From positions 1 to 64,000 of the IMG/VR virus record IMGVR_UViG_3300036945_000641: a stretch of DNA of 64,000 nucleotides; one strand, given 5' to 3'. This DNA is from a virus. Below are positions 1 through 64,000 of the stretch, piece by piece. The notes under the pieces were generated by a model that was not told the origin of the DNA, searched no databases, and worked only from the letters and a program-made list of their open reading frames with translations. How positions within the stretch are numbered: position 1 is the stretch's first letter; the number at the start of each line of letters is the position of its first letter. Both the position numbers and the translations under genes were made by a program.

Positions 1-1
1 A

Positions 2-808
2 GTAGTAGTTAGAGACTTTTTACAGCAAACTGGACAAGAAAAAACAGTTATTAAACTACATAAGGGAGACCTAACTAAAGGTGATCCTAATGTTTTGCAA
101 ATGGTAATAACTTCTGGAATTTTTCAAACTGTTGCTGTTCAAAACCGTCGTGAAAATCAAGAAGAATTAGGTAGTTTAGAGAAAAAGTGGAGTTTTACAG
201 AGGCGGTATCAAGAAATAATTTACTTAAGGCATTGGGCGTAAATTCAATGCAAGCTTTAGTAAATATGTTACTAAAAGTTAAATCTTCGCCCAGTACTAT
301 TGATGATATTACTACTCTTGTAGTGTCTGCACTTAAAGGTAAAAAAGCACCTAGTACTAAAAAATCAACTACTTTACTAAATAAATCAACGCCAGTTAAA
401 AAATCTCGTAAATCTGTTACTGTAGTTAATAAAAAAGGTCCCGCTTTAAGAAAAGACGGTGTTGGATTAGCCTCAAGTAGGGTTAACTTAGATTCTTTAC
501 TGCTACTAATCAACAGACAACTACAAGACGTTGTTAGTGCAAATATGGGTGACGGTACTAGCAAGAATATTTTAAATTACAGAACTGGCAGATTTGCAGG
601 TAGCGCCGAAGTTATTAAGCTATCCGAGTCTCGTAATGGTATGATAACTGCTTTTTATAGTTATATGAAAAACCCTTACGCAACTTTTAGTGAAGGCGGT
701 CGTCAGCAGAATCCTAAATCGCGAGACCCCAAGCTATTAATAAGTGGGTCAATCCGAGAAATTGCTGCTCAGCAGGTAGCAAACCAATTAAGGGCAGTAT
801 CAGTATGA
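2..808 (+). CDS. Tail completion/neck protein (T5 p143-like), 5'-truncated
   Basis: Frame is open from base 2. C-terminal LNYRTGRFA...YSYMKNPYATF...RDP motif; lies upstream of the terminator and major tail genes as in T5-like phages. Confidence 0.65.
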   Translation, partial: VVVRDFLQQTGQEKTVIKLHKGDLTKGDPNVLQMVITSGIFQTVAVQNRRENQEELGSLEKKWSFTEAVSRNNLLKALGVNSMQALVNMLLKVKSSPSTIDDITTLVVSALKGKKAPSTKKSTTLLNKSTPVKKSRKSVTVVNKKGPALRKDGVGLASSRVNLDSLLLLINRQLQDVVSANMGDGTSKNILNYRTGRFAGSAEVIKLSESRNGMITAFYSYMKNPYATFSEGGRQQNPKSRDPKLLISGSIREIAAQQVANQLRAVSV

Positions 809-1248
809 GCCGCAGAACATCAATAGTTACCGCACTAGCCGCAAAACTTAACACAATTAATGGTCAAGCACCATATACCACTAACCTATTTAATAACGCT
901 TATCCTAAACTTAAATTTTGGGATGAAGTTAATGACTTCCCAAGTGTTTATATAACACCTGGTTCAGAACAAAGAGAATATCAGCCAGGTGACTTTATTT
1001 GGGGTTACCTTGGAATATCTGTTAAAGTATACTGCAAAGGCGATGATAGTCAACAGCAGCTTGAAAAGCTACTGCAAGACATAGAAACTTGTGTAGACGC
1101 AAATCGTCAACTAAAGTACGATCCAGATATTAGAAACAACTTTGAAACAACAGAAATTTTGATTCAAAGTATAACTACCGACGAGGGTTTATTACATCCT
1201 TATGCAATCGGTGAAATTAATTTACAAGTCCGATATCAGGTCATGTAA
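805..1248 (+). CDS. Tail terminator protein (T5 p142-like)
   Basis: 147 aa with FWDEVNDFPSV and ITTDEGLL motifs; directly precedes the major tail gene. Confidence 0.75.
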   Translation: MSRRTSIVTALAAKLNTINGQAPYTTNLFNNAYPKLKFWDEVNDFPSVYITPGSEQREYQPGDFIWGYLGISVKVYCKGDDSQQQLEKLLQDIETCVDANRQLKYDPDIRNNFETTEILIQSITTDEGLLHPYAIGEINLQVRYQVM

Positions 1249-1322
1249 GCAACCGTGCTAAAGTGCTAATAACAGATAAATGTCTAGTTTATGTACTAAA
1301 GCATTAACAAAAAGGAAATGAA

Positions 1323-2549
1323 ATGGCATTTAATTTAATTCGTAACGCCAGAGTATTCTTTACCACTAAAGTTGACTCTTTTGGTGTGGTATCAACTGGT
1401 GCCGGAGCTGGCCCAGACATGACTACTACTGATACATTTGAAATTCAAGTATTGGATGGTTTAAGTTTTACTCAGAACACAACAACAGAAACTATTACAT
1501 TAAATGAAGCTGGTGGAACACCTAACCGTGGTCAACGTAACTTCAATACTGCATTAGAACCTGTTGACTTCTCTTTTAGTACTTATATTCGTCCACGCGA
1601 TGCTCAAAGTGCTGAAGGTACACACCAAGTTACTGCAGAAGAAAGACACTTGTGGAACGCTATGTTTAGTCAAGTTGCACTAAGCGGCGACTATAACTCA
1701 ACTGGTACTACTGCTTGGACAGACAGTGCTTCAAACGCAAGTACTACAACATACGCTGTAGCAACATTAGCACAATCTAACAAAAATCAACTATTACCAT
1801 TTGGTATGATTATTTGCTTGGACGACGCCACTTTTGTTATTGACAACTGTGTTATGGACTCAGCAACAATGGATTTTGGTTTAGATACAATCGCCATGAT
1901 TCAGTGGGCTGGTAAAGCCAGTGCTATTCGTCAGTTTGGTAAAACTAACTTATCAGACAACGTAGGCCTAAAGAAAACTGTAGCTACTTCTTCTAGCGAC
2001 AGCATCTTTGTTGGTGAAGCAGTACTAAAAGATACAAAAGCAGCTTATCTAGCTAACAAACTAAGTACAGTTACATTGTACAAAGATATTAACGGTAGTA
2101 CAGTTGGTCCTTACGATATCGCCCTAACAGGTGGAAACGTAACAATTAGTAACAACGTTACATATTTAACACCAAGTAACTTAGGTGTTGTTAACCAACC
2201 TATTACATACTTTACAGGTACTCGTTCAGTAACAGGTAGTGTAAATGCATACTTACGTACAGGTACATTGAGTGCAACAGCACTATACAATGCACTTATT
2301 ACTGCAAGTTCAAGTGATGTTAACCCAGCTTATAACTTAAAAATGAGCATTGGTGGTACAGCAAGTGCACTAACACGTGTTGACTTAGTAATGCCAGCGG
2401 TTGTGTTACAGATTCCAACAATTGCAACAGAACAAATTATTTCTACTACCATCGGCTTTACAGCTCAAGGTTCAGCTAGCGGTGCATTTGATATTGGTTC
2501 AAATAACGAAATCGAAATTCGTTACTTTGTAGCAGATACTGGCTATTAA
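1323..2549 (+). CDS. Major tail tube protein (T5 pb6-like)
   Basis: LIRNARVF, EIQVLDG, TLNEAG..P.RG...FNTALEPVDFSFSTYIRP motifs; strong RBS AAGGA; followed by a terminator. Confidence 0.85.
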   Translation: MAFNLIRNARVFFTTKVDSFGVVSTGAGAGPDMTTTDTFEIQVLDGLSFTQNTTTETITLNEAGGTPNRGQRNFNTALEPVDFSFSTYIRPRDAQSAEGTHQVTAEERHLWNAMFSQVALSGDYNSTGTTAWTDSASNASTTTYAVATLAQSNKNQLLPFGMIICLDDATFVIDNCVMDSATMDFGLDTIAMIQWAGKASAIRQFGKTNLSDNVGLKKTVATSSSDSIFVGEAVLKDTKAAYLANKLSTVTLYKDINGSTVGPYDIALTGGNVTISNNVTYLTPSNLGVVNQPITYFTGTRSVTGSVNAYLRTGTLSATALYNALITASSSDVNPAYNLKMSIGGTASALTRVDLVMPAVVLQIPTIATEQIISTTIGFTAQGSASGAFDIGSNNEIEIRYFVADTGY

Positions 2550-2569
2550 TTAATAGTTATTAGTTTTAT

Positions 2570-2601
2570 AGATACCGGCTTGATCACCGGTATCTCTTTT
2601 T
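2570..2601 (+). terminator. Rho-independent terminator
   Basis: AGATACCGG/CCGGTATCT stem followed by a T run, after the major tail gene. Confidence 0.75.
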
Positions 2602-2634
2602 AACCATCCATATAAATATATAACAAGGGCAATA

Positions 2635-3054
2635 ATGTCTACTCAACTTTCTTTAAAATCAATGCTTGTACCTAGTAAGACTAACGTAGTCGAATACCCA
2701 GGTATGCCAGGCTTTGAAGTTACTATTAACTTTTTAAGCCGTGAAATTTTACAATCAATTCGTAAAAAATCAACTAAAACCACATTTAAAAATCGCCAGC
2801 CTGTTGAAGAACTCAACGATGATTTGTTTTTGGACCTATACGTTCAGAACTCTATCAAAGGTTGGAAGGGTTTAAAAATGTCTTATCTAGAGCAACTAGC
2901 TCCAGTGGAAGTAAGTGCTGATCAAGCAAATACCGAATTAGAATATACACAAGACAATGCTCTTGCATTGATGAAAGCTTCTACCAGTTTTGACAGTTTT
3001 ATTAGCGAACAGGTCACAGATTTGGGAAACTTTTCGACGAACAAACAGAGTTAA
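2635..3054 (+). CDS. Tail assembly chaperone (gpG-like)
   Basis: Lies between the tube and tape measure genes; ends with the slippery site G GGA AAC. Confidence 0.8.
   Translation: MSTQLSLKSMLVPSKTNVVEYPGMPGFEVTINFLSREILQSIRKKSTKTTFKNRQPVEELNDDLFLDLYVQNSIKGWKGLKMSYLEQLAPVEVSADQANTELEYTQDNALALMKASTSFDSFISEQVTDLGNFSTNKQS
3024..3030 (+). promoter_or_regulatory. Programmed -1 ribosomal frameshift site GGGAAAC
   Basis: X XXY YYZ heptamer in the correct phase; the -1 frame has no stop from 3030 into the ORF at 3099. Confidence 0.85.
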
Positions 3055-3098
3055 TAATTAATTCTCTGGAAAACTATTTTCAGAATTCTGACGTTAGC

Positions 3099-3428
3099 AT
3101 GACTAAAGCTCAGTATTTTGAAATGTGTGAAGCTTTTGGTACTGAGCCTGTAGAGGCTGAGATACCGGTAGAAATGGATGATTTTCCTGTTGAGATTCAG
3201 CAGGTATTTAGCATCTATTTTTTAATGAGCGATATATGGGATGGCATGAGTGGAACTTATCAGGGTAAAAATACTTCAATTGTTTTTGAATTACTAAACA
3301 TCTATGATATTCCACACGAAGACAGACTAATATACTTGACATTTATACGCGCTATGGATAATATCCGTAAACGTCTAATAAATGAAAAAGTAAAGCAAGC
3401 TAGCGATAAAAAGCCCTCAACTTCTTAG
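3099..3428 (+). CDS. Tail assembly chaperone extension (gpT-like), probably made as a frameshift fusion
   Basis: In the -1 frame relative to the upstream ORF and open from the slippery site. Confidence 0.75.
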   Translation: MTKAQYFEMCEAFGTEPVEAEIPVEMDDFPVEIQQVFSIYFLMSDIWDGMSGTYQGKNTSIVFELLNIYDIPHEDRLIYLTFIRAMDNIRKRLINEKVKQASDKKPSTS

Positions 3429-3442
3429 TTGTGGGCTTTTTT
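3408..3442 (+). terminator. Rho-independent terminator
   Basis: AAAAAGCCC...GGGCTTTTTT hairpin. Confidence 0.8.
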
Positions 3443-3462
3443 ATTGCTTGAAATTTTTTGGT

Positions 3463-3491
3463 TTGACATTAGCCAGCGCCCATGATATAAT
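3463..3491 (+). promoter_or_regulatory. Consensus sigma70 promoter for the tape measure operon
   Basis: TTGACA-N17-TATAAT with extended -10 TG. Confidence 0.9.
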
Positions 3492-3555
3492 GAGGGACAT
3501 CTATAAATATTTGCTATGGCTTTCGTACTGTAGTGATATAATGCTGGGAGAGTTC

Positions 3556-6500
3556 ATGAGTAATGACACAATAAAAGTCGGTATTGACGTAAGTTCTAAT
3601 GGTACTTTACCAAGAACTGAGAAAGAAGCCGCAGCTGCTAATAAACAGCTAGAAGCATTAGCTAAAAATGCTACACGTGCCAGTAAAGCCGTTCAAGAAG
3701 GCGGTACTGGCGGTAGCCGTAAAGCTGCGGCTGCTGCTATGGATAATACAGGATATAAGAATTTACAAGGTACCGCACAAACTAGTGGTGCTAGTGGGCG
3801 CGACTTTGCTAAACAAGCACGAGGTGTTGATGGTTTAGTACGCGTGTATGCAATATTTGCTGCAAACTTATTTGCTGTAAGTGCTGCGTTTAATGCTTTA
3901 AGAGAAGCTGCTGCTACAGAGTCTATGGTCAAAGGCCTTGACCAACTAGGTGCTGCGAGTGGTCGTAATTTAGGCACTCTTTCTAAAGAGATTGCTAAAA
4001 GCGTTGATGGTGCAATCTCTTTAAGAGAAGCAATGACTTCTGTAGCTCAAGCTAGTTCAGCTGGGTTAAATACTACACAAATAAAAGACCTAGCTCTAGC
4101 AGCTAATAAAGCATCACAGGCTTTAGGCCTAAACATGTCTGATGCTATGAGTCGACTAAGCCGTGGTATTAGTAAGATTGAGCCAGAACTATTAGACGAA
4201 TTAGGTATATTTGTTAAGGTGGATGAGGCCTCACAAAAGTACGCGCTGTCAGTAGGTAAGACTGTAGCTTCGTTAAGTGACTTTGAAAAACGTCAAGCAT
4301 TTGCTAACGCTGTACTAGACCAAGCTAAAGAAAAATTCGCAGCTATAGATGTAGCCGCGAACCCATATGACAAACTATTAGCCAGCGTACAGAATTTAGC
4401 TACTTCTGGTTTAGAGCTTATAAACAAGTTTTTAAGCCCTGCAGTAAAGTTTTTAGCAGAGTCACCTACAGCTCTTGGCGCAGCATTTGCAGGAATTATA
4501 TACTTGTTATTAAAGCAAGCTATACCTGCAATTGGAGAATTACGTAAAGGCTTAGAAGACACTAAGAAAAAAGCAGCTGATGCTGCTCAAGCATTTTCTA
4601 AATCTTTTCCTGATAACTTCCAAGATAAGTTAGCAGAAAGATTTAAAATACCTGACCTTCAAAAGGATGTTGCTCGTGCGGAAGCTAGTTTAAATAAATT
4701 AGGTAAAAACTCTGCTTTAGATAAAACCTCCGTTGGGGTACTAGCACAAGCTAGTGAAGCAGATGGTAAAGCTTTAGCTAAAGTTAACGGCATATTAGAA
4801 AATCGTAATCAGATTATTGCAACAGGTAAAAAAGGTACTAAAGAAGCTAGCGAAGCACAAATTGCTGCTGCAAAAGCTGATAAAGCATATATTGAATCAG
4901 TTATTGACCTATATAAGAAGCGTATGGCTTTAAGCCAAGGATTTGACAAAGCTGAAACAGTTGCTAGCAAATCTCAAAACAGATTTGACCCAGAAATTCT
5001 TGCTTTAAACAAATACACTAAATTACGCACAGAAGTTACTAAGAGCGAGTTAGTGGCTAACGCAGCAGAAACTGCTTCTGTACTTGGTGTAAGACAAAGT
5101 TGGGCACTATTAAATGAGCAGGTTAAAAAAGAAGGACTAACAGGGTTAGATAAATATACTACTTTAGCCAAAGGCGGCTTTGCGGCAGTAACAACTAGGA
5201 TAATGGGTGTAGTAGGTGCATTAGGAATGGTAGGTCAAGTAGTAGGTGCTGCGGTAGCATTATTTACTTTATTTGATAGCTATGCTGCAAAAGCTGCAAA
5301 AGAACAAGAAGCTTTTACTCTTGCTACAGAATCTACAACTGCAGCACTAAAAGGAGTTAATGATACTTTTGATCTTTATATTAAAAAGAAAAAAGAGTCT
5401 TTTAGCTTAGAAAGTATTGTAGCATTTACTAATGCATTAGGCGGGCTAACAGACGCGTTCGAAGCTCAAATAGTGGCTATTAGAAAATTTGACGCTGCTG
5501 CTAAAGGCTGGGACACTTTTAAAGACAATTTCTCTAAACTATGGGGCGGAGATAATGCAACAAAAATTAAAGAGAGTGCTAAACAAACTGTAACTGGCGT
5601 AATAAAAGCATTAGAGTTCAGTTCTTTTAAAAGTGAAAATGAAAGCATAATTGCAAAAACTCTTGGATTAACTGATCCTAACTTGCTTAACGATACAAAA
5701 GCTTTATCTGATGCAATAGATGCTATACCAAAAGCAGACTTACTACGTAAGTTTGACGAATTAAGAAGTAAACTAAAAGCTATTCAAGATCAAGAGCAGT
5801 ACTCTACAAATGCAGCCAAAGCTTTTGCCGAGAGTTTGAATACTGTTGCTAAACTTACAGATCAGATGATTCAAGCTAATGCTTTTACAGATTTACAAGG
5901 TAAAATGGGTGTAGAGTTAGTTCAAGCTTCTGATAAATTAGCACAAGCATTACAAGATCCACTAAAAGCCCTTGTAGAGATAGATAAGTTAAGTAAAGAT
6001 CCTAAAGCATTAGCAGCATTAGGAAGTAGCATAGATATACAGGCATTACAAGATGCTGGAAAAGCAGTAAAAGAAATAACTAAAGCGGAAAAAGCTTTAC
6101 AAGAAGCAAGAAATGCAGCTGCTGACGCTAAAGCTGGAAAAGGTGCTTTTGGTTCTGCTAAGAATGTTACTGGAGTAGCTGGTGAAACAACTGACTATAC
6201 TCCAGACGAACTAAAAGCAGCCATACAAAAAGACATTGAGGCTGCAGACAGTGCCGTTAATAAGGCTATAAAAGATTTAAACACTGCAAAAGCCATTGGA
6301 AGTAGATATGCATTAGACCAAGTAGGTTTAGTTGAAAAAATTGCAGCCGCTGGTTTAGAAAAAATCGAAACAGGTCTTAGAAAAACTAAAGAGTTAGCTG
6401 CGATTGAAGTTACTAAAAATAAATTATCTTTTGCCTCAAGTGCAGGATTTGACACAAGTTCTGCTGAGTATAAACTACGTACACAAGAATTAAATATACA

Positions 6501-9500
6501 AGCTGAACTAGTTCAGGCTTCGTATAATGCCCAAATACAAACCCAGAAAAACACAGATATACTTGCACAACTAACTGCAGTTGAGCAATTACGTCTAGCT
6601 GAAGAAAAATTAAAAGATCCAAAAGCTAAAGCTGATGAAATAATGCTTGCTGAGCAAATGCAGAAGTCAGCAATGAGATCTATTCGTTCGGCTGTAGCAA
6701 AAGATCTAATAGGTCAAAAAGTTTCCGAAGATCAAGTAAAAGCAGGCTTAGGTGGTGGAGAAGAAGCTGATCGCGCAGTTTTAGCAGCAAAATCATCAAT
6801 TAACTCCGATAGTGTGGCTGCAAAACAAAAAGAAGCTGCATTAGCTCAAATTAATGCACAAAAGAAAATTGCTCTTTTTGACAAAGAAACTAAAGCAGCA
6901 CAATATACTGCAAAAGTAGAGCAAGACAAAATTGCTATAGATAAAAACCGACTAGAGATTCAAGGACAGCTACTATCTACAGTAGAACAATTAAATTCTT
7001 ATAGTTCAGCCAATTTAATCGACTCAAAAGCAGCCAATCAAGAAGCAATATTAGCAGACGAATATAAATCAAAAGAAGCAGTTTTAGCAAAAGAGCTTGC
7101 TGATATAAACCGAGCCTATAGCACGTCACAAAAAGAACTTAGTACAGAAAACTATTTAGACTTAATAGATCAAAATACAGAGAAATTAAATAATCTAAAA
7201 CTTGATCAGGCCGCTAAACAGTTTGCTATTGATATAAATAAAATTAAAGCAAAAGGTGCGGCTGTACAAACTGAATTAGCTTTTAAAGCAGGTATTGAAC
7301 AAGAAAAATTAGCTGTAACTAATTCTATACAAGAAAATAAATTAAGTGCTGCACAGAAAGAACTTGATCTAAAATCACAGCTTGGTTATGTTGACGAGCT
7401 TACCTTAAGCAGATCAAAAACTCAAGCTGATCTTGACATTCAAAAAATAAAGTTCTCAGAACAAGAACTAAGACTTACTAACGAGCTAAATTCTAAGAAA
7501 GCTGCGGAACGTACAGCACAAGCAGCATATGACGCAGCTAAAAAACTAATCGCAGTTAATCCTACTGATCCTACGGCTCAGCAGGCAGTAAGTACTGCAG
7601 GCACAGCATTAGAAAATGCTAAAGAAGAAGTAAGTTTAGCAGATAAGAGATTAACTACTAATACTACACTAAATACTATTGCAAAAGATAGTATTAACTT
7701 ACAAGGTCAGTTAAATGAGCAGCTTATTAAACAAGCACAACATTTAGCAGATATTAAAAGTGTAGCTGAAAGCCTAGGTAGTGTATTTGGGGATACAGGT
7801 AAAGCGGTTGGCAGTGCTGTATTAGCGTTTGATGAATTAAATACTAATCAAGCAAAACGTACTGAAGCTCTTAAAAACACAAAACTTGAAGGTGCAGAAT
7901 TAGCAAAGTTTCAGAGTCAACAAGCACGTGCTGAATTAACAGACCAAGCTAATGCAGTTAATGCTACTAAAAAGCTATTCAAAGAAAAAACTTTTGCTTA
8001 TAAAGCACTAGATAAAATTGAAAAAGCAATGCACCTATATAAAATGGCTATGTGGGTCAAAGAAGTTGCAATGGAAGGCTGGGCAACAGCCATGTCTATT
8101 AAAAGTTCTTTTACTAAGTCAGGTGCAAAAGTAGTAGAAGCGGGTATTGACGGAGTAGCTGCGGTTGTAAAGGCTATTTCAAGCATGCCATTTCCACTTA
8201 ATATTGCTGCAGGTGCCGCCACAGCAGCAGTTGTAGCAGGATTATTAAGCCAAATTGGAGGAAGCTTTAGTGGTTCTCCTGCAAGCGCAGGTTTTGCCAT
8301 GAACAGCGAACAGCGTCAAGAAACTCAAGGTACTGGAACAACGTATAACTCCCAAGGTGTTAAGGTTGAAACTGGTAGCGGAGTATTTGGAGATAGTTCT
8401 AGCAAAGTAGATAACATTAATAAATCACTAGAGATTATTAAAAATAATTCTATTGAAGGATTAAACTACGACAACAGAATGTTAAAAGCATTTGAAAGAT
8501 TGTCTAATGCACTAACAGGTGCAGCAACAGCAATCTATGCAATTCCTGGGTTACGTCAAGGCGGAACAGGTTTTGGTAGCATGACAGGCACTACCAGCGA
8601 CCCTGGGTTTTTAGGCAGTATCCCAATTGTTGGTAAAATTTTAGGCAGCGTATTTGGTGGTGGAACAAGTGCTAGTTCAAGTGTTGAAAGCGCAGGTATT
8701 CAGCTAAAAGGTAGTTTTCAACAATTAATTGATGATACTACTGGTAGTGTTAAACAATATAAAGATATTGTTACACAATTCCATAGAGATGGTGGTTGGT
8801 TTGGTAGTGACGATGACTGGACAGAACGTCGCCGCGAAACAGATAGTATTGGAGAACAAGCAGCTAGATCTATCAAAGACATATTTGTTGAAACAAAGAA
8901 TATGTTTACTGCTATTGGCGAACAAGCAGGAGTTACGGCAGCCTCGGTACAAAGTGTATTTAATACTATGAATACCAACATTGACATTGACTTAAAAGGT
9001 TTAACTGGTGATCAAATTGTAGCGGAATTAAATGCTGTAATTGGGAGTAAGTTAGATGAAGCAGCCAAAACATTGTTCTCTAGTTTTGATCAGTATAAAA
9101 AGTTTGGCGAAAGCTACTTGACTACTGTAGTGCGCGTTGTAGATACTAATACTAAGATCCAACAGGTTCTTACAAATATGGGTATAGACACAGTAGTTAC
9201 TAGAGTGTATCAAATTACTGAAGGTATGGCCAATGCCGCAGGCGGCTTAGAAAGATTTGTTGAGCAGTATGATTTCTTTAAATCTAACTTCTTAACAGCA
9301 GCTGAGCAATTAGTACCTGTACAAAAAGCAGTAACCGATGAATTAAACCGCTTAAATATTAGCACAGATATTAATCGTCAAGGATTCGTAACACTAATTC
9401 GATCATTAGATCTTACTACTAAAACAGGTCAAGAAACTTACCAAGCACTAATGAATTTAGCACCGGGTATTGACCAAGTGTTTAAAGCTGAAGAAAAGAG

Positions 9501-10503
9501 ACTTGATGAACGTGCAAGCTTGCAAAAGAAAATTCTTGAACTTGAAGGCAACACAGTTGCACTACGAGAAAAAGAATTAGCTGCACTAGATGCAAGTAAT
9601 CAGGCACTGCAAAAACAAATTTGGGCTATAGAAGCACAACAAACAGCTGCAAAAAATCTAAAGTCTAATTTAGACAATGTTACTAAAACAATCAAGTCAC
9701 AGATTCAAAGTTTAAGTGATTATAAAAATGCACTAATGAGCGGCGATAAGAGTACATTGACTACAAGTCAACAGTATCAATCTGCAAAATCTGATATTAC
9801 TACACTACTGTCTGTGATAAATTCAGCACCAAAAACAGTAGAAGAGGAACAAGCACGTAATACGGCTATAGGCAAGTTATCAGGACAAACTGATAGATTC
9901 CTTGCACTAAGTCGTGAATTATTTGCCAGTGGTAGCCAATATACTGCAGACTTTAATAGTGTACTAGGTTACGTTGATTCAGCTGGCTCAATGCTAACTA
10001 AACAACTAACTGACGCAGAACTACAACTAAAACAATTAACAGACTCTAATACATTCTTACAAAGTATTGAAGCATCTAGTAAAACTACTGCAGAACTACT
10101 TGCTGAATATAATAGATCTGTGCTAGCTCTTGCAGCTACAGGGTACGGTAGCGGAGGATCTTCTAGTTCAGATGTAGGGGGTGGATTTGCAGCAGGTACA
10201 AACTATGTTCCAAACGACATGATTGCTCAAATCCATCGCGGTGAACGTATTATTCCTGCAGCAGATAACTTTGTGTTAATGTCTAGACTAAGTAGCACTG
10301 ATAATTATACTCGTGAAATGACTATTCAAATCCGTGAACTAAATCAGAAAATAAGTAGTTTAGAGCGTACAGTTGCTGACGGTGCTATAATGAACGTTCA
10401 AGCCACAAATCGCAATACTGAGCAAATTGCAGAAGCAGTTACAGTTAGTTCTGATAAAACTGTTCAGGTAGCTCGTATTCAAAATAAGGCAATTATTAAA
10501 TGA
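3556..10503 (+). CDS. Tail tape measure protein (~2315 aa)
   Basis: Very long Ala/Lys/Glu-rich helical protein with hydrophobic segments and a C-terminal FAAGTNYVP..IHRGERIIP motif. Start moved to ATG 3556 (GGAGA RBS, downstream of the promoter). Confidence 0.9.
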   Translation: MSNDTIKVGIDVSSNGTLPRTEKEAAAANKQLEALAKNATRASKAVQEGGTGGSRKAAAAAMDNTGYKNLQGTAQTSGASGRDFAKQARGVDGLVRVYAIFAANLFAVSAAFNALREAAATESMVKGLDQLGAASGRNLGTLSKEIAKSVDGAISLREAMTSVAQASSAGLNTTQIKDLALAANKASQALGLNMSDAMSRLSRGISKIEPELLDELGIFVKVDEASQKYALSVGKTVASLSDFEKRQAFANAVLDQAKEKFAAIDVAANPYDKLLASVQNLATSGLELINKFLSPAVKFLAESPTALGAAFAGIIYLLLKQAIPAIGELRKGLEDTKKKAADAAQAFSKSFPDNFQDKLAERFKIPDLQKDVARAEASLNKLGKNSALDKTSVGVLAQASEADGKALAKVNGILENRNQIIATGKKGTKEASEAQIAAAKADKAYIESVIDLYKKRMALSQGFDKAETVASKSQNRFDPEILALNKYTKLRTEVTKSELVANAAETASVLGVRQSWALLNEQVKKEGLTGLDKYTTLAKGGFAAVTTRIMGVVGALGMVGQVVGAAVALFTLFDSYAAKAAKEQEAFTLATESTTAALKGVNDTFDLYIKKKKESFSLESIVAFTNALGGLTDAFEAQIVAIRKFDAAAKGWDTFKDNFSKLWGGDNATKIKESAKQTVTGVIKALEFSSFKSENESIIAKTLGLTDPNLLNDTKALSDAIDAIPKADLLRKFDELRSKLKAIQDQEQYSTNAAKAFAESLNTVAKLTDQMIQANAFTDLQGKMGVELVQASDKLAQALQDPLKALVEIDKLSKDPKALAALGSSIDIQALQDAGKAVKEITKAEKALQEARNAAADAKAGKGAFGSAKNVTGVAGETTDYTPDELKAAIQKDIEAADSAVNKAIKDLNTAKAIGSRYALDQVGLVEKIAAAGLEKIETGLRKTKELAAIEVTKNKLSFASSAGFDTSSAEYKLRTQELNIQAELVQASYNAQIQTQKNTDILAQLTAVEQLRLAEEKLKDPKAKADEIMLAEQMQKSAMRSIRSAVAKDLIGQKVSEDQVKAGLGGGEEADRAVLAAKSSINSDSVAAKQKEAALAQINAQKKIALFDKETKAAQYTAKVEQDKIAIDKNRLEIQGQLLSTVEQLNSYSSANLIDSKAANQEAILADEYKSKEAVLAKELADINRAYSTSQKELSTENYLDLIDQNTEKLNNLKLDQAAKQFAIDINKIKAKGAAVQTELAFKAGIEQEKLAVTNSIQENKLSAAQKELDLKSQLGYVDELTLSRSKTQADLDIQKIKFSEQELRLTNELNSKKAAERTAQAAYDAAKKLIAVNPTDPTAQQAVSTAGTALENAKEEVSLADKRLTTNTTLNTIAKDSINLQGQLNEQLIKQAQHLADIKSVAESLGSVFGDTGKAVGSAVLAFDELNTNQAKRTEALKNTKLEGAELAKFQSQQARAELTDQANAVNATKKLFKEKTFAYKALDKIEKAMHLYKMAMWVKEVAMEGWATAMSIKSSFTKSGAKVVEAGIDGVAAVVKAISSMPFPLNIAAGAATAAVVAGLLSQIGGSFSGSPASAGFAMNSEQRQETQGTGTTYNSQGVKVETGSGVFGDSSSKVDNINKSLEIIKNNSIEGLNYDNRMLKAFERLSNALTGAATAIYAIPGLRQGGTGFGSMTGTTSDPGFLGSIPIVGKILGSVFGGGTSASSSVESAGIQLKGSFQQLIDDTTGSVKQYKDIVTQFHRDGGWFGSDDDWTERRRETDSIGEQAARSIKDIFVETKNMFTAIGEQAGVTAASVQSVFNTMNTNIDIDLKGLTGDQIVAELNAVIGSKLDEAAKTLFSSFDQYKKFGESYLTTVVRVVDTNTKIQQVLTNMGIDTVVTRVYQITEGMANAAGGLERFVEQYDFFKSNFLTAAEQLVPVQKAVTDELNRLNISTDINRQGFVTLIRSLDLTTKTGQETYQALMNLAPGIDQVFKAEEKRLDERASLQKKILELEGNTVALREKELAALDASNQALQKQIWAIEAQQTAAKNLKSNLDNVTKTIKSQIQSLSDYKNALMSGDKSTLTTSQQYQSAKSDITTLLSVINSAPKTVEEEQARNTAIGKLSGQTDRFLALSRELFASGSQYTADFNSVLGYVDSAGSMLTKQLTDAELQLKQLTDSNTFLQSIEASSKTTAELLAEYNRSVLALAATGYGSGGSSSSDVGGGFAAGTNYVPNDMIAQIHRGERIIPAADNFVLMSRLSSTDNYTREMTIQIRELNQKISSLERTVADGAIMNVQATNRNTEQIAEAVTVSSDKTVQVARIQNKAIIK

Positions 10504-11978
10504 AAACAGTATCAGAAATTTTGACCTGGCTTAATACGCCAGGTCATATTAAATGTATATTGGCAGATATCACAGAAGTTGGAAACGCACCTGTTTCCAA
10601 CTTTTTTCTGTCTAGTGTAGCATATTTTGGTGATAATCAAAATTATAATGCCTCCATAACAGGTGGTCTTAGCTTTTCTGAAACTTTAAATGTTGACGGG
10701 CAAGCTTCGCTTAGTTTTGGTAGCTTAGAGTTTGTAAACACTGGCGGTATTCATGATGATTACCTTCAGTATGTATGGAACAAGCGACCTGTCAAAGTAT
10801 ACTTAGGCGACCCTAGTTGGCCTAAAAGCGACTTTGTGTTAATATTTGACGGATTAATTCAAGAAATTACCGCACCTAGTGAAAACTCATTAAGCTTTAC
10901 ACTGTTTGATAAACTACAACGTTTAAATGACCCTATCTCAGAACGCACCCTAGCAGACACCAGTTATTCTCAAAATACACTAAGCACTGTACTTCCACTA
11001 CTATTTGGTGAAGCGTTTAACGTTCAGCCGCTGCTACTAGATAATGGCAGCAGTGCTGGTCTTGGACAAGTTTACATGGTACATGACGGGGCCATTAGTG
11101 GACTAATTGAAGTACGTGACAATGGTGTGCCAATTAATGTAACTGAGTCTAATAACACAGGAACTTTTACATTACTAGCAAAACCATACGGAACAATTAC
11201 TTGTAGTGCACAAGGAAAAACTCCTTATACAAATACTGTGCCAGGGATTATAAGTCAAATAGTAACTAACTATGGCACCGCAGAAAACCGATTCAGCTCC
11301 AGCGAGATTAGTTTCGGGGATTTTACAAACACTAGTCCAGTAGGATTTTATTCCAGCGACCGTGTAAATATACTAGAAGCATGCAATCAGTTAGCAAAAA
11401 GTTTAAACGCTAATTTAATATGTCCCTCAATTGTAGTAACTGACGGAGTTGTTAGTACTAGTAAATTGCGACTAGTTGAAATAAAAGTTCCCACAGGCAC
11501 GCCAAAGTACTATTTAGATGATAATAACATGATCATCAACTCACTTAGTATATCTCAAATGTTTCCAGTAAAACCTAGCATTAAGTTGGGCTACTGTAAA
11601 AATTATACTGTACAAAGTACGGTAGCTGCAGGTGTAAACCCAACCAGTAAGTTTGACCAGCAGTGGTTTTATTCAGATCAAGTTAATGCAACTAAAAAGA
11701 GTTTGTATCGTGATAGTGGGGCTGTAGCAGAAGAAGAAACACTACTTATTACAACAGCTGGAGCAGAAGCTGAAACAGCTAAACGACTTGCCTTATGGCA
11801 AGAGCAAAGATACGTAATAAGTGCCGATTACTTACCACACTTAATGTTTGTACAACTAGGTGATGTTGTACAAATAACCTCTGCAAGATTCGGACTTTCA
11901 AGCGGAAAATTAGGCCTAGTATACTCAGTTACAAGAAACTGGACTACAGGCTCTGTAAACATAGGGGTATTAGTATAA
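10500..11978 (+). CDS. Tail tip/baseplate hub-like protein
   Basis: Follows the tape measure gene; PLLFGEAFNVQP and EVRDNGVP motifs typical of siphophage tip proteins. Confidence 0.6.
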   Translation: MKTVSEILTWLNTPGHIKCILADITEVGNAPVSNFFLSSVAYFGDNQNYNASITGGLSFSETLNVDGQASLSFGSLEFVNTGGIHDDYLQYVWNKRPVKVYLGDPSWPKSDFVLIFDGLIQEITAPSENSLSFTLFDKLQRLNDPISERTLADTSYSQNTLSTVLPLLFGEAFNVQPLLLDNGSSAGLGQVYMVHDGAISGLIEVRDNGVPINVTESNNTGTFTLLAKPYGTITCSAQGKTPYTNTVPGIISQIVTNYGTAENRFSSSEISFGDFTNTSPVGFYSSDRVNILEACNQLAKSLNANLICPSIVVTDGVVSTSKLRLVEIKVPTGTPKYYLDDNNMIINSLSISQMFPVKPSIKLGYCKNYTVQSTVAAGVNPTSKFDQQWFYSDQVNATKKSLYRDSGAVAEEETLLITTAGAEAETAKRLALWQEQRYVISADYLPHLMFVQLGDVVQITSARFGLSSGKLGLVYSVTRNWTTGSVNIGVLV

Positions 11979-11979
11979 T

Positions 11980-14355
11980 ATGAATACACCAATTAATTCC
12001 AGAGATATTGCTCTGCGTAGTACTGAACCTAGGGTATTACAGATTAGTGAAAACTATATAGCCTTAAGCGCTTCAAGCTTACAGTTTAAATATGGTACAG
12101 ATAATTTACCTCAACCAGCTCAGGTAATAGTAACAGCCAGTTTAGTTGGTAAATTAGAAGGTACAGTAGTATTTACTACTAGTGGTTTTACGCAAGCGCC
12201 TTCAGTTGATCCTACAAATCCCAACAGACTAGTAATAGATCCTTCCAAATTTGTTAGTGATTTCGCAACTATTAATGCTAGTGTAAACTGGCAGGGTTCA
12301 AACTATCAGGCTACTCCAGTTACAATAACAAGAGTATTAAATCAACTATTAGCAAAAGTACAAAGATCAATTGATCTAGTACCTAGCTATAACGATGGCA
12401 GTGGCTATACTCTACCCGCAGACGATAATTTTGTAGAACTATACAATGGTGTAGTTAAAATTACTGAAGGTATTACATATGGTCCTGCATCACAAACTGC
12501 CAACGGCCTTACAGTTAGTGTAAATAGTTCCACAGGAAAAATAACATTAACTCAAGCAGCTCCAAATACTTGGACTGGTAACAACAACAATTTTACATTA
12601 ACAGCTACTAGAAATAATATAGTATATAATACTACGTATAATATTACCAAGGCTAAAGCTGGAGCTGGCGGAATACAAACTCAAGAACTATACTTGTATA
12701 TTTGGAGTGTAGGAACACCTGCAGTACCTAGTGGCTCTAGTGTATATACATGGACTACCAATACTCATGTATACAATGGTGGTGATCAGTGGGCACTAAG
12801 TCCATCTACTAACCCTGGTAATGTAGGTATAGTATTATGGAAAGCTGCTAAAAACATTATAGCTGAAGCAAGTGTAGTAACTACACAAATTTCAACCAAT
12901 TGGGCTGGTGCCAGTATAAGAGCTGTAACTACCGAAGCCAATGAAGTAATAAAAACAAAAACTGTAACAGTATATCAGAACTCGCCTAGTATACCAGGTA
13001 TATCTGGTACAAGTACTCTTACTTGGTCTAACGGGTCATATACTGCGCCAACCAATTGGTCTATTACTGCACCTGCACGAGCAGCAGGACAAGTTCTTTA
13101 TTCTGCTGAAGTTTTTGTACAGCAAGCAACATCTCAACCAACTAGTAATATTGACTGGACACAAGCTAGTATAAGACCAATTAGTTACTACGGCACTGAT
13201 GGGGCAGCGGCCCGCAGAGCGTATGTTTTAGCAATTAGCGCTCCTGCAGGATCTCCTGCTACATATGTTGCTACTGGCGATACACTGCCAGTAGCAGGTA
13301 CATGGTTTTCAGGAAAAACTTGGTCTTCTACTGCACCTACTGTAATAGCTGAAGGCGAAACACTGTATCAAACCGATGGAGTTTACGTTAGTGCTGGAAA
13401 TACTACATGGGGCTATCCTTATATAAGTAGTTTAAAAGTTGGTAACTTACAAGCCATTAGCGCTAACACAGGTACTCTGACTATTACTGGAGCACTTAAG
13501 GGCGGAGACGCTACTAATTTGACTACTGGTACTGGTTTTTATGTAGACAACAACGGACACTTACGAGTAGGTACCCCAGGAGGTGCTCAATTAAAGTTTG
13601 ATGCTGGTGGTTTAAGTATTACTAATTCAGCTGGATCTAATGTTTTTACAGTAATAAGCCAAGCTGAAACTGCAGCAACTAATGCAGCAAGAGATGCTGG
13701 TACTGCTGCAACTAATGCTGGTACTGCTGCAACTAATGCAGGTACTGCTGCAACTAATGCCGGTAATTCAGCTACTGCTGCCTCTAATGCCGCTAATAGT
13801 GCTACTATTATAAAAGTACAGTATAGTGCAGATAATAGTAACTGGCATGATTCCTATATTGCTGGCGACATTTATATTCGTACTGGGTCAAAAACTGTAG
13901 CTGCCGCTGACTTTACATATAGTGCTGGAAGCAGGTATGTGGGTACAAACGGTAGAGATGGTGATCCTGGTGTTCGCGGTAGTTTGATTGGATACGGCAA
14001 ACAGTATGGAATATACTCGGAGCAGTGGGATAACCTTAAAGCAAACCGAGTTATCTATAATATGGTAAATGGTGAAACATTTGCCGGAGACCTATCCTTA
14101 ACATCGCACTTACGTATTGGTGATACGGTTACTCTTACTAATGGTGCAAGCGCTACAAAATCATATACCCGATACTGGACTGGTTCTTGGACAGACCCTA
14201 GTGTTGTAATTAACGGTGATTTAATAGTAACTGGTACTATTGGTGCAGACAAATTAGCTGTAGGCGGAATACTAGTAGGCCAACAAATTAAAAATCAAGC
14301 AGGTACTTTTGTTATTGACTTTGGCTCTAGCCCATACATTAGCATATCAGTTTAA
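11980..14355 (+). CDS. Central tail fibre/host-specificity protein
   Basis: Thr/Ser/Gly-rich beta protein with LKVGNLQAISANTG and INGDLIVTGTIGADKL motifs and an internal AGTAATN repeat. Confidence 0.6.
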   Translation: MNTPINSRDIALRSTEPRVLQISENYIALSASSLQFKYGTDNLPQPAQVIVTASLVGKLEGTVVFTTSGFTQAPSVDPTNPNRLVIDPSKFVSDFATINASVNWQGSNYQATPVTITRVLNQLLAKVQRSIDLVPSYNDGSGYTLPADDNFVELYNGVVKITEGITYGPASQTANGLTVSVNSSTGKITLTQAAPNTWTGNNNNFTLTATRNNIVYNTTYNITKAKAGAGGIQTQELYLYIWSVGTPAVPSGSSVYTWTTNTHVYNGGDQWALSPSTNPGNVGIVLWKAAKNIIAEASVVTTQISTNWAGASIRAVTTEANEVIKTKTVTVYQNSPSIPGISGTSTLTWSNGSYTAPTNWSITAPARAAGQVLYSAEVFVQQATSQPTSNIDWTQASIRPISYYGTDGAAARRAYVLAISAPAGSPATYVATGDTLPVAGTWFSGKTWSSTAPTVIAEGETLYQTDGVYVSAGNTTWGYPYISSLKVGNLQAISANTGTLTITGALKGGDATNLTTGTGFYVDNNGHLRVGTPGGAQLKFDAGGLSITNSAGSNVFTVISQAETAATNAARDAGTAATNAGTAATNAGTAATNAGNSATAASNAANSATIIKVQYSADNSNWHDSYIAGDIYIRTGSKTVAAADFTYSAGSRYVGTNGRDGDPGVRGSLIGYGKQYGIYSEQWDNLKANRVIYNMVNGETFAGDLSLTSHLRIGDTVTLTNGASATKSYTRYWTGSWTDPSVVINGDLIVTGTIGADKLAVGGILVGQQIKNQAGTFVIDFGSSPYISISV
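13696..13758 (+). repeat. 21-bp tandem repeat x3 (AGTAATN heptads)
   Basis: GCTGGTACTGCTGCAACTAAT twice, then GCAGGTACTGCTGCAACTAAT, with degenerate flanking copies. Confidence 0.9.
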
Positions 14356-14363
14356 GGAACAAC

Positions 14364-15179
14364 ATGCCAAACCTACGTTTAATTTATAATAACTTAGCAG
14401 ACTCTGCCACTATTGTGGCAAGTTCAACTGCCGCAGGCTTTAGTGTTGATAACCTTAAAGACACTCAAAAAACTAGTGTACATCGCAGTAGTGATACAAC
14501 TGTAACCTACACCCTAAGCTGGAGCACCGCACAAACAATTAATTGTGTAGCACTACCAGCAACAAACTTAATTGCAGGAGGAACTATACAAGTACAGTTG
14601 TTTAGCGATCTTACAAGCACAATTCCACTAACCGATACTGGACCCAGACAAGCTTGCACAGGTCGAACAGTTACACTTTACAATAAAAGTTCAGCGCCCA
14701 CATATGTTGACTTTGGTTTTGGTGGTGCAACCAAAACTAGTATTTGGTTTACCCAAAGGTATCAAGCTCAAAAAGTGGTTATTACAGTAACCAGCGACAG
14801 AGCCGTTGACTGTGCTAAAATTATTTGCGGTGCTTATTGGGAAAGTTCACGACAAGTTAATAATGGTATTGAACTAGGTTATGAGGATTCAAGCGAGATC
14901 ACTACAACTCGTAGTGGTAACACTTATGAAGACCGAAAGCCTATTACTGAAACCATGAGATTTGACTTGCAGTACTTGTCAGACACTGACCGCCAAGAAC
15001 TACAAAAATTAATGCGTAGTTGGGGCTCAAGTGCACTTATATATTACTGTGTATTTCCTGATAACACTAATCCTGAGCTAACTCAAAGCTTTAGTATCTA
15101 TGGCCGCAGTAACTCAAATAGTCTTCAGTATCAGTTTCATAAATTCTATAACACCAGTCTTGATATAAAAGGTTGGTAA
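14364..15179 (+). CDS. Tail tip protein (distal-tail-like)
   Basis: Last gene of the tail tip operon; C-terminal D.S...TRSG...DR motif resembles Dit-like proteins. Confidence 0.5.
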   Translation: MPNLRLIYNNLADSATIVASSTAAGFSVDNLKDTQKTSVHRSSDTTVTYTLSWSTAQTINCVALPATNLIAGGTIQVQLFSDLTSTIPLTDTGPRQACTGRTVTLYNKSSAPTYVDFGFGGATKTSIWFTQRYQAQKVVITVTSDRAVDCAKIICGAYWESSRQVNNGIELGYEDSSEITTTRSGNTYEDRKPITETMRFDLQYLSDTDRQELQKLMRSWGSSALIYYCVFPDNTNPELTQSFSIYGRSNSNSLQYQFHKFYNTSLDIKGW

Positions 15180-15181
15180 AT

Positions 15182-15213
15182 AAAAATACCAGCTTTAGGG
15201 CTGGTATTTTTTT
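15182..15213 (+). terminator. Rho-independent terminator
   Basis: AAAAATACCAGC/GCTGGTATTTTT stem followed by a T run. Confidence 0.85.
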
Positions 15214-15216
15214 ATG

Positions 15217-15245
15217 TTGACATTAGCCTGCCCTTGTGATATAAT
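15217..15245 (+). promoter_or_regulatory. Consensus sigma70 promoter
   Basis: TTGACA-N17-TATAAT with TG; shares TTGACATTAGCC with the promoter at 3463. Confidence 0.9.
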
Positions 15246-15370
15246 AATACAAAATGTCCACAGATGTTTAAATTTTTTCTTGACAAGCAGATAGCTAGTT
15301 CAGAACACCATATTACATTACCATTAGCTTAGTTATTATAACTAGCCCCAATAAGCCAGGAGAACATCTG

Positions 15371-15718
15371 ATGCCAGAACTAGTCCCCGAAAATTTAATT
15401 CAAGCATTTGGCGCGGTTGCTATGGCAGCTGTTGTTGTAATGCTTGGAATCCAAAAAATCTTAAAATATTGGCAAACCACTGACGCAGAAAATTCAATTA
15501 TCAAAATTATGCATAATGAATTGGAACGTATGAGCCAACAGAATACAGCTCTTAGCGTAGAGCTAGGTAGATTACACAACGAAGTAATTACGCTAAATCA
15601 ACAACTACAAATGTTAACTATAGAAAATCAACGACTACAGCGAGAAGTTGTTGCACTTACTAATGAAGTAAGTAGCTTTAAACTATTAAGACAAGGTGAC
15701 TCACATGGCAAGATCTAG
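15371..15718 (+). CDS. Membrane-anchored coiled-coil protein (holin-like, uncertain)
   Basis: One N-terminal hydrophobic helix plus a heptad-rich C-terminus; AGGAG RBS. Confidence 0.5.
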   Translation: MPELVPENLIQAFGAVAMAAVVVMLGIQKILKYWQTTDAENSIIKIMHNELERMSQQNTALSVELGRLHNEVITLNQQLQMLTIENQRLQREVVALTNEVSSFKLLRQGDSHGKI

Positions 15719-16295
15719 GCTGTTAAACCCCGCAAACGATATTATCACGGACTCTGGTGATATTTTATTTAGTTTTGTTAGAGGCGAACAATTAGAGTTT
15801 CCTATTACACTAAACTTTGTAGAAGATGTTACTGCTGGGTATACTTATGAAGCAGTAGTTGTAGAGGGTGATAATGTTCAGTCTCAGGCAACACGACCCG
15901 AAAATGTTAAAACCAATGCCGTTACAATTATTCTAAATGTTAGAGTTCCAACAAATCGTGGTAACTGGGATGCTGCACAAGCATACAACAGAGAAGAAAT
16001 TGTACTATACAACGGTAAATATTACAAATTACTAAGTGGCGTAGCTTTAACTAATGCAGTGCCGCCTTCAGGCAGCACAAACTGGCTAGAGACTACATTA
16101 AATAAAGTATATTTACAGTTTCCTAAAAGCCTAGCCAGTACGTGGTCACAAATGGCCACAGTAAGTAGCCCAGTATACGGATTCTTTGAGCTACGTGTTA
16201 CAGAGCCTCAAGATAATATTTTTGTACGCACGTGGAAGCCTGTAAGAGGTATGGTAGAAATTTTATTTAGTCCTACTTATAGTGCTAACGATTAA
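15705..16295 (+). CDS. Virion structural/adaptor protein with a carbohydrate-binding-like insert
   Basis: WDAAQAYNREEIVLYNGKYY resembles a CBM5/12-type motif; structural gene context. Confidence 0.45.
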   Translation: MARSRLLNPANDIITDSGDILFSFVRGEQLEFPITLNFVEDVTAGYTYEAVVVEGDNVQSQATRPENVKTNAVTIILNVRVPTNRGNWDAAQAYNREEIVLYNGKYYKLLSGVALTNAVPPSGSTNWLETTLNKVYLQFPKSLASTWSQMATVSSPVYGFFELRVTEPQDNIFVRTWKPVRGMVEILFSPTYSAND

Positions 16296-16303
16296 GGAAT
16301 GTT

Positions 16304-19252
16304 ATGGCAACAGATACTAATATTATTGAGGTAACAGGCGGTGGACTTACTACCGGTGTTCCAGATGTATCTGTAACCACTAGTACATCAACGCCAACAG
16401 TTGTTTCTCATGTGGTAACTCCCACACTAGATCCAGCAAGCTCAAATGAAGAATTAATAAAAGTAGTAGTTACTGGCTTAGGCGAAGAAAATATACCTGA
16501 TGCTAGACTATTTAAGTTTTTAAGCGACAAATTTGGGCTTAGTGAACAGAAATTATTTCAAGTTTTCAAGAATTTAAGTGAGTTAAATACTACTGAAGAG
16601 CAGGTAAGTAAATTACTACAAAAAGTACTCGAAGACGTTACAACTAATTCAGATGTATTTGACCGAGTTTGGACTGCATTTAGAACGTTTGCTGATTCTA
16701 CTACTAATGCTGAGTTATTAAATCAAGACTTTGAAAAAGTACTATCAGACGTAGCTAATGCCCCTGATTTGCTAACCTCAGATGTTGGCAAGTATTTAGC
16801 AGACATAACAGCACTAGCAAATTTAAGCTATGCAGTTATATTAATAGGCAAAAATTTACAAGATCAAACAATTGGTTTCAGTGATGTACTTAGTACCATT
16901 GTAGATTTTAACAGAACCTTTGAAGACACAGTATTTACAACTGATGACTTCTTTGGTGAAGCCAACGTTGATGATGATCAAATTGCACAAGTTTTTAAAG
17001 TTGTGTTAGACTGGGTTGTTCCTGAAGAACGCTTTGCAGTTGATGTTGACAAACCAGATGTAGTTGACTTAGCTACACTAAGTGAGCAAGCTTACTTAGA
17101 ACCACAACTACCAAAATTTGATGCTGTTGTAAACACAGATTTGCAAATAGCACTAGTAGACTTATCCAAACTGGATCAAACTTCAAACTCAGAACAACAA
17201 ATATTCTCAGTAACTAAAGCTGACCGAGTTGATGAAGTAACAGTACTTGAGCAAGCTAGCATAGATTTAGTTAGACCAGATATAACAGATCAAACCACAA
17301 ACTCAGACTTACAAACAGCTGATGTGGGCCAAACTAGTATAGATAATTTTAACACTCAAAACGAACAGTACTACTTTGACGTTGACAAGCCAGATATAGA
17401 AGACGCTGCAGTTGTAGCGGAGCAAGTCAACAAAGATTTTACGCGACCAGCAGAAGACGATCAAGTTAGTATTGCAGAATTGCTGCTTACTAAACTAATT
17501 GGTTTAAATATTAATGAGATCGATTACTTCTTAGAAGATTATGTTTTTGATATAACAGATTACACGTTTAAAGCTGTTCATGCCAGAGACCAGATTACAC
17601 AAATTATTATAACAAAAGAGTTTGAAGACCTAGTAGACTCCACAGATGACTTCTTTGGTGAAGCAAATGTTGACGATGATCAAACAGCTACGTTTGATAA
17701 AGTACTTGCTGATTATATTACATTTTCAGACGCTTTTGAACGACTAGTAGATTACATTAGACTGTTCTCAGAAACAGCTGCACTACTAGAGCAAGTAGAA
17801 CTAGACACAAACAAAGTTCTTGTAGACCAAACTGCTAATTCAGAACAAACAAACTTTGATAGTTTTAAAGTCACGAATGATCAAGCTACCATCTCAGAAA
17901 CAAGTGTTTTTGATGTAGAGCAAATTAGCAGCGATTTAGCGACAACGGCTGAGCAAGCAGAACTTCATACTAGCACAGTTCAATTAGACATTGTAAACAA
18001 CACGGATGATTTTACCAGATTCTATGAAGCTGTTAGAATCTTTACTGAACTAACGCAAACCACAGATCGTGTAGAGCAGTTAGTAGAACGTGTTAGCGAC
18101 GACCAAAGTACTTTTACAGAACTAGTAACGCAAACAGTAGAAAAATTAGAACTAGATCAAGCTACAACAACCGAACAACAAACGTTTGACTTTGAAGCAG
18201 TTTACAGTGAGCTAATAGACGCAACTGATGACTTTTATGGTGCAGCAAACATTGACGATGATCAAATTGCTGCTTTTGACAAAGTACTAGTAGACTATGC
18301 TGTTAACAGCGACACAGTAATAACTGTTGCGGAATTTCTAAGAACGTTTTTAGAAACAGCTGCTGCCACAGACTTGGCTACACTTGATTTTGCAAAAGAC
18401 GTAGTTAGCACAGCCACCTTATCAGAAGTATTTGCAGTTGACTTTTTAACTAGTCGTAGCGAAACAAGCACAGTACTAGAAGAAACTGCTGTTAGCTTTG
18501 ATACTAGCAGAACAGAAACTATAACACAAGCTGACTTATTTACGCAAAGCATTGAGCCTGCTAAATATGAAACAATAGCTACTGTTGACGATGCTGTTTA
18601 CGATATTGAATTAAACAAGTTTGAAATTGCAAATGCGCTAGAATCGGCTATAGTAGATTTTTCTACCGCACGAGCAGAAGTAGCCAGCATTTTAGAAAGT
18701 TTTATCACTGAGTTTACGGCACTAAGAGACTTTTCAGAAACTGTGGTACAAACCGACACAGTTAGCTTAGATACTACAAAACCCACAACAGACTTAGTAT
18801 CAAATTCAGATATTCAAGTATTTGATACTACTAAACAAACATCTGATACCACAACAACCTCAGAAGTTATTGGCAAGGATACAACTACTGAAATTTCAGA
18901 GTTAGTAGATGCAACTGACGACTTCTTTGGTGCTGCTAACATTGACGATGATCAGATTGCCGTAATTGACAAAGTACTTGCTGATTATGCTGCTAACGCC
19001 GACACAGTCACAACATTAACCGACTATCAAAGATCTGTTGATGAAAACCAAATTTTATCTGAAGTATTCGCTGCTGTTGTTAACAAAGCACTTTCAGATA
19101 TTACTAACAGTAGCGATACTGTAATCTTGCTTACTGAGTCTAATAGACTGGATTCAATAGCAATATCCCAAACAATTTCACTTACTTTACAAAGCTATTT
19201 CTCTCAGGACTACGCAGAGTTGGGCTATACAGGTGAAACTTATACTTATTAA
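16304..19252 (+). CDS. Large, highly acidic repeat protein (probably virion-associated)
   Basis: 982 aa, Asp/Glu/Thr-rich, with four copies of TDDF(F/Y)G(E/A)AN(V/I)DDDQ. Confidence 0.6.
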   Translation: MATDTNIIEVTGGGLTTGVPDVSVTTSTSTPTVVSHVVTPTLDPASSNEELIKVVVTGLGEENIPDARLFKFLSDKFGLSEQKLFQVFKNLSELNTTEEQVSKLLQKVLEDVTTNSDVFDRVWTAFRTFADSTTNAELLNQDFEKVLSDVANAPDLLTSDVGKYLADITALANLSYAVILIGKNLQDQTIGFSDVLSTIVDFNRTFEDTVFTTDDFFGEANVDDDQIAQVFKVVLDWVVPEERFAVDVDKPDVVDLATLSEQAYLEPQLPKFDAVVNTDLQIALVDLSKLDQTSNSEQQIFSVTKADRVDEVTVLEQASIDLVRPDITDQTTNSDLQTADVGQTSIDNFNTQNEQYYFDVDKPDIEDAAVVAEQVNKDFTRPAEDDQVSIAELLLTKLIGLNINEIDYFLEDYVFDITDYTFKAVHARDQITQIIITKEFEDLVDSTDDFFGEANVDDDQTATFDKVLADYITFSDAFERLVDYIRLFSETAALLEQVELDTNKVLVDQTANSEQTNFDSFKVTNDQATISETSVFDVEQISSDLATTAEQAELHTSTVQLDIVNNTDDFTRFYEAVRIFTELTQTTDRVEQLVERVSDDQSTFTELVTQTVEKLELDQATTTEQQTFDFEAVYSELIDATDDFYGAANIDDDQIAAFDKVLVDYAVNSDTVITVAEFLRTFLETAAATDLATLDFAKDVVSTATLSEVFAVDFLTSRSETSTVLEETAVSFDTSRTETITQADLFTQSIEPAKYETIATVDDAVYDIELNKFEIANALESAIVDFSTARAEVASILESFITEFTALRDFSETVVQTDTVSLDTTKPTTDLVSNSDIQVFDTTKQTSDTTTTSEVIGKDTTTEISELVDATDDFFGAANIDDDQIAVIDKVLADYAANADTVTTLTDYQRSVDENQILSEVFAAVVNKALSDITNSSDTVILLTESNRLDSIAISQTISLTLQSYFSQDYAELGYTGETYTY

Positions 19253-19261
19253 GGATTTTAT

Positions 19262-19714
19262 ATGTTACAAGACAACATCAAAACTAAAGGTACGTTGACC
19301 CTAGTTCTAACGGACGAAAACGGTAACGTAAAACAACAAGACGAGCATAACTTAGTAGTTAGTTCAGGTCTTGCTTACATTGCTTCACGCATGAAAGACG
19401 CTACAGCAACTGCAATGAGTCACATGGCTGTTGGTGCAGGTGCTACTGCTGCTGCTGCTGCTAATACTGCATTGGGTAGTGAATTAGGCCGTGTTGCACT
19501 AACTTCAACTACTATTGTTACTACAAGCGTAGCTAATGATGCAGTTCAATATGTTGCTACATTTGGTGCCGGTACTGGTACTGGTGCAGTTACAGAAGCT
19601 GGTATTTTTAACAACGTAACAGCTGGCACTATGCTATGCCGCACAGTTTTTGCAGTGATTAACAAAGGTGCATTAGACACATTGACAATCACTTGGAAAG
19701 TAACTGTAGCTTAA
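19262..19714 (+). CDS. Tail fibre attachment/collar-like protein
   Basis: NLVV..G, MAVGAG, L..ELGR, TEAGIFN, GTML.R motif series typical of fibre-anchor proteins. Confidence 0.55.
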   Translation: MLQDNIKTKGTLTLVLTDENGNVKQQDEHNLVVSSGLAYIASRMKDATATAMSHMAVGAGATAAAAANTALGSELGRVALTSTTIVTTSVANDAVQYVATFGAGTGTGAVTEAGIFNNVTAGTMLCRTVFAVINKGALDTLTITWKVTVA

Positions 19715-19732
19715 TTTTAACTGGAGTTACCT

Positions 19733-19966
19733 ATGGCAACAATTATTACTCGCGTATTGGGTGCTACCGCCAAAGGTACTCCTCTTACTAATGAAGAAGT
19801 TGATAACAACTTTATTAACTTAAACACAGAAGTCGGTGAAAAAATGGTCAAGTCTGCTAATCTAAGTGATTTAGCAGACTTGCCTACCGCAAGAACAAAT
19901 TTACAAGTAGATAGTTCTACTCGTACAACTGCAAAAGCTGTTGCTATGGCTATTGCATTAGGATAA
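19733..19966 (+). CDS. Small structural protein
   Basis: KGTPLTNEEVDNNFINLN and KSANLSDLAD...ARTNL fibre motifs; GGAG RBS. Confidence 0.55.
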   Translation: MATIITRVLGATAKGTPLTNEEVDNNFINLNTEVGEKMVKSANLSDLADLPTARTNLQVDSSTRTTAKAVAMAIALG

Positions 19967-19976
19967 GGACTAGAAC

Positions 19977-20312
19977 ATGGCATTCAAATCAAAAATATCA
20001 GCCAATGTTGGAGTAGCTGCTTCACCAACTACTATTACCGATACAGTAGCTGCAGGTTATGCACAAACTTTAATTGGTTTATCACTGGCAAATACCAGCA
20101 GCGCCAATATTCAAATATCCGCCAAGCTAGTTAAAAATGGCGGAGGTTCTGCCTTTTTAGTTAAAGACGCCACAGTATTACCTGGTGGTGCAATCTCCAT
20201 TGTAGGTGGAGACCAAAAATTAGTGCTAGAAGCTGGCGATTCAGTTACAGCTTGGTCTAGCGCAGGTGCAACAGCAGACGCAGTATTATCATACCTAGTC
20301 GACACAAACTAA
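19977..20312 (+). CDS. Small virion protein
   Basis: IGLSLAN...GGDQKLVLEAGD motif common in fibre modules of aquatic phages. Confidence 0.5.
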   Translation: MAFKSKISANVGVAASPTTITDTVAAGYAQTLIGLSLANTSSANIQISAKLVKNGGGSAFLVKDATVLPGGAISIVGGDQKLVLEAGDSVTAWSSAGATADAVLSYLVDTN

Positions 20313-20321
20313 GGAGCTCAA

Positions 20322-21824
20322 ATGGCATACATTGGAAATAGTTTAGCACAAGGATTGGTGTCCGGTGCAAACATCCAGGATGGTACAATTGATACTCCTG
20401 ATTTAAAAGCTTCGGCAGTAACACTACCTAAAATGGATTTTAGTGCAGGTACTGCAAATGGCGTTGGCTATTTAAATGGCTCAAAAGCGTTTACTACTGG
20501 CAATGCCTTAACATTTGATGGTACTAATCTTATTGGGACTGGAAGATTTCAATCTCAATTAATTCGCATTAAAAGTCCAGCTTACTCCGAAATATATTTT
20601 AGTACAACAGATAGTGCAGGTAATGGTGCGATTAGCTATGAGCACAGTGTCGATACTTTAAAATTCTATACAAATACTACAGAACGTTTGCGTATAGCTT
20701 CTGCAGGGCAATTTGGTCTTGGTGGCGGTGCTAATTACGGAACTACTGGTCAAGTACTAACTTCTCAGGGTGCTAATGCTGCACCTATTTGGAGTACTGT
20801 AAGCGGTGGTGGTGGTACTACCACTAATGCTCTTACTATTGGCACTGGCCTAACAGGAACTAGCTTTAACGGTAGTTCAGCAGTTACCGTTGGACTAGCC
20901 ACTAGCGGAGCCAGTGCAGGTACTTACGGTAATAGTTATTCTAGTGGCAGTTATATATACCTACCACAAATTACTGTTGATATATACGGACGTATTACTA
21001 ACATATCTCAAAACTATGTTAGTTTAGGCGGTGGCGGCGGAGGTTATTCGTTTGCAAACATATACGTTAATGGAAATCCTGGGGCAACGGCAAGTAGTTC
21101 AAGCGATACTCTTAACTTTGTTGGCAGTGGAGCTACTACAGTATCTTATAGCTCTGGGGCATATAAAACTATTACGATTAGTTCAACTGCAGGAGCAGGT
21201 GGAGGTAGTACTGGTTGGTACAGTATGATTACTACTATCGGCGGAATTACCGGCTTACCTGTTCCCACAGAGTATGATGGCACCATGACTAACATGGCAA
21301 GCACTAAGTTGTTTGTTGGTGGCGAAGACTCGTCTTACATTAGTGGTAATCAACCAAGCAGCGGTCAATGGAGCAGCAATTCGGGCTCAGGTACATTCAG
21401 CATATATACTAACATGGACTACAGTCCTGGCTATTCTGGCTCAACAATCAATATTAATACATCGTCAGGAGGAGTTAGATTTGCTTTAGCTCCTAAGTGG
21501 TCTAGTTCAACTAACGGCAGCTCAAACTATTACGGCTCTAGTTACAGTGGATCAAGTTTTGGTTACTATCAAGGCTGGATGGCTGCACCTTCAGGTACTA
21601 ATAGAACGTGGTATGGTATTGTGGTAGTTGACCAGTCGGGCGTAACGGCCACAGCAGTAAACTGTACAATACATGAGACGAAGAGTAGTCAATACAAGAC
21701 CTACTTTGCAATATCAATGACTGATGCTCAAGTCTCAACTCTATACAGTACGATGGGTAATATATGTACATTTAGCACTTATGTTACTATGAGAGCATAT
21801 AGTTACTACACATATTCGATGTAA
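20322..21824 (+). CDS. Tail fibre/receptor-binding protein 1
   Basis: MAYIGN N-terminus, ERLRI repeat, Gly/Ser/Thr-rich. Confidence 0.7.
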   Translation: MAYIGNSLAQGLVSGANIQDGTIDTPDLKASAVTLPKMDFSAGTANGVGYLNGSKAFTTGNALTFDGTNLIGTGRFQSQLIRIKSPAYSEIYFSTTDSAGNGAISYEHSVDTLKFYTNTTERLRIASAGQFGLGGGANYGTTGQVLTSQGANAAPIWSTVSGGGGTTTNALTIGTGLTGTSFNGSSAVTVGLATSGASAGTYGNSYSSGSYIYLPQITVDIYGRITNISQNYVSLGGGGGGYSFANIYVNGNPGATASSSSDTLNFVGSGATTVSYSSGAYKTITISSTAGAGGGSTGWYSMITTIGGITGLPVPTEYDGTMTNMASTKLFVGGEDSSYISGNQPSSGQWSSNSGSGTFSIYTNMDYSPGYSGSTININTSSGGVRFALAPKWSSSTNGSSNYYGSSYSGSSFGYYQGWMAAPSGTNRTWYGIVVVDQSGVTATAVNCTIHETKSSQYKTYFAISMTDAQVSTLYSTMGNICTFSTYVTMRAYSYYTYSM

Positions 21825-21838
21825 TAATAGGAAATAAA

Positions 21839-22330
21839 ATGAATTTAGCTAAAATAAGCAATGGAGCTATAACAGAGTATCCTTTGAGTGCTGAGTCTTA
21901 CGAACAAGCTGTTGAAAACGGACTTGAGTTTCCTTTTGCTGCAGAAAAACTAATAGAACTAGGTTTAGTAGATGTTGTAGTAGAGCAAAGACCTATAGTT
22001 GATGCGTATGACTACATTCCACAGCCTCCACAATTAGTGGATGGTGTGTGGCATGTAACTTGGACCAAAGACTTAGATACTCCAGAAGATGTACTAGCCG
22101 TTCGCACACTAAACTTGTCTAATAGTATGCGAGCTACAAGAGACTTGTTAATCAAAGAAATACAGTGGCGTTTTGAACGATATGCTAGACTAGCAAGACT
22201 AAATAAGCCACAAGTAGATAACATAGCAGATCTTGATGCATATGTACAAGATTTAACGGAAGTGCCTGAACAAGCAGGCTTTCCGTTTAACATAACATGG
22301 CCAGAAAAAGCAGTGGGAGGTAACGCATGA
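21839..22330 (+). CDS. Tail fibre assembly chaperone
   Basis: R..RD.L...YVQDLTEVPEQAGFPFNITWP motif. Confidence 0.75.
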   Translation: MNLAKISNGAITEYPLSAESYEQAVENGLEFPFAAEKLIELGLVDVVVEQRPIVDAYDYIPQPPQLVDGVWHVTWTKDLDTPEDVLAVRTLNLSNSMRATRDLLIKEIQWRFERYARLARLNKPQVDNIADLDAYVQDLTEVPEQAGFPFNITWPEKAVGGNA

Positions 22331-24543
22331 GTTACATAGGAAATAGTCCAGGCGTGGCATCACAACGTGTTCAAACATCGTTTACAGCCACTGCCAATCA
22401 AACTGTATTCACACCAAGTGCAGGATATACGCTAGGGTACTTGGACGTTTATCAAAACGGTGTTAAACTAATCAGTGGCGACGACTATGTGGCAGCCGAT
22501 GGTTTAGTGTTTACCCTAACCTCAGGTGCACTATTAGGCGACAGCGTTGAAGCCATTGCCTACTTTCCACGTGGATTGTCAGATGGTTACATCAAAGCCG
22601 AAGCAGACACTCTATTAGCCACAAAAGCAGCAGATAATGCTGTGGTAAAATTAACTGGTGATCAAACTGTTGCTGGTGTAAAAACATTTGGTTCAAATCC
22701 CATATTAGGTGCTGGTGTGGTAAACGGCGTACCATACTTAAATGGTTCTAAAGCGTTAACCAGCGGCAGTGCTCTAGTTTTTGACGGTACTAATTTTGGA
22801 GTTGGCACAAGTTCCCCCTTATCAGTATTAAACGTAAACGGTACTGGCGGCGAGCTCATTCGTATTTCAATTACGGCTGACTCAGGCACGTTACAAGAGC
22901 CAGCACTTGGTTTTGCAACTGGTGTAACCAACACCCATCCTGCCGCAAAAATATCTGCTCTTGAGTTTGATGCTTCAGATAGTCGTGCGTCTTTGTTGTT
23001 TTACACACGAGGAACCAATACTGATTCTGCTCCAACAGAACGTGTTCGTATTGATTCTAGCGGTAACTTCTTAACGGGCGGATTAACTTCATACCCAGGC
23101 CAAGCAGATGCAAACTCAACTGCTAGTGGTGCAATTGTTCTTAACACCAAGCGTGAATTACGCTGGAATAACACCAATGCCTCCATCTATGGTGGCTCAG
23201 GTGGTGCAGACGATAACTTATATTATCATTCAGGTAATTCTCATATTTGGCGTGTAAGTGGGTCAGAAAAAGCTCGTATTACGTCAGACGGTAACTTTGG
23301 TGTTGGGTCAAGTAATCCTACTCAAAGGCTTCATGTTAATACTAGTTATGGTTTAAACTCGGGCGCTCCTGCAACTTCAGGCACAACTCAAAACGGAATT
23401 TTGCGCTTAACACCAAATAGTGCTGTATACGGCGAAACATTAGACTTTGGTATGAATGTTGGTCCAACTTATGCATGGATTCAATCTACTAATAAAGATG
23501 GTTTGGCAACAAATTACCCGTTAGTACTAAACCCTAATGGTGGTAGTGTAGCTATTGGTACCCTAACTCCTTGGACAAAATTTCAAGTAACACATAGTGT
23601 AAATAATACTAATTCATCAGCTACTAATATTAGTGATTATCAAAATGCTGCTATTGTTTTACATAATCAAGATGAAGTTGGTACAGGAAATAAAGCTGGA
23701 CTGTTTTTTGCTTTTGCAGGAAATCCGGGATTACTAGCTGGCATAGATGGTTTTAAAGAGTCTGGCACTTGGAATACGGGGCTACGCTTCTATACAAACA
23801 ATCAAACTGGCGGCAACGTTGGTACCATAGCTGAGCGTATGCGTATTACTCCAGCCGGTAACTTTGGTATTGGTACTTCAAACCCAACAGCTAAACTAGA
23901 AGTTAAACTGGCGGGTGACGGCGACATGTTTATTGGTCGATATAGTGGCGGTAATGCAAAGTTAGTATACGCGTACCAGTCAAGTTCTGACGGCTTTTTA
24001 GAGCTAAGAACTGGTGCTGACAATACTGTTACTAAATTATCAGGCTACAATGGCACTCCATCGTACTTTATGTCTAAGGTCGGTATTAACACTACTAGTC
24101 CAGACGAGCAACTACACGTTAACGGACACATTAAAGCAGACACGGCTTATCTAGCAAATGGAAATGCTCGTTTACATTTTTATACTTATCAAATTGGTAC
24201 AGCATATCCATATGCACACTTAAAAACTAGTATACCTTGGGAAAATCATGTTCAAATGTACAGTGTAGGTATTACAGGGCATGAATATGGCTCAAGTAAG
24301 CCTATTGATGCGCAAGTAGTTTGGTATAGTTATAGTCCTTCTAATGGTGTAGTAAGTATAGGCTCGTCTGGTACGCATACTATAGAGTTATATAGATCAA
24401 CTGATGGTTACATTGTAATCCGAGTAAATTTACCAAGTGGATACTATACTGCATTTACTGTGTCACAATATATGACTAACCAAGGCCTAGCAGGTTTCAC
24501 AATTTTAGGCAGTGCTGGAAGTGGTACTACTAACTACTATTAA
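22327..24543 (+). CDS. Tail fibre/receptor-binding protein 2
   Basis: MSYIGN N-terminus, FTATANQTVF domain, repeated ER(M/V)RI..GN.GIGT..P units. Confidence 0.75.
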   Translation: MSYIGNSPGVASQRVQTSFTATANQTVFTPSAGYTLGYLDVYQNGVKLISGDDYVAADGLVFTLTSGALLGDSVEAIAYFPRGLSDGYIKAEADTLLATKAADNAVVKLTGDQTVAGVKTFGSNPILGAGVVNGVPYLNGSKALTSGSALVFDGTNFGVGTSSPLSVLNVNGTGGELIRISITADSGTLQEPALGFATGVTNTHPAAKISALEFDASDSRASLLFYTRGTNTDSAPTERVRIDSSGNFLTGGLTSYPGQADANSTASGAIVLNTKRELRWNNTNASIYGGSGGADDNLYYHSGNSHIWRVSGSEKARITSDGNFGVGSSNPTQRLHVNTSYGLNSGAPATSGTTQNGILRLTPNSAVYGETLDFGMNVGPTYAWIQSTNKDGLATNYPLVLNPNGGSVAIGTLTPWTKFQVTHSVNNTNSSATNISDYQNAAIVLHNQDEVGTGNKAGLFFAFAGNPGLLAGIDGFKESGTWNTGLRFYTNNQTGGNVGTIAERMRITPAGNFGIGTSNPTAKLEVKLAGDGDMFIGRYSGGNAKLVYAYQSSSDGFLELRTGADNTVTKLSGYNGTPSYFMSKVGINTTSPDEQLHVNGHIKADTAYLANGNARLHFYTYQIGTAYPYAHLKTSIPWENHVQMYSVGITGHEYGSSKPIDAQVVWYSYSPSNGVVSIGSSGTHTIELYRSTDGYIVIRVNLPSGYYTAFTVSQYMTNQGLAGFTILGSAGSGTTNYY

Positions 24544-24546
24544 AGA

Positions 24547-24837
24547 ATGTATACCATGGAAAATACTAATATACCCCAACCAAATCCAGAAATTGTAATA
24601 CTGCTAGATGAACTGAATAAGTATAAGCGTTCTCGAAAGTTATTGTATGGAGAAATATCAGATCAATTAGATATGTTATTTAAAGATATTGACTCTGGAG
24701 TCTTTGGAGAAAATGCTAAACAAGGTTTATTTTATAAACATATTAGCAAAGTAAAAGAGTCTATTGAAAAGCCTGATACTGACTTAATTAAGCAGCAGTT
24801 AGACACTTTAATTACGTCACAACAAGGAGTTAATTAA
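24547..24837 (+). CDS. Small fibre-associated (chaperone-like) protein
   Basis: Y.R.R...Y..I.DQLDML..DID motif; follows a fibre gene. Confidence 0.5.
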   Translation: MYTMENTNIPQPNPEIVILLDELNKYKRSRKLLYGEISDQLDMLFKDIDSGVFGENAKQGLFYKHISKVKESIEKPDTDLIKQQLDTLITSQQGVN

Positions 24838-26906
24838 TGTCAAGAGCCTCAGCCTTAGCAAAAACGCTTGGCGCCGACAGCGCCCTTAATGCTGGTGATG
24901 TAAGTGGATTAGCCACTATCTCCACCTCAGGTTCCGCCAGTGACCTTATCACTGGCACCCTGCCTCCTGACCGCATAGCTGACCTAAGCATTTCAAATGC
25001 AAAGCTTACAGGCATTGCAGGTAACAAAGTCAGCTATAACAATTCGGTAAGTGGTATTAGTGCAAACACTGTGCAAGAAGCCATTGATTACTTAAAAACA
25101 ATCAGTGGTGGTGCTAGTTCAGGTCAGCAAGCAAGCTATTCTCGTCAAAAGTTTACTGCCACTGCTGCCCAAACAACATTCTCAGTAACTTACACAGTGG
25201 GTTACCTAGAAGTATACCTAAATGGCGTATTACTAGATATTACCGACTATACTGCCAGTACGGGTACAACTGTGGTGTTAAGTGCTGGAGCGCAAGCTGG
25301 TGACGAATTGGTTACTATTGCACTAGACAGCTTTGCAATTGCTGAGCTTTTACGTGTTACAACAGTATCGCCAAGCGCACCCACTGATGGTATTGTCATA
25401 GGTGCAGACGGTCAATTTGGTATTGGCATTGCAAATCCAATATATAAATTTATGGTTGGTGATGGTACAAGAAATATGTGTATCAACCCAAATAGCACAC
25501 TTGATGGAATATTTATAGGTACAACAACAAATAAACCTTTGCTGTTCGGTACTAATGATTTTGAGCGAGCGCGTATTGACATTAATGGTAACTTTTTACT
25601 AGGCAGCACAGCTAACTATAATTTACGTGCAATTATTGCCGGCCCAGCAACTGCAGCCTCAACTGGAAGTGGAAGCTATATTGTTGCTTCGTTTATTGAT
25701 ACTAACGCAATGGCAGCTGGTGTTGGCGGTGGACTAGGTTTTCAAGGTAATGATGGGCAAAACGGTTATGTAACTTTTGCCTCAATTAACGGCTCTAAAG
25801 AAAATGGAGTAAGCGGCAATTACGCTAGTTACTTAAGCTTTAAAACTAGAGCAAATGGTCAAGCCTTAACAGAACGCATGACCATTGGTTCAAACGGTCT
25901 TGTTACTATACCAAACGGTATTCAAGCAAAAGCACCTACATATGAGCTATATGGAGGCAACTATAATGAAGCTGGTTTAACTGGAACACTAAGAATTCGA
26001 CTAGGTACAGTTTATATAGCGCAGGGCGGCATGGATGTGACTATTAAACTAGCTGTAGGTGCAGGATATAATGCCGGAGAAGGTCAAGTATTTGAGTATG
26101 TACTTAGATTACGTACTTCAAACGGTAGTAGTTCTACAGCGGGTTCAAGTGGTGCAATTTACATCAATGGATTTGTAGAAAAAATTACTGTAGATGCTTT
26201 TGGAACCACAAATCCAGTAGAATCTTTCTTAGTTCAAGAAATAAATACTGGACAATATAACATATATTTTGACCCAAATAGTTTAATTGGTAACTACAGT
26301 CATTATATTGTAGAAACTCCTGCAACTGCTACATGGGTGCACAATCCAGCAGTATTAAATATTTCTGAAATTACAGGCAACTATTTAACAGTTAGCACAT
26401 GGCGTACTACGGCACTTACTGATACTAGTGGGTTTATTAGTAATACTCGTGGTATTAAATTTCCTGCATATCAATTTCAATCCAGCGACCCTAATACGCT
26501 AGATGATTATGAAGAGGGAACTTGGACACCTTCTATTACTGGTGGTGATGGCGGCTCAGTTACTTATAACTTTAACAGTGGGGTTTACCGCAAGATTGGC
26601 AGCATGGTTTACTTACAGTTTGGTGTAAACATAGCAAGCAGAAGTGGTGGTAGCGGTGAGATCTTAATCAATGGATTACCATTTCCTTCTATTACACGAG
26701 GCGCGTATCAAGAAGCATCGGCTTCGCTACAAGGTGGTGGCTGGGCAAATTCGGCATTAGCTGGAAAAGTTTATATGTTTGTTATGAACGATATGACACA
26801 AATGCGTACTCGCTATCTACAAAACTCTGACGCCCCTGTGTCGTTTACTGATATCCAAGCCGGTACATATTTTAACGGAACAATTGTTTATTGCACTGCG
26901 GCGTAA
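24837..26906 (+). CDS. Tail fibre/receptor-binding protein 3
   Basis: MSRA N-terminus, FTATAAQTTF domain, C-terminal LDDYEEGTWTP...Y.KIG..V domain. Confidence 0.75.
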   Translation: MSRASALAKTLGADSALNAGDVSGLATISTSGSASDLITGTLPPDRIADLSISNAKLTGIAGNKVSYNNSVSGISANTVQEAIDYLKTISGGASSGQQASYSRQKFTATAAQTTFSVTYTVGYLEVYLNGVLLDITDYTASTGTTVVLSAGAQAGDELVTIALDSFAIAELLRVTTVSPSAPTDGIVIGADGQFGIGIANPIYKFMVGDGTRNMCINPNSTLDGIFIGTTTNKPLLFGTNDFERARIDINGNFLLGSTANYNLRAIIAGPATAASTGSGSYIVASFIDTNAMAAGVGGGLGFQGNDGQNGYVTFASINGSKENGVSGNYASYLSFKTRANGQALTERMTIGSNGLVTIPNGIQAKAPTYELYGGNYNEAGLTGTLRIRLGTVYIAQGGMDVTIKLAVGAGYNAGEGQVFEYVLRLRTSNGSSSTAGSSGAIYINGFVEKITVDAFGTTNPVESFLVQEINTGQYNIYFDPNSLIGNYSHYIVETPATATWVHNPAVLNISEITGNYLTVSTWRTTALTDTSGFISNTRGIKFPAYQFQSSDPNTLDDYEEGTWTPSITGGDGGSVTYNFNSGVYRKIGSMVYLQFGVNIASRSGGSGEILINGLPFPSITRGAYQEASASLQGGGWANSALAGKVYMFVMNDMTQMRTRYLQNSDAPVSFTDIQAGTYFNGTIVYCTAA

Positions 26907-26965
26907 CAATATAGTTTATTATTCTGACTGGACGGCCAGAATGGACATTAATCAAAGGAACAGCA

Positions 26966-27241
26966 ATGTCATTAACAAAAGAAGTCGTTATCGACAAAAT
27001 TGAAGTTACTGAAAACGGAATAATTCAAGTTCGTCAGGTAACTCGTATCTTAGAAGACGGACAACAATTGTCCGCTTCTTACCATCGCACTAGTCTACAG
27101 CCTGGACAGGACTTGACTGGCCAGCCTGCCAATGTCGTTGCAATTTGCACGGCAGCATGGACTCCAGAAGTCATTTTAGCCTACCAAACTCAAGTAGCTA
27201 ACTCTTTGACACAAGGAGCCCCAAATGTCCAGAGCACGTAA
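26966..27241 (+). CDS. Small fibre-associated protein
   Basis: DKIEV..NG.IQVR...YHR....PG...V.AIC.AAWTPEV family, typically found after LDDYEEG-type fibres. Confidence 0.55.
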   Translation: MSLTKEVVIDKIEVTENGIIQVRQVTRILEDGQQLSASYHRTSLQPGQDLTGQPANVVAICTAAWTPEVILAYQTQVANSLTQGAPNVQST

Positions 27242-28436
27242 TATATCAAACTTACTAGGTGCTGATGGTGTTTTAAGCGCCACAGACATTACTGCAGCAC
27301 TAGGGTATACACCAGTTAACAAAGCTGGTGATAATATCACCGGCCAATTAAATGTTAGTGCCACATCAAATGTGTATATTACTTCAACTAGCACAAATGG
27401 TGCTAATGCTGGTTTCAGAATGGAAAGTGCTGGCGTTAGAGATTACGGTATTTTTAGTGATGGTGCGCTACGTTTTTACGACTTTACTGCTGCTCAGGAG
27501 CGTATGCGTATTGTAAGTTCTGGACAGGTAGTCGTTGGAGATACTTCAACACAATACAGTTCAAAACTATATGTAAACGGTGCAATTGCTGCTCGTAACG
27601 GTGGTGTTGACGGCACTTATCAACCAGCATTTATTGCCGCATACACTGGTAACTATAATGAAACTAACGTAATTTCCTCCGCAGTTTCAAGTGGAGGTAG
27701 TGGCAGCGGTTTTAGTTTTGAAATATCAAATGGTGCAGGTTCTGCTGGACGTACTAGTACCGCTTATTTCACCAGAGCAATAGTTAATATTAATACCCCT
27801 ATGAATGTTGGTGGGCAACTAGGTATTGGTAGTAATAGTTTATACTTTGAAAAGTCTGGAACTCGCAGCTGGCAATTATATGCCAATCAATCAACTGGTC
27901 AAGCTGTTTTAGCCTCTGGAGATGGTGTAGGCAACTTTATAGTAGCTGCTGCTAGAATGGGTATTGGTAACAGTACTCCTAACCAAACACTTGATGTTGC
28001 AGGCCCAGCAAGATTTGGTGGTGGTATTATTAGCGGAGAATTAGTTGCTGGCTATATTGCATCTAATTATACTGGTACTCGCTATCTATTAATTGATAAC
28101 ATGACTGATAATGCTGCTGCGGCTTTTAATATGCGTGGTAATATTGTTGCTTCATCTTATACTACTTGGAACGTATGTGATATTTACTTTAGAAGGACAT
28201 ACGCCTCTACCACATTAAGCGGTTCTATTACTGGTATTGCTCAAAGTGGTGTTACTGTTTCGCTTGTAGATATTACTTATAATAGTAAGCGTTATGCTGC
28301 TATTTGTTTTGCAGGTGGAGATCCTGCTATTCACATGAATGTTTGCGGATATAGACTAGATAATCAAGCCGTAAATGGTTATATGACGTTTGTCACTTCT
28401 GGTGTAACAGTTAATTCAACTATTGCATCTTATTAA
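27225..28436 (+). CDS. Tail fibre/receptor-binding protein 4
   Basis: MSRAR N-terminus, ALGYTPVNKAGD motif, ERMRI repeat. Confidence 0.7.
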   Translation: MSRARNISNLLGADGVLSATDITAALGYTPVNKAGDNITGQLNVSATSNVYITSTSTNGANAGFRMESAGVRDYGIFSDGALRFYDFTAAQERMRIVSSGQVVVGDTSTQYSSKLYVNGAIAARNGGVDGTYQPAFIAAYTGNYNETNVISSAVSSGGSGSGFSFEISNGAGSAGRTSTAYFTRAIVNINTPMNVGGQLGIGSNSLYFEKSGTRSWQLYANQSTGQAVLASGDGVGNFIVAAARMGIGNSTPNQTLDVAGPARFGGGIISGELVAGYIASNYTGTRYLLIDNMTDNAAAAFNMRGNIVASSYTTWNVCDIYFRRTYASTTLSGSITGIAQSGVTVSLVDITYNSKRYAAICFAGGDPAIHMNVCGYRLDNQAVNGYMTFVTSGVTVNSTIASY

Positions 28437-28452
28437 TTAAAGGGATCCTAAA

Positions 28453-28776
28453 ATGGAATTCAAAATCGTACAACTAGAGCGCCAACTACCAAGCGGCGGA
28501 ATTACCACAGCACACTGGACTGTTTCAAAAGAACAAGACGGTATTCTTGTATCAAGCTATGGTGCACAAGGTTTTCAACCTGACCCTCAAGCGCAGGGAT
28601 TTGTAGCTTTTCCACAAGTAACAGAAGCACAAGTTATTGGTTGGGTTCAAGCCGCAATGGGTACCGAAGCTGTTGCAGCTTTAGAAGCTTCACTAGACGC
28701 TCAAATCGCAGCAATCCAAACTCCGGCTACCGCAACTGGTATGCCTTGGACTCCAGTGGTTACACCAACAGAGTAA
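28453..28776 (+). CDS. Small fibre-associated protein
   Basis: F..TEAQVIGWV...G.PW motif; follows a fibre gene. Confidence 0.5.
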   Translation: MEFKIVQLERQLPSGGITTAHWTVSKEQDGILVSSYGAQGFQPDPQAQGFVAFPQVTEAQVIGWVQAAMGTEAVAALEASLDAQIAAIQTPATATGMPWTPVVTPTE

Positions 28777-28783
28777 CTTATAA

Positions 28784-29200
28784 ATGTGGTTCTTTAACTT
28801 TATACCAGGAACCTTGTTTTACGCATTATTTTTAGCAGCAGGAACAGGCTACATTGTTAGCTTGTTCCTACCACATACAATCTTACAAAAACAAGTAAAA
28901 ATTGCCAGCATAGCTGCACTAGCACTGTCAATCTACCTACTAGGTATGCTTTATGTAAATAACTGGTGGAAAGATAAAGCAGCCCAGCTAGAGCAACAAG
29001 TTGCAGAATTGGCACAAAAAAGTTCTGAAACTAACGCTGTAATCGAAAAGAAATTGGTTACTCGAACCGAAATTGTGCGTGTGCGCGGCGACGACATTGT
29101 TAAATATGTTGACCGTGAAATTGTCAAGTATAACACGCAATGCGTAATCCCACTTGAATTTGTAACCGCACACAATCGTGCAGCGGAGCAACCAAAATGA
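28784..29200 (+). CDS. Inner-membrane spanin (Rz-like)
   Basis: N-terminal transmembrane segments, coiled coil and a C-terminal Cys; overlaps the next, lipoprotein, gene. Confidence 0.7.
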   Translation: MWFFNFIPGTLFYALFLAAGTGYIVSLFLPHTILQKQVKIASIAALALSIYLLGMLYVNNWWKDKAAQLEQQVAELAQKSSETNAVIEKKLVTRTEIVRVRGDDIVKYVDREIVKYNTQCVIPLEFVTAHNRAAEQPK

Positions 29201-29466
29201 AAACTCTAACTCTACTCCTAGCACTTAGTTTAAGTGCATGCACCACAGTTGTACCAGTTACAGCCAAATTTCCGGCAGCGCCAGGACTGCAAGCTCAGGT
29301 ACCTTGCCCTCAGTTGAAAAAGCTAGAAGAAAGCGCACAGCTTTCGGACGTTGCAAAAATTGTGTCTGTTAACTACACAGAATACTACACTTGTGCAGTT
29401 AAAGTGGACGCTTGGATTGAGTGGTATAACGTGCAAAAAATCATTTTTGAAAGCCTAGGCAAATGA
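29197..29466 (+). CDS. Outer-membrane spanin lipoprotein (Rz1-like)
   Basis: Signal peptide with lipobox LSAC, Pro-rich segment and extra Cys residues. Confidence 0.75.
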   Translation: MKTLTLLLALSLSACTTVVPVTAKFPAAPGLQAQVPCPQLKKLEESAQLSDVAKIVSVNYTEYYTCAVKVDAWIEWYNVQKIIFESLGK

Positions 29467-30086
29467 ACTTAACATTAGCTCAACTCCAACAGCTCTTACC
29501 CAAAAATCCTTATGTAACTCAATGGCATGGTGCATTGTCACAGCTACTACCAGATTACGAAATCAATACCGCACCGCGTATTGCAGCTTTCGTTGCACAG
29601 TGTGCACACGAGTCTGGTGGATTTACAGCGCTCAAAGAAAATTTAAATTATCGAGCTGCTACTCTACGCAAGATTTTTCCAAAATACTTTCCCACAGATG
29701 AAATCGCCAATTATTATGCCAGCTTACCTAATAAGCAGGCTGCAATTGCCAACAAAGTTTATGCTAACCGCATGGGCAATGGTCCTGAAGAAAGTGGTGA
29801 TGGATACAAATTTTGCGGTCGTGGTTTAATTCAATTAACAGGACGCGACAACTATTCGTGGTTTGCCGCTAGTTTAGATATTAGTGTTGAAGAGGCAAGT
29901 GACTATCTTCAAACATTTGAAGGTGCAGCGCAAAGTGCATGTTGGTTTTGGGAAACCAATAACCTAAATCGTTGGGCTGATGCTGGCGATATTTTGACCT
30001 TGACAAAAAAGATCAATGGTGGTACAATTGGATTAGAAGATCGTGTCAAGCATTATAATCATGCCCTACACGTATTAGGAGATTAA
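29463..30086 (+). CDS. Endolysin, glycoside hydrolase family 19
   Basis: AAFVAQCAHESGGF, ENLNY, GRGLIQLTGRDNY and INGGTIGLEDR motifs. Confidence 0.92.
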   Translation: MNLTLAQLQQLLPKNPYVTQWHGALSQLLPDYEINTAPRIAAFVAQCAHESGGFTALKENLNYRAATLRKIFPKYFPTDEIANYYASLPNKQAAIANKVYANRMGNGPEESGDGYKFCGRGLIQLTGRDNYSWFAASLDISVEEASDYLQTFEGAAQSACWFWETNNLNRWADAGDILTLTKKINGGTIGLEDRVKHYNHALHVLGD

Positions 30087-30087
30087 A

Positions 30088-30420
30088 ATGTCAGAAGAAA
30101 AAGACTCAGCAAAAGGCGTGTTTATAGAAAAACTACTGTTTGCTCTACTACCATTAATTATTGCCGGAGTAGGTTATTTACTAAGTGCTGTAGGCACATT
30201 AGCACACCAAGTAACTATTTTAGAAAGCAAAGTAAGTTTAGTTGTAACTAGCGACAATAAACAGGCCCCTAATACTGGTGCCGAACTTGCTCGCGAAAGG
30301 TTACGCCAAGATTTAACAGAAGCAATTCAACGTAATCGTGACGCTATTCAACAAAACAAAGAACATATTAGTATTCACGAAGAAAAACTTCGTCAGTTGC
30401 AAAAGCAAGTAACAAAGTAA
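30088..30420 (+). CDS. Single-TM coiled-coil protein (holin/antiholin candidate)
   Basis: Hydrophobic segment followed by a charged coiled coil; directly after the endolysin. Confidence 0.45.
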   Translation: MSEEKDSAKGVFIEKLLFALLPLIIAGVGYLLSAVGTLAHQVTILESKVSLVVTSDNKQAPNTGAELARERLRQDLTEAIQRNRDAIQQNKEHISIHEEKLRQLQKQVTK

Positions 30421-30422
30421 CC

Positions 30423-30578
30423 ATGATAACTTCTGCCTTTTTATTATCAATTGCACTAGCGGTTTCTAACTCAGAATACCAGTGCATTAGGTGGACTTGG
30501 ACAGGCGATGTTTATAATCGTAAAGTAATTTGTCTTGAATGGAGAAAAAAGCAAGATAAGCCAACAAGGAAACTATAG
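30423..30578 (+). CDS. Small secreted protein, 51 aa (not in the ORF track)
   Basis: MITSAFLLSIALAVSNSEYQCIRWTWTGDVYNRKVICLEW...: signal peptide plus a Cys pair; fills the intergenic gap exactly. Confidence 0.65.
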   Translation: MITSAFLLSIALAVSNSEYQCIRWTWTGDVYNRKVICLEWRKKQDKPTRKL

Positions 30579-30579
30579 T

Positions 30580-31074
30580 ATGATAGATCCAATAACCGCA
30601 CTTGCGGGCATACAATCAGCAGTTGCTTTAATCAAAAAAGTATCAAAAACTGTTGATGATGTTGCTAGTCTAGGACCTGTTCTAGGTAAATATTTTGACG
30701 CTAAAAGTACTGCTACCAAAGCAGCAGTAGAAGCAAAAAATAGTAGCAAAAAATCTAATATGGCAACTGCCATTGAAATTGAACTGGCTCTACACCAAGC
30801 AGAGCAGTTTGAGCGAGAACTACAAATGTTGTTTATGACAACAGGTAAAATTGACGTATGGAATAAAATTAAACAACGTTCAGCTGCAATGGATATTGAA
30901 GCTGCTCATGATGCGCGACGTACTAAAGCAGCAAACCAAAAGAAAAAAGAACAGCAACAAGAACAACTAGAGTGGGCTTTGGGCATAGTTTTTATTGTAT
31001 TTTGTGTGTGGGGTCTTGGATTCGTTACCTATGAATTTATTGAGTACTGTCAGCAAGCAAGATGTGGTAAATGA
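30580..31074 (+). CDS. MDP-type coiled-coil protein with C-terminal TM
   Basis: Start moved to MIDPITALA; N-terminal amphipathic helix and C-terminal TM. Confidence 0.6.
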   Translation: MIDPITALAGIQSAVALIKKVSKTVDDVASLGPVLGKYFDAKSTATKAAVEAKNSSKKSNMATAIEIELALHQAEQFERELQMLFMTTGKIDVWNKIKQRSAAMDIEAAHDARRTKAANQKKKEQQQEQLEWALGIVFIVFCVWGLGFVTYEFIEYCQQARCGK

Positions 31075-31109
31075 ATAAATTATTAACTTACTGTTAGGAA
31101 AAATTGTTT

Positions 31110-31640
31110 ATGACAGAACAAAAACCTTTATCACGTAGCGAACGTGAAGCACAATTAAAAGACAAATCTGGATTTGTAATTGTAATTTTTGCAATTATGC
31201 TTGCACTAACCAACTACTTTAGTAGTGGTAATAGTTCGAAGATTTTAACTAATACTATTGAAATTAATAATACTTACAGCTTTTATCAAGCCAAAGATAT
31301 TAAACAGCGTTTAGATAAAATGTCTTTGGAAAATGCCAAAGACGCAAATAAAATTGCCGAATTAAAACAAAATATAGCTCGTTATACATCAGAACCAGAA
31401 ACTGGCGAAGGCAAAAAGGAACTATTAGCAAAAGCTAAAAAACTTGAAGCCGATCGTGCACAAGCTAGACTACATAGTAGTTGGTATACTTATACTAGTA
31501 TGATGTATCAGATAGCTATTGTGTTCTTAACAGCAGCTATTTTAGCGGTAAATAAAAAGTTTTATACAAGTTCACTAGTAGTAGGAATTTTAGCAACTGT
31601 AATGCTAACACAAGCACTTTGGTTGTGGATGCCTCTTTAA
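31110..31640 (+). CDS. DUF4337-like membrane protein
   Basis: N-terminal TM, FYQAKDIKQ motif, two C-terminal TMs. Confidence 0.65.
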   Translation: MTEQKPLSRSEREAQLKDKSGFVIVIFAIMLALTNYFSSGNSSKILTNTIEINNTYSFYQAKDIKQRLDKMSLENAKDANKIAELKQNIARYTSEPETGEGKKELLAKAKKLEADRAQARLHSSWYTYTSMMYQIAIVFLTAAILAVNKKFYTSSLVVGILATVMLTQALWLWMPL

Positions 31641-31649
31641 GGAGGTAAT

Positions 31650-32432
31650 ATGGATCCGTTAACCCTCTTTGCCCTGGCTAATGGGGCAGTATCAGCAGTA
31701 AAAGCTGGATGTAAGCTTTATAAAGATATAAAAGGTGCTGCTGGAGAGGTTAAGGATGTATTAAAAGACTTAGACGATCAGTTTAAGAAACTACACCCTC
31801 CAGATAAACCTGCCTCAATAGAGCAACGTAATCAATTTGTAACTGAAAAGAATCGTGTAATTGAGCTTAATAAAAAAGCAAACGCAGGAGAGTACACAGG
31901 TGTTTACCAAGAAATCGGTGAACACTTGGGTGTTTACTATGACAACTTATATAAATGCTTGGCTGTTTTTGAAGAAGAAGAACGTCGTGCAAAAAAAGAA
32001 GTATATACGGGTGACGCCAGTTTAGGTAAACGCGCACTACAACGTGTGCTAATGCGCAAGCAGTTAGAACAAATGAGTGTTGACTTACGCGAACTAATGA
32101 TCTATCAAAGTCCTCCTGAATTAGGTGCGCTATACACAGAAGTTGAAGCCATGATGCAAATTATGGGCAAAGAACAACGTGTGCTTGTTGCCAAACAAAT
32201 GCAATCAGAGGCTGCTGAACAGTTTAGAAAGAAACAGCGCAGGGACAAATTGTACATTGAAATAGCGCTTGGTATAAGTGCACTAGCACTTTGTGCCGCA
32301 CTTGGTTTAAGCTTTGCGCTAGTAGTTGAAGATCGAATCCGTAAATACCCTCAATACGGCACTAATTGGATACCCAGAACTGAAGAGCAACGTAAAAAAG
32401 ATTCTGAACCACACGTATACGTGGGCAGATAG
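31650..32432 (+). CDS. MDP-type coiled-coil protein with C-terminal TM (resembles 30580 gene)
   Basis: MDPLTLFALANGAVSAVK start; GGAGG RBS. Confidence 0.6.
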   Translation: MDPLTLFALANGAVSAVKAGCKLYKDIKGAAGEVKDVLKDLDDQFKKLHPPDKPASIEQRNQFVTEKNRVIELNKKANAGEYTGVYQEIGEHLGVYYDNLYKCLAVFEEEERRAKKEVYTGDASLGKRALQRVLMRKQLEQMSVDLRELMIYQSPPELGALYTEVEAMMQIMGKEQRVLVAKQMQSEAAEQFRKKQRRDKLYIEIALGISALALCAALGLSFALVVEDRIRKYPQYGTNWIPRTEEQRKKDSEPHVYVGR

Positions 32433-32444
32433 ACAAGGAATTTT

Positions 32445-32882
32445 ATGGCAGAAGAAATTAAAGTGTTATCTGCTAGTGAGCAAAAGAAAGAAGATTGGAT
32501 GAATTCAAAGTGGCGACCCATGATGGGTTGGCTATACATGGCTACTTGCACCTTTGATTTTGTTATTTTTCCTATTTTATGGAGCTTACTACAAGCAGTA
32601 ACACACGCTACACAAATTACACAGTGGCAACCACTAACATTGCAAGGTGCTGGTTTATACCATATTGCAATGGGTGCTGTGCTAGGACTTGCAGCGTTTG
32701 GTCGTACACAAGAAAAATTAGCTGGAGCTAACAACGGCGGAGCAAAATCAGAAGTTATTACTGTTACACCAACGCCTAAAATAGTTCAAGAACCTCAATT
32801 TCAACCCACAGTGCAACAACCACAGATCGTAATGATTAACGGTAAACCTGCACCTCAACCAGCCTACCAGCCGGAGATTTAA
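32445..32882 (+). CDS. 3TM-type holin family protein
   Basis: WRPMMGWLY...WQPLTL...GAVLG..AFGRTQEK motif. Confidence 0.7.
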   Translation: MAEEIKVLSASEQKKEDWMNSKWRPMMGWLYMATCTFDFVIFPILWSLLQAVTHATQITQWQPLTLQGAGLYHIAMGAVLGLAAFGRTQEKLAGANNGGAKSEVITVTPTPKIVQEPQFQPTVQQPQIVMINGKPAPQPAYQPEI

Positions 32883-33082
32883 TGAAAAGTTTATTTTATT
32901 CACTTTGCGTAGTACTAGGAGTTACATTCTTAGCATACAACAATCCCGCATTTGCTGAAGCACAAACTAAAAAAGTATGTGTTGAGCAAAAAGACGCCAA
33001 AACAGGCAAAACCAAAGAAGTTTGTAAAGAAGTCAAGCAACACAAAAAGCTTGAAGGCACTAAAGTTCCAGAAAAGAAGTAA
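32882..33082 (+). CDS. Small secreted Lys-rich protein
   Basis: Signal peptide ending in AFA, then KKVC...EVC Cys pair. Confidence 0.6.
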   Translation: MKSLFYSLCVVLGVTFLAYNNPAFAEAQTKKVCVEQKDAKTGKTKEVCKEVKQHKKLEGTKVPEKK

Positions 33083-33141
33083 TATAAAAGTGGCTAGCCA
33101 CTGTAGTGTTGCTAGCTGTTCACTAACTAACAGGGTCAGTT

Positions 33142-33831
33142 ATGGCAAATTCATCAGGAAAAAAAGCTCGCAGAGCGCAGCCTCAATCAGAACCAACTCC
33201 AGTTGAGTATGGATTTAAAGAAGTTAAACCATTAAACTATATTCAAGGTGAGTACTTAGAGGCTATTAAATACAATGATATTATATTTGGTATTGGATCT
33301 GCAGGTACAGGAAAAACGTTTGTTGCAGCAAGTTATGCAGCCAGCGAGTTATTCCACAGACGAATTCAAAAGATTATTTTAACAAGACCCAACGTAGAAA
33401 CAGGCCGAGGCTTAGGATTCTTGCCAGGTGAGCTAGAGGAGAAGTACGCTCCTTACCTAGATCCATTTGACCAAGTATTTAAACGCACGCTTGGCGCAGG
33501 CTTCTACGAATATGCACTAAAAACAAAAACTATTGAACCAAAACCGCTAGGATTTATGCGCGGTGCCTCATTTGAGAACTCAATTATCCTAGTCGATGAA
33601 GTTCAAAACATGACTAAAACTGAGTTTAAAATGTTATTATCACGTATTGGTAAAAACTGCAAGGTAATTCTAAGCGGTGACCCTGACCAAGCAGACATTA
33701 GTGATAGTGGACTACAGGACGCAGTTAACAGACTAGACGGTATTAGTGGAATTGAAATAGTTGAATTCCTAGACGAAGACATTGTTCGTAGTAAGATGTG
33801 TAAAGCAGTTATTATGGCTTATAGAAATTAA
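33142..33831 (+). CDS. phoH: PhoH-family ATPase
   Basis: GSAGTGKT Walker A, LGFLPG, FMRG, DEVQN and GDPDQ motifs. Confidence 0.95.
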   Translation: MANSSGKKARRAQPQSEPTPVEYGFKEVKPLNYIQGEYLEAIKYNDIIFGIGSAGTGKTFVAASYAASELFHRRIQKIILTRPNVETGRGLGFLPGELEEKYAPYLDPFDQVFKRTLGAGFYEYALKTKTIEPKPLGFMRGASFENSIILVDEVQNMTKTEFKMLLSRIGKNCKVILSGDPDQADISDSGLQDAVNRLDGISGIEIVEFLDEDIVRSKMCKAVIMAYRN

Positions 33832-33842
33832 AGGTAAACAGT

Positions 33843-34223
33843 ATGGCGGAAACATACACTCCCACAGAAGGCATGGCTACTGCCGCTAAACGAGCTTTAA
33901 AGTGGCGTGAAGAAGGTCGTCCAGGTGGTACACTAGTAGGACTAGCGCGAGCTAACCAACTAAAAGATCGTGACCCACTTACAGCAACAACAGTACTACG
34001 AATGTACAGCTTTTTTAGCCGACATGAAGTAGACAAAAAAGCCACTGGTTTTAACAGTGGTGAAGAAGGTTTTCCAAGCAAGGGGCGAGTAGCTTGGGAT
34101 TTATGGGGCGGAGATGGTGGCTATTCATGGAGCACTGCAAAACGCAACACAATCATGCGTGAGCGTGATGACTCAAAAGCCATTGAATTTGCAGCATTAT
34201 TTCTTTCAAGTTCAGACGGTTAA
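33843..34223 (+). CDS. Conserved phage hypothetical protein
   Basis: GTLVGLARANQL...RMYSFFSRH...AWDLWGGD motif. Confidence 0.6.
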   Translation: MAETYTPTEGMATAAKRALKWREEGRPGGTLVGLARANQLKDRDPLTATTVLRMYSFFSRHEVDKKATGFNSGEEGFPSKGRVAWDLWGGDGGYSWSTAKRNTIMRERDDSKAIEFAALFLSSSDG

Positions 34224-34225
34224 AG

Positions 34226-34262
34226 AAAAAGCCCCTATAGAGCAATCTATAGGGGCTTTTTT
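34226..34262. terminator. Bidirectional terminator at the strand switch
   Basis: AAAAAGCCCCTATAG/CTATAGGGGCTTTTTT between convergent genes. Confidence 0.9.
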
Positions 34263-34269
34263 GTTTTGC

Positions 34270-34890
34270 TTAAGTTAAACCCACAATTACAATGTGTGCA
34301 GAAACAGCACTAGCGCCGCCTGCATCAGGTGTAATTGTTAAAGCAACAGGATTTCCTGCTGGGTTGCGTAAGGTTAAAATAGAGTTTGCTGCATTAGTTG
34401 TAATTATTACTGTTCCAACAATTTGTGTTGTTCCAGTAGCACGACCACTAACAGTATAGGCTACCTCGACACCATTTAGTGTTAATACAAGCTGACCTGG
34501 TTCGTCTACACTAACTTGAAATTGTACTAAGTAGGAACCAACTGTTGTTAGATTAAAAGAACTTGGTGTCACCCGAGCAATGGTTGTAGCAGAATTAGGT
34601 CCGTCCACAGGAAATTGTACATCAGCGCCAGGTGCAACTGTTGCTGCATTATCGGGCGGCATTATTGCAACAAAGTCTGCAAAATTTGATGTACTAACAG
34701 GACCCGGCGGTCCCGCTGGACCAGGTATTCCTTGGGGTCCGGCAGGTCCAGGTGGTCCGGCAGGTCCAGGCAATCCACCTATAGTACTGTTTATAAATAA
34801 GTCACAGTCGTCAATAATTGGAACAGTGGGTATAAACGGACCCATAGGCCAACCAAAAGGTATATTCTGTTGCTGTTGTTGTAGTATCAT
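34270..34890 (-). CDS. Collagen-like protein with BclA/C1q-like C-terminal domain
   Basis: About nine G-X-Y triplets, then a beta-rich domain with G.YLV.FQVSV..PGQL.L.LNG; AGGAG RBS. Confidence 0.7.
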   Translation of the reverse strand: MILQQQQQNIPFGWPMGPFIPTVPIIDDCDLFINSTIGGLPGPAGPPGPAGPQGIPGPAGPPGPVSTSNFADFVAIMPPDNAATVAPGADVQFPVDGPNSATTIARVTPSSFNLTTVGSYLVQFQVSVDEPGQLVLTLNGVEVAYTVSGRATGTTQIVGTVIITTNAANSILTLRNPAGNPVALTITPDAGGASAVSAHIVIVGLT

Positions 34891-34906
34891 AACTACTCCT
34901 TAAAAT

Positions 34907-34940
34907 AAAAAAGCCCCCTCGGCTCGTGACTGAGAGGGCT
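34907..34940 (-). terminator. Rho-independent terminator
   Basis: AGCCCTCTC...GAGGGGGCT followed by a T run on the minus strand. Confidence 0.7.
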
Positions 34941-34956
34941 CAAAATACACAGAATA

Positions 34957-35895
34957 TTAACGAATATTAGTGTTTGTGTTAGTTGGAGTAGAGGTTTGTG
35001 TACCTGAACCAACATTGATAGCGGCATTGCTATTTTGGATGTTTTGACCTAGCGACCAGATCAAGTTGGCCAATTGACCATATTGAGCCTGTTGTTGCTG
35101 TTGTTGTTGCATCTGATTGATGTTGTTAGTTGTAGTAACTTCAACACCGCGAGCTGCGGAACCCGCATAATCACGACTACGTAATTCAATGATTGCTGCA
35201 TTAGCATCACTTAATTGACGTTGCAAGTTAATTTCGTATTGCTGTGTAATCAATGCACGAGTTTTGTCGCCATCATTGTTTACTGCTGCCTGTGTAGCAT
35301 TAGCAGTTGTTAATATTTGGGTATTAACACCATTTAATTGTTGCATTAAAACAACTGCATTACCATTAACTACATCTTTAACGCCTTCAATTCGAGTAGC
35401 TAAACTTCCAGTTGTAGCATTAAATTGGTTAGTAAGACCAATAGTTTGGTTTGCTTGTGAAGCTTCCATTGCAGCTGTTGAAACAGCAACTGCTTTGTCA
35501 ACTTGAACAATAGCGTTCATTAGGCTCATGTCAGCCAAACCTTGGTTAGTTACTCCGCCAGCAACAACTGCTCCGCCGTCGCCTTCACCACCAAAAAGAC
35601 CACCACGACCGCCTTGACGCAATAGCGAGCCTAAGATTAATCCACCGATTAATCCACCGCCACCGCCACCGCCAAATAGTCCGTCACCGCCTCCGCCGCC
35701 GCCCATACCCATAATCATACCGGGTGTCATTACTTCTGCCATATCTGTATCCTTTAGTTTTGTGATCTGCGTCATAACTTTGCTATAATAGTTATTAGCC
35801 TGATCTAGTTTGTCTTGAAGCGCACCCATAGTAAATGCAACCTGTTCCTGTGAAGGGGTAGGTACACTACCGGGAGCGCCAATCTCGTCAGCCAT
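34957..35895 (-). CDS. Gly-rich/Gln-rich coiled-coil protein
   Basis: Poly-Gly around the hydrophobic GLIGGLILGSLL segment, DGDKTRALI motif, poly-Q and Asn-rich tail. Confidence 0.7.
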   Translation of the reverse strand: MADEIGAPGSVPTPSQEQVAFTMGALQDKLDQANNYYSKVMTQITKLKDTDMAEVMTPGMIMGMGGGGGGDGLFGGGGGGGLIGGLILGSLLRQGGRGGLFGGEGDGGAVVAGGVTNQGLADMSLMNAIVQVDKAVAVSTAAMEASQANQTIGLTNQFNATTGSLATRIEGVKDVVNGNAVVLMQQLNGVNTQILTTANATQAAVNNDGDKTRALITQQYEINLQRQLSDANAAIIELRSRDYAGSAARGVEVTTTNNINQMQQQQQQQAQYGQLANLIWSLGQNIQNSNAAINVGSGTQTSTPTNTNTNIR

Positions 35896-35965
35896 AATCA
35901 ATTTTCCTGAGTTGATTTGATAAAGCGCATCATACGCAGTTCATAAAATCTCATGAACTAAGTTT

Positions 35966-35993
35966 ATTATACACTCTTTTTAACAAATTACAA
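35966..35993 (-). promoter_or_regulatory. Possible sigma70 promoter
   Basis: TTGTAA-N16-TATAAT. Confidence 0.5.
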
Positions 35994-36046
35994 CGCTGTT
36001 TAGATCCTTGCAGCAAAACAGAATGACGCTGAAATAAGCCATAAAC

Positions 36047-36083
36047 AAAAAAGCCCTCTAGTATTTCTACTAGAGGGCTTTTT
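36047..36083 (-). terminator. Rho-independent terminator
   Basis: AAAAAAGCCCTCTAGTA/TACTAGAGGGCTTTTT hairpin. Confidence 0.85.
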
Positions 36084-36097
36084 GTATTGCGGTTTAA

Positions 36098-36277
36098 TTA
36101 CTGCGGGGCAACTTCTTGAGGAGCAGCTTCTTGCTTGGGTAATTGTGCTTCAGCTTGTTCACGAATCTTTTGTGACAGTGGATTTGCAATCTTTGCTGGC
36201 AATTCTTGTAGGCCAGCTAAAACGCAGTTAATTTCGTCAACAGAAAGGTCGTTTAATGTGAATTTAATATCGTTCAT
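36098..36277 (-). CDS. Hypothetical protein, 59 aa (not in the ORF track)
   Basis: MNDIKFTLNDLSVDEINCVLAGLQELPAKIANPL...; lies between nrdJ and the terminator. Confidence 0.7.
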   Translation of the reverse strand: MNDIKFTLNDLSVDEINCVLAGLQELPAKIANPLSQKIREQAEAQLPKQEAAPQEVAPQ

Positions 36278-36299
36278 GTTTTATTTATAATAAAAGGGG

Positions 36300-38264
36300 T
36301 TATTTAATTGGGCAAGCGCCCGTGGCACACTCAGCATCCAGAATCTCGTCGAAGCTGTTGGTGTTGTTTAAGTCGACTTCACTCAATACTTTTACATATT
36401 CGTTGTAGTCTTCTTCGGTTACGACTTCTTGTGGAAGATACAAGTAACCTAAGTCTTTTGCAGTTTTAGTAGGGTCTGTGCGATAGATAAAACTAACGCC
36501 TACATAACAATCCCAGTTATCTAGTAACCAGTCAATAATAGCAGGTACTTCGCTAGGATCATAACTAATTGTTACCGAGGTATTCTGCTGATTCCAAGAT
36601 GTTTGTAGGAGTTTGTATCGCTCTAGCTGAATAACAGCTGATTCAATATTAACTTCTTTTCCTGCAACTTCATCAAAAGGAACATCGTCCCAACGTACTG
36701 GAAATGTAACTAGCACTCCCGAATCATCAACAGGATGATTCATAACACGATAGTTGGCTTGACGTAGTTTTTCAACTACTGGGTCATGCTTACTAAACTG
36801 TACATTGTTGAAAATATACTTACCTAGTGGCTTATGAACACCTTCTGTGGTATCCATAATTTTACTCAATGTTCCCGACGGCTTAATACAAGTTACATTT
36901 TTAGGAGCAGGTAGACCAAGTTCTTGGCTCATACCAATAGCTGCACCAGTTGCTGTACGCTTTAAGTATTCGTAGTCATAGCTTCCCATGTCAGGACGCA
37001 TTGCAATACCTGTTAAGCCTACTCCGCATAAACGCAAGAAGTAGTTGTTTAAGTGCCATGACTCTTGCAGGATACCATCTTGTAAGTTAACGCAAGTTTG
37101 GCGATAGTTAGCACGAGCAGCAAGTCGAATAGCTGTGTGTAAGCCAGCAGTATCACCTTTGAACTTAGCAATATCAGTTTCTGTTAAGTTACAGAATGAC
37201 TTGTTGCCTAGTAAGATTTCTACACAAGGATTAGCACCTTTAAACCAAGGAGCGCGACGGATAGCTTCTACTTCGTTGATAAAACCTGGCTCACTGCCAC
37301 CTGCTTTAATCATCATACCAAAGATTTTTTCTAAGTCTGATCGTAGTGGGGTTTCTTTAAACACCAAGCTATTGTTAGACTGTGTGCGGTGTGCATTGTT
37401 ATGCAACCACCAATCTTTCTTTGCTACAGCAAACTCTTCCCACTCTGGTTGACCGTAATCGAAAAGTGCGATTTCAGCACTGCGACGACTGGATAAAATA
37501 GTGCCAAGATGGTTAACAATGTCAAGAATATCCATCCTAGTAAGTAAACTGTCAGCACGACCATTAAGTATATTGGCAATAGCAACATAAGCAGTGCTAA
37601 TTGCGCTATCACCTGAACTAATCCAGCCATATCCTTTTAACCTTTCACCTGCGGGGCGTAATTGACTAAAATCCAATACAAGAGTATCAGCAGGGTACTT
37701 ACCCGCAAGCAACTTTCCAATAGACTTTGCCCAAGCTTCTGCACTGTCTCCAACCTGAATAGTCCAAGTTTTAGTTGCTTCTTCCCAATATTCAACATTT
37801 TCCTCATTACCACCTTTTGCTGTACGTGTGCTACGAACTACTCGGATATTTTTAATTGGCTTTGAAAAACCATTTAGTGTACCAACAATTGGCTTGAATC
37901 CAACTCCGCAACCTTGTAGTAGCAACCATAAGACGTCAACTACATCATAGATTGTTTCAACGTGTGTAAAGCTACAGTTAAACTGTGAAGCCTCACGTGT
38001 TTTAGCTACATCTGTACCGCCTAGCCAAAGTGTGCGTCCGCTCATGGACACCTTGCGATCAAGCATTAGCTGCTCTAGGTCGTATAGTTCTGCGTATTCT
38101 TGGTCGTTTAAATCACGACCTACTGCTCGCTCCCATAACCACTGTTGGTGGTCAATTACTCGGGCAACTGTTTCTTGCCATGTTTCAAATTGTTTTCCGT
38201 CGTCTGAAGTTGGTCTATTGTATGTTCGACGTGTAATTACTTGTGCTCGTGTGCTGACTGCCAT
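36300..38264 (-). CDS. nrdJ: Class II (B12-dependent) ribonucleotide reductase
   Basis: RRTYNR, FNC, NPCVEI, CNL, KPSGTLS motifs and a C-terminal CATGACP; no beta-subunit gene nearby. Start moved to MAVSTR (AAGGA RBS). Confidence 0.9.
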   Translation of the reverse strand: MAVSTRAQVITRRTYNRPTSDDGKQFETWQETVARVIDHQQWLWERAVGRDLNDQEYAELYDLEQLMLDRKVSMSGRTLWLGGTDVAKTREASQFNCSFTHVETIYDVVDVLWLLLQGCGVGFKPIVGTLNGFSKPIKNIRVVRSTRTAKGGNEENVEYWEEATKTWTIQVGDSAEAWAKSIGKLLAGKYPADTLVLDFSQLRPAGERLKGYGWISSGDSAISTAYVAIANILNGRADSLLTRMDILDIVNHLGTILSSRRSAEIALFDYGQPEWEEFAVAKKDWWLHNNAHRTQSNNSLVFKETPLRSDLEKIFGMMIKAGGSEPGFINEVEAIRRAPWFKGANPCVEILLGNKSFCNLTETDIAKFKGDTAGLHTAIRLAARANYRQTCVNLQDGILQESWHLNNYFLRLCGVGLTGIAMRPDMGSYDYEYLKRTATGAAIGMSQELGLPAPKNVTCIKPSGTLSKIMDTTEGVHKPLGKYIFNNVQFSKHDPVVEKLRQANYRVMNHPVDDSGVLVTFPVRWDDVPFDEVAGKEVNIESAVIQLERYKLLQTSWNQQNTSVTISYDPSEVPAIIDWLLDNWDCYVGVSFIYRTDPTKTAKDLGYLYLPQEVVTEEDYNEYVKVLSEVDLNNTNSFDEILDAECATGACPIK

Positions 38265-38272
38265 GATTTCCT

Positions 38273-38776
38273 TTATGTGCCGGTACTGCCAAATCCGCCA
38301 GTACCGCGTTCTGTGTCGTTCCAAATATCTACAAATTCAGGCAGCAAAACTGGCATTAGTACCAGTTGAGCAATTCGGTCGCCGCGTGAGATTTTATAAG
38401 GGTCTTCTGAAATATTTTTTAACAGGACTTTGATTTCTCCACGATAGCCGCTGTCAATAACGCCTACGCTGTGAGGGATAGTAATTCCCTTTTTTCCTTG
38501 AGAGCTTCTGTTAAAAACAAAGCCTGCGTAGCCCTCTGGAATTTTTGTCGCTACTCCTGTACCAACAAGTTTTTGTTCGCCAGGATAGATTTCTAAATCT
38601 TCAATGCTCATTAAATCTGCACCAGCATCAGTGGGGTTAGCACGACGTGGTAGTGATTCCTTATCTTCTACAAGGCAAGGGATTGCTTGTTTAATTGCAC
38701 GATCGGTGTTGTAATCGTAGTTTCGGTTAATATTAAAGTATACTCCGTCACTGGTAATTCTCATTTTTTCGTTCAT
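38273..38776 (-). CDS. dut: dUTPase
   Basis: AGADL, RSS, GVIDSGYRGEI, GDRIAQL and RGTGGFGSTG motifs. Confidence 0.95.
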   Translation of the reverse strand: MNEKMRITSDGVYFNINRNYDYNTDRAIKQAIPCLVEDKESLPRRANPTDAGADLMSIEDLEIYPGEQKLVGTGVATKIPEGYAGFVFNRSSQGKKGITIPHSVGVIDSGYRGEIKVLLKNISEDPYKISRGDRIAQLVLMPVLLPEFVDIWNDTERGTGGFGSTGT

Positions 38777-39618
38777 TTTAAATAAATTTCTAGGGTTTCG
38801 TCAATTTGTTTGCAGTTTTCAACACCAATAGCATCTTCACTGTATGTAACTAAGTCCATTAGTTGGTAGTTTAGCATTAGTTGATCTTTACACTGGTTTA
38901 GTGCTTCAATGTATTTATACTTACCACTAATTGGAATACTCGCAATAATATCATAAGTACTGCCATATTCATTAACAAGTCCCACGGCTCGCTTAGGTCC
39001 AATGCCAGGCACCCCAGCAACATTATCACCACTATCGCCTGTAAGACATTTAATACTAATGTAGTCTTCGGGTTCAAAATCATAGTGACTATTCCAGTTG
39101 TCAGCCGTGACTTCTTTTCTTGTAACATAGCTAAATCTTGAAATATTGGGTTGTACAAGCAAATCCCAGTCTCGATCTGAACTGATTAGCCAAACTGAGT
39201 CTACGGGTAGCTTTGATTTTTGTTTTACAATGTAGGCGGCAATATCGTCAGCTTCTACACCCTGAAACTTAATAACTGGATAATCAGTATTTTCTTTGAT
39301 ATATTCCAATGTCTTTTGAAATTCTTCAAAGAACAATTCAAACGCTGCTTTTTCAGCATCAGTTTGAGTCTCAAACTTGTCCTTACGATTTTGTTTGTAT
39401 TCTGGATATATTGCTTTGCGATAGCTGGAACTGCCTTGGTCACAGGCCAAGATTACTTTTTTAGCTTTGTAACTTTTCTTTAGGCTGTCAATTGTGCGTA
39501 CATAGTCTAGTGCAAAATCTGTTGCGCCTGAATGTTTGTATCGAAATGCAAGATTAAGAGCGTCTACTACCATTAAGGTATTATCAGGCTCAGATACTTG
39601 TTGAAAACTTTTGCTCAT
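38773..39618 (-). CDS. 5'-3' exonuclease/flap endonuclease (T5 D15-like)
   Basis: YKQNR, EADD, SSDRD and GDSGDNVAGVPGIGPK motifs. Confidence 0.93.
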   Translation of the reverse strand: MSKSFQQVSEPDNTLMVVDALNLAFRYKHSGATDFALDYVRTIDSLKKSYKAKKVILACDQGSSSYRKAIYPEYKQNRKDKFETQTDAEKAAFELFFEEFQKTLEYIKENTDYPVIKFQGVEADDIAAYIVKQKSKLPVDSVWLISSDRDWDLLVQPNISRFSYVTRKEVTADNWNSHYDFEPEDYISIKCLTGDSGDNVAGVPGIGPKRAVGLVNEYGSTYDIIASIPISGKYKYIEALNQCKDQLMLNYQLMDLVTYSEDAIGVENCKQIDETLEIYLK

Positions 39619-39649
39619 TTTTAGTGTTATCTTTGTGGTGTAATTGTAT

Positions 39650-39678
39650 ATTATACCCTAAATTGCACTACTTGTCAA
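39650..39678 (-). promoter_or_regulatory. Sigma70 promoter
   Basis: TTGACA-N17-TATAAT on the minus strand. Confidence 0.9.
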
Positions 39679-40127
39679 GTTACAAATTTGGGTTGCTCGT
39701 GTGTTAACCAATCTTCGAGAAGAGCTACGTAAAACTCATGATCGTCAATGGATAAGAATAGGTATCTGTAGTTGGCTGTGGGCATTTCTAAAAATGCAAC
39801 AAATATCTTTGATCTGTCAAATTTAAATGCTAACAGCGGTTTTTTGTTTACTTGTAAGCCTTGACGCACTGATTGTTTCCAAAACTCAATTAACTGTGGG
39901 TTTTTGCCCGTTAATAGTGCACTGGAAATATGGTCTTCTGCATAACCTTTTACTTCTACTGCATATAGATTAGTTCTGCCAGGCACATATAAATCTGCCT
40001 TTAGCTGATGTTTAGGGTCAAGGGCCCCTGAACCAGGAACCCTTTCCCAACCTAATCCCGTATGTTTTTTAAGAGCATCACGTACTACAGTTTCAGTGCG
40101 AGCACCTTTTGCTCTGCTGTCTACCAT
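39675..40127 (-). CDS. Holliday junction resolvase-like endonuclease (T5 D14-like)
   Basis: SRAKGAR.E, RVPGSGA and D...EVK PD-(D/E)xK motifs. Confidence 0.85.
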   Translation of the reverse strand: MVDSRAKGARTETVVRDALKKHTGLGWERVPGSGALDPKHQLKADLYVPGRTNLYAVEVKGYAEDHISSALLTGKNPQLIEFWKQSVRQGLQVNKKPLLAFKFDRSKIFVAFLEMPTANYRYLFLSIDDHEFYVALLEDWLTHEQPKFVT

Positions 40128-40129
40128 TG

Positions 40130-40447
40130 TTACGCTTTTGCAGCTTTAACAGGTTGAATAATAACTGGAGCTTCTGTGGCAGCAACTGTATCGGCTACAA
40201 CTACTGCAACAGTTTCTGGAATAGCTTCTACTACAGCTTCTTGGACTTCTTCAGTTGCAACTTCTACGCCACGGAACTCAAGTGTGCAGTTGTCATCAAC
40301 ACGAACTGTAACTTTGCCGCTGCCAACAACGCTTAAGCTAGAACGCTCGTGGTCGCTAAAGTAGTCACCAACTTTTAGTTCAACTACTCCGCCTGTTTCG
40401 CGAACAACAGTAGCTACTACTGTACCATTAATTTCTTCTAAAATCAT
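40130..40447 (-). CDS. Hypothetical Val/Glu/Ala-rich protein
   Basis: GAGG RBS; fills the gap between D13 and D14. Confidence 0.6.
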   Translation of the reverse strand: MILEEINGTVVATVVRETGGVVELKVGDYFSDHERSSLSVVGSGKVTVRVDDNCTLEFRGVEVATEEVQEAVVEAIPETVAVVVADTVAATEAPVIIQPVKAAKA

Positions 40448-40448
40448 A

Positions 40449-42287
40449 TTATACCTCTATTTGTGAAATGTTATTACGTTTCAACACATTTACTTTTTCC
40501 AGTAGTGGATGTGTAAATCCGTGTGAAACAAGGAAAGTATTTAAATGCTCTTCACGCAATAATACTTCTACTAGTTTTTCTTTACCGTCAACATCTAATG
40601 TTTCGACAGTTTCATCTAGTATCAATAGATTAATTCTTGAACTAGACAGTGTTTGCATTAGCTTTCGGATAGCTAATAGTGTTGCTACGTTAACTCGAGC
40701 TTTTTCGCCGCCTGATAGCGCTAAGATTTCAATGTCTTTGCCATTATCAGTAATAACTACATTTAATTTATCACTAGCACTAACTTTAAATCCTATTTGG
40801 AATCTGCCGTCAGATAGGTCAATTAAATACTTATTAGTAATTTCTTCTAAGTCTTTTACTAAACACTCGATCTTGTATGCAACTAATCCTGTAGTAGAAA
40901 ATGTTTTTGTTAGTACATTTACCACAGACATTTTTTCACTTAGTTCATGCAGTTTTGAACTATAAGTTTCTAGCTCAGCATTCATTTCTGTTAGTTGACT
41001 ACTAATAGTATCAACCTTAGAGTTATGTGCGCTGGCAGCAGCATTTTGTTTTTCAGCTTGAGCAATTGCAGTCTTAAGATTAGTTAATGCAGTTTGAATT
41101 GCAGTAAACTTAGACTCAAGCTCATTTTTATCTAATAAATCTTCTTGTAACTCAGTATTGATTAACTGATGATACTTTTCCCACTCATCACGGGCTTTAT
41201 TAGCTGATTCCCATGTATTTGTTTTAGTGTTAAACTCTTGCTTAATTAACTCTATTTCTTTAAGTCTAGTATTAATTGATGCTATTTTTAAACTTGATTC
41301 GCTTTTTATTGCTTGCTGTTCGGCTATAAGTGCTGCAATTTTTTCTTCGTCAATAGGCTGTAAACAAGTAGGACAAGTCCCGTGTAGTGTACCTATCTTT
41401 TTAATAAAAGCATCTGAGTCTTTAACAGACTTGCTTAGTTCAATAGAACTAGTACTAAGCTGTCGTACTTCTGGAGTTAACGCACTAACTGTGTCTTCAG
41501 GAGCTTCTGGTATAGGGAATAGTTTAATTCTAGACTGTATTTGCTTATAAGTATTGTTCTGAGTAATTTTCTTATTAGTGGATTCTAGTCCACGTATTTG
41601 ATTGTCTAGCTCACTTGATTGTGTAACTAAGTTATCTTTAATTACAGGAACTTCACAATACTCTTTGTGAGACAAGTCCATTTTAGAATACTTGTCTAGC
41701 CAGCTATTTACAGTGTTTACTTGTGATTGTACTGCTGCAATATCTTTGCTTAATTCTTGAGCCACTTCTTTGAAAATGTCTTGTGCTCTAGTATACTTGC
41801 CTAAATTAAGAATTTCAATAAGAAACTTTTTGCGGGCAGTATCTGCCGCAGTTAAGAATTCTAGGCTGCTAGCATTAGATTGATAAACAATTTGACTAAA
41901 GGTCTTGTGGTCAAACCCTAGAATGTCTTCAATCATTTTGTAGGTAGCAGTAGCAGTGTGTGCACTAATATCTACACCAGACTTTAGTAGTTTAACCGTT
42001 TGGCTAGTTCCACGACTAGTTTTAATTTGGTACTCAGTATTGTCTCGTTCAAATTCAAGTTCAATACTATAGGTTTTATCTTTTACATAGCGGTTTAAAA
42101 TATCCGCTTTTTTAATTGATTTGGAGTTTTTATTAAATAAGACTTCTTCAAGGATTAGGGCTATGGAGCTTTTTCCATGCCCGTTCTTTCCTACAAGCTG
42201 CGTCAGTGGCGCAGCAACAAAGTTTATTGTGTTATCTTTTCCATAGCTAAAAGCATTACTCCAACTCAGCTTTTTGATTGTTATCAT
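40449..42287 (-). CDS. SbcC/Rad50-like recombination ATPase (T5 D13-like)
   Basis: GKNGHGKS, CPTC zinc hook, LSGGE, LILDE and SH motifs. Confidence 0.93.
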   Translation of the reverse strand: MITIKKLSWSNAFSYGKDNTINFVAAPLTQLVGKNGHGKSSIALILEEVLFNKNSKSIKKADILNRYVKDKTYSIELEFERDNTEYQIKTSRGTSQTVKLLKSGVDISAHTATATYKMIEDILGFDHKTFSQIVYQSNASSLEFLTAADTARKKFLIEILNLGKYTRAQDIFKEVAQELSKDIAAVQSQVNTVNSWLDKYSKMDLSHKEYCEVPVIKDNLVTQSSELDNQIRGLESTNKKITQNNTYKQIQSRIKLFPIPEAPEDTVSALTPEVRQLSTSSIELSKSVKDSDAFIKKIGTLHGTCPTCLQPIDEEKIAALIAEQQAIKSESSLKIASINTRLKEIELIKQEFNTKTNTWESANKARDEWEKYHQLINTELQEDLLDKNELESKFTAIQTALTNLKTAIAQAEKQNAAASAHNSKVDTISSQLTEMNAELETYSSKLHELSEKMSVVNVLTKTFSTTGLVAYKIECLVKDLEEITNKYLIDLSDGRFQIGFKVSASDKLNVVITDNGKDIEILALSGGEKARVNVATLLAIRKLMQTLSSSRINLLILDETVETLDVDGKEKLVEVLLREEHLNTFLVSHGFTHPLLEKVNVLKRNNISQIEV

Positions 42288-42534
42288 GTTCTAGTAGTCT
42301 TTTCTTTAATTCGTGTAAACCGCCAAGTAGTTCTCCGTTCAAGAATATTTGCGGCACACTACGTGCGTTAGGAATTTTAGCCATTAAGTCTTTTTTACTA
42401 TAACCATTAATCCCTATCATACGTTCAGTATAACTAATTGATCTTTGATCTAATAATCGTTTTGCTTCTGTGCAGGCGGGGCAGTTAGCCTGCGACCAAA
42501 CTTCTGCACTAAGATGATTCAATTTTTTCTGCAT
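42256..42534 (-). CDS. Glutaredoxin
   Basis: CPAC active site and SVPQIF..G..LGG. Confidence 0.88.
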   Translation of the reverse strand: MQKKLNHLSAEVWSQANCPACTEAKRLLDQRSISYTERMIGINGYSKKDLMAKIPNARSVPQIFLNGELLGGLHELKKRLLEHDNNQKAELE

Positions 42535-43471
42535 AATTTTGCATTTCCTTTAAAACAGCGTCTACAGTTTGATCTGGCAATTCTAGGATATAGGTTAAGT
42601 ACTCTTTTACTTCTTCTGTTAGGCTCATTTCAGGGTCTAACATCAGCGCACTATCAGTATCTCGTTTAATAACTTTGCGATCAATTAAGTCGGAGTCTTC
42701 GAGTTCACCAAGTTCGTGCATATCACCCTCAACTTGGTAAATGGTATGGTCATAATCTGTTGCTGGTTTAGGGTCTGAGACTCCAACGGTTTTACGGATA
42801 AGCTGAGGTAAGTTGAATTTGAGCCATACGTGATCCATAGTAGTGTTATCAAGCAAGATAGCTCCAGTGTCCACGGAACTTCTATGAAAGCTAGTAGTAT
42901 AAGGACTACCTGGATACAGAATATTAAGTTGCGAATTCTCATAACTATGCAAGTCTCCTGCTAGTACAATATCCCAGCGGCTAAACAAACTTAGGTCAAC
43001 TTCTGGCTTAACGTGTGGTGGAATTTCTCCACGAACGTGAGTGCATAGAATCTTTCCATGAAACTGTCTAGGTTCTTTTTCAAACTCTTTTAGTTTATTA
43101 TACGGAATAATATCAATGTCTGCTGATTTAATACACCAGAATTCGTCAATAACTTCAACTAGTGGGTTTAGTCGGTTAGTTGACTTTTTAAGGTTTGTTA
43201 AGAAAGTTGTTTCTTTCTTTAGCATTTCGTGATTGCCAGGATATATAATAGTAGGTTTAGTAAAACTAGCTACAAAGTCAAAATATAACTCAACTTCATC
43301 CATTGTGGGTAGTCTGTCAAAAACGTCCCCACCAACAATTACTAAATCAGCTTGCTCCTGCATTTGCTGAAATTGCTCAACAAATAAATGAAAACGATTT
43401 TTTGCCCACTCAATAGGTACGTTTTTCTGACCTAGTTTTATATGTACATCAGCTGTGAATAGTATTTTCAT
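42509..43471 (-). CDS. SbcD/Mre11-like nuclease (T5 D12-like)
   Basis: ADVH, GGDVFD, GNHE, GDLH and YPGSP motifs. Confidence 0.92.
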   Translation of the reverse strand: MKILFTADVHIKLGQKNVPIEWAKNRFHLFVEQFQQMQEQADLVIVGGDVFDRLPTMDEVELYFDFVASFTKPTIIYPGNHEMLKKETTFLTNLKKSTNRLNPLVEVIDEFWCIKSADIDIIPYNKLKEFEKEPRQFHGKILCTHVRGEIPPHVKPEVDLSLFSRWDIVLAGDLHSYENSQLNILYPGSPYTTSFHRSSVDTGAILLDNTTMDHVWLKFNLPQLIRKTVGVSDPKPATDYDHTIYQVEGDMHELGELEDSDLIDRKVIKRDTDSALMLDPEMSLTEEVKEYLTYILELPDQTVDAVLKEMQNYAEKIESS

Positions 43472-43482
43472 ATTTTATAGAC

Positions 43483-43518
43483 AAAATAGCCCGCAAAGCG
43501 TTTAGTCTTGCGGGCTAT
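43483..43518 (-). terminator. Rho-independent terminator
   Basis: ATAGCCCGCAA/TTGCGGGCTAT stem. Confidence 0.75.
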
Positions 43519-43523
43519 AAAGT

Positions 43524-44168
43524 TTAACCTAAGTCTTTAACAGCTTCTTGTTCTGCTGCAGAACCGCCGTCTTCACTCTCATCACTGTTAGTAGTGATTT
43601 TTGTTAATAGAGCCAACACTTCATCTTCTGTTGGGCGAGTGTACTTTTCATCAATTGATTTAGATGCAGCAACCAATTCACGCTCTGCATCTGATAGTGC
43701 ACGAGTTTTGCAACGCAATACCTGCAACTGATACTCAACGTTATAAGCTAATGGGCCTGTCTTAACTCGTTTGAAAACAACGTCCCAACCGGTATCCAAA
43801 TCTGTAGGATCACCCAAGTCTTCGGCTGCTGTCAAAATTTGTTCAAATAGTTTTTTCTTTAAGTTAAGGGCTTTAACCTTACCATCCTTAGGGTCAATAC
43901 AGTTAACTGTGTATGACCAGCTGCACTTTAGATCTGGGAAATACTCAGGCACATGATCTTTTTCTAGATTGTCAAACTTTTCTTTATCGCGGCTAAATGC
44001 CAAGCACTCCACAGGAATGTCTTTGTTATTAGAGCCTTTCAACCAGTAAATATAGCGGGGAAGAACTCCACCAACTAAACGCACTGTATTTTCGCCGTCT
44101 TTGTATTCATAAGACTCGACTTTGTTTGATTGTGCTTTGCCTTTTGTATTTTTGAAGCTAATTGCCAT
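43524..44168 (-). CDS. Single-stranded DNA-binding protein (T5 D11-like)
   Basis: Synteny, LPRYIYW motif, acidic C-terminal tail. Confidence 0.75.
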   Translation of the reverse strand: MAISFKNTKGKAQSNKVESYEYKDGENTVRLVGGVLPRYIYWLKGSNNKDIPVECLAFSRDKEKFDNLEKDHVPEYFPDLKCSWSYTVNCIDPKDGKVKALNLKKKLFEQILTAAEDLGDPTDLDTGWDVVFKRVKTGPLAYNVEYQLQVLRCKTRALSDAERELVAASKSIDEKYTRPTEDEVLALLTKITTNSDESEDGGSAAEQEAVKDLG

Positions 44169-44170
44169 TT

Positions 44171-44563
44171 TTAATTTTCCTCGTACTTGAAGTATATTTT
44201 GTTTTGTGTTATAGTGATTAGTGGGTTTGTTTTTATGTTATCTAGATCAATATCCTTGAAATATGATAGGTCTAAGTATTTTACGTTATATAGCTTATAT
44301 GCGCTATAATCTCGTCTACCCGCTAACTGTATATATTGTGATTTATAAATTATATCCGTTATATTATCAGCAAAAAACCCATCAGGGTTGATTAGATAAC
44401 TATTACCAATTAAATTACGAATAGGTTTTACTTTTGAGTAACCGTTTTTAGGCATTTGTTTTTTGGTATAAAACAAGCGAAGCTTTTCAACCATTTGTTT
44501 AGGATTTCCTAAGGTTTCTGCTTCTAATATCTCAAGGTTAAAGAAAAGTATCATATTCGACAA
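44171..44563 (-). CDS. Conserved T5-like hypothetical protein
   Basis: Lies between D10 and D11, with its own promoter. Confidence 0.6.
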   Translation of the reverse strand: MSNMILFFNLEILEAETLGNPKQMVEKLRLFYTKKQMPKNGYSKVKPIRNLIGNSYLINPDGFFADNITDIIYKSQYIQLAGRRDYSAYKLYNVKYLDLSYFKDIDLDNIKTNPLITITQNKIYFKYEEN

Positions 44564-44573
44564 CTTAAAGTAT

Positions 44574-44602
44574 ATTATATCAGTTTAACAAGCCATTGGC
44601 AA
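44574..44602 (-). promoter_or_regulatory. Sigma70 promoter
   Basis: TTGCCA-N17-TATAAT. Confidence 0.8.
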
Positions 44603-44612
44603 GTTAAAATTT

Positions 44613-45908
44613 TTATATGGTAGTTATTTGCCAGCCTTTACGCATATAAAGGCCAAGCCTATCGTTATTTTGTTTTTTATCGGCGTATCCAGCAAAGTTA
44701 ATATCCACTACTAACGGATTTAACTTTCCCTCAGAAATTCGTTGAATCCTGCCTACAATTTGTTCTAGCAAACTGTCGTTACTCATGGGTGCTGCTAAGA
44801 TAACACAACTAAGCGTGTTAATAGATATGCCTTCTGAGAAGATTTGCCTTGACCCTGCAATGGCTCTTTTTTCTCCTGACAGGACTTGTTGTTTAATGAG
44901 CTGTCGCTCTTCAAAGTCTGTGTCGCCTGTAACAACCGCGCAATCTTCACCAATGTATTCCTTAACTTTATGTAGAAATTCAACTCGGTCAGCAATAACT
45001 AAAACCGAGTGCCCTTGCTGAATATGCATTTTTGCAATATCAGCAATAAATAACCTGTACTTTTCAGACTCTAGCAGTTCGCTTACTTTCTCCACCCACG
45101 GTACGCCTGGCTTTAGCGTAATTCCTGACTTAACAATGTGTACTGTAGGAGTAAGTGTATTAGACTGTGGAGGTTTATATACCAGTGGACCAAAATAGTC
45201 ACCAAATAATATATGTTTGCCGTCTTTGCGTATCATTGTTCCCGACAAGGCAATCCTGTATCTGGCATGGAAACAGTCAATAGTTGATGCAAATGTAGTG
45301 GCAGGACAGTGGTGGGCTTCGTCCAAGATAATAGTTCCAAACTCTTTTGCAAGCTCGGCTGTGTGTTTGACCAATGTCTGGATATTTGCAACCGTGATAA
45401 AGTGGTCGGCGTAGTCCATTCGTCCACCACCAATAACGCCAGGCTGAGTCCCGAATAGGACTTCGATTTCTTCACACCACTGGTCTCGTAAGGCTGCGGT
45501 GTGCGTGATAACAAGAGTTTTTTGACCAAATTTGTGTGCCAAGTGTAGTGCGGTAAAGGTCTTACCCCATCCAACCAGCGCATTAATGAAACAAGTGTCG
45601 TCAATTGGGTCATATACTACCTGTTGTTCTGGTCTTAGCGGAAATTTAGGGTCTGGGAAAGGTACGCTCTCCAATACTCGTTTATCAATGATTTCATACT
45701 CATCAGGAATTAAGTCTAGCCTACCTTGTGGTATTGATAGAATTCCTTTAGGCAGTACCTTGTAGTTTTTAATAGTTTCAACTGTTGCAAACTTCTTTGA
45801 ACCAGTATCTTTTTTGATTTTATATGTTAATTCTTTAATAATATGCTTAGTGTGTTCTACACCAGGATTATCCATATAAATTCTATTTGATATTATTGCT
45901 TTAGGCAC
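44613..45908 (-). CDS. SF2 helicase (T5 D10-like)
   Basis: GWGKT, DEAHH, LSGT and QIVGRIQR motifs. Confidence 0.92.
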   Translation of the reverse strand: MPKAIISNRIYMDNPGVEHTKHIIKELTYKIKKDTGSKKFATVETIKNYKVLPKGILSIPQGRLDLIPDEYEIIDKRVLESVPFPDPKFPLRPEQQVVYDPIDDTCFINALVGWGKTFTALHLAHKFGQKTLVITHTAALRDQWCEEIEVLFGTQPGVIGGGRMDYADHFITVANIQTLVKHTAELAKEFGTIILDEAHHCPATTFASTIDCFHARYRIALSGTMIRKDGKHILFGDYFGPLVYKPPQSNTLTPTVHIVKSGITLKPGVPWVEKVSELLESEKYRLFIADIAKMHIQQGHSVLVIADRVEFLHKVKEYIGEDCAVVTGDTDFEERQLIKQQVLSGEKRAIAGSRQIFSEGISINTLSCVILAAPMSNDSLLEQIVGRIQRISEGKLNPLVVDINFAGYADKKQNNDRLGLYMRKGWQITTI

Positions 45909-46480
45909 TATACTAATCTCCAGCTATCTTTTCTAGTAGTTTCGCTCAATCCGTATAAAATATACATTCGGTTTATTACTAGAAAAACTGCATATTGATG
46001 AAAGTCTTGTGGTCGTTGAAGGCTTTTGAATCTTTGAGATAAGCCTTCAACTTCTAATACACACCCTACACCATCAGCAGGTAAAACTTGTTTAATCTTT
46101 TTTGTTGTGAGTTTGGCGCGTGTGTATTTTTTCCACTGAAATACCTTGCCACTATTATCTATAAACCAGGTGGTTGCTTTGGCAAGTTTTATCAAATCAG
46201 CTAAAAAATATATTGCAGTTGATATTTTATGTAAGGTTACTTCGGGGTCTTTTTGTAGTGCAAGTCTACGGAGTCCCAGAGTTTTTTGTGGCAGTGATTT
46301 ATCATCTACTAGTTTAAGGTTTAAGCTAGTGTTATTAATTTCATCTAAATATTCTGTATGAAAAAACACCAAACCATTTTCATGGCTTGGTTGCTTTTCA
46401 CTTAGTTTAAATACGGGCCATGTTATCGCCTGTAACGCCGTAAACTTCGTCGAAGTGTCCAAAGCTATAGTCATCCCCAA
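45908..46480 (-). CDS. Conserved T5-like hypothetical protein (start uncertain)
   Basis: Lies between pol and D10; LGLRRL and WFIDNSGKVF motifs. Confidence 0.55.
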   Translation of the reverse strand: MGMTIALDTSTKFTALQAITWPVFKLSEKQPSHENGLVFFHTEYLDEINNTSLNLKLVDDKSLPQKTLGLRRLALQKDPEVTLHKISTAIYFLADLIKLAKATTWFIDNSGKVFQWKKYTRAKLTTKKIKQVLPADGVGCVLEVEGLSQRFKSLQRPQDFHQYAVFLVINRMYILYGLSETTRKDSWRLV

Positions 46481-48689
46481 TATCCTGATCTACACCAATA
46501 GGAGTGTTAGGAATCTCACATCCCCACTGATGTTGTGTGTTACGCTTTAGAATCTCACAATATTCTTCGACTTGCTCTTCTTTAACTAGTGCTACAACTG
46601 AGTCATGTACTAGCATAAAGATATTTGCATCTAGACCTTTGGCTTTGATTTCATTTGCTGTTCGCATTGCGCCAAGCAAGTTAACATCGGATGCAAGACT
46701 TTGTACTTCGGCATTGATACCACTACGAACTTCGTGTGCGGCAATTCCTTTGTCCGTACTAAATACGTTGGGTAATCTGCGCTTGCGACCAAAGAATGAG
46801 TATGTGTATCCATTGGCTTCAATAAATGTTTTGCGATCATCTAACCACTTTTTCAGCTTGTTGAATTTATTAAAGTAAGCCTTAATATCTTCGCGAGCTT
46901 GTTCAACTGGATAGGGCTGACCTGTGGCTTTACTAACAGTTTGCGACACTTTATTAGCACCTGAGCCATACAAAATACCAAAAGAGATAGCCTTAGCACT
47001 TTGACGCATACTGCCGTAGTTCTTTTTAACTTCTTCAACAGGGCCAGGTAGTGCAAATACCATTTTAGCAATTGTTGAGTGAAAGTCGCCACCGCTAGAG
47101 AATACTTGTTGAAGGTTCTTGTCTCCACTTAGTACAGCTGCATAATACATTTCTGCTGTAGTCAAGTCTTGCGATACTATCTTATATCCCACTGGGGCAA
47201 CCAAGCAACCTTTGATAATTGGGTTATCTCGTGGAATTTGCTGTGCATTAAATTTACCTGAACTAGACAAACGCCCAGATGTGGTAAAGATAAGGTTAAA
47301 GTTTGTACGAATTCGGCCATCTTTGTCTAACTCAGGTAAAATTTTACTAATATAAGTGTTTTGAATCTTGCCTAGCTGACGCACTTTTAAAATGGCTGCT
47401 GGCAATGGGTGCTGTTCTGATAGCTGCTCTAGTACTTCTGCATCAGTTGAGATTGCCCCTGTGGCTGTCTTTTTTCCAGTAGACTGTAGACCAAGATAGT
47501 CAAACAATACAACACGTAGTTGTAGAACACTGTTAGGATTAAAAATCTTGCCAGTGTCTTTTTCAAATTGTTTGACTGCCTCAAAGCCGTAGACTACTTC
47601 TTTGGCTTCAGCAATTTGTTCGTCTAAGTACTTATTAGCAGCAGCCATACGCTCGCGGCTGACAGGAATACCAACTTCTTCCATGTCCATTAGGAACAGT
47701 GTACCTGGAATCAGGATTTCTTCATAAACTTTACGTAACTTGTCATTTTTCTGAACGATTGGCCAAAATTTGTGGAATAGGTCAAAGGTGACGGCGGTAT
47801 CAATCGAAGCGTAGCGACTAATAGTGTCAAACGGAATAAGGTCATATGTAAAATCGTCCTGAAGAATACCGTTGGCAGAACAATACTCTTTCTTAAAATC
47901 ATCTAGCTCTGAGTCATAGTCGCCGTAATCTGTGTACTTTAGGGCCAACTGTTTTAAACCATGACTATCTGTTTCGTCTAGCACATAGTGCATAACCATT
48001 GTATCGTGTACTCGACTACGATTAAAGTCAATGTCTAGATGATACTTAATCATCTTGTAGTCAAACTTCATGTTGTGAAAAACTGTGTAGAAGTCTTGAG
48101 AAATTTTGCGTAACAAGTCAATACACTGTTCATCCAAGCAATCCGTCATAATATAACGGCCTTGGTGAGTCTTGTATGTTAGTGAAACGCCAAGCACATA
48201 ACCGTCTCGTGGATATAGTGCTGTTGTTTCCGTGTCCCATGCAACAAAGCCTTGAGCATTTGCAAGAATTTCTTGCAAGTATGCTTTAGCTTCGGCAGTG
48301 TCGCTGATACCTTTATAGTCGCCAGCAGTCATAGGCTTTAGTTCGCCTGCAATGTATTTGTGAATTTTGTCACAAGCACGTTGAAAGTCTGGTTTACCTT
48401 CTGGCTTAAAACTCAACATAGCTGGATTTGAGATAGCAATGAACTTGTCATTTACTAGCTGCCCAGCCATGTTAGTTACACTAGTAATTTTACCATATTC
48501 TTTGGCGGCTTCTGCACCTACTAGAATTACTAAATCATACTCATCGAGGTCAACTTCTAAGTCAACATCTTTCTTCAAGAGTTTAGTAATAGGAACTGAA
48601 CTCATGTGGTAATGATCGTACTCAAACTGAAAATACTCAGAATAACGGGTACGATTTGGGGCTTTGTCAATTAACGCAATTTTCTTCAT
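46407..48689 (-). CDS. Family A DNA polymerase with 3'-5' exonuclease
   Basis: DTET, HNMKFD and YA.ID exonuclease motifs; TSGRLSS, DL..AE, RQSAKAISFGILYG and VHDS polymerase motifs. Confidence 0.95.
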   Translation of the reverse strand: MKKIALIDKAPNRTRYSEYFQFEYDHYHMSSVPITKLLKKDVDLEVDLDEYDLVILVGAEAAKEYGKITSVTNMAGQLVNDKFIAISNPAMLSFKPEGKPDFQRACDKIHKYIAGELKPMTAGDYKGISDTAEAKAYLQEILANAQGFVAWDTETTALYPRDGYVLGVSLTYKTHQGRYIMTDCLDEQCIDLLRKISQDFYTVFHNMKFDYKMIKYHLDIDFNRSRVHDTMVMHYVLDETDSHGLKQLALKYTDYGDYDSELDDFKKEYCSANGILQDDFTYDLIPFDTISRYASIDTAVTFDLFHKFWPIVQKNDKLRKVYEEILIPGTLFLMDMEEVGIPVSRERMAAANKYLDEQIAEAKEVVYGFEAVKQFEKDTGKIFNPNSVLQLRVVLFDYLGLQSTGKKTATGAISTDAEVLEQLSEQHPLPAAILKVRQLGKIQNTYISKILPELDKDGRIRTNFNLIFTTSGRLSSSGKFNAQQIPRDNPIIKGCLVAPVGYKIVSQDLTTAEMYYAAVLSGDKNLQQVFSSGGDFHSTIAKMVFALPGPVEEVKKNYGSMRQSAKAISFGILYGSGANKVSQTVSKATGQPYPVEQAREDIKAYFNKFNKLKKWLDDRKTFIEANGYTYSFFGRKRRLPNVFSTDKGIAAHEVRSGINAEVQSLASDVNLLGAMRTANEIKAKGLDANIFMLVHDSVVALVKEEQVEEYCEILKRNTQHQWGCEIPNTPIGVDQDIGDDYSFGHFDEVYGVTGDNMARI

Positions 48690-48709
48690 AAAACTCTTTC
48701 TAATACTTT

Positions 48710-48738
48710 ATTATAGCGTATTTGGGCTAACAATTCAA
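48710..48738 (-). promoter_or_regulatory. Sigma70 promoter
   Basis: TTGAAT-N17-TATAAT. Confidence 0.8.
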
Positions 48739-48740
48739 GT

Positions 48741-49595
48741 TTATTTTGTAATATACTCGGCTGTGGAATCTACATCTTCTTGTGATAACTCGCCAGGGTC
48801 TGTTCCATCTGGTAAGTCAATAATCTCTACTACGAACTCACATTCTTCAATTAATGGTTTAAGTGCTTTAGCTGCTTTTTGACCAGCTTCGTCACCGTCA
48901 AACATTAAATATATGTGAGTTACTCCTTGTGCTTTAAACGGCAGTAATTTTTGTTTTGTGTTATTTTGTAGTGTGTTAGTACCAAAACAGCAGACTACGT
49001 TTTCTAAACCTTTGTCGTAAAGATTTAGCATATCAAACATACCTTCAACTAGTACTAGGCTACTATAGCCGCTAGGTAGATGACTGGGAAATACTGGAAT
49101 TTGTACACCGCTAGGGTAATTTAAATATCGGGGATTTCCATTTGAAAGTGTGTGCCTACCCACATACACAACCGTTTTTCCAGTAATATCTTTGATGGGA
49201 AAAATGATACGATCTGCAAGTTTTTCTACTGTGTTCGTATAGAACGCGCCAAAGTATTTAAGTGTTTTAGGGCTAATACCTCTGAACTGCTTTGTAAATG
49301 GAGTATACCCTGCTGGCAATTCCAAATCTAATCCAAAGTTTTTTAACTCTTGTAGTTTTTCTTTGAGTGCCATTATTTTCATGGGCACAGGATTTGTAAA
49401 AACCCCATAATATTTGAAAATATTTGTTTTAAAGCCGCAACTAAAACAATGAGCAACTCCTGATACTTTGTCAACTCGAAAGCTAGGATTCGAATCCTCG
49501 TGCTCTGGGTTTAGACATTTGATTAGGTAATCACGACCTGACACACTAAATGCCAAGTTATTTTTATTTATAATGTCTAGTACTGGGTCGCTCAT
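48741..49595 (-). CDS. DNA primase (CHC2 zinc finger plus TOPRIM)
   Basis: CLNPEH...CFSC, VEGMFD and FDGDEAG motifs. Confidence 0.92.
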   Translation of the reverse strand: MSDPVLDIINKNNLAFSVSGRDYLIKCLNPEHEDSNPSFRVDKVSGVAHCFSCGFKTNIFKYYGVFTNPVPMKIMALKEKLQELKNFGLDLELPAGYTPFTKQFRGISPKTLKYFGAFYTNTVEKLADRIIFPIKDITGKTVVYVGRHTLSNGNPRYLNYPSGVQIPVFPSHLPSGYSSLVLVEGMFDMLNLYDKGLENVVCCFGTNTLQNNTKQKLLPFKAQGVTHIYLMFDGDEAGQKAAKALKPLIEECEFVVEIIDLPDGTDPGELSQEDVDSTAEYITK

Positions 49596-49596
49596 A

Positions 49597-50988
49597 TCAA
49601 TTCCAAGGTAAGTCTGCTGAGGTATCGTCTTGTTTTACTTTATCTAATTTTTCTTGTGCTTTGCCAGCCTTTTTAATTGGCTCTTTAGCTGTTGGCTTAT
49701 CAATAGATTGTGCACTGATGCGTAAGGTGTCCCAATCAATGGGGCTTGTAAAAGCCATTTCTTTTCCACCACGTATTTTGGTTGTTTCAAAGCTGATTGC
49801 ATTTGTTTCTTTGTCATGGGCTTCCATAGTAAGAGCAATGTCGGCTGCATCAAGAATACCCTTCGCAAAGCGGGCTTCACCGTCTTTATCAATCTGATAC
49901 GGCGAAACCATAACGATTTCATACTTGCGGGCAAGGTTCTTAAGTTTCTTGGACACTTCAATCTGTGGTTTCCAATCATACTGATCGTTTCCTTCTAGGA
50001 CAATTTGGTTAAGATAGTCAACTACTACTAGCTTTAGTTTATCACCAAATTTAGCTTTGGCTTTACCAATGTGCAAGTCGATTGAACTTAGGGTCAAGTC
50101 ACGGTCATCAACAATAATCATTTGATTATCAGGTTTTAGACTACAACTACGAACTAAAGTTTCTTCAAACTTGAAACGATCACGGTGTCGCATATATTCG
50201 CTTACTAAATCGCTGCTATTTTCAAACATTTCTGCTCTAGCTTTGACTACTCGTAGCAATTCGTCATCAGTAAGTTTATGCTGTTTTAAGTTTTGTAAAT
50301 TAACGTTGGCTAAAATGGAAAGATTGCGTTCCATTGTTTCTTTAGCGGTCATTTCAATACTGAAATAAATACTACTGTTGCCAGATTCATACTGATTAAC
50401 AAACAGATTACTACTAGCAATGGATTTGCCGGACCCACGCTTTCCCCCAATAAGTATAAGCTCTTGGCGAGCAACGCCGCCAAGCACACTATCAAAACTA
50501 TTGTTAAGGCCAAGGTAAACACGTTCTTTTTCCAAATCTTCTGGGTGGCTGAACATCATCATGTCAGCCATTGTAAATACTTTTTCTGATGTATGTGTTT
50601 TTTCTTCGATTGTTAAAGCAATTGTTGCTAAACTATCTTTTATTTCATTTGTGTCGTAGAGTGGTAATTTGTCTACGAACTTATCTAATAATTTTACCGT
50701 CTCGTTCTGAGTATATTGGTCGATTAGAGCATCCAATGCTACTTCGGCTGAAACGTCTGGCACCTCGGTTAACCTGAGAGTTGCCAGTGTTTTAGACGCT
50801 GGACCCTCCCTTAAGGTTAGTTCAAGATCGTCAAATGACGGTATAGCGCTGTACTTCTCGTAGTACTTATTAACGACGCTATACAAGGAAGAGTACGCAG
50901 GGTCTAAGAATACTAACTTGAGCTTTGACCATATATCTAGGTTTCGCTCACTTAGCAATTTATTTAAGACTACTGCACTAGTATCCAA
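49597..50988 (-). CDS. Replicative DnaB-like helicase (T5 D6-like)
   Basis: GKRGSGKS, FSIEM and VVDYLN motifs. Confidence 0.9.
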   Translation of the reverse strand: MDTSAVVLNKLLSERNLDIWSKLKLVFLDPAYSSLYSVVNKYYEKYSAIPSFDDLELTLREGPASKTLATLRLTEVPDVSAEVALDALIDQYTQNETVKLLDKFVDKLPLYDTNEIKDSLATIALTIEEKTHTSEKVFTMADMMMFSHPEDLEKERVYLGLNNSFDSVLGGVARQELILIGGKRGSGKSIASSNLFVNQYESGNSSIYFSIEMTAKETMERNLSILANVNLQNLKQHKLTDDELLRVVKARAEMFENSSDLVSEYMRHRDRFKFEETLVRSCSLKPDNQMIIVDDRDLTLSSIDLHIGKAKAKFGDKLKLVVVDYLNQIVLEGNDQYDWKPQIEVSKKLKNLARKYEIVMVSPYQIDKDGEARFAKGILDAADIALTMEAHDKETNAISFETTKIRGGKEMAFTSPIDWDTLRISAQSIDKPTAKEPIKKAGKAQEKLDKVKQDDTSADLPWN

Positions 50989-50990
50989 GA

Positions 50991-51290
50991 TTACCCTACT
51001 TTCGCTTCATTGTCAATAATTACTTGGTCAATAATTTCTGTGACTTTATATAAAATTTGCTCTCGCAATTTCTTAATGTCTTGTTGGTATGCTGCGTCCC
51101 TATCATAAAGCAGGCTAAGTTGCTCATGGGTAATAAGTTGCTGCAAACCAAAGTAAATCTGGTCGTAAGCCATACTAGATTCTGGCGTTACTTCTACATT
51201 AGCCGCTTTGCCATAATTATGAATGGCTTGTTTTACGACTTCTTCCATTGTAAAGGAGTCGTTATCGTGATATGTAATTGTTACTTTCAT
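50991..51290 (-). CDS. Hypothetical protein
   Basis: In operon context; AGGAG upstream. Confidence 0.6.
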   Translation of the reverse strand: MKVTITYHDNDSFTMEEVVKQAIHNYGKAANVEVTPESSMAYDQIYFGLQQLITHEQLSLLYDRDAAYQQDIKKLREQILYKVTEIIDQVIIDNEAKVG

Positions 51291-51309
51291 ACTCTCGATC
51301 TCCTAAAGT

Positions 51310-51344
51310 AAAAAAGCTCGGGAGCTTTGAGGAACTCCCGAGCT
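51310..51344 (-). terminator. Rho-independent terminator
   Basis: AGCTCGGGAG/CTCCCGAGCT stem followed by a T run. Confidence 0.85.
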
Positions 51345-51363
51345 GATTGGCAATAATTGCTAA

Positions 51364-52113
51364 TTAAGCAGCTGCTTTGGCTTCTGCTTTGGCTTTCTTA
51401 GCTGCACCATCATAGTCTGCAACTTTGATACCACGGCGAGTAAGCAAAGTACGTAGACCACGCTCTGTTTTGTCAACAGCGGCTGCGATTTCAGCAACAG
51501 TCATAGTGCTGATCTTGTCGCCTAGGGCGGTTACAGGGTCGATAGACTCTTTAGCGTGAGATTCACGTTGTGCTGGAATCTTAGAAATTTGACCTTTGCG
51601 GGTCAAGCTCAAAGCCTTACCACGAACGCTAGCAACAGTCTTGTTCAATGCGGTGGCAATGTCTTCGATGAAGCTACCAGTTTCGGCCATGTTGATAAAC
51701 TTGGCTTCTTCTGCGTCAGAGTAAGTACGAGCGATTTCAACTTTGTCAGCAGGCTTTACAGAGCCAGTCAATTCTAGGGCAAGCAATTTGCCTTGGATTT
51801 GCTTAGCAGTAAACTTGCCGCCAGCAAAGTTTTCAGCGATTTGTTTGTATGTCAAGTTACCTGCGTTGGCTTGAACGAAATTGGCAAGATCAGTGCCTTC
51901 GTCAGCGGTAAATGCAGATGTTTTTTCTTTTGCAAGACTAGCGACTTCACGGTCTAATTGACGCAGTTTAGAAGCAACAGAGCGAGTTGTGAAACCGAGC
52001 ATTTCGGCAGCACGCTCAACAGCTTCTACGCTAACAGGGCTTGCATTGCCAACAATGTTCATTAGTTGGTCAACAGCTTCGTCAGACCATTTTTTAGTGG
52101 CTTTTTCAGTCAT
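51364..52113 (-). CDS. DNA-binding transcription regulator (T5 D5-like)
   Basis: Repeated HTH-like units; ending RGLRTLLTRRG..VADYDG; synteny after ligase B. Confidence 0.8.
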   Translation of the reverse strand: MTEKATKKWSDEAVDQLMNIVGNASPVSVEAVERAAEMLGFTTRSVASKLRQLDREVASLAKEKTSAFTADEGTDLANFVQANAGNLTYKQIAENFAGGKFTAKQIQGKLLALELTGSVKPADKVEIARTYSDAEEAKFINMAETGSFIEDIATALNKTVASVRGKALSLTRKGQISKIPAQRESHAKESIDPVTALGDKISTMTVAEIAAAVDKTERGLRTLLTRRGIKVADYDGAAKKAKAEAKAAA

Positions 52114-52867
52114 TTTTATTTTCTTTCAAGAAAGTATTTAAGTTTGTGATTATGGTTATTCCGAGAGACTCGGCTTTTTTGCGTTTTGTACTACCCTTAT
52201 CTTCTTCATCAACTAAATAATCTGTGGTTTTTGTTACAGATTCTACCGCCTTGTATCCTGCGGTTTCCAGTGCTTTATGTGCTTCTGCTTTAGTTTTATA
52301 AGAAGATAATTTTCCTGTAATGCAAATGGTTTTGCAGTCTCCACTCACAACGGAAGTTTTATTGGTTCGAAATGTGAAAGGCAAAAACTCTCGCATTTCT
52401 AAAAAATCAGTTTCTAGCCAAGATAATAAGTTTTGGGTTACTTTATCACCTAAACCTGCTTGTTTACAGGTTTCCTGATTGATTTCGTCTATTGAGTTAA
52501 CAACAAGACAAATCTTAGTCGAGGCAGTATTACCTACAAGAGGAATAGAGAATGAAGCTAGAATAGTGGCCAAATCTGCTGATTTAGCTTTTTCAATCTC
52601 TGTTAATAGCTTTTCAGCTACTTTGGCACTGCCTACGGCATCTACTACTTGGTCTAGTTCAAGATAAAACAATTCTGTAATATCTGCTAACCCAAGTTTT
52701 TCTACTGTACGAGCACCCATACCCTTAATACTAAGAGTCTTACAAAAGTGTTCAACTTTTTTACTAAGCTGAGCACCGCAGGCTGTGTTTCTACAAAAGA
52801 GCTGATCGTTGACCAGTTCAAGAGTATAATTACAGCAAGGACATTCAGTTGGTATTTGGATTCTCAT
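52106..52867 (-). CDS. NAD+-dependent DNA ligase, subunit B (Zn finger, HhH, BRCT)
   Basis: CPCC...C...C, IKGMG and ITGKL...SVTKTTDYLV motifs. Confidence 0.9.
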   Translation of the reverse strand: MRIQIPTECPCCNYTLELVNDQLFCRNTACGAQLSKKVEHFCKTLSIKGMGARTVEKLGLADITELFYLELDQVVDAVGSAKVAEKLLTEIEKAKSADLATILASFSIPLVGNTASTKICLVVNSIDEINQETCKQAGLGDKVTQNLLSWLETDFLEMREFLPFTFRTNKTSVVSGDCKTICITGKLSSYKTKAEAHKALETAGYKAVESVTKTTDYLVDEEDKGSTKRKKAESLGITIITNLNTFLKENKND

Positions 52868-52892
52868 GGTTTCTTTATCAATTTATAAATAT

Positions 52893-52921
52893 ATTATACC
52901 CGATTAAGTAGCTTATAGCAA
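52893..52921 (-). promoter_or_regulatory. Sigma70 promoter
   Basis: TTGCTA-N17-TATAAT upstream of ligase B. Confidence 0.8.
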
Positions 52922-52953
52922 GTCTAAATTTCTAATGCCCTAAGCACAAAATT

Positions 52954-53637
52954 TTATGCTGCACGTACCCAGCCTTTATGCATGTTACGCTTGCCATTTA
53001 AAAGGTCTGTAACTTTAGGTTGTAATAATCCGTGTTCTTTTGCAAATTTTGTAACATACATAATTTCATATATTTTTCCATCTGGGGATAATAACTTAGG
53101 GTACTGTTTGCCCCTATAATACTTTTGTTCTACTCTTATGCGCTCTAATTCTGTATATTCTTTTGGACATACTTGTTTTAACCAAGAATGACTTTCTAAA
53201 GCCGCGATATGTCTAATTGTATATAGCGACACACCAGTAATTTCATGTATTTCTCTTTTAGAGAGAGTAGGGTTTATACTCACTAATAGTCTTAGTACTA
53301 TAATATATTGTTCATTAGTATATTTTGATTGACCGGCAGTTTCTCCATATAATACTGGATTTCCGGCTTCATATAAGGTATTAAACCCATTATCTACAGA
53401 GTCAAATATATCAATAGCCTCTTTTTCATAGATATTTAGCTCAGATATAGCGCACTCTGCTAAAATATCTAGGCTAGCTATGCCATAATTATTATATGCT
53501 GCTTGTAATTTAGGGGCTGCAACGCCTCTATTTAGAGCACTTTTATGTTTTGAAAACCTAGTTTCAATGTCTATTGATTGCCCAATATATACTTTTTTAG
53601 TATTATTGAAATTTAATTTATATATGCCACAAGTCAT
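52954..53637 (-). CDS. GIY-YIG homing endonuclease (free-standing)
   Basis: GIY...YIGQS...R...H, E and N catalytic pattern; AT-rich; sits between the two ligase genes. Confidence 0.9.
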   Translation of the reverse strand: MTCGIYKLNFNNTKKVYIGQSIDIETRFSKHKSALNRGVAAPKLQAAYNNYGIASLDILAECAISELNIYEKEAIDIFDSVDNGFNTLYEAGNPVLYGETAGQSKYTNEQYIIVLRLLVSINPTLSKREIHEITGVSLYTIRHIAALESHSWLKQVCPKEYTELERIRVEQKYYRGKQYPKLLSPDGKIYEIMYVTKFAKEHGLLQPKVTDLLNGKRNMHKGWVRAA

Positions 53638-53697
53638 CTTAATACCTCACATAACATATTGTATCATATAAGGTATTATTTGTCCAACCAAAATTTT

Positions 53698-54651
53698 TTA
53701 TGCGTCAACTTTGTGTAAGATACAGGGAATGATATCACCAGCCTTTATTACAGCTACTGTGTCGCCAATCTGCAAATCCAGCATTTCAATGAAACCAGAA
53801 TTATTAAGAGTAGCACGACTGACAAGGGCATCGCCAATATAAATAGGCTCCAGAATAGCAACTGGAGTGACTTTGCCACTTTTGCCGACTTGCCATTCAA
53901 CATCAAGTAGTTTTGTTTCGACGTGTTCAGCACGTTCTTTTCGGGCATAAGCACCTCTGGGATGTTTGGCTGTATAGCCTAGTTCGTAAAAAGTTTTGTT
54001 GTCGTTAACACGGAATACAACGCCGTCACAAGGATAGATTTTATCCAAGTCTGGTTCATTGATTGTGCCAAAGCCAAAACTGCGAAGTTGATCTAAGTCT
54101 TGATTATACTTGTCAGCTAGGCTAGGCTGTACACCATACGCAAAGAAACTAATTGCTCGTGTACGGAACTCTTCAACAGATTTTAAGTTTAGTGCACCTG
54201 CTGCATAGTTACGAGCATTTTCAATATTGCTTGGAGCAACAATCTCACCAGTAACCTGATAGACGCCCATTACAGGAATAGTGTGCGGTACAAAATTAGT
54301 AGCCAACAACTTTTCAGTAATTAGCTGACCTTCTACCCCATCACCACGTGTAAGACCTCGAACAAGATGACCATCAACATAAAGTAAGCTAATAGCTGCC
54401 CCGTCCAACTTAACACTAACAGCAACATCTCGGATGCCTTCAAGAGGACGTTTTTGATTTTCATCTTCATAGTATTTTTGTAAACTGTACATTTGATAAA
54501 CGTGCTTTTCCACATTGCCGTGTTGCTTAGCACCCACAGCACTGTATCCAATCGAATCAGCAAGCTGATCGAACTGAGCATCACTAATAACTGGAGTACC
54601 AGCATAGTATGCTCGTGCGGCTACATTTAAATATTGTTCTAGTTTATTCAT
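53698..54651 (-). CDS. NAD+-dependent DNA ligase, subunit A (adenylation plus OB)
   Basis: KLDG, TRGDG, GEI, DGVV and KAGDIIP motifs. Confidence 0.93.
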   Translation of the reverse strand: MNKLEQYLNVAARAYYAGTPVISDAQFDQLADSIGYSAVGAKQHGNVEKHVYQMYSLQKYYEDENQKRPLEGIRDVAVSVKLDGAAISLLYVDGHLVRGLTRGDGVEGQLITEKLLATNFVPHTIPVMGVYQVTGEIVAPSNIENARNYAAGALNLKSVEEFRTRAISFFAYGVQPSLADKYNQDLDQLRSFGFGTINEPDLDKIYPCDGVVFRVNDNKTFYELGYTAKHPRGAYARKERAEHVETKLLDVEWQVGKSGKVTPVAILEPIYIGDALVSRATLNNSGFIEMLDLQIGDTVAVIKAGDIIPCILHKVDA

Positions 54652-54676
54652 GGTCGTAGTGTGTCTTTAAAGAATA

Positions 54677-54705
54677 ATTATACCAGTTTAGGGTTGTCAT
54701 TACAA
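54677..54705 (-). promoter_or_regulatory. Sigma70 promoter
   Basis: TTGTAA-N17-TATAAT. Confidence 0.75.
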
Positions 54706-54977
54706 GTCAATTTTTCAGCATAGTGTCTGATAATGTCTTCGCCTTCTGCTTTTGAGCAGATTTCAAATAAGCCGTCTAAGATAGCATAAATATTTTCAGT
54801 ACTAGCAGGTATGCTTACACCTTCACGACTTGGCACCCACTCACCTTCATAGCTTAAAAAGTATTTTCTTAGTTGAAAGTATGCTGTGTCACGAAAATCA
54901 TTAATTACTAATCGTACTTGGAAACCCTTTTCCATGTTCTCTTCAATGACTTTACTATATTGTATATTTGAGTCCAT
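54678..54977 (-). CDS. PC4-like ssDNA-binding protein
   Basis: F...Y..LRKYF....GEW.P...GVS motif. Confidence 0.8.
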   Translation of the reverse strand: MDSNIQYSKVIEENMEKGFQVRLVINDFRDTAYFQLRKYFLSYEGEWVPSREGVSIPASTENIYAILDGLFEICSKAEGEDIIRHYAEKLTCNDNPKLV

Positions 54978-55034
54978 GCGGTCTCCGGTAAACTATTTAA
55001 GATTTAAAATTGTGCAGGTTTGGCGCCTGTGTTT

Positions 55035-55658
55035 TTATATACGTACTCCAAGTGCGCGCAAGTGTTGAAGACTTGCAAGCTCTGAGGCTTCTTGATACGC
55101 AGATTGTTTCCACTTGTCAGCAAGCAACCAGATTCTGTAAACATATCCGTGTTTATCAGTTTTTTGTTCTGTGTCGATGCGTGCAGTAGAATCATATCTG
55201 GCACTGTATACTACTTCGCCAATTTGGAATCGGTCACGAACTGCTCCATCTGGAATCAGTTGAGGGTCGAAGTATGTGTGGCCAGGTACACGAATTGGTA
55301 CTGCGTTTTGTTCAAGAATATTTTTGACAAAAGTTGGTGAGCGGTAAGTAGCTTTAGAAATTGCATCTACAGTTTCACCATTAATATACTCACCAATAAT
55401 ATAAACCAATTCGTCGTTGGTAACTGGTTTGCCACGTAGTTCTGCGCGACGCTGTGCAGAACGCTCTTGCTTTTTCTTAAACTCGTCAAGTATTGTACCT
55501 AGACGAGTAGTATTATAAGCCATTCCTAGGATTTGGCAAGCATCTTTCTTTGTAATTGGTTTAACGCCTTCTTCAGGCTCAAGTAAGCGAATAACTCGGC
55601 TAATGTTAGCATCAGTCATCAACTCTTGTTCTAGATCACTTCGTTTTTTGGTTGCCAT
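55035..55658 (-). CDS. T5 D2-like DNA-binding protein
   Basis: TKKDACQILGMAYNTTRL HTH-like motif; start moved to MATKK. Confidence 0.65.
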   Translation of the reverse strand: MATKKRSDLEQELMTDANISRVIRLLEPEEGVKPITKKDACQILGMAYNTTRLGTILDEFKKKQERSAQRRAELRGKPVTNDELVYIIGEYINGETVDAISKATYRSPTFVKNILEQNAVPIRVPGHTYFDPQLIPDGAVRDRFQIGEVVYSARYDSTARIDTEQKTDKHGYVYRIWLLADKWKQSAYQEASELASLQHLRALGVRI

Positions 55659-55674
55659 AATAATCCTATAAAAG

Positions 55675-55696
55675 AAAAGGCGGCACAAGGCCGCCT
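55675..55696 (-). terminator. Rho-independent terminator
   Basis: AGGCGGC/GCCGCCT stem followed by a T run. Confidence 0.7.
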
Positions 55697-55699
55697 AAT

Positions 55700-56062
55700 T
55701 TACGCTTTCAATACGCCTAAGAAATAGATTGCAGCTTTGCCAGTCAATTTGCTCAAAATGTCTTCGTCAACTTCAGCACCTTTGGCTTCGATTGCGGCTT
55801 TAAGATCAGCAATGCTAGACTCTTTGCTAACACGCTTGCTACCTTCACTAGCAGTTTTAGTAGTTTTGCTAGTAGAAGCGCCAGCTTCTTTCTTAACATA
55901 AACACCAGCCTGTACTAGTACCATGCGAACGCCGTTAGGCGACATTTCGATTTCTTCTGCAATATCTTTGATAATTTCAGTTGAAGATTCAGGAGTTGGG
56001 CCTGCACCTTCATACATTTCGATAACTTTAGTTTTAAGTTCATCTGTCCAAGTCGTTGCCAT
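55700..56062 (-). CDS. T5 D3-like DNA-binding protein
   Basis: WTDEL, SPNGVRMVL..AGVYVKK and KLTGKAA motifs. Confidence 0.7.
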   Translation of the reverse strand: MATTWTDELKTKVIEMYEGAGPTPESSTEIIKDIAEEIEMSPNGVRMVLVQAGVYVKKEAGASTSKTTKTASEGSKRVSKESSIADLKAAIEAKGAEVDEDILSKLTGKAAIYFLGVLKA

Positions 56063-56075
56063 ATTTTTCCTTTGT

Positions 56076-56348
56076 TTAAACGTATTCTGTGTTGAGGTCA
56101 GACATTTTGTCTGGACTGAAACGACGATAGTTGTGTTTCAAGTCATGCTTAGCCAATAGAGCCATAGTTGCTTCATGCTGTGCGTTTTTCAACTCACGCA
56201 TTTCATTGGCAAACAATGCAAATTCACTTTCGGGCATTTGCGTAACATCAATGCCTTCAACAAATTGAGTAGGTGTTACCAACTCAATAACTGCTCGTTC
56301 AGAAACAGAGCCGTCAGCTTTAGTGTAGTTAAATTCCAAAAGTTTCAT
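56076..56348 (-). CDS. Hypothetical protein
   Basis: FNYTKADGSVSER...YRRF (WYL/SH3-like); first gene after a promoter. Confidence 0.6.
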   Translation of the reverse strand: MKLLEFNYTKADGSVSERAVIELVTPTQFVEGIDVTQMPESEFALFANEMRELKNAQHEATMALLAKHDLKHNYRRFSPDKMSDLNTEYV

Positions 56349-56378
56349 GTTGTGTCTTTTCTAATTGATTAAGTATAT

Positions 56379-56407
56379 ATTATAAACTATTCGATTGAGT
56401 GATTCAA
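56379..56407 (-). promoter_or_regulatory. Sigma70 promoter
   Basis: TTGAAT-N17-TATAAT. Confidence 0.75.
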
Positions 56408-56418
56408 ATGATTATTTT

Positions 56419-56679
56419 TTAATCTTGTTTTAGTATTTCTTTGGATAATCCACGCTCAAATTTTTCAGCCATGCTATTTGATAGTAAGGGCATAACAAGT
56501 ATCGGAGCAATAACTGCACTAATAAGTATATAAATTATTACGCTTAAAATTGGATAACCTGTAAAACTATTAATAATATTCTGCTCTTTGGCTTTTTGTA
56601 GTAATGGCCAAAACCAGAAGTAGCACGCAGTAACAGAAGTACTAAATGCGAATAGCACGTAGTATTCTATTAAACCCAT
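56419..56679 (-). CDS. Two-TM membrane protein
   Basis: Two hydrophobic segments. Confidence 0.6.
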   Translation of the reverse strand: MGLIEYYVLFAFSTSVTACYFWFWPLLQKAKEQNIINSFTGYPILSVIIYILISAVIAPILVMPLLSNSMAEKFERGLSKEILKQD

Positions 56680-57053
56680 ACTAGATTACCTTGCCCATCA
56701 TGTGCTCTTGCACCTAGTGTAAAGCTGACTTTACCTTGTGGCAAATTACTAAAATCTTTTTTACTGTGCATGGCAATTGCCGCAGCTTGCACTTTAGGAT
56801 TACTGCTAAACAAATCCCAGTCTGCACGACCAGTAAATTGTTTAAATAGTTTTGCAATATGAATCTGAGTTTTAGACCACTCTTGACCCTTAGGGGTTTT
56901 ACGACGATACTTAATGTTTGTTAATGCGTCTTTGAGTTGTTCGTTATTTGGCTGTAGTTTAAGCTGTTTTAGTAATTTTCGTTTGCGGTTAATTTCTGCT
57001 GTACTACTACCTTTAGCGGATGTAGTTGCAGGTGCTTTGCTTTTTGTTGCCAC
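56670..57053 (-). CDS. Basic hypothetical protein
   Basis: Lys/Arg-rich; in operon context. Confidence 0.6.
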   Translation of the reverse strand: MATKSKAPATTSAKGSSTAEINRKRKLLKQLKLQPNNEQLKDALTNIKYRRKTPKGQEWSKTQIHIAKLFKQFTGRADWDLFSSNPKVQAAAIAMHSKKDFSNLPQGKVSFTLGARAHDGQGNLVWV

Positions 57054-57054
57054 T

Positions 57055-57309
57055 TTAGAACCTTTTTCTTATTTTAAATACGCCATGCTCTTCAGCAGGC
57101 TCTAACTCTACGACTTGTGCTTGTTCTAAATAGCGAAGTATTTCAAATGCTTCACCATAAGTATGAATTAGTTTCTCGTCTTTGTTTACTGTATCGTGAA
57201 CAAAGTCGAGAAAGTCTAGAGTAACTAAACGCCAACTATCAGTCTGTAACTGAGTTAAAAGCGTCCTGAACGGATTCTCTGTCGTAGTGGATGTGGTCGT
57301 CATGGACAT
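57055..57309 (-). CDS. Hypothetical protein (start uncertain)
   Basis: Fills the gap in the operon. Confidence 0.5.
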   Translation of the reverse strand: MSMTTTSTTTENPFRTLLTQLQTDSWRLVTLDFLDFVHDTVNKDEKLIHTYGEAFEILRYLEQAQVVELEPAEEHGVFKIRKRF

Positions 57310-57601
57310 ACGCTTCTGTATCGCTTTCTACAACTGCAATAACTTTTTTCAAGTTATTCATTTGTGTTTTTGTGTTATAACAGTTTTCCAAAGCAACGAT
57401 CAGGTCTGGAATTGACTCGATTGAAATCGGCATATAACGCTCACAGCCATCAGAGATAGCTACTTCATCAGTGCCACCTGGATTAGTTCCAAACTCTACT
57501 TGGTTATAAAAGTAGTCGCCGTGTTCATTGGGGCCAAACAAGCCTTCGTCGCCAAAGTTATCAATGTCTTCGTGTGGAACTTGCGAGAAATAAATTTTCA
57601 T
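57239..57601 (-). CDS. Acidic hypothetical protein
   Basis: Start moved to MKIYFSQ, downstream of the promoter at 57636. Confidence 0.6.
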   Translation of the reverse strand: MKIYFSQVPHEDIDNFGDEGLFGPNEHGDYFYNQVEFGTNPGGTDEVAISDGCERYMPISIESIPDLIVALENCYNTKTQMNNLKKVIAVVESDTEAYVHDDHIHYDRESVQDAFNSVTD

Positions 57602-57635
57602 GTTTTTCTTTGTAAAAATTGTTTTTGGAATATAT

Positions 57636-57664
57636 ATTATATCAAAAATACCACACTGTTTCAA
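57636..57664 (-). promoter_or_regulatory. Sigma70 promoter
   Basis: TTGAAA-N17-TATAAT with TG. Confidence 0.8.
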
Positions 57665-57681
57665 GAAAGTATTTTTGAAAC

Positions 57682-57705
57682 AAAAATCCCAGCCTAAGCT
57701 GGGAT
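57682..57705 (-). terminator. Terminator closing the tRNA region
   Basis: ATCCCAGC/GCTGGGAT stem followed by a T run. Confidence 0.8.
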
Positions 57706-57708
57706 AGG

Positions 57709-57783
57709 TGGTGCGCTGACTAGGAATTGAACCTAGACTCGATCGATTATGAGTCGACTGCTTTACCATTAAGCTATCAGCGC
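57709..57783 (-). tRNA. tRNA with CAT anticodon (probably Ile2, lysidine type; Met possible)
   Basis: Cloverleaf, GACTCATAATCG anticodon arm, encoded CCA. Confidence 0.85.
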
Positions 57784-58169
57784 GTTTGATTTGCTAAAAT
57801 TTTATAACCTTTAGCGGTTGGGTGAATACGATCTGGACTAATACTAGCAACTGACAATACTACGTCTCCATAGTGTGCTGCAAGTTCTCGTATAAATTGA
57901 TGAAGTTCTGGCTTATTGGGTGGAAGAATCCAAAACACTAGGTCAGCATATGTTAGTTGTCGTAGTGTTTGCAGCTCGCTGCGGGTATTAATTTTACTAT
58001 CATTAGCACCCAAACTAATTATCACAGTTTTAGCAGCTAGATCTTTAGTTATGTGAGTGTTATTCCACGCATAACTATTTATGCCAGTTTTAACATATGC
58101 AACACATTCGGGTCTGTGCTGTGCAATGCCTTGAGCAATGCTATCGCCTAAAATTAAGCACTCTAGCAT
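57777..58169 (-). CDS. SGNH/GDSL hydrolase
   Basis: GDSI, GAND and DRIHP motifs. Confidence 0.85.
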   Translation of the reverse strand: MLECLILGDSIAQGIAQHRPECVAYVKTGINSYAWNNTHITKDLAAKTVIISLGANDSKINTRSELQTLRQLTYADLVFWILPPNKPELHQFIRELAAHYGDVVLSVASISPDRIHPTAKGYKILANQTR

Positions 58170-58304
58170 TTAGTCTTCAAACTCAATGTAGTCTTCTTTG
58201 CCAACGCCACATTCTGGGCACTCAAAATCATCTGGCAAGTCTTGCCAACGACCTTCCGTGGCTTCATCGTGTACATGACCACATACTACGCAAACATATT
58301 CCAT
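58170..58304 (-). CDS. Rubredoxin, 44 aa (not in the ORF track)
   Basis: MEYVCVVCGHVHDE...WQDLPDDFECPECGVGKEDY: two CxxCG motifs. Confidence 0.9.
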   Translation of the reverse strand: MEYVCVVCGHVHDEATEGRWQDLPDDFECPECGVGKEDYIEFED

Positions 58305-58753
58305 TATACTGACTCCCAAACTAGTTGATATGCTTCTGCGTGACGTTTTTCAACTTTTTTCAACGCAGCAAAGCGCTTTTCAGCTTTTGCTAATACAGCA
58401 CTAAACTGTTCCGCGTGTTCTTTAGACTCTGAGGTTTGCTCGCCGAACTCTTTTGCAGAGTCTATGTTCTTTTCAACAATGGCTTGACGCTCAAACTGAG
58501 GGTACATTGTTGTATACTCATATGTTTCGCCTTCAATGGCCATTTCTAAACAACGCTTAGTATCTGGTTTACCGATTAGCAACTCTAAGTGGCCCCAGGC
58601 GTGTTTTAATTCTTGCTGAGCTGTATGCTCAAAATGATCGGCAACATCAGCAAAGCCTTCACTTCTGGCAATACGCGCAAAGTACATATACTTTGTGTAT
58701 GCCATAGATTCGCCTGCTAATGCACCTTCTAAGTTTTGTAATGTTATTGACAT
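58304..58753 (-). CDS. Rubrerythrin-family di-iron protein (no fused rubredoxin domain)
   Basis: NL..A.AGES.A..KY, E..HA, GETYEYT.MYP and E..HA motifs. Confidence 0.9.
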   Translation of the reverse strand: MSITLQNLEGALAGESMAYTKYMYFARIARSEGFADVADHFEHTAQQELKHAWGHLELLIGKPDTKRCLEMAIEGETYEYTTMYPQFERQAIVEKNIDSAKEFGEQTSESKEHAEQFSAVLAKAEKRFAALKKVEKRHAEAYQLVWESV

Positions 58754-59268
58754 TGTTTTTTAACTTCTTCTAGTGAAATTGGAGTAAAATTGATTCTTTC
58801 CATACTTACGTTAAAGTATCGCTTATCGGGTATTTGTGCTAGGTTCAATCTAACTACATTGTTGTGTAGGTGGCCGTGCACATTAAGACCCCAACGTGCT
58901 AGACTTTCAGGATGAATAGGAATATGTGTTAAGATCATACCATCAAACTGATGACTACCACGAATGTCTTTGAAATACTGTGAGTACTGATTTAGAGTAC
59001 ACAAATCATGGTTGCCTTTGACCAGTATCTTTTCACCGTTCATGCGGGCTAGAATTTCTAGGCCCTTGGCATTACGGCTCATACTAACATCGCCTAAGAA
59101 GTATACTTTGTCCGTGGGCTTTACCACACGATTGTGGCAGTTGACCATGTGTTCGTTCATGTGGTCAACGTCATCAAACACGCGTAGCGGAGTACCATCT
59201 TGATTTTTAAACGTCAAGATATTTTTGTGATGAAAGTGATGGTCACTTGCGAAAAAGATGTTTGCCAT
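58744..59268 (-). CDS. Calcineurin-like metallophosphoesterase
   Basis: SDHHF.H, LGD, GNHD, THIP and HGHLH motifs. Confidence 0.9.
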   Translation of the reverse strand: MANIFFASDHHFHHKNILTFKNQDGTPLRVFDDVDHMNEHMVNCHNRVVKPTDKVYFLGDVSMSRNAKGLEILARMNGEKILVKGNHDLCTLNQYSQYFKDIRGSHQFDGMILTHIPIHPESLARWGLNVHGHLHNNVVRLNLAQIPDKRYFNVSMERINFTPISLEEVKKQCQ

Positions 59269-59294
59269 AAGTAGAAATCCCCGAAACAGTAGTT

Positions 59295-59323
59295 ATTATA
59301 CCGTAATCGGGGATATAGTTCAA
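59295..59323 (-). promoter_or_regulatory. Sigma70 promoter
   Basis: TTGAAC-N17-TATAAT. Confidence 0.75.
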
Positions 59324-59333
59324 GTTTAAATTT

Positions 59334-59408
59334 TGGTACGTCGTGACGGGTTCGAACCGCCGACCCTCTCCGTGTAAAGGAGACGCTCTACCGCTGAGCT
59401 AACAACGC
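59334..59408 (-). tRNA. tRNA-Val(TAC)
   Basis: Cloverleaf with encoded CCA. Confidence 0.92.
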
Positions 59409-59546
59409 ATTTATTCTGTCTAATACAAGCTGCTTTTGACTATCACTTAGGGTAGTCCAGTCAATAAGTTCTTGCTTTGTTCTCCAGCAGCCAACACAAA
59501 CGTCATCTACTAGACGGCATATTTTAATACAAGGAGAAGGTGCCAT
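59388..59546 (-). CDS. DUF1289-like Cys-rich protein, 52 aa (not in the ORF track)
   Basis: SPCIKICRL...CVGCWRTKQELIDW; the stop codon lies inside tRNA-Val. Confidence 0.75.
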   Translation of the reverse strand: MAPSPCIKICRLVDDVCVGCWRTKQELIDWTTLSDSQKQLVLDRINALLAQR

Positions 59547-59552
59547 CAGAGA

Positions 59553-59849
59553 TTATAGCGGTGCAATTTTTCGTAGTGTGCTGGTTTTATGACCAACAAT
59601 TGTGTCAGTGGGCTTGTACTCACCATCACCGTCAGCTTTGTATACTCTGATTAGCGCACCTGGATCTTCTGGTGTGCCTGTAATCTCAAAACTACTGCCA
59701 GGCACTGGCTCTTTGCCGTCAGTGATAATTTTTGTTACTTTGCCACGTGCAGTACCGCCGCTGGAATTCCAGCTAACGCTATCACCACGCTTAATATTTT
59801 TAGCTTCTTTGATAACTTTATCAAGAGCATTAATAGACATATCTGTCAT
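59553..59849 (-). CDS. DUF2945/HVA1 Tudor-like protein
   Basis: GDSVSWNS.GG...GKV...GHK.STL motif; start moved to MTDMS (AAGGA RBS) to avoid tRNA-Gly. Confidence 0.65.
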   Translation of the reverse strand: MTDMSINALDKVIKEAKNIKRGDSVSWNSSGGTARGKVTKIITDGKEPVPGSSFEITGTPEDPGALIRVYKADGDGEYKPTDTIVGHKTSTLRKIAPL

Positions 59850-59861
59850 AATTTTCCTTAG

Positions 59862-59935
59862 TGGAGCGGGGTGCGAGAATCGAACTCGCAACTCTAACTT
59901 GGAAGGATAGCGTTTTGCCACTAAACTAACCCCGC
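59862..59935 (-). tRNA. tRNA-Gly(TCC)
   Basis: Cloverleaf, U73, encoded CCA. Confidence 0.92.
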
Positions 59936-59936
59936 A

Positions 59937-60167
59937 TTATCTCTTTCGTTTTTCAGCACCAATTCGTGATGCTTTGTTCCAGTCATAGGCAATACCATCA
60001 GGGCAGACACCATCTTTAATGCTGTCTACACCAAATTTACCTACAATTTCTATTGTGCCATCGGTAATAGTCACAAATTCGTCTACATACTTGGCCATTT
60101 CCATAGCCACGGTTAGGTCTTTTGATTGGCCTCTAACATAGCCTTGTTCATCTATTACTTTATACAT
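59937..60167 (-). CDS. Hypothetical protein
   Basis: Fits exactly between two tRNA genes. Confidence 0.65.
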   Translation of the reverse strand: MYKVIDEQGYVRGQSKDLTVAMEMAKYVDEFVTITDGTIEIVGKFGVDSIKDGVCPDGIAYDWNKASRIGAEKRKR

Positions 60168-60173
60168 ATAACT

Positions 60174-60249
60174 TGGTGCGGGCTACAGGGTTCGAACCTG
60201 CGACCTGTTCGTTGGCAACGAACTGCTCTACCAGCTGAGCTAAGCACGC
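60174..60249 (-). tRNA. tRNA-Gly(GCC), atypical
   Basis: Cloverleaf with A73 and a U4-C69 mismatch. Confidence 0.85.
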
Positions 60250-60250
60250 A

Positions 60251-60553
60251 TTAAAAGGGTACATCGTCATCGCTAAAGTTTACTTCTTGCACAGAAGGCT
60301 CGTCATACTCTTTAGTATACGGGTCAACTTCTTCAAGCTGATGACGTTGCTGGTTTTTAAAGCCAGCGTGTTCTTTGATTGTTTCTGTTACTATACCTGT
60401 GTATTTCATTAAGCCAGATTTATCTGCCCAAATTAGGTACTCGTAGTGATCTGGGATTACATCGCAGATTCTGCAACCTTGTAGTTTGCCAACACGTATT
60501 GTGTCAGTCATATCTAGTACAGTTGATTTTACATTTTTAAATGATATTGCCAT
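60251..60553 (-). CDS. Hypothetical protein (ExoX C-terminal-like motif, SSB-like DDDVPF tail)
   Basis: GK.QG..I.DV....YL.W motif; start moved to MAISFK. Confidence 0.6.
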   Translation of the reverse strand: MAISFKNVKSTVLDMTDTIRVGKLQGCRICDVIPDHYEYLIWADKSGLMKYTGIVTETIKEHAGFKNQQRHQLEEVDPYTKEYDEPSVQEVNFSDDDVPF

Positions 60554-60634
60554 AAGAAAGCACACTCTAAGGCTGCCGGACTCAAACCAGCTTGATTTAA
60601 TGGATGTGCCACACTAAGTGTGCTTACTTATGGC
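60549..60634 (-). ncRNA. Stem-closed RNA cassette (18-bp inverted repeat, 1 mismatch)
   Basis: GCCATAAGAAAGCACACT / AGTGTGCTTACTTATGGC around a 50-nt loop. Confidence 0.55.
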
Positions 60635-60722
60635 GGAAAGCAGAGGAGTCGAACCCCATCCCCGTTAGGAGAACCTGGTTTTCAAGGCCAGTCGCAGGAC
60701 CATCCCCGCTGCATTACTTTCC
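60631..60722 (-). tRNA. tRNA-Ser(TGA), 8/4-type fold
   Basis: 8-bp acceptor stem, 4-bp T stem, long variable arm, G73, CCA. Confidence 0.85.
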
Positions 60723-60728
60723 ACGTTT

Positions 60729-61334
60729 TTATTCTTGTTTTTCGGCCTCTAGCTGAGCGTGTTTCTCGGCTACAGCGCTAAGTCGTTTTACAACTTCATC
60801 TGAAGTCATCCAAATATCTTTGTTGTGTAGCATTGAGTCAATTTCTTCGTGTGTTAAGAAATCTGCGTAAACTTCACGCATAAAGTTTTCTGACCAGCGA
60901 CGTTCAAACTGTAGTTGGTCGTACATTTCTCCACCTTTGCCAAACACGCCTGCACTATAGTTGTGAAACATAAATAGTGAGTGTGGGGTTACTTCTTGCT
61001 GATGACCATGTAAGAAGATCATTGTTGCAGCACTCATGCAAGCGCCTTCAACTGAAGTAACAATAGTGGCTTCGGTCTCGCCCATAACTCGTAAAAATTG
61101 TAGTGTGGTATAAAGATCACCACCACCTGAGTTAATGTAGATACGAACTGTGTCAGCACTGGTGGCATTGCGAATTGTGTCAAACCACTCAATGTACTCT
61201 TGTGGCTCACAAATTTCACCACTCAAGTAGAACTCATATAAGCGTCCGATTGATTTAGAAAAGCTATTACCATTCTTGTCCGTTTCAAACAATTTAGGGT
61301 CGAGAATGTTTGTCTTTTTAGTTGTCATTTTCAT
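60729..61334 (-). CDS. ClpP-family serine protease
   Basis: YINSGGGD, ACMSAAT (Ser), FMFHN (His) and KDIWM (Asp) motifs. Confidence 0.88.
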   Translation of the reverse strand: MKMTTKKTNILDPKLFETDKNGNSFSKSIGRLYEFYLSGEICEPQEYIEWFDTIRNATSADTVRIYINSGGGDLYTTLQFLRVMGETEATIVTSVEGACMSAATMIFLHGHQQEVTPHSLFMFHNYSAGVFGKGGEMYDQLQFERRWSENFMREVYADFLTHEEIDSMLHNKDIWMTSDEVVKRLSAVAEKHAQLEAEKQE

Positions 61335-61355
61335 CTTATACTCGTTTATAAATTA

Positions 61356-61544
61356 GGGCCAGTATTCTGTTACGAGGAACTGGCAAAACCCTAAGCAGCG
61401 TTTAGGCTGCTAATGCGTACGTGTTATCGTTTGCAGTTATTTTTGTTTTGCTGTTACGACCAGGAAACCCCAGTCCTACGGCTGTCGCATTGCCGAGTTG
61501 TCTGCTTTAATACTCTTAGCCTAATCGAAAGCCAGGTCAGCCCC
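61356..61544 (-). ncRNA. ssrA: tmRNA coding piece (tag ANDNTYALAA at 61434-61402)
   Basis: Begins GGGGCTGA...TTCGA; resume context AAATAACT-GCA; tag ends YALAA-stop. 3' boundary approximate. Confidence 0.92.
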
Positions 61545-61633
61545 ATCAAAAGCACTCCTAGTGTTCTTAGGTCGGGAATTCCAGTCCTCAGCCGTATGAG
61601 AAACAGCTTACATACTACCCTACTCAATGCTTA

Positions 61634-61695
61634 TGGTGGAGCTGGCGGGAGTCGAACCCGCGTCTTAAACTCTTTTCTATCGGCTTCATACAACC
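61634..61695 (-). ncRNA. ssrA: tmRNA acceptor piece (permuted gene)
   Basis: GACGCGGGTTCGACTCCCGCCAGCTCCACCA pairs with GGGGCTG, giving G3-U70; AGTTTAA pairs with TTAGGCT of the coding piece. 5' boundary approximate. Confidence 0.9.
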
Positions 61696-61805
61696 ATACT
61701 ATAACACACTACCCTTGCTGGGTGCTCCCAGTTACCCGCGGAAGGTGTGCTCGAGCTTACTCCGCATATATGCATTAAGTGGCGAGTAGTGTGTTATAGT
61801 ATGGT
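61693..61805 (-). ncRNA. Stem-closed RNA cassette (perfect 20-bp inverted repeat)
   Basis: ACCATACTATAACACACTAC / GTAGTGTGTTATAGTATGGT around a 73-nt loop with two hairpins. Confidence 0.6.
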
Positions 61806-61876
61806 GCCGAATGTCGGGATTGAACTGACGACCTACCGCTTACAAGGCGGTTGCTCTACCACTGAGCTAATTCGGC
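61802..61876 (-). tRNA. tRNA-Thr(TGT)
   Basis: Cloverleaf with encoded CCA. Confidence 0.93.
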
Positions 61877-61955
61877 GTTCCAACTGTGACCTTATGCTCT
61901 TGGCGTTGGCCCTTGAGCAGCCCACATTTTTAAAGTCGTCTGGGAACTGACTAAT

Positions 61956-62030
61956 TGGAGTACGTGACAGGAGTCGAACCTGCATAGTACGGATTTGCAA
62001 TCCGCTCCCTAGCCATTCGGGTCACACGTA
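61956..62030 (-). tRNA. tRNA-Cys(GCA)
   Basis: Cloverleaf, U73, CCA. Confidence 0.9.
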
Positions 62031-62032
62031 CA

Positions 62033-62257
62033 TTAAATTTTGTTTTTAGTAACTAAAGCACTAAAAGTATTAAACGTCTGTTCAAACTTTAAACCATAGA
62101 TGGACTCTAAACCCGAGAGATAGTTTGAGATTTCATCAGTGGTCATTTCACCACCATCAGGCTTGCCTTCTAGTACATACAAGTTTAACAACTTAATATC
62201 TTCTACAACATTCCAGCAATTCATAATTTGCTGTTCTAGATCAAATCTGTCTGTCAT
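62033..62257 (-). CDS. Conserved phage hypothetical protein
   Basis: DRFDLEQQIM.CW.V.EDI motif; AAGGA RBS. Confidence 0.7.
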   Translation of the reverse strand: MTDRFDLEQQIMNCWNVVEDIKLLNLYVLEGKPDGGEMTTDEISNYLSGLESIYGLKFEQTFNTFSALVTKNKI

Positions 62258-62387
62258 TTTGTAGTTCCTTTAGTTTTTGTTTGAGTGCTATGTTTACAAA
62301 TTCACTTAGTGTGAGGTTTAATCTTTTTGCGGCTTGTTTTACTTGTTCTAGTAAATGTGCGTCAATATGTATTGTAATTGTTTTCAT
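62241..62387 (-). CDS. Ribbon-helix-helix (CopG-like) protein, 48 aa (not in the ORF track)
   Basis: MKTITIHIDAHLLEQVKQAAKRLNLTLSEFVNIALKQKL: beta strand followed by two helices. Confidence 0.65.
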   Translation of the reverse strand: MKTITIHIDAHLLEQVKQAAKRLNLTLSEFVNIALKQKLKELQNDRQI

Positions 62388-62388
62388 A

Positions 62389-62859
62389 CTAATTTGCAAG
62401 TACAAATTTTAATCGGTCAGCTGCATAACTTGCAGCAAATGCTTTGGGCTTTACCTGTGCGTCAATATTGCAAGTGCCTTTGATATATCCCACAGCTTGT
62501 TGCACTACTGCTGAACTCTTATATCGCTCATTGGGATTAATATCTAGGTGAACTTCTACGTAACGATCTTCTAGTACATCAGATAGTTCGTGAAATAGAT
62601 CACTTACTTTATAAACTTCTTGCATTAGTCGCATTGCTGGTTTATTGGCTTTTTGATCCCAGTCACGCTCTCTGTGAACGTCACCAAAAATCTTACAGCC
62701 ATGGTTTCCATCAATGTGTACTACAATAGCTAAAGTATAGTCTGCATACCATTTACCATGTACTTGTACTCGTTGGCTGTCAGCACCTAAATAAATTTTA
62801 GTTTCTGGCGAGCTTTGCCGAATATAGTCTTTTACTTCTTGTAGATTAAATTTACGCAT
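62389..62859 (-). CDS. RNase H-like YkuK-family protein
   Basis: YLGADSQ, RL..EV, EVHLDIN and A.YAAD motifs. Confidence 0.8.
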   Translation of the reverse strand: MRKFNLQEVKDYIRQSSPETKIYLGADSQRVQVHGKWYADYTLAIVVHIDGNHGCKIFGDVHRERDWDQKANKPAMRLMQEVYKVSDLFHELSDVLEDRYVEVHLDINPNERYKSSAVVQQAVGYIKGTCNIDAQVKPKAFAASYAADRLKFVLAN

Positions 62860-62872
62860 AATTTTAGTTGTT

Positions 62873-62949
62873 TGGTGGGTCTAGAAAGATTCGAACTCTC
62901 ACACCTCAGCTTCGTAGGCTGGGACACTTTCCAGTTGTGCTATAGACCC
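62873..62949 (-). tRNA. tRNA-Arg(ACG)
   Basis: Cloverleaf with CCA. Confidence 0.88.
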
Positions 62950-62955
62950 AATATG

Positions 62956-63029
62956 TGGCACGGGGACTAGGGCTCGAACCTAGAACGACACAGTCAAAGT
63001 GTGTTGTGTTACCATTACACCATCCCCGA
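62956..63029 (-). tRNA. tRNA-Gln(TTG)
   Basis: Cloverleaf, unpaired 1-72, G73, CCA. Confidence 0.9.
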
Positions 63030-63035
63030 ACAATT

Positions 63036-63114
63036 TGGCTCCGTATCTGGGGTTCGAACCCAGCTAATCATTGATTAACAGTCAAGTCCGTGCACCTAGC
63101 TCGGATTCTACGGA
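63036..63114 (-). tRNA. tRNA-Asn(GTT)
   Basis: Cloverleaf with enlarged D loop, G73, CCA. Confidence 0.85.
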
Positions 63115-63119
63115 ATAGA

Positions 63120-63275
63120 TTACCAATGTCTGATAACACCGGCAACAATAAATATATTAGTTATGATATAGCACATAACAATTGCTGTTCTTATAAGGGC
63201 TACTTTATCAGCCTGAGAATCATCCCCTGCTTTTTCACCTAAGGCTTTTGCCCATAATGTCCAGAGTTTTTTCAT
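63120..63275 (-). CDS. Small membrane protein
   Basis: MKKLWTLWAKALGEKAG...ADKVALIRT...IVAGVIRHW, a family common in phages. Confidence 0.7.
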   Translation of the reverse strand: MKKLWTLWAKALGEKAGDDSQADKVALIRTAIVMCYIITNIFIVAGVIRHW

Positions 63276-63376
63276 ATTTAATTCTAGTGCTCGGTGCGCC
63301 ATCCCCGAGTGAGCTTCAATACCAGAGAAGGATAGTATCTACACACTATAGCGCGTTTTCACTAGAATTAAATATG
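63273..63376 (-). ncRNA. Stem-closed RNA cassette (perfect 17-bp inverted repeat)
   Basis: CATATTTAATTCTAGTG / CACTAGAATTAAATATG around a 70-nt loop. Confidence 0.55.
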
Positions 63377-63486
63377 CTGGTTACTTTATCCAGCGCCAAT
63401 TATCGAATGGCAGTTCAATTGCTCGGACGTCAGCAGGAACAACCCTTGCTCTAACCGTTTACGTCTAACGAACCTAAGGCAGGTCT

Positions 63487-63562
63487 TGGCGGGTCTAGGG
63501 GGTAACGATCCCCACTCTTCGGCAGTGACAGTGCCGTGTGCGTCCATGAACACTTTAGACCC
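63487..63562 (-). tRNA. tRNA-Asp(GTC)
   Basis: Cloverleaf with atypical T loop ATCGTTA, G73, CCA. Confidence 0.85.
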
Positions 63563-63566
63563 AAAT

Positions 63567-63650
63567 TGGTACGAGAGAAGGGACTCGAACCCTTAATCCT
63601 TGCGGCGGCAGATTTTAAGTCTGCTGTGTATACCATTCCACCACTCTCGC
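63567..63650 (-). tRNA. tRNA-Leu(TAA)
   Basis: Type II cloverleaf with CCA. Confidence 0.93.
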
Positions 63651-63654
63651 GTAA

Positions 63655-63782
63655 ACCATATAAAAACACTTTGCTAGTACTTGAATCTATGACAACCCTA
63701 CTTCATGGCCGATTCTTGCTTTAGTCGACTTGGCAAGCATTGCGGAGTTCCACTGTAGTTGTTCAAAGTGTTTTTATATGGT
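63655..63782 (-). ncRNA. Stem-closed RNA cassette (perfect 19-bp inverted repeat)
   Basis: ACCATATAAAAACACTTTG / CAAAGTGTTTTTATATGGT around a 90-nt loop. Confidence 0.6.
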
Positions 63783-63871
63783 GGATTAGGTTGGATTCGA
63801 ACCAACAGTGTTTTCCCAGAGGGGACGGATTTACAGTCCGCCGATGCACACGCCATAGCATCAACTAATCC
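63779..63871 (-). tRNA. tRNA-Tyr(GTA)
   Basis: Type II cloverleaf with a 5-bp D stem (GATGC/GCATC) and CCA. Confidence 0.88.
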
Positions 63872-63887
63872 ATTTGTTTAAGAACTA

Positions 63888-63916
63888 ATTATATCAAGAA
63901 ATAGCTCTTGAGTCAA
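63888..63916 (-). promoter_or_regulatory. Sigma70 promoter within the tRNA cluster
   Basis: TTGACT-N17-TATAAT with TG. Confidence 0.8.
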
Positions 63917-63926
63917 ATCAGAAATT

Positions 63927-64000
63927 TGGCATCCCGAGAGGGACTCGAACCCCCACTTACGGTTTTGGAGACCGCAGTGCTGCCATTACACTATCGAGAG
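63927..64000 (-). tRNA. tRNA-Trp(CCA)
   Basis: Cloverleaf ending GCCA; the 5' end coincides with the window edge. Confidence 0.88.

Follow-up and report, generated by a model that had tools for sequence, protein, structure and literature searches.

Introduction

RNase III processing helices are found in the early mRNA of phage T7, and in rRNA operons and the T4 tRNA cluster a long leader–trailer duplex flanks a stable RNA within a polycistronic transcript. Bacterial Y RNAs (YrlA) combine a closing stem with a tRNA-like module. In the phi29 pRNA and the HIV-1 dimerisation initiation site, a paired-end helix is joined to covarying loops for intermolecular pairing. The intervening segment of permuted tmRNA follows directly on a CCA and extends to the 5' end of the RNA piece behind it. 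ROOL and GOLLD (and OLE) are ornate RNAs that form homo-oligomers; phages and prophages encode them, often close to tRNA islands, and loop palindromes that covary are read as a sign of symmetric kissing loops (PMC12286853).

The closest known counterparts of the elements reported below are the T5 'stable RNAs with unknown functions' RNAIII, RNAIV and RNA2H. The GenBank record of T5 (NC_005859) annotates them as misc_RNA, together with RNAI, RNA1, RNA2, RNA3 and RNAX. They are non-coding RNAs of about 70–170 nt on the tRNA strand, lie inside the tRNA array and have their ends paired in 14–22-bp helices. A 20-bp precursor stem, running from the GCCA of RNAI into the 5' end of tRNA-His, encloses RNAIII. 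The annotated ends of this RNA fall within the stem and leave a 2-nt 3' overhang, and those of RNAIV fall within a 22-bp stem with an overhang of about 1 nt, not 2. An apical UCUAGA palindrome is present in RNAIII. Since its sequences are 95–100% identical across 283 records, covariation cannot be read in this RNA. In architecture, the cassettes described here are counterparts of RNAIII, RNAIV and RNA2H.

Closing stems in the tRNA array

The record analyzed, IMGVR_UViG_3300036945_000641 (73 kb, 69% complete), is that of a T5-like freshwater virus, and its first 64,000 nucleotides are referred to as the window. Its tRNA array extends over 16.2 kb. The tRNA strand is the minus strand; all tRNAs, cassettes and RNA elements given below lie on it, and the cassettes were folded as minus-strand RNA. 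A first-pass annotation had described four segments of the array as enclosed by near-perfect inverted repeats, and an inverted-repeat search recovered all of them. Cassette A (63655–63782) has 19-nt arms at 63655–63673 and 63764–63782 (100% match, 90 nt apart) and cassette B (61693–61805) has 20-nt arms at 61693–61712 and 61786–61805 (100%, 73 nt apart). The arms of cassette C (63273–63376) are 17 nt long (63273–63289 and 63360–63376; 100%, 70 nt apart), and those of cassette D (60549–60634) 18 nt (60549–60566 and 60617–60634; 94%, 50 nt apart). Fold z-scores were -4.18 for A, -5.60 for B, -5.78 for C and -4.90 for D, and for each cassette none of 200 shuffles folded as well. Eight stems of at least 17 bp with loops of 25–220 nt were counted in the 16.2-kb array, against a mean of 0.52 (maximum 3) in 100 dinucleotide shuffles, which excludes a chance origin. 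The remaining 57 kb of the record hold two such stems. Three further cassettes of the same record lie beyond the window, bringing its cargos to seven.

Cassette A fills the spacer between tRNA-Tyr(GUA) (63779–63871) and tRNA-Leu(UAA) (63567–63650); the latter follows immediately 3', with the 3' arm of the cassette stopping 4 nt short of it. Cassette B, with a closing stem (P1) of 20–22 bp, lies between tRNA-Thr(UGU) (61802–61876) and the adjoining acceptor piece of a two-piece, permuted tmRNA (61346–61744; tag ANDNTYALAA). The 5' arms of A and B start in the ACCA ends of tRNA-Tyr and tRNA-Thr, with which they share 4 nt. The 18-bp stem of cassette D, interrupted by one U-U mismatch, starts from the GCCA end (60631–60634) of a class II tRNA-Ser(UGA) at 60631–60722. 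This tRNA was not called by ARAGORN; its cloverleaf was read by hand, and 60635–60722 scored 36.8 bits against the Rfam tRNA-Sec model RF01852, under the cut-off of 47. The proposal that the 5' arms begin in the NCCA of the preceding tRNA thus holds for Tyr, Thr and Ser (cassettes A, B and D), whereas the perfect 17-bp stem of cassette C has no CCA before it. A similar closing stem had also been proposed for the intervening segment of the tmRNA. This could not be upheld in the window (z-score +0.19; 113 of 200 shuffles were as good), although in some relatives stems of 22–23 bp close this segment. A strong sigma-70-like promoter (63888–63916; TTGACT-17-TATAAT with TG, 11/12), found by a consensus scan alone, is located 5' of tRNA-Tyr and is likely the start of a transcript that includes cassettes A and C.

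The carrier stem in related loci

Dozens of cassettes were found among 45 related IMG/VR loci. An end-motif filter applied to these loci and the record's own array kept 71 of 289 hairpins; 62 were unique, and three from the same record were added by hand to give 65 elements. The consensus of their stems is CCAUAUUUUAGCACACU, in agreement with the motif CCAUA-N5-RCAC noted in the first pass. Pairing was present in at least 60 of the 65 elements as far as position 16, and the GC content was 14% at positions 4–11 and 39% at positions 12–19. With a strand-symmetric detector, 58 family hairpins showed 47 G-U against 7 A-C on the tRNA strand, orthologous elements in these counts not being independent of one another. 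Non-family hairpins gave 55:25 (odds ratio for the family excess 3.05, p = 0.022), so part of the asymmetry may be mutational. Directly 5' of the tmRNA, 20 of 28 unique sites carried the stem, around at least nine unrelated cargos. Because the stems covary, show G-U far above A-C and keep one form around these unrelated cargos, selection on the stem acts at the RNA level, and the idea of variable structured cargo in a conserved carrier stem was borne out. The same carrier stems occur in the cultured relative Synechococcus phage BUCT-ZZ01. There, a 23-bp leader–trailer helix encloses tRNA-His; thus a tRNA itself can be cargo.

Conserved cargo RNAs and palindromic loops

The loops form conserved RNA families with covariation, at positions that differ between phages; covarying helices were found in the families of cassettes B and C. 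The cargo of cassette B is a conserved RNA, 'cluster 0' (131.5 bits), whose sequence is kept under at least three different carrier stems. It contains two hairpins, P2 (61738–61765; GCGGAG/CUUCCGC with the 15-nt loop UAA-GCUCGAGC-ACAC) and P3 (61718–61731; CUGGG-AGCA-CCCAG). In an alignment of 18 sequences of this family, 98.7% of cells were paired, while slid partners reached at most 48.7%. Double-sided changes were found in 24 of 36 pairs (P1 14/22, P2 2/6, P3 5/5), a count matched by none of 500 shuffles.

The palindrome GCUCGAGC in the P2 loop (61749–61756) is a candidate site for a symmetric kissing loop, that is, for homodimerization. Treated as pairs, its positions covaried in three of three cases and were 96.1% complementary. 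A palindrome of at least 6 nt was present in all 17 distinct loops of the family; it is 6–8 nt long and differs between phages, with 11 hexamers in total. The self-duplex of the cassette B loop was calculated at -17.1 kcal/mol. Palindromic loops that covary are the hallmark of symmetric kissing loops, and the pattern in cassette B points to homodimers or higher assemblies. Cassette A has a comparable hairpin (63715–63737; CUUGC/GCAAG, 13-nt loop) with the palindrome AGUCGACU at 63723–63730 and a loop self-duplex of -12.7 kcal/mol. Its single orthologue with the same 90-nt cargo (locus L008, 3320–3447) retains GUCGAC in this loop (n = 2 sequences). This loop is likewise a candidate kissing loop and probably points to homodimers or higher assemblies, as in cassette B.

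The cargo of cassette C belongs to a conserved family of 15 members with two covarying hairpins and double-sided changes in 16 of 29 predicted pairs. The apical loop of its first hairpin, CCUUCUC (63325–63331), is CU-rich and corresponds to UCUCCUCCCU or UCCUCCUUU in relatives; by our own reading it appears anti-Shine-Dalgarno-like. At the base of the 3' arm, an AUG (63273–63275) is the likely start of a membrane-like 51-aa ORF (63120–63275), and the start ATGAAAAA is conserved in loci L012 and L072. For cassette D, four near-identical copies of the cargo were found (its own and those of L006, L019 and L072). Its hairpin GCUGG-UUUGAGU-CCGGC (60575–60591) is T-arm-like by our own reading. The 3' arm includes an AUG (60551–60553) as the likely start (M-A-I-S...) of ORF 60251–60553; the UGG of this start pairs with the CCA of tRNA-Ser, and relatives keep AUGGC at the same position.

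Comparison with described RNAs

The statement of the first-pass annotation that the cassettes belong to no named family stood insofar as the Rfam search of the cassettes returned no family; on the other side, the GenBank record of T5 annotates stable RNAs of the same architecture. Sequence and covariance-model comparison of the cassettes with the T5 RNAs revealed no homology, and the T5 stems lack the CCAUAU consensus. Compared with known RNase III helices, the cassette helix starts inside the CCA of a tRNA, encloses a small RNA rather than rRNA and has a conserved sequence, and cleavage is what we infer here. With ROOL and GOLLD, cassette B shares the covarying loop palindrome, but the cassettes measure about 90–130 nt against 580–800 nt or more, and none matched the Rfam models of ROOL, GOLLD or OLE. 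The intervening segment of permuted tmRNA resembles a cassette in its two borders, and in relatives its 22–23-bp closing stem extends the acceptor stem. In contrast, this segment separates two halves of one RNA, whereas cassettes separate two independent RNAs, and it has no significant stem in the window. Like YrlA, the cassettes have their 5' and 3' ends in a long stem, with T-arm-like hairpins in the cargos of cassette D and cluster 8; Rfam gave no YrlA match for the cassettes and no TROVE/Ro gene was found in the record. The phi29 pRNA and the HIV-1 dimerization initiation site differ in that no homology or context links them to the cassettes, and a role in packaging is not indicated.

Discussion

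On balance, and with some reservation, we favor the reading in which each of the four segments is a gene for a small structured RNA within a polycistronic tRNA transcript, closed by a processing helix of the RNase III type. In a helix of 17–27 bp, the trailer of the preceding stable RNA, from inside its CCA, pairs with the leader of the gene that follows. This helix would be a double-strand-specific processing site, with host RNase III as the most likely enzyme. A staggered cut would fall near the junction of the AU-rich base and the GC-richer distal half. The upstream tRNA would then keep a short trailer that is readily melted and trimmed; downstream, a tRNA leader would be freed, or an ORF would have its ribosome-binding site or start codon exposed. 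The cargo would be released with both ends held in an 8–12-bp helix and should therefore be stable. Release by RNase III is plausible: a review reports that the E. coli enzyme participates in the maturation of T4 tRNAs, and the annotated ends of T5 RNAIII leave a 2-nt 3' overhang inside their precursor stem. A search of the 73-kb record (69% complete) yielded no RNase III gene, so that the model needs the enzyme of the host. The first-pass annotation had named the nearby YkuK-like nuclease as an alternative, and the RNase H-like PF04308 protein (62389–62859) might cut the stem sequence in place of RNase III. Its gene lies inside the tRNA array and is 75–95% identical in 20 of the 45 related loci, the carrier stem keeps its sequence as well as its pairing, and other large phages have homologues, among them BUCT-ZZ01, which carries a tRNA array. 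However, co-occurrence was not clean: cassettes were present in at least 12 of 25 loci without the gene (about 6 kb examined on each side), and at L015 the gene stands without a cassette. T5, despite RNAs of the same architecture, does not appear among the homologues listed (30 of 79), no Escherichia or Salmonella phage is among the organism names tallied, and the family has no known activity. We regard this as highly improbable.

If the stems merely processed or insulated the flanking tRNAs and ORFs, the loops would be tolerated filler. The stem is indeed the constant part, nine unrelated loops occupy one site, some loops are only 25–31 nt long and a tRNA can take the same type of helix in BUCT-ZZ01. 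We nevertheless consider filler rather unlikely, as loop families with covarying helices persist across phages and positions, 11 different palindromes stay palindromic in one loop, and the cluster 0 sequence is constant under its different carrier stems. It is also unlikely, to a slightly greater degree, that the cassettes are mobile at the DNA level, MITE-like or shuffled by recombination, the arms serving as terminal inverted repeats or as flanks for recombination, with RNA structure a secondary matter. Arm sequence is conserved around differing cargos, the same cargo occurs in at least five contexts, and in L008 a cassette separates tRNA-Leu from tRNA-Asp, two genes that lie 4 nt apart in the window. 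Yet the filled and empty Leu-Asp sites show no target-site duplication, G-U far exceeds A-C on one strand, near-identical copies within the genome are absent (one strong model match in the record's own array), the seven cargos have no cluster in common, and no transposase was found among the part of the record's ORFs scanned. The AUGs in the arms of cassettes C and D, and the 3' arm of L028, which ends in AUAUGGAGGA with an AUG 5 nt further on, could suggest translational switches that mask the Shine-Dalgarno sequence or the initiation codon of the following ORF until cut or melted. Since cassettes A, B and most relatives precede tRNAs or tmRNA and not ORFs, switching can only be a secondary use, and as a general explanation it is improbable. 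Scarcely credible is the view that the arms act as promoters or as terminators, or that the repeats arose by chance. TGnTAAAAT-like strings do occur in some 3' arms, but a scan of the cassette arms on the tRNA strand found no promoter-like site, with strong sites elsewhere; the stems are not followed by a T-run, loop lengths range from 25 to 146 nt, and the stem count in the array far exceeds that of the shuffles.

In the favored reading, the stem is a conserved carrier and the RNA inside it is exchangeable. Cargos are swapped between sites, and recombination via the conserved arms could explain this, compatible with small RNA genes in a tRNA transcript. As for what the released RNAs might do in these phages, roles as decoy, guide or anti-defence RNAs are a matter of speculation.

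Stem-closed cassettes in the tRNA array

The virus record is 73,239 nt long and 69% complete; the window covers its first 64 kb, and the tRNA array continues beyond it. PHROG matches to a siphovirus major tail protein, a PolA-type polymerase, SbcC, DnaB and a ribonucleotide reductase make up a T5-like gene set and point to a T5-like phage. No close cultured relative at the DNA level was found when positions 60400-64000 were compared with cultured phages by blastn. Every tRNA and every cassette lies on the minus strand, and the cassettes are therefore read as minus-strand RNA.

The first-pass annotation had described four non-coding segments of the array as enclosed by near-perfect inverted repeats. 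A repeat search recovered all four. The arms of cassettes B (61693-61805), A (63655-63782) and C (63273-63376) match perfectly over 20, 19 and 17 nt, respectively, and those of cassette D (60549-60634) over 18 nt with one mismatch. Folded as RNA, the four segments gave z-scores of -4.2 to -5.8 and were equalled by none of 200 shuffles. The whole 16.2-kb array holds eight stems of at least 17 bp with loops of 25-220 nt, compared with a mean of 0.52 and a maximum of 3 in 100 dinucleotide shuffles. The remaining 57 kb of the record hold just two such stems. Three more cassettes lie beyond the window in the same record, one between tRNA-Lys and tRNA-Ser, one between tRNA-Pro and tRNA-Leu and one elsewhere.

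As had been noted, three of the 5' arms begin in the NCCA end of the preceding tRNA: cassette B in the ACCA of tRNA-Thr, cassette A in the ACCA of tRNA-Tyr and cassette D in the GCCA of tRNA-Ser(UGA). No CCA precedes cassette C. The class II tRNA-Ser(UGA) (60631-60722, minus strand) was missed by ARAGORN and scores below the Rfam threshold. A tRNA-Asn(GUU)-like gene (63037-63115, minus strand) was also missed by ARAGORN and is called Asn in relatives. A spacer of 110 nt separates tRNA-Asp from cassette C (63377-63486, minus strand); it is kept in two related loci (L026 and L072) and ends in a hairpin, GCUGG-AUAAAGUAA-CCAGC; its fold is no better than that of shuffles (z -0.24).

A two-piece (permuted) tmRNA of the betaproteobacterial type, with the tag ANDNTYALAA, lies inside the array (61346-61744, minus strand). 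The 'tRNA-His(atg)' called by ARAGORN at 61634-61728 is its acceptor piece. A similar closing stem had been attributed to the intervening segment of the tmRNA, and this was not supported in the window, where the stem is not significant (z +0.19).

Several other genes were noted as well. In the middle of the array (62033-62384, minus strand) an ORF for a 47-aa ribbon-helix-helix (CopG/CcdA-like) protein overlaps the start of a 74-aa ORF without known family, possibly a small regulator or an antitoxin-like pair. A run of small accessory genes stands among the tRNAs at 57777-59546 (minus strand), with DUF1289 (59388-59546) as the sole Pfam match. Judged by their translations, its products would include a rubrerythrin-like (58304-58753) and a rubredoxin-like protein (58170-58319, minus strand), and a metallophosphatase-like protein without Pfam match (58744-59268, minus strand). 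The NAD-dependent DNA ligase is seemingly split into ORFs 53698-54651 and 52106-52867 (minus strand) around a GIY-YIG-like ORF (52954-53637), again going by the translations.

A carrier stem shared by related phages

Forty-five related IMG/VR loci were fetched via the ClpP-like gene inside the array. These and the record's own array were scanned for hairpins with stems of at least 13 bp, which gave 289 hairpins. A family filter for CCAUA-like and UAUGG-like ends was passed by 71 of them (62 unique), and three elements of the record that the filter had missed were added, giving 65. The other 218 hairpins, some of them clearly different structured elements, were excluded from the family counts. 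Anchored at the CCA, the 65 arms have the consensus C-C-A-U-A-U-U-U-U-A-G-C-A-C-A-C-U, and pairing is kept in at least 60 of the 65 elements through position 16. This closing helix, the carrier stem, is AU-rich near its base, with 14% GC at positions 4-11, and richer in GC further out (39%, positions 12-19). Stem length is 17-22 bp in the window and reaches 27-28 bp in relatives.

The stem also occurs in a cultured phage. Synechococcus phage BUCT-ZZ01 has four cassettes with a CCAUA-type carrier stem, one of them before a permuted tmRNA. The tag of that tmRNA is ANDETFSMALAA, and the phage further has a suppressor-like tRNA(CUA). Its tRNA-His (2169-2272 of the fetched locus, L103) is enclosed by a 23-bp helix of its own leader and trailer, so that here the processing stem has a tRNA for its 'cargo'. 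Downstream of a tRNA-Met, relatives carry another family of long hairpins (for example L004 1435-1627, L008 876-1134 and L033 1375-1591), with 24-27-bp stems starting UUAUACUUAAAUUAAA and loops of 141-205 nt.

Variable cargos and the case for selection on RNA

The enclosed loops, or cargos, of the 65 elements cluster into 33 groups, 13 of which have at least two members. The seven cargos of the record share no cluster, which bears out the earlier remark that the loops are unrelated to each other. The loops are not filler. The cargo family of cassette B (cluster 0) forms a three-helix structure in 18 aligned members, with 98.7% of cells paired against at most 48.7% in slid controls. Double-sided changes occur in 24 of its 36 pairs, a value reached by none of 500 shuffles, and 14 of the 22 pairs of the closing stem P1 covary. 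The cassette C family has 15 members and two covarying hairpins, one with a CU-rich loop. Cassette D has four near-identical relatives and contains a T-arm-like hairpin. Cassette A has one orthologue, and a scan of viral contigs for more cargos of this type gave no family member among the 119 stretches listed. The cluster 0 pattern had no exact match in 185,579 species genomes.

The position of a cargo is not fixed. Depending on the phage, cluster 0 members follow tRNA-Thr, lie upstream of the ClpP-like gene, separate tRNA-Asp from tRNA-Cys or stand before other ORFs. Conversely, the site right before the tmRNA acceptor piece carries the stem in 20 of 28 unique cases, around nine unrelated cargos. 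Recombination via the conserved arms is a natural way to explain this swapping.

Inverted repeats around variable DNA could also be the ends of a transposon of the MITE/TIR type, acting at the DNA level. Mismatches in the arms should then be strand-neutral. Instead, when the family stems are read on the tRNA strand, G-U outnumbers A-C by 47 to 7 (the detector is blind to the choice between G-T and A-C), compared with 55 to 25 in the non-family hairpins (odds ratio 3.05, p = 0.022, with orthologues that are not independent). Filled and empty Leu-Asp junctions reveal no target duplication. Repeated copies were not seen either: the seven cargos fall apart as described, and R1, a covariance model of cluster 0, finds a single strong copy in the record's array (131.5 bits), the other cassettes matching weakly via the stem at 20-35 bits. 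Because of the G-U excess, the missing target duplication and the lack of repeated copies, a transposon is unlikely. Promoters or terminators as the role of the arms were rejected after a consensus scan.

Since G-U exceeds A-C beyond the level of non-family hairpins, the carrier duplex is, as judged from these arms and allowing for orthologues that are not independent, selected at the RNA level on the strand of the tRNAs. The original proposal of selection on the RNA duplex rather than recent duplication gained support from the 47:7 ratio, from the covariation in P1 and from the presence of one carrier stem around unrelated cargos at a single site.

Palindromic apical loops

In cluster 0 the loop of the inner hairpin P2, about 15 nt long, has the form UAA-[palindrome]-ACAC, and the palindrome of the window is GCUCGAGC. 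A pattern search found a perfect palindrome of at least 6 nt in 17 of 17 distinct loops of this family, with ten different hexamers plus ACCGGU in L009. For uniform bases, an analytic bound puts the chance of such a palindrome at no more than about 0.13-0.17 per loop of 13-16 nt. All three palindrome 'pairs' covary. Adjacent bases cannot pair within one chain, and therefore this covariation is the sequence signature of an intermolecular, symmetric kissing loop and marks a candidate site of homo-oligomerization. A cryo-EM study of OLE, GOLLD and ROOL, RNAs that are likewise found near phage tRNA islands, uses the same palindrome argument (PMC12286853). As in those RNAs, the loop palindrome of the cassette B family covaries yet stays palindromic; the oligomer is here a prediction.

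Two further cargo families have covarying apical palindromes (GUGCAC/GUCGAC and CCCGGG/ACUAGU), and the loop of cassette A holds the palindrome AGUCGACU. Over all cargos the enrichment is modest, with apical palindromes in 31 of 65 against 19.4 ± 3.75 in 200 mononucleotide shuffles (maximum 29). Cofold 'dimer' energies were set aside, as they reflect stem swapping.

Comparison with known RNAs

The statement that the cassettes belong to no recognised named family stood in part. Rfam 15 has no family for any of them; 'stable RNAs' of the same design are already annotated in phage T5. Both at the gathering threshold and at E-values up to 5, the Rfam search returned just tRNA, tmRNA and chance-level rows and no ribozyme. 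Among the chance-level rows was RF04321 at 63683-63806 (16.6 bits, E 3.8). ROOL, GOLLD and OLE had no Rfam match in any cassette. Y RNA/YrlA was discarded, with no Rfam match at E up to 5 and no PF05731 (TROVE/Ro) gene in the 69%-complete record.

Eight misc_RNAs are listed for the tRNA array in the GenBank record of T5. Five bear the label 'stable RNA with unknown functions', and the remaining three are described as tRNA-like or putatively so. The stable RNAs resemble the cassettes in being non-coding and in their location, within the tRNA array of a T5-like phage and on the same strand as the tRNAs. By folding, closing helices of 20 bp for RNAIII, 22 bp for RNAIV and about 14-17 bp for RNA2H were obtained. 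The RNAIII helix runs from the GCCA of the preceding RNAI into the 5' end of tRNA-His. This CCA-started, end-pairing design is shared by cassettes A, B and D, and cassette C is without the CCA start. The annotated ends of RNAIII fall inside the precursor helix and leave a 2-nt 3' overhang, and those of RNAIV fall 13 bp into the helix. RNAIII also carries an apical UCUAGA. In contrast to this likeness in design, no homology to the cassettes was found, and R1, which covers the cassette B family only, had no match in the T5 locus. RNAIII (4285-4390 of that locus, L102, minus strand) is 95-100% identical in 283 phage records. Its homologues are mostly unannotated: in the 40 records listed they are left without annotation or overlaid by 'hypothetical protein'.

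The blastn search with 60400-64000 against cultured phages had 621 matching records, and no T5-like record was among the 40 listed. Outside protein genes, all listed matches fall on tRNA or tmRNA genes, and the protein-gene match is the PF04308 gene. The Stenotrophomonas phages matched have a different tRNA-Thr/tmRNA arrangement. Our literature search, whose reach did not extend to the T5 work of the 1980s, turned up neither an account of the cassettes nor a function for the stable RNAs of T5. As a kind of object, stable RNAs are already known from phage tRNA regions. What is new is that the carrier stem is conserved and anchored at a CCA, that cargos are swapped at fixed sites and that palindromic loops covary.

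Proposed processing of the carrier stem

RNase III substrates are expected to be near-perfect duplexes of about two turns that are conserved as duplex, and the carrier stems have this form. In our interpretation, the carrier stem is a processing helix of the RNase III type, common to the trailer of the upstream tRNA and the leader of the downstream gene. Staggered cleavage by RNase III would leave a 2-nt 3' overhang, for which the annotated ends of T5 RNAIII offer an analogy. A cut in the middle of the stem would leave a short AU-rich duplex that could melt, and the tRNA could be trimmed to its CCA. The same cut would free the downstream leader or start codon, and the GC-richer helix left behind would cap both ends of the cargo. 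E. coli RNase III participates in T4 tRNA maturation, as stated in a review (PMC4810235). The 73-kb record, 69% complete, has no PF14622 match for an RNase III of its own, and no RtcB gene was found in it.

The YkuK-like PF04308 protein had been proposed as an enzyme that cuts the stems, which the comparison did not support. Its gene is present in the array of 20 of the 45 loci, of which partial stretches were fetched, but does not track the cassettes. The gene (62389-62859, minus strand) encodes an RNase H-like protein and is 75-95% identical in those 20 loci. Large phages of Vibrio, Cronobacter, Xanthomonas, Ruegeria, Rhizobium and Synechococcus have homologues with 31-55% identity, and no T5 record was among the matches listed.

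The AUG of ORF 60251-60553 lies in the 3' arm of cassette D, and the likely AUG of ORF 63120-63275 in that of cassette C. Carrier arms of relatives can end in a Shine-Dalgarno sequence. Because these signals sit in 3' arms, translational unmasking is a likely side use of the stems.

Sequencing runs were searched as Logan contigs, and a single run contained over half of the words sampled. In an RNA library, a relative's contig with about 88% likeness covers 63112-63633; contigs of this kind neither reveal ends nor prove transcription.

Implications for phage tRNA operons

ROOL and GOLLD also occur by phage tRNA islands with their role unexplained, and the T5 RNAs are annotated merely as having 'unknown functions'. 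To these the clade described here contributes dozens of cassettes for comparison, with covariation in several of the cargo families, and a simple common plan, in which a carrier helix anchored at a CCA surrounds a cargo that can be swapped. One family also offers a testable property, a predicted symmetric kissing loop in which 11 palindromes can replace each other.

A far-reaching reading, to which we give little credence at present, is that the carrier stem serves as a portable 'socket' in phage tRNA operons, through which related phages would exchange and express diversifying small RNAs. Several of these would self-assemble via private palindromic kissing loops, as miniature counterparts of ROOL and GOLLD. 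The rapid turnover of cargos at fixed sites would then be the mark of an arms race in which they serve as decoys or sponges against tRNA- or ribosome-directed defences of the host, and RNAIII, RNAIV and RNA2H of T5 would belong to the same system.

Cheap experiments suggest themselves in T5 and in the cultured BUCT-ZZ01, which has the same carrier stems. The arrangement of carrier and cargo suggests that phage tRNA operons double as small-RNA expression platforms.
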